32,000 nucleotides of DNA from positions 50,873 to 82,872 of the forward strand of contig NZ_CP104096.1 of NCBI RefSeq assembly GCF_033370915.1. Reading direction: 5' to 3'. A program made the position numbers and the translations under genes. The notes beneath the pieces are model-generated. The model ran no database searches. It saw only the letters and a list, made by a program, of their open reading frames with translations, and was not told where the DNA came from. Source of the stretch: Candidatus Saccharimonadota bacterium. Lineage in GTDB: Bacteria > Bacteroidota > Bacteroidia > Flavobacteriales > Blattabacteriaceae. Below, piece by piece: positions 1 to 32,000 of the stretch. Numbering within the stretch: the first letter of the stretch is position 1; every line of letters starts with the position of its first letter.

Positions 1-40
1 TTTTCAAGACCGTCGCATTTAACCACTCTGCCATCTCTCC
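1..40 (-). tRNA. tRNA-Ser(UGA), 5' part only (the rest lies beyond the window edge)
   Basis: The reverse complement of 1-40 is GGAGAGATGGCAGAGTGGTTAAATGCGACGGTCTTGAAAA. It shows a class-II D-arm and the anticodon loop CT-TGA-AA, close to canonical bacterial tRNA-Ser(UGA). Confidence 0.8.
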
Positions 41-133
41 TTCACCTGTTATAATTATGTATTATATTATTTTAAATAATAAATAGATTTGTATTTATTA
101 TTTTATTAATATTTAATAAATAATTAGTTCATG

Positions 134-205
134 TGACGTAAGGGGGAGTTGAACCCCCGACATTTGGGTTATGAGACCAATACTCTACCACTGAGTTATT
201 ACGTC
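134..205 (-). tRNA. tRNA-Met (CAU), elongator type
   Basis: The reverse complement is GACGTAATAACTCAGTGGTAGAGTATTGGTCTCATAACCCAAATGTCGGGGGTTCAACTCCCCTTACGTCA. It has a 7-bp acceptor stem GACGTAA/TTACGTC, anticodon loop CTCATAA and T-loop TTCAACT. It lacks both initiator and Ile2 signatures. Confidence 0.8.
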
Positions 206-236
206 TTTACTTTATTTATAATATAATAATAATAAA

Positions 237-1400
237 ATGTATAATAAAAATATATTAATAGGAGTATTTAAAAATTATAAAAAAAATTCTGTTGAATATT
301 TAAATGAATTAGAAAATCTTTTAAAGGTTTTTAATGGTAAAGTTAAAAAAAAATTTTTACAAAGAAGATTAAAACCACATAATTTAACATATGTGGGGAA
401 AGGTTTTTTAAAAAAAGTAGCTTTATATGTAAAGGAAAATTTAATAGATACTGTAATATTTGATGATGAATTAACATTAAGTCAAATAAAAAATATTGAA
501 AAAGAAATAAAATGTATAATTTCTGATAGAACAAAATTAATATTAGATATTTTTTTCTATAAAGCAAAAACTTCATATTCTAAAATGCAAATTAAATTGG
601 GTCAATATGAATATTTATTACCTAGATTAACTCATATGTGGAGTCATTTAAAAAGACAAAAAGGTGGAATTGGATTACGTGGACCAGGTGAAAAAGAAAT
701 TGAAACAGATAGAAGATTAATAAAAAAATCAATTTTGATATTAAAAAGAAAAATAAATAAATTAAATTATCAATTATTAATTCAAAGAAAAAGAAGAAAA
801 AATAAACTATCAATATCATTAATAGGATATACAAATGTAGGAAAATCTACAATAATAAGTAAATTAACAAACAATCAATTAGTGATTGATAATAAATATT
901 TTACTACTTTAGATACTAAAGTAAATAATTATTATTTTAAAAATAAAAAATATTTAATGGTTGATACTATAGGTTTTATAAGAAAAATACCAACAACATT
1001 AATAGAATCATTTAAATCAACTTTATTAGAAATTAAATATTCTGACTTAATTTTACATATTGTTGATATATCATCTAATTTTGTAATAGAAAAAATTTTA
1101 TATATAATGAATTTTTTATTAAAATTAAAATTAATAAATAAAAATATTATTATTGTATTTAATAAAATTGATAAAATAAAAAATTTTAATTTATTATATA
1201 TTAAAAAATTATTTAAAAGTAAAAATAAATATTTATTATTTAAGAATAATTATATTTATTATATTTATAAAATAAATAATATAATATATAAAAAAAAAAT
1301 AAAATACATATTATTTACTAAAATTAATAATATATATATTAATAAATTAAAAGAATTTATTTTAATGGTCTCGGCTGGATTTGAACCAGCGACCTCTTGA
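237..1400 (+). CDS. hflX: GTPase HflX
   Basis: 387-aa ORF with the HflX N-terminal domain (QIKLGQYEYLLPRL, RGPGEKEIETDRR) and the G motifs GYTNVGKST, DTIGFI and NKID. The last 11 codons (MVSAGFEPATS) run antisense through tRNA-Ile2. Confidence 0.88.
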   Translation: MYNKNILIGVFKNYKKNSVEYLNELENLLKVFNGKVKKKFLQRRLKPHNLTYVGKGFLKKVALYVKENLIDTVIFDDELTLSQIKNIEKEIKCIISDRTKLILDIFFYKAKTSYSKMQIKLGQYEYLLPRLTHMWSHLKRQKGGIGLRGPGEKEIETDRRLIKKSILILKRKINKLNYQLLIQRKRRKNKLSISLIGYTNVGKSTIISKLTNNQLVIDNKYFTTLDTKVNNYYFKNKKYLMVDTIGFIRKIPTTLIESFKSTLLEIKYSDLILHIVDISSNFVIEKILYIMNFLLKLKLINKNIIIVFNKIDKIKNFNLLYIKKLFKSKNKYLLFKNNYIYYIYKINNIIYKKKIKYILFTKINNIYINKLKEFILMVSAGFEPATS

Positions 1401-1440
1401 TTATGAGTCAAGTGCTATAACCAAACTAAGCTACGAGACC
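1366..1440 (-). tRNA. tRNA-Ile2 (CAU, lysidine type)
   Basis: The reverse complement is GGTCTCGTAGCTTAGTTTGGTTATAGCACTTGACTCATAATCAAGAGGTCGCTGGTTCAAATCCAGCCGAGACCA. The segment GACTCATAATC...GGTCGCTGGTTCAAATCCAGC closely mirrors E. coli tRNA-Ile2 as I recall it. Confidence 0.8.
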
Positions 1441-1498
1441 TATTTATTATATTAATATAATTAATAATAATAAAATAAATAATATATTAATATTTAAT

Positions 1499-4400
1499 TT
1501 ATTTTATAATATCAAAATATATTTTATTATTATTATAACTAATAAAATATTTATTATTAGTATTTTTATAAATTATTTTATTAGTTAATGTTTCTTTACT
1601 AATTATATAATAATATTTTATAAATAATTTTAATATATAATTTTTAATATTTTTATTAATAATTATATTAATTTTATCAGTAAAATAATATTTTTTTTCT
1701 TTTCTTAAAATTTGAATTTTTCTTATAAAATCTCTAATAAAACATTCATTTTTTAAATCATTAGTTATTTTAATATCTAAAATAATTATTATGTTATTAT
1801 TAGAATACATAATAATATTTTTATTTATATTTTCATGTGTTATAAAAATTTCATTTATTTTTATTTTTATTTTATTATTTTTTATATTTAAATATATATA
1901 TTTTTTTTTATTAAATTTTTCAATTTCTTTTTGAGTTAATTGATTTAATAATTTATAAATATTATTAATATTATTTTTATATTTTGGCCCTAATTTTTTA
2001 TAATTTAATTTAATTTTTTTTTTTATATATTTATTAATTTTATTAATATTTATAAAATTAATATTTTTAATATTTACTTCATTATTTAATAAATTTATAA
2101 TTTCTTTATTATTTAAAAATTTTTTATTATGTTTATTTTTTACTATATATACATTATTTAAAGGTTGTCTAACTTTTATATTTTTTTTTTTTCTTAAAGA
2201 TAATATAATACTAGAATATTTTTTAATATATAACATATTATTTTCTATAGATTTATTAATATATTTATTTTTATATTTTGGAAATGATTGTAATATTATA
2301 TTAATTTTATTTTTTTTTTCAATATAATATAATTTTTTATTTAAATATTCCATAACAAATGGAGATATTGGATAAGATATTTTAAATATTTTTTTTAAAC
2401 ATATATATAAAATATTATAAGCTGATATTTTATCATTATCATATTTTTTTTTCCAAAATCTTTTTCTTGATAATCTAATATACCAATTACTTAAATCATT
2501 AATTACAAAATTATATATATTTCTAGCTATATAAGTAATATTATATAATTTATAATATTTATAAGTTTTAAATAATAATTTATTAAGTTTTGATAATATC
2601 CAATAATCAATATACTTTTTTTTATATTTATCTTTAATATTAAAATTATCAATTTTAGAATAATTATAAAAAAATCTAAATATATTATATAAGGTATTAA
2701 AGAATTTATTTTTTATTTTATTAATATTATTAATATTAAATTTTAAGTTTTTCCAAGGTAAATTATTATAAACCATATACCATCTTATACAATCAGGACC
2801 ATATTTTTTAATTATTTTAAATGGATCTATTGTATTTCCTTTACTTTTTGACATTTTTTTACCATTTTTATCTAAAATTATACCTAATGGTAATACATTT
2901 TTATAAGATATAGAATTTGAAATTATAGTAGATATAGTATGTAATGTAAAAAACCATCCTCTTGTTTGATCAATGCCTTCTGTAATAAAATCATATGGTA
3001 ATATAATAGTTTTAGTTTTAAAAGGAAAATAATGTTGAGCATAAGGTGAAACACCTGAATCAAACCATACATCAATTACATCAGGTTCTCTATACATTTT
3101 ATTATTAGTTTTAGAAGATAAAATAATTTTATCAATAAAATGTTTATGTAAATCAATTTTTTTATTTATTTTTAAAGGATTGTTTTTCATAAAACCTAAT
3201 TTTATTGATTTTTTAATTTCTTTATTTAATTCTTTTAAAGAACCTATTACTAAAAATTCTTTTTCATTTTTAGTTCTCCATATTGGTAATGGAGTTCCCC
3301 AAAATCTAGTTCTTGAAATATTCCAATTTTTTATATTTTTTAACCAATTTTTAAATTTATTTTTTATAAAATTAGTAGAACACCAATTAATAGTATTACT
3401 TAATTTGATTAATTTATTTTTTATTTTATTTAAATTTATAAACCATGATTTTATTGGATAATATATAATAGGTTTATTTGTTCTCCAGCAATGTGGATAT
3501 AAATGTTTATATTTTTTTATTTTAAAAATTTTATTTTTTTTTTTTAAATATTTAATTATAATTTTATCAACTGAAAATTTATTATTTTTATAATATTGTT
3601 TTTTTATATATTTGCCACCTAAACCTAATGGTACTTGTTTAATATATTTGCCATTATTATCTACAATATTATAGAAATTATCAATATTATTAATTTTAGC
3701 TATTTCATAATCTTCTTTTCCATAATTTGGGGCTATATGTATAATTCCTGTTCCAAGTTTTTTATTGATAATATTTAAGGTATCATTTATAATTAAAAAA
3801 ATTTTATTTTTATTATTCTTTTTATATAAAGGTTTAAACCATTTTATTAATTGTTTATATTTTAAACCAATTAATTTTTTACCTAAAAATTTTAATAATA
3901 TTTTATATTTTTTATTTTTTAATACTTTTTTAATCGAATATTTAGATAAAATAATATTAATATATTTTAATTCATATATATTATATACTTTTACTAAATA
4001 ATAATACATATCATGTTTTACCAATAAAGCAGAATTAGATGGTAAAGTCCATGGTGTTGTAGTCCAAGCTAATAAATATATTTTATAATAATTAAAAAAT
4101 TTATTATTTTTTAATTCAAATAAAACATATATTGAAAAATCAATAATTTTTTTATGAGTATATGGAAGATTAAGTTCTTGATAACTTATAGGGGTACCTG
4201 CTATAGGTGAATATGGTAATACTTTATATTCTTTATATAATAATTTTTTATTATATATTTTTTTAATTATCCACCAAATACTTTCTATATATTTATTAGA
4301 ATAAGTAATAAAATAATTTTTTTTATTAAAAAAATAACCAATATAATTTGTAAATTTTTTCCATATAATTAAATTTTTTTTTATAAATTTTTTACAATAT

Positions 4401-4720
4401 TTATTGAATAATTTAACAGTAATTTTTTTACCTATATCTTTTTTTTTTATTTTTAATTGTTTTTCTACTTCTATTTCAATAGGTAAACCATGAGTGTCCC
4501 AACCAATTTTATATATTACTTTATAATTATTCATTGTATAAAATCTATATATTATATCTTTAATTATTCTAGCAAATATATGATGTACACCTGGTTTTCC
4601 ATTCATTGAAGGTGGACCATCTAATATAATAAATTGTTTTTTATTTTTTCTATAATAAAATAACAAATTTTTTTTTTTCCATTTATTAAATATTTTTTTA
4701 TAAATTTTATATAAATTCAC
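1499..4720 (-). CDS. ileS: Isoleucyl-tRNA synthetase (type 2); non-ATG start (GTG at 4720 or ATT at 4723)
   Basis: The long ORF carries DGPPSMNGKPGVHHIFAR (HIGH region), KMSKSKGN and editing-domain motifs. The ORF-track start at 4783 reads through tRNA-Glu on the same strand, so it is not real. The first ATG downstream of the tRNA lies inside the catalytic core (SMNG). Confidence 0.9.
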   Translation of the reverse strand: MNLYKIYKKIFNKWKKKNLLFYYRKNKKQFIILDGPPSMNGKPGVHHIFARIIKDIIYRFYTMNNYKVIYKIGWDTHGLPIEIEVEKQLKIKKKDIGKKITVKLFNKYCKKFIKKNLIIWKKFTNYIGYFFNKKNYFITYSNKYIESIWWIIKKIYNKKLLYKEYKVLPYSPIAGTPISYQELNLPYTHKKIIDFSIYVLFELKNNKFFNYYKIYLLAWTTTPWTLPSNSALLVKHDMYYYLVKVYNIYELKYINIILSKYSIKKVLKNKKYKILLKFLGKKLIGLKYKQLIKWFKPLYKKNNKNKIFLIINDTLNIINKKLGTGIIHIAPNYGKEDYEIAKINNIDNFYNIVDNNGKYIKQVPLGLGGKYIKKQYYKNNKFSVDKIIIKYLKKKNKIFKIKKYKHLYPHCWRTNKPIIYYPIKSWFINLNKIKNKLIKLSNTINWCSTNFIKNKFKNWLKNIKNWNISRTRFWGTPLPIWRTKNEKEFLVIGSLKELNKEIKKSIKLGFMKNNPLKINKKIDLHKHFIDKIILSSKTNNKMYREPDVIDVWFDSGVSPYAQHYFPFKTKTIILPYDFITEGIDQTRGWFFTLHTISTIISNSISYKNVLPLGIILDKNGKKMSKSKGNTIDPFKIIKKYGPDCIRWYMVYNNLPWKNLKFNINNINKIKNKFFNTLYNIFRFFYNYSKIDNFNIKDKYKKKYIDYWILSKLNKLLFKTYKYYKLYNITYIARNIYNFVINDLSNWYIRLSRKRFWKKKYDNDKISAYNILYICLKKIFKISYPISPFVMEYLNKKLYYIEKKNKINIILQSFPKYKNKYINKSIENNMLYIKKYSSIILSLRKKKNIKVRQPLNNVYIVKNKHNKKFLNNKEIINLLNNEVNIKNINFININKINKYIKKKIKLNYKKLGPKYKNNINNIYKLLNQLTQKEIEKFNKKKYIYLNIKNNKIKIKINEIFITHENINKNIIMYSNNNIIIILDIKITNDLKNECFIRDFIRKIQILRKEKKYYFTDKINIIINKNIKNYILKLFIKYYYIISKETLTNKIIYKNTNNKYFISYNNNKIYFDIIK

Positions 4721-4725
4721 AATAT

Positions 4726-4797
4726 TAGCCCATAGGGGAATTGAACCCCTCTTTCCAGAATGAAAATCTGACGTCCTAACCAATAGACTAATGGGCT
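4726..4797 (-). tRNA. tRNA-Glu (UUC)
   Basis: The reverse complement is AGCCCATTAGTCTATTGGTTAGGACGTCAGATTTTCATTCTGGAAAGAGGGGTTCAATTCCCCTATGGGCTA. It has acceptor stem AGCCCAT/ATGGGCT, anticodon stem TCAGA/TCTGG and loop TT-TTC-AT. Confidence 0.88.
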
Positions 4798-4962
4798 ATA
4801 GATATATAATATTTAATTTATATATTAATTTATAATATTACAAATTCTATAATTATTATAAAAAATTAATTTAAATAATAAAAATGAATATGAAAAATAT
4901 AAATATTTTTGAATGTAAAAAAAAACATATAATTAAAAAAAATTTTAAAATTTAGTATATTT

Positions 4963-6789
4963 TTATTTAATATATATAATTAAAATATTAATATCAGAAG
5001 GCGTAATACCACTAATTCTAGAAGCTTGACCAATTGAAAAAGGACGATAATAATTTAATTTTTCTTGAGCTTCTTTTGATAAAGAGTTAATTTTAAAATA
5101 ATTAAAATTTTTAGGAATTTTTAAATATTCTAATTTTTTCATTAATTTAACAATTTTTTTTTCTTTTTTTATATAATATTCATATTTAATATAATTAGAA
5201 ATAATATGTTTATATTTAAAAAAATATTTAATATAATTTTTAATAAATTTATTATTTATTAAATTTAAATTTTTTAATATATAATCAATAGTAATTTTAG
5301 GTCTTAATAATAAATTTTTTATATTTATTTTTTTATTATTAAAAATAATAGTTTTATTTTTTATATAATTAATAATTTTTTTAATTACAATTTTTTTTTT
5401 AATTACTTTTTTAAAATATTTTTTTTTTATAAGTCCTAATTTATAACCTTTTTTAGTTAATCTAATATCAGCATTATCTTGTCTTAATAAAATTCTATAT
5501 TCTGCTCTAGAAGTAAATATTCTATAAGGTTCTTTAGTACCTTTATTAACTAAATCATCAATTAAAACACCTATATAACCTTCATTTCTTTTTAATATAA
5601 ATGGTTTTTTAGAATTTATTTTTAAATAAGCATTTATACCAGCCATTAAACCTTGACAAGCAGCTTCTTCATAACCAGTAGTACCATTTATTTGACCAGC
5701 AAAAAATAAATTATTAATTTTTTTTGTTTCTAATGTTAATTTTAATTGTATAGGATTAAAATAATCATATTCTACAGCATAACCATATTGTAGAATTTTA
5801 ACTTTTTCTAAGCCTTTTATTGTTTTTATTGATTTATATTGAATTTTTTTAGGTAAACTAGTAGAAAAACCATTAATATAAATAATATTGCTTTTCCATC
5901 CATCTGGTTCAATAAAAATTTGGTGTTTATTTTTATTTTTAAATTTTAAAACTTTATCTTCAATAGAAGGACAATATCTAGGGCCATTATTATTTATAAT
6001 ACCATTATAAAAAGGAGATTTATGAAGATTATTAATAATTATTTTATGAGTTTTAGGATTAGTAAATGCTATATAACAGTTTTTTTGTTTTTTTAATTTT
6101 TTATTTTTAAAAAATGAAAAATTATTATTATTTTTATCCCCTTTTTGTTTAAATAATTTTTTAAAATTAATAGTTTTTTTTAAAATTCTTGGAGATGTAC
6201 CAGTTTTCATTTTATTATATATAATTCCATGTTTTTTTAATTGTTCACTAATACCTATAGAAGATTTTTCATTTATTCTACCTCCTTTATAAGATTTATT
6301 TCCAATACATATTTTACCATTTAAAAATGTACCATTAGTTAATATTACTGATTTACTAAATATTTTTTTATTATTTTTAGTAATTACACCTAAAATATTT
6401 TTATTTTTTATAATTAATTTTATAACTATATCTTGTAAAATATTTATTTTTTTTTTTTTTAATATTTTTAAAATATTTTTAATATATAATTTTCTATCTA
6501 TTTGTGCTCTTGGACTCCACATTGCTGGTCCTTTAGATTTATTTAACATTCTAAATTGTATCATAGAAGAATCTGCTAATTTTCCCATATAACCTCCTAA
6601 AGCATCAATTTCTCTTACTATTTGACCTTTTCCTATACCCCCAATAGAAGGATTACATGACATTTTTCCGATAGTATTAATATTCATAGTTATTAATAAC
6701 GATTTAGCACCTAAATTATGTGATGCTAATATAGCTTCTATTCCTGAATGTCCACCACCAACTATTATAATATCATATTTATTTATCAT
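4963..6789 (-). CDS. mnmG: tRNA uridine 5-carboxymethylaminomethyl modification enzyme MnmG (GidA)
   Basis: 608 aa with the FAD motif DIIIVGGGHSGIEA, plus GQINGTTGYEEAACQG and the C-terminal GQASRISGITPSDI. Confidence 0.93.
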   Translation of the reverse strand: MINKYDIIIVGGGHSGIEAILASHNLGAKSLLITMNINTIGKMSCNPSIGGIGKGQIVREIDALGGYMGKLADSSMIQFRMLNKSKGPAMWSPRAQIDRKLYIKNILKILKKKKINILQDIVIKLIIKNKNILGVITKNNKKIFSKSVILTNGTFLNGKICIGNKSYKGGRINEKSSIGISEQLKKHGIIYNKMKTGTSPRILKKTINFKKLFKQKGDKNNNNFSFFKNKKLKKQKNCYIAFTNPKTHKIIINNLHKSPFYNGIINNNGPRYCPSIEDKVLKFKNKNKHQIFIEPDGWKSNIIYINGFSTSLPKKIQYKSIKTIKGLEKVKILQYGYAVEYDYFNPIQLKLTLETKKINNLFFAGQINGTTGYEEAACQGLMAGINAYLKINSKKPFILKRNEGYIGVLIDDLVNKGTKEPYRIFTSRAEYRILLRQDNADIRLTKKGYKLGLIKKKYFKKVIKKKIVIKKIINYIKNKTIIFNNKKINIKNLLLRPKITIDYILKNLNLINNKFIKNYIKYFFKYKHIISNYIKYEYYIKKEKKIVKLMKKLEYLKIPKNFNYFKINSLSKEAQEKLNYYRPFSIGQASRISGITPSDINILIIYIK

Positions 6790-7229
6790 ATAAAATTTAA
6801 TTTTAATATTTTAAAAAAATATTTATAAAAATAAATATTTTGTTTATAATTCATAAGTTTAAAAGATTTTTTGTCAATATCATTATAACCTATTAAATGT
6901 AATAGAGAGTGTATAATAACCAATTTAATTTCTGAATCAAAAACTTGTTTATATATAATTGAATTATATAATACTTGATCATAACTAATAAAAATATCTC
7001 CGTATATTATCTTATTATTATAAGAATAATTAAAACTAATAGTATCAGTATATTCTGATTTATTTAAAAATTTACTATTTAATTCAAAAATATATTTATT
7101 ATTACAAAAAATATAATTAACTTTATAAAGTTTTTTTTTTTCTTTATAAATAATTTTTTTAATTATGTATTTAATAATTTTAATATTATAAATAGTAATT
7201 TTGTTATTAAATATAAAAAACTTTATCAT
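6786..7229 (-). CDS. ybeY: rRNA maturation endoribonuclease YbeY
   Basis: 147 aa with the zinc motif HSLLHLIGYND. Its stop overlaps the mnmG start by 4 nt. Confidence 0.85.
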   Translation of the reverse strand: MIKFFIFNNKITIYNIKIIKYIIKKIIYKEKKKLYKVNYIFCNNKYIFELNSKFLNKSEYTDTISFNYSYNNKIIYGDIFISYDQVLYNSIIYKQVFDSEIKLVIIHSLLHLIGYNDIDKKSFKLMNYKQNIYFYKYFFKILKLNFI

Positions 7230-7244
7230 TTTAATTATAATAAT

Positions 7245-8222
7245 ATGTTATTTAATAATTTTATAGATTATATTAATGTAATTTGTATAAGTGGTAAAGG
7301 TGGAAATGGTAAAGTGCATTTTACTTATAATAATAAAAAAATAGGTAAACCTGATGGTGGAAATGGAGGAAATGGTGGAAATATAATATTTATAAGTGAT
7401 AAAAATATGTTTACATTATTTAATATAAAAAAATATTATAAAGCTTATAATGGTGAAAATGGAAAAAATAATTGTAAAACTGGAAAAAATGGAAAAAATT
7501 GTATAATAAAAATACCAATAGGAACAAAATTGATAAAAAAAAATAATAAAATTAATTTTAATAAAAATAATATAAGAAAAATAATATTATTAGGAGGAAA
7601 AGGAGGAAAAGGAAATAATTTTTATAAAAAATCTAATGATCAAAAAACTAAAAAATATACTAACGGAAAAAATGGGATAAAAACAAATATAAAATTAATT
7701 TTAAATATAAAAGTAGATATTGGAATAGTAGGATTTCCTAATACAGGAAAATCAACAATATTATCATTATTAACAAAGAATAAACCTAATATAGATAATT
7801 ATAATTTTACTACTATTACTCCAAATTTAGGAATATATAAAAATAATAAAAAATATAATATAATAATAATGGATTTACCAGCTATTATAGAAAAATCTTA
7901 TAAAGGAAAAGGTATAGGAAATAAATATTTAAGACATATAAAAAAACATAAATTATTATTATTAGTAATTAATTTAAATTCAATAAAAGAATTTATTTAT
8001 CAATTAATAACTTTAAAAAAAGAATTAAAAAAAAGTAATGTAAAAATATATAAAAATAAAACTATTATAATTATATCTAAAATTGATAACTTAAATAAAA
8101 AATTAATTAATATTGTAAGTTATTATTTAAAAAAAAAAAATTATTATTATTGTTTTTTTTCTAAAAAAAAACAAAAATATGTTTTATATTTAAAAAAAAA
8201 AATTAATTATTTTTTTAAATAA
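7245..8222 (+). CDS. obg: GTPase Obg/CgtA
   Basis: 325 aa with a glycine-rich Obg fold (GKGGNGKVHF, DGGNGGNGGN, GENGKN). The G domain has GFPNTGKST and SKID, and YLRHIKKH matches FLRHIER. Confidence 0.9.
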   Translation: MLFNNFIDYINVICISGKGGNGKVHFTYNNKKIGKPDGGNGGNGGNIIFISDKNMFTLFNIKKYYKAYNGENGKNNCKTGKNGKNCIIKIPIGTKLIKKNNKINFNKNNIRKIILLGGKGGKGNNFYKKSNDQKTKKYTNGKNGIKTNIKLILNIKVDIGIVGFPNTGKSTILSLLTKNKPNIDNYNFTTITPNLGIYKNNKKYNIIIMDLPAIIEKSYKGKGIGNKYLRHIKKHKLLLLVINLNSIKEFIYQLITLKKELKKSNVKIYKNKTIIIISKIDNLNKKLINIVSYYLKKKNYYYCFFSKKKQKYVLYLKKKINYFFK

Positions 8223-9232
8223 TTTATTAAATTTTTTATATCATTAGGAATATCAATAATAAATTTTATATTTTTTTTAGTTGTTGGATGTTTAAATTTT
8301 AAATAATAAGCATGTAAAGCTTGTCTAGGTAAAATATTAAAACAATTATTAATAGTTTTAGTATATTTATTTTTATTATAAAAATTATTAAATTTATATA
8401 ATATTTTATTTCCACCGTATATATCATCATTAAATATAGGATTACCAATATAATTTAAATGAACTCTAATTTGATGAGTTCTTCCTGTTTTTATTATACA
8501 TTTTATTAAAGTTAAAAATTTATAATTTTTTATTATTTTATATTTAGTTATTGCTAATTTTCCATATTTTTTATTTGAATAAACTTTCATTTTTATTCTA
8601 TTTTTTATATTTCTTCCAATATAATTATTTATTATATAATAATTATTAATTGGTTTTCCCCATACTAATGCAATATATTGTTTTTTGATTGTTTTATTTA
8701 AAAATTGTAATTTTAAATTATTATAACTATTAATATTTTTAGCAATAATTAACAAACCAGAAGTATTTTTATCTAATCTATGTAATAAACCTAATCTATA
8801 ATTAAAATAATTTAATTGATTTATATTATTTTTATAATAATAATATTTTAACCAATTTATTAATGTATTTTTATAATTTCCATGTCCTGGATGTACAATT
8901 AAACCAGGTTGTTTATTAATAATTAATATATCATTATCTTCATAATGAATATTTATTTTTATTTTTTTATTTTGGTAAATAAATTTTTTTTTATTTTTAT
9001 AAAAAAAATCTTTTTTATAAATAAAAATAATTTTATCATTAATATTTAATTTATTATTTTTTTTTATTTTATTATTATTTAATAACACATTACCAATTTT
9101 TATATTATTTTGTATTTTTTTTCTTGATATTTTTTTTTTTTTAAAATAATTAAATAAAAATTTATCAATTCTTATATTTTTTGTAAATATTTTTTTATTT
9201 ATATTTATATATATTTTTTTTTCCTTCAACAT
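8207..9232 (-). CDS. rluD: 23S rRNA pseudouridine synthase, RluA/RluD family
   Basis: 341 aa with an N-terminal S4-like domain (RIDKFL...ISRKKIQNNIKIGNVLLNN), the catalytic HRLDKNTSGLL motif and TGRTHQIRVH. Confidence 0.85.
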   Translation of the reverse strand: MLKEKKIYININKKIFTKNIRIDKFLFNYFKKKKISRKKIQNNIKIGNVLLNNNKIKKNNKLNINDKIIFIYKKDFFYKNKKKFIYQNKKIKINIHYEDNDILIINKQPGLIVHPGHGNYKNTLINWLKYYYYKNNINQLNYFNYRLGLLHRLDKNTSGLLIIAKNINSYNNLKLQFLNKTIKKQYIALVWGKPINNYYIINNYIGRNIKNRIKMKVYSNKKYGKLAITKYKIIKNYKFLTLIKCIIKTGRTHQIRVHLNYIGNPIFNDDIYGGNKILYKFNNFYNKNKYTKTINNCFNILPRQALHAYYLKFKHPTTKKNIKFIIDIPNDIKNLINYLKK

Positions 9233-9277
9233 TTTTAATTTTATTATTTAATTATTTTTATAATTTTTATTTATGTA

Positions 9278-9662
9278 TGGAGTTGGCGGGATTTGAACCC
9301 GCGTCCATATTAAAATAATTAAATATTATTTACATATTTATCTAATTTTTATAAGATTTTTTTTTATAAATTAGAAAATTAATAAAAAAAATCTTTCTAT
9401 TTTATGTTTATAATATAAAATCTAAAATAGAAAAAATAATTTTATATTTTTGTAAATTATTTATTAAATTTATTAAATTAAATATTTTAATTTAATAAAT
9501 CATCTTGCACTAATTTTATTTAGTAAAGCTATTAAGCAGCAAGATTATAATAATTAGTTTTTCCTTGTATTTATTATAATATTTTTTTAAAGTGTAATAT
9601 TAAAAAACACTATATGAATATTTTAATATATTTTAATATGTCAAAACCAATTTAACAACCCC
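9278..9662 (-). ncRNA. ssrA: tmRNA (SsrA)
   Basis: On the minus strand the 5' end is GGGGTTGTTAAATTGGTTTTGACA. The 3' end is GGACGCGGGTTCAAATCCCGCCAACTCCA, a tRNA-like T-arm plus an acceptor stem complementary to the 5' GGGGTTG. The internal tag frame at 9564-9532 reads GGA AAA ACT AAT TAT TAT AAT CTT GCT GCT TAA, giving GKTNYYNLAA and a stop. Confidence 0.88.
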
Positions 9663-9748
9663 TAATTGTATTGAATATTATATATAATATATAATATTAA
9701 AAAATATAATATTACTAATAATATATTTATTATTATTATTATTATTAT

Positions 9749-10207
9749 TTATTTATTAATTTTATTTTTTATTTGATTAATAATACTAATAATTGCTAAT
9801 TCATAACCTGTTAAACCAAAACCTACTATTATTCCATTAGAATATGAAGATATTAATGATTTATGTCTTATATTTTCTCTATTAAATACGTTACTTACAT
9901 GAACTTCAATTATTATTTTATTTTTAATTGCTCTAATACAATCAGATATTGCTAATGAAGTATGTGTATAAGCTCCTAAATTTAATATATAACCAATTGT
10001 ATATTGATTATAATAATTATCATATATATAATTAATTATTTTACTTTCAGAATTATTATTATAAATATTTATATTTATTATTTCTTTATATTTAAATTTT
10101 AAAAATTTTAAATATTTATTAATATTAATATTACCATAAATATTTGTTTCTCTAATACCTATCATATTGACATTAGGACCATTTATTATAATAATATTAT
10201 TATTCAT
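9749..10207 (-). CDS. aroQ: 3-dehydroquinate dehydratase, type II
   Basis: 152 aa with IIINGPNVNMIGIRETNIYG and HVSNVFNRENIRHKSLIS, which are canonical AroQ motifs. Confidence 0.9.
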   Translation of the reverse strand: MNNNIIIINGPNVNMIGIRETNIYGNININKYLKFLKFKYKEIININIYNNNSESKIINYIYDNYYNQYTIGYILNLGAYTHTSLAISDCIRAIKNKIIIEVHVSNVFNRENIRHKSLISSYSNGIIVGFGLTGYELAIISIINQIKNKINK

Positions 10208-10940
10208 TATAATGTATATTGTTTATATTTTTAATATAATTAATTATTTTATTAGATAATATTTTATATTGTCCTTTTTTAAGATTATTATTTATTTTAA
10301 AACCTGCAAAATATATTCTATTTAAAAATAAAACTTTATAACCTATTTTATTAAATATTCTATGTATTATTTTATTCCATCCAACATTTATTGTTATAAT
10401 TAATGTTCTTTTATTATTATTAAAAATTTTTATATTATTTATTTTTATTTTACCTTCTTTCAACTTAATTCCTTTATTTAAAATTAATATATCTGTTTTA
10501 TTAAAATTTTTATTTAAAAAAATTTTATATTTTCTTTTTATTTTATATTTAGGATGAGTTAAATATTGAGCTAATTTACCATCATTAGTTAATAAAATTA
10601 AACCAGTTGTATTTTTATCTAATCTCCCAATGGGAAAAATACCTAATTTTTTGTATATTTTAGGAATAAAATCCATAATAATAATTCTATTTTTATTATC
10701 TTTAACAGTAGTAATACAGTTTTTAGGTTTGTTAAATAAAATATATATTTTGTTTTTTAAATTTAAATTAGAATTTACATATTTTATATTATCATAATAA
10801 TTAACTTTATATCCTAATTTATTAATAATTTTTCCATTTACTGATATTAAACCTATTTTTATAAGTTTATCAGCTTTTCTTCTTGAACATACTCCACTAT
10901 AAGCTATATATTTATTTAATCTAATTCTTTGTTTTATCAT
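10200..10940 (-). CDS. rluB: rRNA pseudouridine synthase, RsuA/RluB family
   Basis: 246 aa with an S4 domain (RLNKYIAYSGVCSRRKADKLI) and the catalytic GRLDKNTTGLILLTNDG motif. I cannot determine the exact paralog (rluB, rsuA or rluF). Confidence 0.75.
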   Translation of the reverse strand: MIKQRIRLNKYIAYSGVCSRRKADKLIKIGLISVNGKIINKLGYKVNYYDNIKYVNSNLNLKNKIYILFNKPKNCITTVKDNKNRIIIMDFIPKIYKKLGIFPIGRLDKNTTGLILLTNDGKLAQYLTHPKYKIKRKYKIFLNKNFNKTDILILNKGIKLKEGKIKINNIKIFNNNKRTLIITINVGWNKIIHRIFNKIGYKVLFLNRIYFAGFKINNNLKKGQYKILSNKIINYIKNINNIHYNE

Positions 10941-11547
10941 ATAAAGATAATATATTTTTAGATTTTAAAATATTATTTAATATACCATTTATAAAATTAA
11001 TATTATTTTTAGAAGAAAAAATTAATATAATTAATTTATATTCATTAATAATAATATTAATATTTATATCTTTATAATAAATAATAAATTCACTAATAGC
11101 AATTTTAATAACAATTAAATCAATAATATTAATTCTAGTAATACTCCAATTTACTAAATAATTATTAATAATGTCAATTAATAGTTTATTATTTTTATTT
11201 ATATAATTTATAATTTTAATAATAAATGAAAAATTATCAAAAATATTAATTAAGATATTATATTTAATTTTTAAAAATAATATATATTTAATAAATTTTT
11301 TGTCTTCATATTGTAATAAAAATATTTCATTTAAATTATTAATATATTTATTAATTGAATTAATAATATTATTTTTATTTAATTTTTTTTTATTTATTTT
11401 AATTAAAATTTTATTAATTACTTTATTTAAATAATTAAAATTATTATTTAAATATTTAAAATAGTTAAATTTTTTATTGTAGTTAATAATAAATAATATT
11501 TTCATTATTTTAATTCTAAAATAATTTTTTATTTTAATAAATTTCAA
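10921..11547 (-). CDS. nusB: Transcription antitermination factor NusB (divergent)
   Basis: 208 aa. The C-terminal INEYKLIILIFSSKNNINFINGILNNIL matches the NusB signature INE-AV-LAK...FVNGVL. The rest is highly degenerate. Confidence 0.6.
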   Translation of the reverse strand: MKFIKIKNYFRIKIMKILFIINYNKKFNYFKYLNNNFNYLNKVINKILIKINKKKLNKNNIINSINKYINNLNEIFLLQYEDKKFIKYILFLKIKYNILINIFDNFSFIIKIINYINKNNKLLIDIINNYLVNWSITRINIIDLIVIKIAISEFIIYYKDININIIINEYKLIILIFSSKNNINFINGILNNILKSKNILSLYDKTKN

Positions 11548-11588
11548 TTAAATTATTATTTATTAATATATAAAAATATAATAAAAAA

Positions 11589-12404
11589 ATGAAAATATAT
11601 AATAATTTTAATAACAAATATCAAGATAAATTTGATAATAAAAACTATAATAATAATATTATTGATAAATATAATATTTTTAATAATAAAAAAGATAAAA
11701 TAGAAAATAAAGATGTTTATAATGACAAATATGAAGATATAATACCAGTTTATAGTAAAAGTTTAAAATCAAGAAAGAAAATATATTATTTTGATGTTTT
11801 AGAAACAATTACAGGGGATTATTTTTTATGCATTACAGAAAGTAAAAAAATATTATTAAAAGATAATAGTAATTTTTTTAAAAAAGAAAAAATTTATATA
11901 TATAAAGAAAATTTAGAAATATTTAAAAAATATTTAGAAAATATTATTGATTTTATATATAGTAAAAAGGGTAAAAAAATAATATATGATAAAGAAATAT
12001 TAAAAAGAAATATTAAATTAATGGAAGAAAAAGAAAAAATTTTTTATAATTATAAAAAAGGTGATTTAGAAGAAAGATTTGAGGAGGAAATAAATCTAAA
12101 AGATAATATAAATACTAAAGATAAAGATATTAAAGATAAAGATAAAGATAAAGATAAAGATAAAGATAATAAAGATAAAGAAGAAGTAGAAGAACAAGAT
12201 AAAAATAATAAAATAACAAAAAACAAAGATAAAAATAATAAAAAAACAAAAAAACAAGATAAAAATAATAAAATAACAAAAAACAAAGATAAAAATAATA
12301 AAAAAACAAAAAAACAAGATAAAAATAATAAAAAAACAAAAAAACAAGATAAAAATAATAAAAAAACAAAAAAACAAGATAAAAATAATAAAAAAACAAA
12401 ATAA
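11589..12404 (+). CDS. PUR-like (DUF3276-type) nucleic-acid-binding protein with a long Lys/Asp-rich tandem-repeat tail
   Basis: Residues ~50-125 (IPVYSKSLKSRKKIYYFDVLETITGDYFLCITESKK...KEKIYIYKENLEIFKKYLENIIDFI) match my recollection of the Bacteroidota DUF3276/PUR pattern (RTYFFDV...DYYLTITESKK...KIFLYKEDFxKF). The C-terminal ~100 aa consist of (KD)n and QDKNNK(K/I)TKK repeats. Confidence 0.7.
   Translation: MKIYNNFNNKYQDKFDNKNYNNNIIDKYNIFNNKKDKIENKDVYNDKYEDIIPVYSKSLKSRKKIYYFDVLETITGDYFLCITESKKILLKDNSNFFKKEKIYIYKENLEIFKKYLENIIDFIYSKKGKKIIYDKEILKRNIKLMEEKEKIFYNYKKGDLEERFEEEINLKDNINTKDKDIKDKDKDKDKDKDNKDKEEVEEQDKNNKITKNKDKNNKKTKKQDKNNKITKNKDKNNKKTKKQDKNNKKTKKQDKNNKKTKKQDKNNKKTK
12117..12180 (+). 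repeat. (GATAAA)n hexanucleotide repeat encoding (DK)n
   Basis: Five perfect GATAAA units lie at 12135-12164, with imperfect units flanking them. The repeat is in frame within the PUR-like CDS. Confidence 0.85.
12195..12400 (+). repeat. Tandem repeat with a 60-nt unit x2 (12195-12254 = 12255-12314), then a 30-nt unit x3
   Basis: The copies are identical at nucleotide level: CAAGATAAAAATAATAAAATAACAAAAAACAAAGATAAAAATAATAAAAAAACAAAAAAA x2, then CAAGATAAAAATAATAAAAAAACAAAAAAA x3 (the last is cut by the stop). They encode QDKNNKITKNKDKNNKKTKK and QDKNNKKTKK. Confidence 0.9.
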
Positions 12405-12426
12405 AAAATAATAATAAATATTTTTT

Positions 12427-12473
12427 AAAATAAATATTACATAAATATTATTAATTTATGTAATATTTATTTT
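12427..12473 (+). terminator. Perfect 20-bp inverted repeat (7-nt loop), a candidate intrinsic terminator after the PUR-like gene
   Basis: 12427-12446 (AAAATAAATATTACATAAAT) is the exact reverse complement of 12454-12473 (ATTTATGTAATATTTATTTT), with loop ATTATTA. The right arm ends in TTTT, followed by ATATT. It sits 23 nt after the stop at 12404 and 6 nt before the der start. Confidence 0.45.
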
Positions 12474-12478
12474 ATATT

Positions 12479-13825
12479 ATGGATTTAAATATTTGTATAG
12501 TTGGTAAATCAAATGTAGGTAAATCTACATTATTTAATTTATTAATAAAAAAAAAAAAATCTATTATAAATAAAAAAGAAAATACAACTAAAAATAGAAA
12601 TTATGGAAATTTAAAAATAAAAAATAAAATATATAAACTAATTGATACAGGTGGTTTTTATGAAGAATATAAAAAAAATGTTTTAAAAAAAAAAGTAATA
12701 GAACAAATAATATATGGAATAAAAGAATCATTATTAATATTATATGTAGTAGATGTGGTTAATGGTATAACATATTTAGATAAAAAATTATCATTAATAA
12801 TAAGAAAATATAATAAACCAACATTTTTATTAATAAATAAAATAGATATAAAAAAATATAAGTATAAAAAATATGAATATTATAAATTAGGATATTATGA
12901 AATATATCCTATATCATGTACACATAATATAGGAATAAATAAATTAAATAATGATATATATAAATATTTTATAAAAGAAAAAAAAAATAATAATAAAAAA
13001 AAAATAAAGTTTAAAATTTCTGTAGTCGGAAAACCTAATACAGGAAAATCAACTTTTATAAATAATTATTTAAAAGATAAAAATAAAAGTATAGTATCAA
13101 ATATAGAAGGTACAACAATAGATACTTTATATTTTTATTTTAATAATAAAAATAAAAATAAAAATTATATAATAATAGATACACCAGGTATAATAAAAAA
13201 ATTTAAATTTAGTAAAGATATACAAAATGAATATTTAGAAAATACAATTAAAGTTATAAAAGAATCAGATATATGTATATTAATGATAGATAGTAAAATT
13301 ACAAAAAATGATATATTTATATATAATAAAATAATATTATATAAAAAAGGAGTAATGATTTTATTTAATAAAATAGATTTATTTAATAATAAAGAAAAAA
13401 AAAAAATTATTTTAAGTATAAATAATTTAATAAAAAATAATTATCCATTATTATTAATATCAAATAAAAAAGAATTAAATGATAATATAATAAATAAAAT
13501 AAAGAATATAATAAAAAAAATATATAAAAATAGAAAAAAAAAAATTTCAACAAGTTTATTAAATAATAAATTATTATTAAAAATAAAAAAAAAAATAAAA
13601 ATAAATAATAAAATATTAAAAATAAAATTTTGTTATCAATTAAAAAAAAAAAAATTTCCTAGTTTTGTATTAATATCTAATTTAGAAAAAAATATTAATT
13701 TAAATTATAAAAAATATATAGAAAATATTATAATAAAATTATTTGATTTTTATGGGGTACCAATAGAAATATCATTTAAAAAAAATAAAAAAAATGTTAA
13801 AAGATTCATATATAAAAAAAAATAA
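12479..13825 (+). CDS. der: Ribosome-associated GTPase Der (EngA)
   Basis: 448 aa with two tandem G domains (GKSNVGKST...DTGG...NKID and GKPNTGKST...DTPG...NKID) plus a C-terminal KH-like domain. Confidence 0.9.
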   Translation: MDLNICIVGKSNVGKSTLFNLLIKKKKSIINKKENTTKNRNYGNLKIKNKIYKLIDTGGFYEEYKKNVLKKKVIEQIIYGIKESLLILYVVDVVNGITYLDKKLSLIIRKYNKPTFLLINKIDIKKYKYKKYEYYKLGYYEIYPISCTHNIGINKLNNDIYKYFIKEKKNNNKKKIKFKISVVGKPNTGKSTFINNYLKDKNKSIVSNIEGTTIDTLYFYFNNKNKNKNYIIIDTPGIIKKFKFSKDIQNEYLENTIKVIKESDICILMIDSKITKNDIFIYNKIILYKKGVMILFNKIDLFNNKEKKKIILSINNLIKNNYPLLLISNKKELNDNIINKIKNIIKKIYKNRKKKISTSLLNNKLLLKIKKKIKINNKILKIKFCYQLKKKKFPSFVLISNLEKNINLNYKKYIENIIIKLFDFYGVPIEISFKKNKKNVKRFIYKKK

Positions 13826-15044
13826 AAAAAAATATATTTTAATATTAAAAAAAAGAAAATTTAAAAATAAAAATATAATAAAAAAAATATTTAATTTATA
13901 TAAAAAACAAAAAAATTATATTAAATTATTAGAAAAATATAATAAACAAATAAATAAATATTCAAAGGATTATTTTAAAAACAAAAAAAATAAAAAAAAA
14001 TATAAAAATATATTAAATATAAAAAATAAAAAAAAAATACTTAAAAATAAATTATTAATAATAAAAGAAAATATATTAAATATAAAATTAAAATTACCTA
14101 ATATTATAAATGAATTATATTTTAAAAAATATAAAAATATTAAAAATAATAAAACAATTTATAAGTATAAAAAATATAATTTATTATTAAAAAAAAATAA
14201 ATTATTATCACATATAGAGCTAGCTAAAAAATATGAATTATTTGATACTAATACTGCAAGTAAAATAAGTGGTACAGGTTTTGTAATATATTCAGGTTTA
14301 GGTTTAAAATTATATAATTCGTTAGTAAAATATTTGTTATTTATAAATAAAAAAAAAGGTTATAAAGAATATAAATTACCTTATTTAGTAAATGAACAAT
14401 CAATATATGGAACAGGACAATATCCTGAAAAAAAAAATCAATTATATAATATATCAAAAGATAATTTATTTTTAATACCAACTGGAGAAGTACCATTAAT
14501 TAATTTATATAAAAATAAAATATTTAAAAAAATAAATTTACCTATAAAAGCACAAACATATTCAAATTGTTTTAGAAGAGAAGCAGGTTCATATGGAAAA
14601 AATGTAAAAGGTTTAAATAGATTGCATCAATTTGGAAAAGTAGAAATAATAGAAATTACTGAAAATAAAAAATCTAATTTAAGATTATTTAAAATGTTAG
14701 AACATATAAAAAATGTATTAAAAAAATTAAAATTATATTTCAGAATAAGATTATTATCATGCAATAATATTGGTTTTACATCATCAATTACATATGATTT
14801 TGAAGTATATTCTTTTGGTCAAAAAAAATGGATAGAAGTAAGTTCATTATCTAATTGTTTAGAATATCAATCAAATAATTTAAAAATATATTATTTAAAT
14901 AAAAAAAATAAAGAATTATGTCATACATTAAATGGAAGTTGTATATCAATACCTAGATTATTATTAACAATAATAGAAATGTATCAAACAAAAAATAAAA
15001 TAAAAATACCAAAGGTATTAAAAAAATATTATAAAAATGAATAA
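13794..15044 (+). CDS. serS: Seryl-tRNA synthetase
   Basis: 416 aa with class-II motif 2 (FRREAGSYGKNVKGLNRLHQFGKVE), TGEVPL and the motif 3 region (LNGSCISIPRLL). It overlaps the der 3' end by 32 nt. Confidence 0.9.
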   Translation: MLKDSYIKKNKKKYILILKKRKFKNKNIIKKIFNLYKKQKNYIKLLEKYNKQINKYSKDYFKNKKNKKKYKNILNIKNKKKILKNKLLIIKENILNIKLKLPNIINELYFKKYKNIKNNKTIYKYKKYNLLLKKNKLLSHIELAKKYELFDTNTASKISGTGFVIYSGLGLKLYNSLVKYLLFINKKKGYKEYKLPYLVNEQSIYGTGQYPEKKNQLYNISKDNLFLIPTGEVPLINLYKNKIFKKINLPIKAQTYSNCFRREAGSYGKNVKGLNRLHQFGKVEIIEITENKKSNLRLFKMLEHIKNVLKKLKLYFRIRLLSCNNIGFTSSITYDFEVYSFGQKKWIEVSSLSNCLEYQSNNLKIYYLNKKNKELCHTLNGSCISIPRLLLTIIEMYQTKNKIKIPKVLKKYYKNE

Positions 15045-15053
15045 TATTGAAAA

Positions 15054-15383
15054 ATGAAAAATAAAAAAATAAATAAATTTATTTTAAAAAAAAATATTTT
15101 ATTATTATTAATAAATTATAAATTAATAATTATAAAAAAAGAATTATATAAAATAAAAAAATATAAATATTATAAAAATTTTTTTAAAAAAAATTATAAT
15201 TTATATAAAAATAAAATAATAATTATATCTTTTATAATAAAAAAAAATATAAATTATAATAAAATAATTAAATATATAAATTTATTTGGTTTTAAATTGT
15301 CAAAAAAATTAAAAGAAAATGTAATAATATTTATAAATAAAAAAAATTGTTTTTTAAAAAAAAAATATTTAAAATATATTTAA
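15054..15383 (+). CDS. Hypothetical small basic protein (possible degenerate RNase P protein RnpA)
   Basis: A 109-codon open frame on the A-rich strand, which is unlikely by chance in this TAA-rich composition. FGFKLSKKLKENV weakly resembles the RnpA GxxVSKKxxxxAVxRN core, and the RNase P RNA gene starts 3 nt downstream. The RNR motif is not conserved. Confidence 0.4.
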   Translation: MKNKKINKFILKKNILLLLINYKLIIIKKELYKIKKYKYYKNFFKKNYNLYKNKIIIISFIIKKNINYNKIIKYINLFGFKLSKKLKENVIIFINKKNCFLKKKYLKYI

Positions 15384-15385
15384 AT

Positions 15386-15730
15386 AAGTTAATAGTTTTA
15401 TCGCATTAATAAGAATTATATTAATGAGGAAAGTCCGGACACTAAAGAGAAATACAAAGGATAACATCCTTACATCGAAAGATGAGGAATAGTACAACAG
15501 AAAGAAAGTATAATATTAAAATATTATAGTGAAATCATGAAAACTCTGTATAGTGAAATGTTAAATATACCATTTTTATATTTTCTCGATATTTATGGTT
15601 GGTAAACAGATATGATATATATGGTAACATATATACTAGATAAATGATAAAAATATATTATTTTATTTTTTTTTAAAATAATTTTTTTTTAAAAATAATA
15701 TATACAGAATCCGGCTTATATATTAACTTA
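15386..15730 (+). ncRNA. rnpB: RNase P RNA (bacterial type A, reduced)
   Basis: It carries the conserved P4 strands GAGGAAAGTCCGGAC (about 15426-15440) and ACAGAATCCGGCTTA (about 15704-15718). The terminal P1 pairs AAGTTAATA (15387-95) with TATTAACTT (15721-29). GATAACATCC and ACAACAGAAA-type core elements are present. Confidence 0.88.
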
Positions 15731-15740
15731 TAAAAAAAAA

Positions 15741-16208
15741 TTATTTAATAGAAATAATTTTATATTTAATAATTTTATTTGGTAAATTTATAGTAATTAT
15801 ATCATTTTTTTTTTTTCCAATTAAAGAGGAACCAATAGGAGATTTTATTGAAATTTTATTTTTTTTTATATTAACATCTAAAAAAGGAACAATTTGAAAA
15901 TAATTATAAGTTTTATTATTTAAATTAAGTAGTTTAATTTTAGAGTATAAAAATATTTGTTTTTTTTTAATTTTGTTAAAAAATTTATTTTTTACTACTA
16001 TAATATTGTTAATATAAGATAATAAATAATTAATTTCTATATTTAATAATTCATATTTTTCTTTAGCGGCTATGTATTCATAATTTTCAGATAAATCACC
16101 TTTTTCAAGAGCATATTGTATAGTATTTATAATATTTTTTTTTTCTTTTTTTAAAGAAAAAATTTTTTTTTTAATTTTTTTAAGACTTTTTTTAGTAATA
16201 TATTCCAT
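15741..16208 (-). CDS. greA: Transcription elongation factor GreA
   Basis: 155 aa with GDLSENYEYIAAKE (canonical GDLSENAEY-AAK) and the C-terminal SPIGSSLIGKKKND. Confidence 0.9.
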   Translation of the reverse strand: MEYITKKSLKKIKKKIFSLKKEKKNIINTIQYALEKGDLSENYEYIAAKEKYELLNIEINYLLSYINNIIVVKNKFFNKIKKKQIFLYSKIKLLNLNNKTYNYFQIVPFLDVNIKKNKISIKSPIGSSLIGKKKNDIITINLPNKIIKYKIISIK

Positions 16209-16222
16209 ATAATAAAAATAAT

Positions 16223-17089
16223 ATGTTAATAAATAATATATTAGATATATTAAAAAATAATAAAGAAGAAAAAAAAATAAAAGAAGAAATAAAAAAAATT
16301 GTAAAAAAAAGAAATATAAAAAAAATAAATAGAAATAAAATAATTAAAATAAAAAATAAAATTATAAAATATAATAAAGAAAAAAAACAAAAAAAAATTT
16401 ATAAAAAGTATAAAAAAAAAGAAGGTAAATTAGTACTTTTAAAAGTAATAAATGAATATAATAATAAATTAATTTTAATAGATAAATATAATAATGAATT
16501 AATATTTAATAAAAAAAATAATTATGAAAAAAAATATATAAAAATAATAAAAAATAATTTATTTATATTTAAAAAAAATAATATATATAATTTTTTAGTA
16601 GATAAAATATTTTATACTAAAAATAAAAAAACAATAATAATATTAAAAAGAAATAATATTTTATTTGTAAAAAAATTATTAAAAAAAGAAATATTAGAAA
16701 TAAAACAAAAAATAGTAAAAATAAAAAAAATAGTAAGAATATCAGGTTTAAAAACAATAATAGTAGTAAAATCAAATAATAAAAATATAAATCCTGTAGG
16801 ATGTTGTATAGGAATTAAAAATATAAGATTAAATAATATAAAAAAAGAATTAAATAATGAAAAAATAGAAATATATAAATATAATAGTAATAAATTAAAA
16901 TATATAAAAGAGATATTTAAAAAAAAAAATATAAAAAAAATAGAAATATTAAATAATTTAATAATATTATATTTTAATAAAAAAACAATAGGAAAAATAA
17001 TAGGAGAAAAAGGATATAATATAAAATTATATTCATTATTATTAAATAATAAAATTATTGTAAAGGAATATGAAAAAAAAAGTAATTGA
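16223..17089 (+). CDS. nusA: Transcription termination/antitermination factor NusA (shortened)
   Basis: 288 aa. ISGLKTIIVVKSNNKNINPVGCCIGIKNIRLNNIKKELNNEKIEIYKY matches the NusA KH1 region (DPVGACVG-KG-RI...EL-GEKIDI). IGKIIGEKGYNIKL is the KH2 GxxG element. Confidence 0.85.
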   Translation: MLINNILDILKNNKEEKKIKEEIKKIVKKRNIKKINRNKIIKIKNKIIKYNKEKKQKKIYKKYKKKEGKLVLLKVINEYNNKLILIDKYNNELIFNKKNNYEKKYIKIIKNNLFIFKKNNIYNFLVDKIFYTKNKKTIIILKRNNILFVKKLLKKEILEIKQKIVKIKKIVRISGLKTIIVVKSNNKNINPVGCCIGIKNIRLNNIKKELNNEKIEIYKYNSNKLKYIKEIFKKKNIKKIEILNNLIILYFNKKTIGKIIGEKGYNIKLYSLLLNNKIIVKEYEKKSN

Positions 17090-18788
17090 AATATATAAAG
17101 ATATAACAATAAATGATTTATCGTTGTTTTTAAATATAAATAATAGTGTAATAATAAATATATGTAAAGATTTAGGATTAATAGTTAATATAAATACAAT
17201 ATTAGATAAAGAATTAATATCATTTATAAGTGATGAATTAGGTTATAAAGTAAAATATTTAGATTCATTATTATTAATAAATAAAGAAAAAGAAATAAGA
17301 GAAAAATATAAAAAAAATATATATATTAAAAGATCTCCTATAGTGTCAATAATAGGTCATGTAAATCATGGCAAAACATCATTTTTAGATTATATAAGAA
17401 AATCAAATATAATATCAAGTGAAGAAGGTAATATTACTCAACATATAGGAATATATAATGTAAATTTAAAAAAAAGTATAAAATTAACATTTATAGATAC
17501 TCCAGGCCATGAATCATTTTTATCAATTAGACGTATAAGTATAAAAATATCAGATATAGCGTTAATAATAATATCATCAGAAAATGGTGTAATGACACAA
17601 ACAATAGAAGCAATATATAATGCAAAATCAGAAAATTTACCAATAATATTAGGAATAAGTAAAATAGATAAAAATAATAATATAAATAAAATAAAAGAAC
17701 AATTATCAAATATTAATATTTTAGTAGATGATTGGGGTGGAGAATATTTATATCAAAAAATATCGGTAAAAAAAGGATATGGAATAAATGAAATAATAGA
17801 AAAAATTTTAAATTTAACAAAAAAAATAAATTTATTTACAAATATAAATAAATTATGTTCAGGAAAAATAATAGATTCATATGTAAATAAAAATAAAGGT
17901 TATATAGTAAAAATATTATTATTAGAAGGAATTTTAAAAAAAGGGGATTATATAATATCTGGTATATATTATGGAAAAATAAAAAAGATAATTGATGAAA
18001 ATAATATTAATATAAATGTAGTATATCCCGGTTTATCAGTTAATATAGTAGGATTTAATGGAGTACCATATACAGGAGATAATTTTAAAGTATTAAAAAA
18101 AGAAAAAGAAATAAAAAGAATAGTAATAGAAAGAGAAAATATTATAAAAGAACAAGAAATAAAAATAAAAAAAATATTATATAAAAAAAATAAAGATATT
18201 AATATAAATAAAAATAAAAAAATTAATATAATATTAAAAGTAGATGTAGAAAATAGTTTATTAGCAATAATAGAAGAAATAAATAAATTAAATATAGAAA
18301 TTAATATAATAAAGAAAAAAGTAGGTAATATAAAATATTCTGATTATTTATTAGCTAAGACATTTAATTGTATAATAATAGGTTTTAATGTAAAAAATAT
18401 TATAAATAAAAAACAAATAAATAATAAAAATATAGAAATATATAATTTAAAATTAATTTATGATATTATAAAAATTTTAATAAATAAAAATGAAAATAAT
18501 AATAAAGAAAATATAAAAATATTAGGAAAAGCAAAAGTAATAAAATTATTTATAAAAGATAAAAAATTAATTATGGGTTGTAAAGTAATAAATGGTAAAA
18601 TAAAAAAAGAAAATAAAATAAAAATAATAAGAAATAACAAAATAATATTAATTAGTGATATTATATCAATAAAAATATTTAATAATAAGGTAAATGAAGT
18701 AAAAAAAAATAATGAATTTGGTTTAATAATAAAAAAAAAAGCAGAAATTAAAATAAATGATATAATAGAAACATATAAAAAAAAATAA
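17070..18788 (+). CDS. infB: Translation initiation factor IF-2 (N-terminal domains reduced)
   Basis: 572 aa with VSIIGHVNHGKTSFLDYIR, DTPGHESF and SKID. The C-terminal domains are present. It overlaps nusA by 20 nt, keeping the conserved nusA-infB order. Confidence 0.92.
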   Translation: MKKKVIEIYKDITINDLSLFLNINNSVIINICKDLGLIVNINTILDKELISFISDELGYKVKYLDSLLLINKEKEIREKYKKNIYIKRSPIVSIIGHVNHGKTSFLDYIRKSNIISSEEGNITQHIGIYNVNLKKSIKLTFIDTPGHESFLSIRRISIKISDIALIIISSENGVMTQTIEAIYNAKSENLPIILGISKIDKNNNINKIKEQLSNINILVDDWGGEYLYQKISVKKGYGINEIIEKILNLTKKINLFTNINKLCSGKIIDSYVNKNKGYIVKILLLEGILKKGDYIISGIYYGKIKKIIDENNININVVYPGLSVNIVGFNGVPYTGDNFKVLKKEKEIKRIVIERENIIKEQEIKIKKILYKKNKDININKNKKINIILKVDVENSLLAIIEEINKLNIEINIIKKKVGNIKYSDYLLAKTFNCIIIGFNVKNIINKKQINNKNIEIYNLKLIYDIIKILINKNENNNKENIKILGKAKVIKLFIKDKKLIMGCKVINGKIKKENKIKIIRNNKIILISDIISIKIFNNKVNEVKKNNEFGLIIKKKAEIKINDIIETYKKK

Positions 18789-18828
18789 AATTAATTATAT
18801 TATTATATTATTAGAAATAAAAAAAAAA

Positions 18829-19440
18829 ATGATAAATATTTTAAAATATATTTTTGATTTATTAATAAAATTAAAAGATTTATTAATAAGAAATTTAATT
18901 AATTTATTTAATTATATGTATTTTAAAAAGGAAAAAATAAAAAATATGTTTAATGAATATTATGAAAAAACAAAAGTCAAATTTTATAACTTTAATGAAA
19001 CAATAAATGATATATTTATCAATGATAATGATAATGATTATAATAAAACAATTAAACCTTATGATTTAATAAACTCAAAGGCTTACAAATACATAAATTA
19101 TAGCCTAAATGATAACGAAAATAGTCTAAAAGAACTAAATGAGATAAATGAAAACGAAAATAAAAAAAATGAGGAAAATAAAAAAATAAAACAAAAAGAA
19201 AAAGAAAAAATAGAAGAAAAAATAAATAAAAAAATAAATAAAAAAATAAATAAAAAAATAAATAAAAAAATAAATAAAAAAATAAATAAAAATATAAAGA
19301 AAAATATAAAGAAAAATATAAAAAAAAAAATAAATGAAAAAATAAATGAAAAAATAAATGAAAATACAACTAAAAATAATGTTAAAAACGAAGTAGCAGA
19401 GGAGGAGGATGATTATAATTCAGATGATTATGTAATGTAG
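18829..19440 (+). CDS. Orphan repeat protein with a hydrophobic N-terminus, (KINK)6(NIKK)3(KINE)3 repeats and an acidic tail; ends at TAG
   Basis: A 203-codon open frame on the A-rich strand with no family I recognise. Its 12-nt tandem repeats are in frame. It has visibly more C/G-ending codons (AAC, AAG, TAC, AGC, GAG) than neighbouring housekeeping genes. Confidence 0.55.
   Translation: MINILKYIFDLLIKLKDLLIRNLINLFNYMYFKKEKIKNMFNEYYEKTKVKFYNFNETINDIFINDNDNDYNKTIKPYDLINSKAYKYINYSLNDNENSLKELNEINENENKKNEENKKIKQKEKEKIEEKINKKINKKINKKINKKINKKINKNIKKNIKKNIKKKINEKINEKINENTTKNNVKNEVAEEEDDYNSDDYVM
19219..19362 (+). repeat. 12-nt periodic tandem repeats: (AAAATAAATAAA)6, (AATATAAAGAAA)3, (AAAATAAATGAA)3
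   Basis: Read directly from the sequence. The repeats are in frame and encode the KINK, NIKK and KINE units. Confidence 0.9.
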
Positions 19441-19506
19441 CACAAGCAGCAGAAGGATGCTACAGCTGCAGCAACAGCTGCAGCTGTAGCTGCAGCTGAA
19501 GCAACA
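19441..19506. repeat. G+C-rich palindromic element with three GCTGCAGC palindromes at 12-nt spacing and potential for a 14-bp perfect stem-loop
   Basis: 36 of 66 nt are G or C, in a roughly 12% G+C background. GCTGCAGC occurs at 19465-72, 19477-84 and 19489-96. 19459-72 is the exact reverse complement of 19477-90, with loop AACA. The function is unknown. Confidence 0.8.
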
Positions 19507-19516
19507 TAATAAAAAA

Positions 19517-20578
19517 ATGAAAAAAGAATTAGTAATAAATGTAATAAATAAAAAAATAAAAATAGCTTTATTAAGAAAAAATAAATTATTAGAATATAGG
19601 GAATATAAATATAAAAAATTATTATCAGTAGGGGATATATTAAATGGAAAAATAAATTATATATCAAAAGGGATGAAGGTAGCATTTATAGATATAGGAT
19701 ATAAAAAATATGGAATTTTACAGTTTGAAGATTTATTAAATAAAAAGGATTTAAAAAAAGGAAAAAAAATAATAGTACAAATATTAAAAGAACCAATAAA
19801 AGAGAAAGGGCCGAAATTAACAAGTAAAATAAAAATAATAGGGAGATATATAATATTAATACCTAATTTAAAAAAAATATTAATATCAAGAAAAATAAGA
19901 AATAATAAAAGAATAAAAAAAATAATAGAAAAAGTAGAAATAAATAAAAAATATGGGATAATAATAAGAACATTATGTAAAAAAAAAAATATAAATGAAA
20001 TAAAAAAAGAAATAAAATATTTAAAAAAAAAATTAAGTTTAATAAATAAAATAATATATAAAAAAAAAATATATACAAATAATAATATAATAAATTATAT
20101 ATTAAGAAAAAAAATAATAATAATATGTAATAATTTAAGTTTATATAAAAAAATAATTAATAATTTAAAGAATAAAAAACAAATAAAATTATATAAAAGT
20201 AATATACCAATATTTAAAAAATATGGAATAGAAAGACAAAAAAAAATATTATTAGGAAAAAAAATAGATTTATTAGATGGATCTAATTTGATAATAGAAA
20301 AAACAGAAGCTTTAAATGTAATTGATATAAATAGTAATATGATAAGAAATAATAAAAATTCATTATTAGAAATAAATTTAATAGCAATAAAGGAAATAAT
20401 AAGACAAATAAAATTAAGAAATATGGGAGGAATAATAATAATAGATTGTATAAATATGAAAAAAAGAAAATATAAAAATATAATATATGAATATTTAGAA
20501 AAAAATATGAGGGAAAATAATATAATATTACCACCTAATAAATTTAATATTATTCAAATAATAAGAAAAAGAATATAA
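19517..20578 (+). CDS. rng: Ribonuclease E/G family protein (Rng-like, C-terminally short)
   Basis: 353 aa with an S1 domain (VGDILNGKINYISKGMKVAFIDIGYKKYGIL), plus GIIIRT, EALNVIDINS, and NMGGIIIIDCINM from the DNase-I-like catalytic region. It ends at IIRKRI, about 100 aa shorter than typical RNase G. Confidence 0.85.
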   Translation: MKKELVINVINKKIKIALLRKNKLLEYREYKYKKLLSVGDILNGKINYISKGMKVAFIDIGYKKYGILQFEDLLNKKDLKKGKKIIVQILKEPIKEKGPKLTSKIKIIGRYIILIPNLKKILISRKIRNNKRIKKIIEKVEINKKYGIIIRTLCKKKNINEIKKEIKYLKKKLSLINKIIYKKKIYTNNNIINYILRKKIIIICNNLSLYKKIINNLKNKKQIKLYKSNIPIFKKYGIERQKKILLGKKIDLLDGSNLIIEKTEALNVIDINSNMIRNNKNSLLEINLIAIKEIIRQIKLRNMGGIIIIDCINMKKRKYKNIIYEYLEKNMRENNIILPPNKFNIIQIIRKRI

Positions 20579-20593
20579 TATAAAAGGAATGAG

Positions 20594-20679
20594 GCGGATG
20601 TGGTGAAAAGGTAAACACGCTAGATTTAGGATCTAGTTCTAGAGAAATAGAATTAAGGGTTCAAATCCCTTCATCCGCA
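20594..20679 (+). tRNA. tRNA-Leu (UAG)
   Basis: GCGGATGTGGTGAAAAGGTAAACACGCTAGATTTAGGATCTAGTTCTAGAGAAATAGAATTAAGGGTTCAAATCCCTTCATCCGCA. It has acceptor stem GCGGATG/CATCCGC, anticodon stem CTAGA/TCTAG, loop TT-TAG-GA and a long class-II variable arm. Confidence 0.88.
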
Positions 20680-20702
20680 TCGCATAAAAAAAATAAAAAA
20701 AA

Positions 20703-21695
20703 GTGTTAAATAATTATTATATATCAAGGAAAGATACTATAACAGCAATATCAAGTCCATTAGGAACAGGAGCAATATCAATAATAAGAATATCAGGAAA
20801 AAAATCAATAAAAATTATAAAAAAAATATTAACTAAAAAAAAAATAAAATATAATAAAGTAAATATAGGAATAATATATGATAAAAAAGAAATAATAGAT
20901 AAAGTAATAATAATAATTTATAAAAAACCAAAATCTTATACAGGAGAAAATTTAGTAGAAATAAATTGTCATGGATCAATTTATATACAAAAAAAAATAA
21001 TAAATATAATAATAAAAAATGGAGGAAGATTAGCAAAAAATGGAGAATTTACTTTTAGAGCATATTTAAATAAAAAAATAGATTTATTACAAGCCGAATC
21101 AATATATGATTTAATAAAATCAGAAAATAAAATTTACCATGATATAGCAATAAATAATTTAATATATAATAAATTATCAAAAAATATATTAAAAATACAA
21201 AAAAGTATATTAGATATATTATCTTATATAGAAATAATGTTAGATTTTTCAGAAGAAGATATAAAAATAGATAAAAAAAAAATATATAATAAAATAATAT
21301 ATATAGAAAAGAAAATAAAAAAATTAATAGAATCTTATAAAATAAATAATATAATTAAAGAAGGATTAAATATAGCTATAATTGGACCAGTAAATTCAGG
21401 AAAATCTACATTAATGAATGTATTAATAAAAGAGGAGAAAGCGATAATATCAAAAATTCCAGGAACAACAAGAGATATAGTAGAAGGAAAAATAAAAATA
21501 GAAAAATTAAAATTAAATTTATTTGATACAGCAGGGATAAGAAAAACTAATTCAAAAATAGAAAAAATAGGAATAAAAAAAACATTTAAAAAAATAAAGG
21601 ATACTAATATAATTTTATATGTATTTGATATTTTAAAATTAAAAAATTATTTAAAATTTAAAGAAAAAATAAAAAAATTAAAAAAAAAAATATTT

Positions 21696-21713
<18 letters not shown>
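20703..21713 (+). CDS. mnmE: tRNA modification GTPase MnmE, 5' segment (GTG start; frame ends inside the poly(A) insert)
   Basis: DTITAISSPLGTGAISIIRISG (N-terminal domain), GPVNSGKSTLMN (G1), PGTTRD (G2) and FDTAGIR (G3). The frame stops at 21711-13, before G4 and G5. Confidence 0.85.
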
Positions 21714-21837
<124 letters not shown>

Positions 21838-21852
<15 letters not shown>

Positions 21853-22188
21853 AATAAAAAAAAAATTATAAATTATAATATAATATTAATATCAGCAAAA
21901 AAAAAGAAAGGAATTAAAAAGATATATAAAAATTTATATAAAATAATCCCAAAAAAAGAAATAAAAAATAATAATTTTATAAATAATTTAAGACATTATG
22001 AAGAATTAAAAAAAAGTTTAAAATATATTAAAAAATTTAAAAAAGATTATTTAAAAAAAATACCTTATGAATTTATTACAATAGATTTAAAATTATCTTT
22101 AAAACATTTATATAATATAAATGGAAATAATTTAACTTATAATGAAATATTAGATAATATTTTTTCTAAATTTTGTATAGGGAAATAA
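21838..22188 (+). CDS. mnmE: MnmE 3' segment (no start codon; +1 frame relative to the 5' segment)
   Basis: My manual translation gives KKKIFNKKKIINYNIILISAKKKKGIKK...NNLRHYEELKKSL...YEFITIDLKLSLKHLYNINGNNLTYNEILDNIFSKFCIGK and a stop. It contains the G4-like NKKK, the G5 SAK and the diagnostic C-terminal FCIGK. There is no Met anywhere in the segment. Confidence 0.85.
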
Positions 22189-23718
22189 TTATTTATAATT
22201 ATTAAAAATAATGGTTTTAAAATAATTAATACGATAAATAATATTTTTATAATTTAATAAATTAAATATATCAAATAAAGAAATACCTTTTAATTCACCA
22301 ATAATTGAGATTCTAATAATTTTTAAAAAAAAATAATAATCATTATAAGAAATTTGTAATTTTTTAAAAAATAAAATTATTTTATTTTTATTAGGTTTAT
22401 TTTTAAAAAATTTTTTAATTTTAAAAAATAAATAAATAATAATTTTTTTATTATAAATAATATAATATTTAAGTTTTAAAGGAATATAAAATTTTTTTGG
22501 GATAATAAAAAAATAATAACAATTATACCATATATCATTAATATTAATTAATTTAATTCTATTAATAATTAAATTAATAATTTTATTAAGTAGTTTATCT
22601 TTATGATCAATATTATTAAAAATTAAATATTGTTTTAATAAAAAAAAAATTTTTTTATTATTATTAAATTTATTTATATATTTTTTATTTATCCAACATG
22701 ATTTTTTAAAATTTAAATGTACATCAGATTTATTAATATCTTTAAATGTAAATAATTTAATAATAGTATTAATATTAAAAATTTCATTGTTAATATTTGG
22801 TTTCCAACCTAATAAAGCAATTATATTAATTAATGATTCAGGTAAAAATCCTAATTCTTCGTAACTATTTTTAATATTTATATTTTTATATTTAGATTTA
22901 ATTGGGTAAATAGGTAAATTATTATAATTAAAATTTCTTTTACTTATTTTACCTTTATTATTTAAAATTAATGGTAAATGAACAAATTTAGGAATTTGCC
23001 AATTAAAATAATTATATATAATAATATGTAAAGGAGTAGATGATAACCATTCTTTTCCTCTAATAACATGTGTTATATTCATTAAATGATCATCTATTAC
23101 GTTAGCAAAATGATAGGTAGGTGTTTGATTAGATCTATAAATAATTTTATCATCTAATTGATTAGAATTAATAGTAATTTTACCATAAATTTTATCATAA
23201 AAAGTAATGTTTTTATTATAAGGTGTTTTTAATCTAATAACATATTTATTAGTTTTTATTAATTTAGTAATTATTTTATTATTAATATTTAATGAATTAT
23301 TTAAATTATTTCTAGTTAAACTATTATAAATAAAATGTTTATATTTTTTTTTATATAATTTTAATGTTTTTTTTTTATCAAAAGCATAATAAGCAAATTT
23401 ATTTTTTATTAATTTATTTATATATTTTTTATATATTTTAAAACGTTTAGATTGAATATAAGGTTTATATTTACCTTTTTTTCCATAACCTTCATCATAA
23501 TTTATATTACACCATTTTAATGAATCTATTAAATAATTTATTGAATTTTTTATAAATCTTTTTTTATCAGTATCATCAATTCTTAATATAAATATTCCAT
23601 TTGTTTTTTTAGCATATATATAATTATATAAAGCTGTTCTTAAACCTCCAATGTGTAATGGTCCTGTTGGACTAGGAGCAAATCTAACTCTAATAAATTT
23701 ATTTAACTTTTTTTTCAT
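22189..23718 (-). CDS. gltX: Glutamyl-tRNA synthetase
   Basis: 509 aa with RFAPSPTGPLHIGGLRTAL (HIGH), VIRGKEWLSSTP and KISKRN (KMSKS-like). Confidence 0.92.
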   Translation of the reverse strand: MKKKLNKFIRVRFAPSPTGPLHIGGLRTALYNYIYAKKTNGIFILRIDDTDKKRFIKNSINYLIDSLKWCNINYDEGYGKKGKYKPYIQSKRFKIYKKYINKLIKNKFAYYAFDKKKTLKLYKKKYKHFIYNSLTRNNLNNSLNINNKIITKLIKTNKYVIRLKTPYNKNITFYDKIYGKITINSNQLDDKIIYRSNQTPTYHFANVIDDHLMNITHVIRGKEWLSSTPLHIIIYNYFNWQIPKFVHLPLILNNKGKISKRNFNYNNLPIYPIKSKYKNINIKNSYEELGFLPESLINIIALLGWKPNINNEIFNINTIIKLFTFKDINKSDVHLNFKKSCWINKKYINKFNNNKKIFFLLKQYLIFNNIDHKDKLLNKIINLIINRIKLININDIWYNCYYFFIIPKKFYIPLKLKYYIIYNKKIIIYLFFKIKKFFKNKPNKNKIILFFKKLQISYNDYYFFLKIIRISIIGELKGISLFDIFNLLNYKNIIYRINYFKTIIFNNYK

Positions 23719-23766
23719 ATATTATTAATTAATAATAAAATATTAATATTATTAATATAAAATAAT

Positions 23767-23837
23767 GGCACTATGGCCGAGAGGTTAGGCAAGGGTCTGC
23801 AAAACCTTTTACAGTAGTTCGAATCTACTTAGTGCCT
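23767..23837 (+). tRNA. tRNA-Cys (GCA)
   Basis: GGCACTATGGCCGAGAGGTTAGGCAAGGGTCTGCAAAACCTTTTACAGTAGTTCGAATCTACTTAGTGCCT. It has acceptor stem GGCACTA/TAGTGCC, anticodon loop CT-GCA-AA, T-arm AGTAG-TTCGAAT-CTACT and discriminator U. Confidence 0.85.
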
Positions 23838-24490
23838 TATAAAAATTTTATTTTTTTTATAAATTTATTTAATTTTCTCCATTTTATAATTTGTTTATGA
23901 TTACCTGATAATAAAATATTAGGAACTTTCATATTTTTAAATTTATATGGTCTAGTATATAAAGGATATTCATAATCATAATTATTATTATAAAATGAAT
24001 CAGTAAATGCAGAATTTATATTACCCAATACACCAGGAATTAATCTAATAATTGAATCAATTACTACTAAAGTAGATATTTCTCCATTAGATAATACATA
24101 ATTACCAATTGAATATTCTTTTGTTATTATAAAATCTCTTATTCTTTGATCAATTCCTTTATAATGACCACAAATAAATAATATATTTTTTAATTTAGAT
24201 AATTTAATAGCAATTTTTTGATTAAATAATTTAGCATCAGGAGTTAAAAAAATAATTTCATTAAAATTAATATTTAATTTTTTAATACAATTATATATAG
24301 GTTCAATTTTTATGATCATTCCATGTCCTCCACCATATGGATAATCATCAATTTTGTTACCTATTACATAATTTCTTAAATAATGAATTTTAATTTTTAA
24401 AATTTTTTTTTTTATAGCTTTTTTTATAATAGGATAATATAAAAGATTTTTCCAAAAATTGGGAAATAAAGTAATAATATTAATAATCAT
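23837..24490 (-). CDS. trmD: tRNA (guanine37-N1)-methyltransferase TrmD
   Basis: 217 aa with ITLFPNFW, DDYPYGGGHGMII, ICGHYKGIDQRI and EYSIGNYVLSNGE. Confidence 0.92.
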   Translation of the reverse strand: MIINIITLFPNFWKNLLYYPIIKKAIKKKILKIKIHYLRNYVIGNKIDDYPYGGGHGMIIKIEPIYNCIKKLNINFNEIIFLTPDAKLFNQKIAIKLSKLKNILFICGHYKGIDQRIRDFIITKEYSIGNYVLSNGEISTLVVIDSIIRLIPGVLGNINSAFTDSFYNNNYDYEYPLYTRPYKFKNMKVPNILLSGNHKQIIKWRKLNKFIKKIKFL

Positions 24491-24496
24491 TTTAAA

Positions 24497-24570
24497 TAGC
24501 GGAGACAGGATTTGAACCTGTGACCTTCGGGTTATGAGCCCGATGAGCTACCAGACTGCTCTACTCCGCA
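24497..24570 (-). tRNA. Initiator tRNA-fMet (CAU)
   Basis: The reverse complement is (T)GCGGAGTAGAGCAGTCTGGTAGCTCATCGGGCTCATAACCCGAAGGTCACAGGTTCAAATCCTGTCTCCGCTA. It has the GGG/CCC anticodon stem, a 1:72 mismatch and near identity to the E. coli tRNA-fMet core as I recall it. Confidence 0.88.
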
Positions 24571-24623
24571 GTAAAGTAATAATATTTATATATTAATAAT
24601 ATAAATATAATAAAAAAAAAATA

Positions 24624-25414
24624 TTAATATATATATATATTTAAAATAAAACCAATATGATTAATAATATTTAAAACATAATTATTATTAAAAATTAAAT
24701 ATTGCCCTTTAATACCTTTTAATTTAAGAGTTATATATTTAATTTTATTTAATTTAATAATATTAATAATTTTGGGATATTTAATAATAGGATAGTAAAA
24801 ATAAAATATTTTTTTATTATTAAAAATGTATTTAGAATAATTATTTTTAATTAATATATTAATTATTTTATCTTTAATTTTTAGAATATTTAAATTTTTT
24901 TTAAATTTATTAGTTAACATAATTCTGAAATTAGTTTTATCAGAAATATATCTTTTTACTATTTGTTCAATTACACCAGCTATATATCTGTTAGGAGTAT
25001 AAGCTATAATAATAGCTTTTATAGCACCTTGATCCATTAATCTATTGATAAAATTAGATTTAATAGTAACACCAATTTTAAAATTACTTGTAAATGATAA
25101 ATAAACAATATGATTTTTAAATTCAAAATTATTAATTTTATTATTATTGTTTTTATTTGAAGAACATAAAAAAGGATAAAATATTTTAATATTAAAAATT
25201 TTTATAAAATAACATTTTTTACAATATCCATTTCTAAAAATTTTTTTTTTTTACATAATAAACAGTAATTATTAATATATTGAAATACAAAATATTTATT
25301 AATATAATTATTCAATAATAAATATTTATTATTAATATTTAAATAATATAATAAAGGATTATTATATTTAATTAATAATTTATCTAATATAATAATTTGT
25401 TTAAATTTTAACAT
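24624..25414 (-). pseudogene. DUF2797-family protein gene, frameshifted within an A12 run (two ORF-track pieces: 25414-25202 and 25037-24624)
   Basis: Upstream of the track's Met, the downstream frame reads ...KIFRNGYCKKCYFIK...HIVYLSFTSNFKIGVTIKSNFINRLMDQGAIKAIIIAYTPNRYIAGVIEQIVKRYISDKTNFRIML. This matches my recollection of DUF2797 (GFCxxCFF...HIVYLA...VKVGVTR...WIDQGA...PNRYxAG...DKTNWRxML). The upstream piece ends in NNYCLLCKKKK. The two frames meet in the T12 run at 25241-25252 on the plus strand. Confidence 0.7.
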
Positions 25415-25423
25415 AATACTATA

Positions 25424-25496
25424 CTCCTCAAGCTGGATTCGAACCAGCTACCTTCTGATTAACAGTCAGATGCTCTACCTGATGAGCTATTGAGGA
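25424..25496 (-). tRNA. tRNA-Asn (GUU)
   Basis: The reverse complement is TCCTCAATAGCTCATCAGGTAGAGCATCTGACTGTTAATCAGAAGGTAGCTGGTTCGAATCCAGCTTGAGGAG. The anticodon loop is CT-GTT-AA and the sequence is close to E. coli tRNA-Asn. Confidence 0.88.
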
Positions 25497-25553
25497 AAAA
25501 AAAATAAATTTAATTATATATTAATAAATAATATAAATAAAATAAATAAATAA

Positions 25554-26780
25554 ATGAAAAAAATAGAATTATTATCTCCAGTAGGTAATTATGATAGTTT
25601 ATATGCAGCTATAGAATCAGGAGCTGATTCAATTTATTATGGGATAGAACAATTAAATATGAGAGCTAGTAAAATAAATTTTACTATAAAAGATATAAAA
25701 AAAATAAATGAAATATGTAAAAAAAAAAGAATAAAAAAATATTTAACATTAAATACTATAATATATGATCATGATATAAATATGGTAAAAAAAATATTAT
25801 ATGAAGCAAAAGAATATAATATAGATGCAATAATAGCAATGGATAGTTTTGTAATAAAATATTCTAACAAATTAAATTTACCAATTCATATTTCAACTCA
25901 ATTAAATATAACAAATTTTGAATCATTAAAATTTTATTCGAAATATTCAGATGTATTTGTATTAAGTAGAGAATTAAATTTGAATCAAATAAAATATATA
26001 ACAAATAAGATAAATTTATATAAGTTAAAAGGATTTTCAAAAAAAAAAATAAAAATAGAAATATTTTGTCATGGTTCTTTATGTATGGCAATTTCAGGAA
26101 AATGTTATTTAAGTTTACATACATATAATTCATCAGCAAATAGAGGTGTATGTAAACAAAATTGTAGAAGAAAATATTTAGTAAAAGATAAAGAATCAAA
26201 TATAGAATTGGAAGTAGACAATGAATATATAATGTCTTCTAAGGATTTGTGTACAATAAATTTTTTAGATAAAATTATTGATTCAGGTGTAAGTATATTA
26301 AAAATAGAAGGAAGAAATAAATCTCCAGAATATATAAGTAAATGTACTAAATATTATAAAGAAGCTATAAAATCTATATATAATAAAACTTATAATAAAG
26401 AAAAAATATTAACATGGATAAATGAATTAAAAAAAGTATATAATAGGGGTTTTTGGAGTGGATATTATTTAGGAGAAAAAATAGGACAATGGAATAATAG
26501 TTATGGGTCAAAAGCAATAAAAAAAAAAATGTTTATAGGAATAGTAAAAAAATATTATAATAAAAAAAAAATAATGGAAATTGAGGTAAAATCTAATAAT
26601 ATAAAAAAAAAAGATAAAATATTAATAATAGGAAATAATTTAGGAGTAAAAGAAATAGAAATAAAATTATTAAAAAATGAAAATAAAGAAATAAAAAATA
26701 AAATAAAAAAAGGAAAAATATGTACAACTTATGTACCTTTTAAAGTATTTAAAAATAATAAAATATATAAGATAATATAA
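25554..26780 (+). CDS. Peptidase U32 family protein (YegQ/TrhP or RlhA-like)
   Basis: 408 aa with ELLSPVGNYDSLYAAIESGADSIYYG and the Cys-rich core EIFCHGSLCMAISGKCYLSLHTYNSSANRGVCKQNCRRKY, typical of the U32 family. Confidence 0.85.
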   Translation: MKKIELLSPVGNYDSLYAAIESGADSIYYGIEQLNMRASKINFTIKDIKKINEICKKKRIKKYLTLNTIIYDHDINMVKKILYEAKEYNIDAIIAMDSFVIKYSNKLNLPIHISTQLNITNFESLKFYSKYSDVFVLSRELNLNQIKYITNKINLYKLKGFSKKKIKIEIFCHGSLCMAISGKCYLSLHTYNSSANRGVCKQNCRRKYLVKDKESNIELEVDNEYIMSSKDLCTINFLDKIIDSGVSILKIEGRNKSPEYISKCTKYYKEAIKSIYNKTYNKEKILTWINELKKVYNRGFWSGYYLGEKIGQWNNSYGSKAIKKKMFIGIVKKYYNKKKIMEIEVKSNNIKKKDKILIIGNNLGVKEIEIKLLKNENKEIKNKIKKGKICTTYVPFKVFKNNKIYKII

Positions 26781-26817
26781 AAATTAATAAATATTAATGT
26801 ATTTTAGTAGTAAAAAT

Positions 26818-28359
26818 TTAAGGATTTAAAAAAAATAATTTTTTAAAATAAAATATATTATTATTAATTTTAAAAAAATAAAAAAATCCTATTCTGTGAA
26901 ATTGATATATATTGTATAAATTTATATTATTAATAGATATATCGCCATATACGAAAATAGATTTTAATGAATTTTTATTAATAATTTTATTATTTTTAAA
27001 ATAAATATAATTATATAAAAGAATATTAATTTTAGTATTATATTTAGAAGATACCCATTGTATAGTACTTTTAATTTTATTATATTTTATTGTATTATTT
27101 TTATATATTTTACAATATATTTTTTTAATATTATTATTTTTTTTAACAATTTTAAAAATTTTAATAATATAAGAATATTTAAGTCTTACATAATTGTTAA
27201 ATGATAATCTTAAAAAATTTTTATCATATTTATATTTAAAATCGTTTTTTTCTATGTATATAGTTTTAGTAAAAGGAATAATTTTATATTTAGGATAATT
27301 ACAATGATTTTTAATATAAATCCATTCAATAGATTTTTTAGGAAAGTTAATAATTGTTAATTTAATAGGATTAAATATAACTAATAATTTAGGTGTTTTA
27401 TTAATTATTTTTTTTTTAATATATAATTCTAATAGTTTAATATTAATATTATTATTTCTTTTAGAATATCCTATAGATTTAATAAAATTAATAATATATT
27501 TAGAAGAATAACCTTTTTTTTTAAAAGCAGTAATAGTACATAATCTAGGATCACATAAATTATTAATTATTTTTTTATTTTTTAGAATATTAATTTGTCT
27601 TTTACTAGTAATAGTATTAGATAGATTTAATCTAGAAAATTCAATTTGTTTAGGTTTAATATAATTAAATTTTTTATTATAAATTTGATTAATAAACCAA
27701 TCATATAATGGTTTATGGTTTTGAAATTCTATAGAACATAAAGAATGTGAAATTTTTTCTATATAATCTGATTGTCCATGAGCCCAATCATAAGTTGGAT
27801 AAATACACCATTTATTTTTAGTAAATAAATGTTTTTTATATATTATTCTATACATAATAGGATCATTTAAATAATAATTAGTAGATTTATTATTGATTTT
27901 AGCTCTTAATATATAAGTATTTTCTTTATACTTACCAATTTTCATATTTTTAAAAATAAATAAACTTTTTTCAATATTATTAATATTATATATTTTATTA
28001 TTATATATTTTTTGTATATAAGCTTTTTGTTTAATAATTAATAGTTTAGCCCATTTATATAATAGATTAAAATAATTAGAGATATAAGTAATTTTAGTAT
28101 ATTTAAAACCTAACCATTTAATATTTTTAATAATTTGATTAATATATTTAATATTAATATTATTAGGATTAGTATCTTCAAATCTTAAATAAATTTTAGA
28201 ATTATAGAATTTAGCTAAAGTAAAATTAATATATAAAGATTTAATATGTCCTAAATGTAAAAAACCATTAGGTTCAGGGGGAAATCTAAATTTAATATTA
28301 TTAATAGATAAACCGTTATTAATATCATTATCAATAATATTAGTAATAAAATTATTCAT
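26818..28359 (-). CDS. glnS: Glutaminyl-tRNA synthetase
   Basis: 513 aa with FRFPPEPNGFLHLGHIKS (HIGH), YPTYDWAHGQSD and LSNTITSKR (MSK-type). The C-terminal anticodon-binding beta-barrels are recognisable by length. Confidence 0.9.
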   Translation of the reverse strand: MNNFITNIIDNDINNGLSINNIKFRFPPEPNGFLHLGHIKSLYINFTLAKFYNSKIYLRFEDTNPNNINIKYINQIIKNIKWLGFKYTKITYISNYFNLLYKWAKLLIIKQKAYIQKIYNNKIYNINNIEKSLFIFKNMKIGKYKENTYILRAKINNKSTNYYLNDPIMYRIIYKKHLFTKNKWCIYPTYDWAHGQSDYIEKISHSLCSIEFQNHKPLYDWFINQIYNKKFNYIKPKQIEFSRLNLSNTITSKRQINILKNKKIINNLCDPRLCTITAFKKKGYSSKYIINFIKSIGYSKRNNNINIKLLELYIKKKIINKTPKLLVIFNPIKLTIINFPKKSIEWIYIKNHCNYPKYKIIPFTKTIYIEKNDFKYKYDKNFLRLSFNNYVRLKYSYIIKIFKIVKKNNNIKKIYCKIYKNNTIKYNKIKSTIQWVSSKYNTKINILLYNYIYFKNNKIINKNSLKSIFVYGDISINNINLYNIYQFHRIGFFYFFKINNNIFYFKKLFFLNP

Positions 28360-29621
28360 TATTTATTGATATTAATAAAGTTAATTAAATAATGTTTTTT
28401 TTTACCTTTTTGAATAATTAAATATTTATTTTTTATTAAATTATTAAAATTAGTAATCAAATTATTATTTATTTTTAAACCATTAATTAAAAAAATACCA
28501 TTATTATTAATAAATTTTTTATATTCTGAATTAGAATTAAAAAAAATTTTATCTTTAATAAAATTAAAAATATATATATTTGTTTTTTTATTAAAAAAAT
28601 AATTATAAGTTTTAATATAATTTTTAATAATATTAATATATTTATTAATTAATTTTATATTAAATACTTTATTAAATAATATGTTTGATATAATTATTGA
28701 GTTTTTACAATTAGTTTTATTGTGTACCCATTTAGTAATTTCTTTAGCAATTTTTTTTTGTAATATTTTTTTTTCAGGATTTTTAGTATGATAAGAAATA
28801 AATTGTTTAATATATTTTTTTTTTAACAAAGAAAAATATTTAAAATATTTAATACTATTTTTGTCTGATAAATTAATAAAATATTGATAAAATTTATAAA
28901 CAGAAGTATATTTTTTATTTAACCAAATATTAGAATTATTATTTTTATTACTTTTACTAAATTTAATGTTATTATTATTTAATAATAAAGGAAATGTAAA
29001 ACCATGAACGTTTTTATTATATTTTTTTTTTATAATTTTTATTCCAGTTAATATATTACTCCATTGATCAGAACCACCAATTTGTAAATTACATTTATAT
29101 TTTTTATATAAATAATAATAATCATAACCTTGTAATAATTGATATAAAAAATTTGTAAGTTTAATATTATTATTATTTAATTTATTATAAATAATTTTTT
29201 TTTTTAACATAAAATTTAAATTAATATATTTACATATATTATTAAAAAATTTATATAAATAAAGTTTATTTAACCATTTATTATTATTAATAATTTTAAT
29301 ATTTTTAATTTTTAATAAGTTATATATTTGTTTTTTAATATTTTTAATATTATTTTTTATTAATTTTAATTTATTTTTATTTAAATTTATTTTAGCAGTA
29401 AATTCGCCTATTAATATAAAATTAAATTTATAAATTTTATAATAACGATAAATAATAGAAATAGGTAATAAATGACCAATATGTAAAGAATCATAAGTAG
29501 GATCAAAACCAATATATAAAATAATATTATTATTAATAAAGTATTTAGTAATATTATTAGTTTTATTAAATATTAAATTTCTCCATTTTAAATCTTTAAA
29601 AAATTTTATAATATTATTCAT
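28359..29621 (-). CDS. tyrS: Tyrosyl-tRNA synthetase
   Basis: 420 aa with GFDPTYDSLHIGHL (HIGH), QIGGSDQWSNI and KFSKS (KMSKS). Its stop shares one base with the glnS start (TAATG). Confidence 0.9.
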   Translation of the reverse strand: MNNIIKFFKDLKWRNLIFNKTNNITKYFINNNIILYIGFDPTYDSLHIGHLLPISIIYRYYKIYKFNFILIGEFTAKINLNKNKLKLIKNNIKNIKKQIYNLLKIKNIKIINNNKWLNKLYLYKFFNNICKYINLNFMLKKKIIYNKLNNNNIKLTNFLYQLLQGYDYYYLYKKYKCNLQIGGSDQWSNILTGIKIIKKKYNKNVHGFTFPLLLNNNNIKFSKSNKNNNSNIWLNKKYTSVYKFYQYFINLSDKNSIKYFKYFSLLKKKYIKQFISYHTKNPEKKILQKKIAKEITKWVHNKTNCKNSIIISNILFNKVFNIKLINKYINIIKNYIKTYNYFFNKKTNIYIFNFIKDKIFFNSNSEYKKFINNNGIFLINGLKINNNLITNFNNLIKNKYLIIQKGKKKHYLINFININK

Positions 29622-29637
29622 AACTATAATATAAAAA

Positions 29638-30678
29638 ATGATAAAAAAAATATTTAATAAAAAAAAGATAATAATAGGAATTGAAACATCTTTTGATGAT
29701 ACATCAGCATCAGTAATAAAAGGAAATAAAGTGTTATCAAATATTATAAAAGTACAAAAAATACATAATAAATATAATGGAGTAATTCCTAATATAGCCT
29801 CGAATATGCATTTAAAAAATATATATAAAGTAGTAAATAAAGCAATTAAAAATTCTAAAATTAAAAATAAAAAATTAATAAATGGAATAGCTTTTACATG
29901 TGGACCAGGGTTAATAAATAGTTTAATAATAGGAGAAAATTTTGCAAAATCAATGGCATTATCGTTAAATATTCCATTATTTGGAGTAAATCACATACAA
30001 GCTCATATATTATCAATATTTTTATATAAAAAAAATAATAAATATCCAAAATTTCCTTATATATGTTTAAGTATAAGTGGAGGACATACAAAATTATTTA
30101 TAGTAAAAGATTTTTTTAAAATTAAAATAAAAGGAAAAACATTAGATGATTCGTTAGGTGATTTAATAGATAAAATATCAAATAAATTAGGATTTAATTA
30201 TTGTAATGGAGCAGAAAAGTTAAATAAATATTGTAAAAATGGAAGAAAAAAATATAAATTTCCAATACCTAAAGTAAAAAAATATAATTTTAGTTTTAGT
30301 GGATTAAAAACATATTTATTTAATTTTATAAATAATAAAAAAAAAGAATATATAAAGAAAAATATAAATAATATATCAAAATCATTACATTATACAATTT
30401 ATAAAATATTAATAGAAAAAATAGAAAAATTAATAAAAAAAACAAAAATTAGAACATTATTAATATGTGGTGGGGTGTCTTGTAATACATATATAAGAAA
30501 AAAGATTAAAAAATATAGTAAAGAAAATAAAATCAAATTATTTTATTTAAAGAATAAAAAATATATAAGAGATAATGGAGCAATGATAGCATTGGTAGGA
30601 TATTTAAAAGATTATTATAAAATTTATGATGATTTTAATATAAAAAGTAATAGTAAATTAAAAATAGATAATTATTAA
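29638..30678 (+). CDS. tsaD: tRNA N6-adenosine threonylcarbamoyltransferase TsaD
   Basis: 346 aa with GIETSFDDTSASV, HIQAHI, SGGHT, GGVSCN and DNGAMIA. Confidence 0.92.
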   Translation: MIKKIFNKKKIIIGIETSFDDTSASVIKGNKVLSNIIKVQKIHNKYNGVIPNIASNMHLKNIYKVVNKAIKNSKIKNKKLINGIAFTCGPGLINSLIIGENFAKSMALSLNIPLFGVNHIQAHILSIFLYKKNNKYPKFPYICLSISGGHTKLFIVKDFFKIKIKGKTLDDSLGDLIDKISNKLGFNYCNGAEKLNKYCKNGRKKYKFPIPKVKKYNFSFSGLKTYLFNFINNKKKEYIKKNINNISKSLHYTIYKILIEKIEKLIKKTKIRTLLICGGVSCNTYIRKKIKKYSKENKIKLFYLKNKKYIRDNGAMIALVGYLKDYYKIYDDFNIKSNSKLKIDNY

Positions 30679-30723
30679 TAAAAAATATAAAAGGTAAATA
30701 AAAAAATAATATTGTAAAAAAAA

Positions 30724-31776
30724 TTATATTTTAACTAATAATAAATCACCGAAATAAAAAAAAGAATAATTATATTTAATAGCTTCATTATAAATATTAA
30801 TAATATTATTATAACCACAATAATCAGCTAAAATATGAAAATAATAAGTATTAGGATAATGAAAGTAAGTTAATAAATTATTTACTATAGTGTAATTATA
30901 AGGAATATCAATAAAATTATTAATTAAACCTTTAAATTTAATAATATTGAAAATATTAGATTTACATAATTCTATAGATAATAAAGTATTAATATCAATA
31001 GCACAAATTTTATATTTTTTTTTATAAGCATTATTAATAAGTTTAATGCAATTATAATTAATATTAAGAAAATCAGAATTAAGTTTATTAAAAAAATAAT
31101 AATTATTATAATTTAAAAGATTATATAAATTAATACCAAAATGATAAGTAATATCTAAAATTTTTACATGTTTATATTTTAATTTAATAAAAAAATATTT
31201 TGATAAATTAATACCAGAAGTAGGTAAAAATAATGAACCAACTTTTTTAGAGTAAAAATTTTGATAATAATTATAATTTTTATATGAATTAATAAAATTA
31301 AAATAATTAGGAAGTATTAGATGACCTATTTCATATAAAAGTTTAATAAAATCATTATAATTTATATCTAAAAATTTAATTATTCTACCTTTAGAAGAAG
31401 TATTATCTATAATTTTAGAAGAAAGAATTAATTGTTTATTATAAAAAAAATTAATTTGATTACCAATTCTAATTTTTCTAGCAGGGTAAATTAAAGTTTC
31501 CCAAATATTATTTGATTTATTAATGTTTTTTAATAATATTAAAGAAATTTTAGAAGAATTTTTATAACCTGTTAATTTACAAGGTAAGACTTTAGTATTA
31601 TTTCTTATTAATAAATCATTATGTTTAAAATATTTAAATAAAAAGTTAATTGTTTTATGATATATTTTATTTTTTTTTTTATCAAAAATCATTAGTCTAC
31701 AATTATCTTTTATAAGATAGGGAAAAGTGTTAATTAAATATTTTGGTATTTTAAAATATAAATTTTTTATTTTCAT
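30724..31776 (-). CDS. queA: S-adenosylmethionine:tRNA ribosyltransferase-isomerase QueA
   Basis: 350 aa. YFKIPKYLINTFPYLIKDNCRLMIFDKK...HNDLLIRNNTKVLPCKL matches the QueA N-terminus (F-LP-ELIAQ-P...R-SRLL...GDLLV-N-TKVIPARL). The remainder is divergent. Confidence 0.8.
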   Translation of the reverse strand: MKIKNLYFKIPKYLINTFPYLIKDNCRLMIFDKKKNKIYHKTINFLFKYFKHNDLLIRNNTKVLPCKLTGYKNSSKISLILLKNINKSNNIWETLIYPARKIRIGNQINFFYNKQLILSSKIIDNTSSKGRIIKFLDINYNDFIKLLYEIGHLILPNYFNFINSYKNYNYYQNFYSKKVGSLFLPTSGINLSKYFFIKLKYKHVKILDITYHFGINLYNLLNYNNYYFFNKLNSDFLNINYNCIKLINNAYKKKYKICAIDINTLLSIELCKSNIFNIIKFKGLINNFIDIPYNYTIVNNLLTYFHYPNTYYFHILADYCGYNNIINIYNEAIKYNYSFFYFGDLLLVKI

Positions 31777-31957
31777 TTGGATTTTAATTAAAAATTATTA
31801 TAATATTAATAAATATTTTATATTATATTATAATTAATTAAAAAAAATATATTTTTTTTTAATTAAAAGTAATATAATTTTGTTATTTGAAAAATAATAA
31901 AAATTTTAATATAATTTATTAGAAATAATATAATTTCTAATATTTATTATAAAGTTT

Positions 31958-32000
31958 AATTTAAAGAGTTTGATCCTGGCTCAGGATAAACGCTAGCGAT
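31958..32000 (+). rRNA. rrs: 16S rRNA, 5' end (partial, continues beyond the window)
   Basis: AGAGTTTGATCCTGGCTCAGGATAAACGCTAGCGAT starts at 31965 and covers the universal 8-27 region. The exact mature 5' end is uncertain by about 8 nt. Confidence 0.9.

Follow-up and report, generated by a model that had tools for sequence, protein, structure and literature searches.

Candidate slippage origin of a G+C-rich, in-frame alanine-codon repeat between infB and rng in an A+T-rich Shikimatogenerans genome

Introduction

How does a short segment that is more than half G+C come to lie directly upstream of an RNase E/G gene in a genome of about 14% G+C, and does it have a function there? The question is raised by a 32-kb stretch of DNA (the window, to which all coordinates refer unless another genome is named) that belongs to the genome, ~160 kb in size, of Candidatus Shikimatogenerans bostrichidophilus. 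This endosymbiont is a member of the Bacteroidota and lives in bostrichid beetles. The initial annotation of the window described a G+C island with regularly spaced palindromes behind the TAG stop of an orphan ORF, and proposed that it might be a structured RNA in the leader of rng, an Ala-rich C-terminal tail of the ORF, or a series of sites bound or modified by a dimeric DNA-binding protein. The reading that we favor, with a probability of roughly 0.55, is that the island is a young, strain-specific CAG/GCW repeat generated by slippage, which now forms the Ala-rich and no longer translated tail of an ORF, lineage-specific or in decay, in the slot formerly occupied by hup, its palindromes being a by-product of the repeat.

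Composition of the window and its genome

The G+C content of the window is 13.9%. Its infB gene is 86% identical to that of CP104094, and the clade to which it belongs consists of three genomes of 152–160 kb. Published genomes of the Shikimatogenerans symbiont measure 173–200 kb at ~15% G+C (PMC10284843); a literature search for the CP10409x assemblies, which represent the clade of the window, found no paper. Within the window, 36 of the 66 nucleotides at 19441–19506 are G or C, exactly as first counted, and this segment, which had been considered neither tRNA nor rRNA, has no tRNA, tmRNA or Rfam match. All other 66-nt stretches of the window with at least 40% G+C are tRNA genes, leaving the island as the sole non-tRNA case. 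Neither the tmRNA gene predicted by ARAGORN at 9278–9662 (tag GKTNYYNLAA) nor the RNase P RNA (class A, 116.6 bits) at 15385–15734 contains a 66-nt stretch that reaches 40% G+C, which makes the composition of the island unusual even among structured RNAs of the same window. ARAGORN reported nothing at the island, and a tmRNA or second tag-coding element was therefore rejected.

Other repetitive sequences were observed in the same window. The mnmE gene (20703–22188) is interrupted by near-pure poly(A) of ~200 nt at 21660–21865, and the ORF, which is annotated as MnmE (WOX79460.1), stops at 21713 after 336 aa, compared with 461 aa in the sister genomes; the poly(A) either reflects a problem of the assembly or is a genuine expansion of the homopolymer, in which case slippage might rescue the gene. 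At 12193–12417, mostly within the ORF 11574–12404, there is a 30-nt tandem repeat (AACAAGATAAAAATAATAAAAAAACAAAAA) of 7.5 copies with 92% identity, preceded by (AAAGAT)n. Among the related genomes, CP099828.1 (L015) has infB (1508–3210) and rng (3682–5089) each split into two ORFs that are broken at long A-runs, which is consistent with homopolymer frameshifts being common in Shikimatogenerans genomes. The tandem repeats outside the island and the 200-nt poly(A) within conserved genes show that the genome of the window is prone to slippage.

Repeat anatomy of the island

The features of the locus are collected in Table 1. In the frame of the orphan ORF, the tract comprises the codons TAG CAC AAG CAG CAG AAG, a single GAT, four 12-nt units (GCT ACA GCT GCA, GCA ACA GCT GCA, GCT GTA GCT GCA and GCT GAA GCA ACA) and the double stop TAA TAA. 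Each of the first six codons is at most one change away from CAG, which identifies this part as a degenerate (CAG)6, and the stop TAG is itself one C-to-T step from CAG. Likewise, ACA, GTA, GAA and GAT are single-step G/C-to-A/T derivatives of GCA and GCT. TRF describes the core as (GCTGCA)x7.3 with a period of 6 and 78% matches at 19459–19502. The high G+C content of the island results from its alanine codons, in which the first two positions are necessarily G and C. As in tandem coding repeats, the units stand head to tail, their length is a multiple of three, and they are in frame with the ORF 18829–19440, though located after its TAG.

Table 1. Features of the infB–rng locus in the window
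Feature	Coordinates	Strand	Basis
infB (IF-2), conserved upstream neighbor	17070–18788	+	Pfam GTP_EFTU, IF-2, IF2_N
Orphan ORF, 203 codons, stop TAG	18829–19440	+	ORF list; occupies the hup (HU) slot of other Shikimatogenerans genomes
A+T-only 12-nt tandem array (KINK, NIKK, KINE), ~17 copies, inside the orphan ORF	19146–19376	+	TRF period 12, 16.8–17.6 copies
(GAG)3 purine triplet run (EEE), non-native G-ending codons	19399–19407	+	P(GAG x3) ~2.8e-5
Degenerate (CAG)6: TAG CAC AAG CAG CAG AAG; stop TAG at 19438–40	19438–19455	+	Sequence
Island core, 16 GCW-type codons in four 12-nt units, encodes ATAAATAAAVAAAEAT	19459–19506	+	TRF (GCTGCA)x7.3; direct-repeat family D13, 12-nt spacing; phase table
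Imperfect palindrome, 46 nt	19458–19503		Inverted repeat I3, 24-nt arms, 92% complementary
Double stop TAA TAA at the end of the Ala-rich frame; the rng ATG follows after 4 nt	19507–19512	+	Sequence
rng, RNase E/G family, 353 aa	19517–20578	+	Pfam RNase_E_G 2.8e-51; exact match to NCBI WOX79459.1

The description of the repeats in the initial annotation proved accurate. The motif GCTGCAGC occurs three times at distances of 12 nt (starts at 19465, 19477 and 19489), its second and third copies extend to AGCTGCAGCT (starts at 19476 and 19488), positions 19474–87 form a perfect 14-bp palindrome, and 19459–72 is the exact reverse complement of 19477–90. Continued in frame beyond the TAG (19438–40), the sequence reads as had been translated, HKQQKDATAAATAAAVAAAEAT followed by two stops, and its Ala-rich tail carries the peptide DATAAATAAAVAAAEAT; from GAT onward, A or T occupies the third position in 17 of 17 codons. 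The assignment of the downstream gene to the RNase E/G family is borne out by Pfam (2.8e-51). The remark that TAG is exceptional as a stop holds in part: it is rare but not unique, the long K-rich ORFs of the window ending in TAA (23), TGA (3) or TAG (2).

When the window was searched with up to one mismatch, GCTGCAGC gave six matches compared with 0.06 expected; CTGCAG was found three times (0.07 expected) and CAGCTG four times (0.10 expected), all of them within the island. Such regularly spaced sites, far above chance in number, speak for the proposed array of binding or modification sites, which might serve a dimeric DNA-binding protein or a restriction-modification system. However, the reverse complement of GCTGCA is TGCAGC, a rotation of GCTGCA itself, so that runs of GCTGCA are palindromic and carry CTGCAG and CAGCTG at regular intervals; the palindromes are for the most part a consequence of the unit and do not count as evidence in their own right. 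Moreover, the motifs are confined to 19459–19502 within the 32-kb window and absent from ~90 kb of related loci, which also speaks against a dispersed palindromic (REP-like) or binding-site family, and a genome of ~160 kb contains very few DNA-binding proteins and has lost its local hup. We therefore regard a site array as highly improbable. An origin of the island as a copy of other sequence in the window or in the related loci was rejected as well, since the search returned no match and no source for a G+C-rich seed.

A common periodicity was observed for the island and the repeats that precede it. Across 19219–19506, the A+T-only KINK/NIKK/KINE units and the G+C-rich units stand in a common 12-nt phase, in which the ATA codon of the former is aligned with ACA, ACA, GTA and GAA of the latter. 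Both kinds of units have the third-position pattern A-A-T-A, and an intermediate unit, AAT ACA ACT AAA, is located at 19363. Judging from this pattern, for which the statistics are weak, the KINK array and the island could belong to a single array, the parts of which have decayed toward A+T to different degrees.

The infB–rng interval in related genomes

The infB–rng interval was compared with that of ten other Shikimatogenerans genomes. The ancestral gene order, retained in CP099827 and CP099828, is infB, hup (encoding HU of 95–96 aa, PF00216), a gene for a 30-aa basic peptide (MPNGRKRKRKKIATHKRKK...) and rng. In AP026967 (L018), a 55-aa HU remnant accompanies the peptide gene, and in five genomes the peptide gene alone is found in the spacer. 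JAMYEV010000010.1 (L024) possesses at 1735–2325 a 196-aa ORF in the hup slot, the N-terminal half of which is HU-derived (score 83, compared with a shuffle maximum of 61), whereas the C-terminal half is an 18-nt tandem repeat (ENIESK/ENIDSK). It represents a remodelled HU gene and a parallel to the orphan ORF of the window. Within the clade of the window, both hup and the 30-aa peptide gene are gone. The infB–rng spacer of the sister genome CP104094 is 42 bp long; that of CP104095 is 406 bp at 5.9% G+C, and has in common with the window only the first 150–200 nt, corresponding to the 5' end of the ORF, and a 12-nt A+T repeat.

Neither a G+C island nor the hexamer GCTGCA was found in the spacers of the ten relatives, where the maximum G+C fraction over 66 nt is 0.10–0.32 compared with 0.56 in the window. 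The presence of the tract is thus polymorphic, as for tandem repeats, the island being missing in the two sister genomes as well as in the other eight relatives. The related infB–rng intervals had been named as the test for a conserved element, and this idea loses support with the absence from 10 of 10 relatives; none of the ten orthologous upstream regions contains an element comparable to a conserved cis-regulatory RNA of rng.

The 30-aa peptide gene of the ancestral order (MPNGRKRKRKKIATHKRKKRRRRNRHKKKK; 3574–3666 in L015) encodes a highly basic product and is conserved immediately before rng in 7 of the 11 Shikimatogenerans genomes, being missing from the slot in the window, L001, L014 and L024. 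It is often unannotated and has a weak match to COX24_C (E 0.31); presumably, the peptide resembles the small AURKAIP1/COX24-like ribosomal peptide of Bacteroidota. Derivation of the island from this gene of the same position was rejected, as there is no significant similarity between them.

The orphan ORF upstream of the island

The non-repeat 5' part of the orphan ORF is open for 125 codons, compared with a maximum of 73 in 2000 dinucleotide shuffles (0/2000), and its 3' half is mostly made up of tandem repeats. The ORF is, or recently was, a real reading frame. Its N-terminus is homologous to a 43-aa remnant in L014, and in the two sister genomes the ORF has either decayed or been deleted. 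Database searches with the ORF gave no Pfam or NCBIfam match, no homologues among 5.8e9 clustered proteins and only low-complexity Lys-rich matches among 1.8e9 representatives, and the NCBI protein set does not contain its exact sequence. The AF2 single-sequence model consists of just two long helices (pLDDT 80, pTM 0.31). A diverged HU (PF00216) was rejected as an identification, since hhalign against the Shikimatogenerans HU profile gave a probability of 0.15–0.3% and the Smith-Waterman alignment was not significant. HU ancestry is plausible from the position of the ORF and from its MINI-KY start, which is the same as in L024, though not demonstrable by sequence.

With a 125-codon part that is open beyond chance, the gene, and possibly its tail, may be under selection now or may have been so formerly. 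In a more far-reaching reading, the orphan ORF together with the Ala-rich tail could represent a recently born or acquired gene, either hup remodelled into an H1-like protein of Lys/Ala tetrapeptide repeats or foreign host DNA, with the island selected as protein or as a hairpin that gates rng. We consider this latter reading decidedly unlikely.

Codon usage and the age of the island

Native codon usage was derived from 23 genes (9188 codons), in which Ala accounts for 1.36% of residues and GC3 is ~3–6%; the densest 17-aa stretch in these genes contains four Ala. CAG represents 1 of 135 Gln codons, and AAG, GAG and CAC are used at 2.5%, 3% (of Glu) and 6%, respectively. Under this usage, the run CAC AAG CAG CAG AAG has a P of ~2e-9, and the GAG GAG GAG located just upstream has a P of ~3e-5. 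Since A would be expected at those sites after long in-frame translation under the mutation bias, the stretch is either young or not read in this frame. With the frame shifted by 2 nt from 19440, the same stretch reads GCA CAA GCA GCA GAA GGA, all of them preferred codons; judged from the sequence, a 1-nt phase slip near 19458 would be an alternative history for the TAG. Under either history, the non-native codons contradict the view that the island has to be old and kept up by selection. The premise that a G+C island should persist in such a genome only under selection is therefore not sustained, given the absence of the island from 10 of 10 relatives and its 5' codons, which this genome almost never uses and which point to a young sequence.

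The G-ending codons alien to native usage, together with the uniqueness of the island to this genome, might also be expected of an assembly or sequence artefact or of foreign DNA that was inserted recently, its source being the host or a co-symbiont. Coding DNA of insects often contains CAG/GCA repeats, and the same assembly contains the suspicious 200-nt poly(A) inside mnmE. Against such an origin, the tract has the appearance of a native gene end, being in frame with A or T at 17 of 17 third positions and closed by TAA TAA 4 nt before the rng ATG, and its G+C content rises gradually from ~19387, with typical A+T-rich codons interleaved, as seen in the phase table. In addition, a search of the JGI metagenomes for the exact 38-nt core found nothing. 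Taken together, these features render an artefact or foreign insertion improbable.

Among the three initial proposals, the Ala-rich C-terminal tail fits best, in the sense of an in-frame tail that has been cut off by a stop; its expression by read-through, also part of the proposal, is much less likely. Production of a 225-aa protein by TAG read-through, ribosomal frameshifting or transcriptional slippage would agree with an in-frame tail whose codons from GAT on are the preferred ones ending in A or T, which ends in a double TAA and which follows an ORF that is itself non-random; reduced symbionts are known to rescue genes by polymerase slippage at A-runs. However, TAG also terminates at least one other ordinary-looking K-rich ORF of the window (10921–11547), no suppressor tRNA with a CUA anticodon is present among the seven tRNAs of the 32-kb window, neither a read-through context nor a slippery site is evident, and the ORF is not conserved in the sister genomes. 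Current expression of the tail thus seems quite improbable.

Predicted RNA structure of the island

The island is predicted to fold into a very stable hairpin. In one alternative register, 19459–72 pairs with 19477–90 in a perfect 14-bp stem with the loop AACA. The minimum free energy (MFE) predicted for the hairpin RNA is -35.7 to -35.9 kcal/mol (z -4.1), and in a wider context it reaches -43.4 kcal/mol (z -5.3). When the same peptide was encoded with random A/T-ending codons, the mean MFE was -30.6 kcal/mol and 276 of 3000 recodings (9%) were at least as stable as the observed sequence; pure (GCTGCA)8 has an MFE of -46.6 kcal/mol. The recodings and the fold of the pure repeat indicate that the structure mostly follows from the encoded peptide. 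After permutation of the codons of the core, only 33 of 3000 sequences (~1%) fold as stably and the other 99% are weaker; the ACA and GTA variants are complementary to each other in both hairpin registers. Palindrome-templated events or selection may contribute to the arrangement of codons in the core.

A classical intrinsic terminator had been discounted on the ground that no T-tract follows the stem, and this was confirmed. Of the two hallmarks of such terminators, the G+C-rich stem-loop is present, with its 14-bp perfect stem, but the U/T-tract is not: the sequence 3' of the stem is AACATAATAAAAAAATG, and no terminator-like site was recognized on either strand. Searches with the Rfam covariance models gave no match at the island at the gathering score, the rne 5'UTR family included, and the signal recognition particle RNA was rejected along with other Rfam RNAs. 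At E<=10, the only matches were sub-threshold miRNA-like hairpins, symmetric on both strands.

A functional RNA hairpin in the infB–ORF–rng transcript could act in 3'-end protection of the upstream mRNA, as a processing site (e.g., for RNase III or RNase G), or as a throttle on rng translation. Its very stable stem ends 13 nt before the rng start codon, in the most G+C-rich non-tRNA stretch of the window, and both its z scores and the rarity of equally stable codon permutations argue for it, as does the mutual pairing of the ACA and GTA variants in both registers. On the other hand, none of the ten relatives (0/10) possesses a hairpin or G+C island upstream of rng, and the sister genome CP104094 manages with just 42 A+T-rich bases before rng. 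There is also no U-tract and no match to Rfam families, among them rne 5'UTR; the stability is ordinary given the encoded peptide; and the strict period-3 pattern of A/T is unnecessary for a hairpin. The proposal of a hairpin in the rng leader is thus left with no conservation, no Rfam match and no excess stability at fixed peptide, and we consider a function of this kind unlikely.

Possible origin of the island and its significance

The scenario that we propose combines slippage with the loss of hup. Replication slippage would have built a CAG/CTG-GCW tract at the 3' end of a lineage-specific, repeat-rich ORF, which fills the slot between infB and rng that was formerly occupied by hup (HU) and the basic-peptide gene. 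Being in the frame of this ORF, the tract would have formed an Ala-rich tail composed of the Ala, Thr, Val and Glu codons ending in A or T that the genome prefers. The tail would then have been cut off by the TAG, which may have originated either by a C-to-T change of a CAG inside the (CAG)6 or by the 1-nt phase slip. The strong hairpin and the palindromes would arise from the self-complementarity of GCTGCA. The anatomy of the tract, its uniqueness and absence from relatives, its non-native codons and the dependence of the hairpin on the encoded peptide are direct observations; from these we infer the origin by slippage, the young age of the island and the history of its TAG.

Under the slippage scenario, the island would be nothing more than repeat slippage ordinarily yields. 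Even so, it would serve as a useful marker, showing that a genome of 14% G+C can gain a G+C-rich segment and keep it for a while in the absence of selection. Only a functional hairpin or tail would give it greater weight. The fates of the hup slot across the Shikimatogenerans lineages, which include an intact HU, a 55-aa remnant, a fusion of HU with a repeat, an orphan ORF and full deletion, illustrate on a small scale how a gene dies, and perhaps how an ORF is born, in a minimal genome. Should the reading as a newborn or acquired gene be true, it would represent a gene gain in a symbiont genome that is otherwise only losing genes.

Comparison with known systems

Intrinsic terminators, 3' stabilizer hairpins and the 5'UTR hairpin of E. 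coli rne resemble the island in being G+C-rich stem-loops, and the island is likewise located between two genes, directly upstream of an RNase E/G gene. In contrast to the terminators and the rne hairpin, it has no U-tract, has no Rfam match and recurs in no relative; and whereas regulatory hairpins are imperfect, its stem is a perfect palindrome derived from a repeat.

At the protein level, Lys/Ala-rich tetrapeptide repeats are characteristic of nucleoid proteins with histone H1-like tails, e.g., the C-terminus of mycobacterial HupB, Chlamydia Hc1/Hc2 and Pseudomonas AlgP. The frame in the window similarly has Lys-rich repeats with a 4-aa period followed by Ala-rich repeats with the same period, and it stands in the HU slot; the K, I and N codons (AAA, ATA and AAT) correspond to fully A+T-converted GCA and GCT in the same 12-nt phase. 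However, no homology to these proteins was detected and the sister genomes lack the ORF, so the likeness is an analogy and a lead only.

Closer in position are the decaying or remodelled hup genes of the relatives, e.g., the ORF of L024 (196 aa), which joins HU to a repeat, and the HU remnant of 55 aa in AP026967; they share their genomic slot with the ORF of the window. The L024 ORF and the window ORF both start with MINI-KY and both have a C-terminal half composed of tandem repeats. They differ in their repeat units; HU ancestry is not demonstrable for the window ORF, and the G+C-rich, Ala-rich tract is found in the window only.

The best counterparts of the island are in-frame coding microsatellites, such as the low-complexity regions in the proteins of A+T-rich Plasmodium and the CAG/CTG and GCN poly-Ala tracts, with which it shares head-to-tail units of 3, 6 or 12 nt that carry point variants and keep the frame. 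Like CAG/CTG triplet-repeat tracts, it is self-complementary, hairpin-forming and lineage-specific, and is flanked by tandem repeats in the same ORF. Unlike the known coding microsatellites, it resides in a ~160-kb symbiont genome of 14% G+C, where it is G+C-rich against the mutation bias, and it follows a stop codon and is probably untranslated now. As a simple repeat in the frame of an orphan ORF, the island adds one more case to a familiar kind of sequence, and only its composition within this genome sets it apart.
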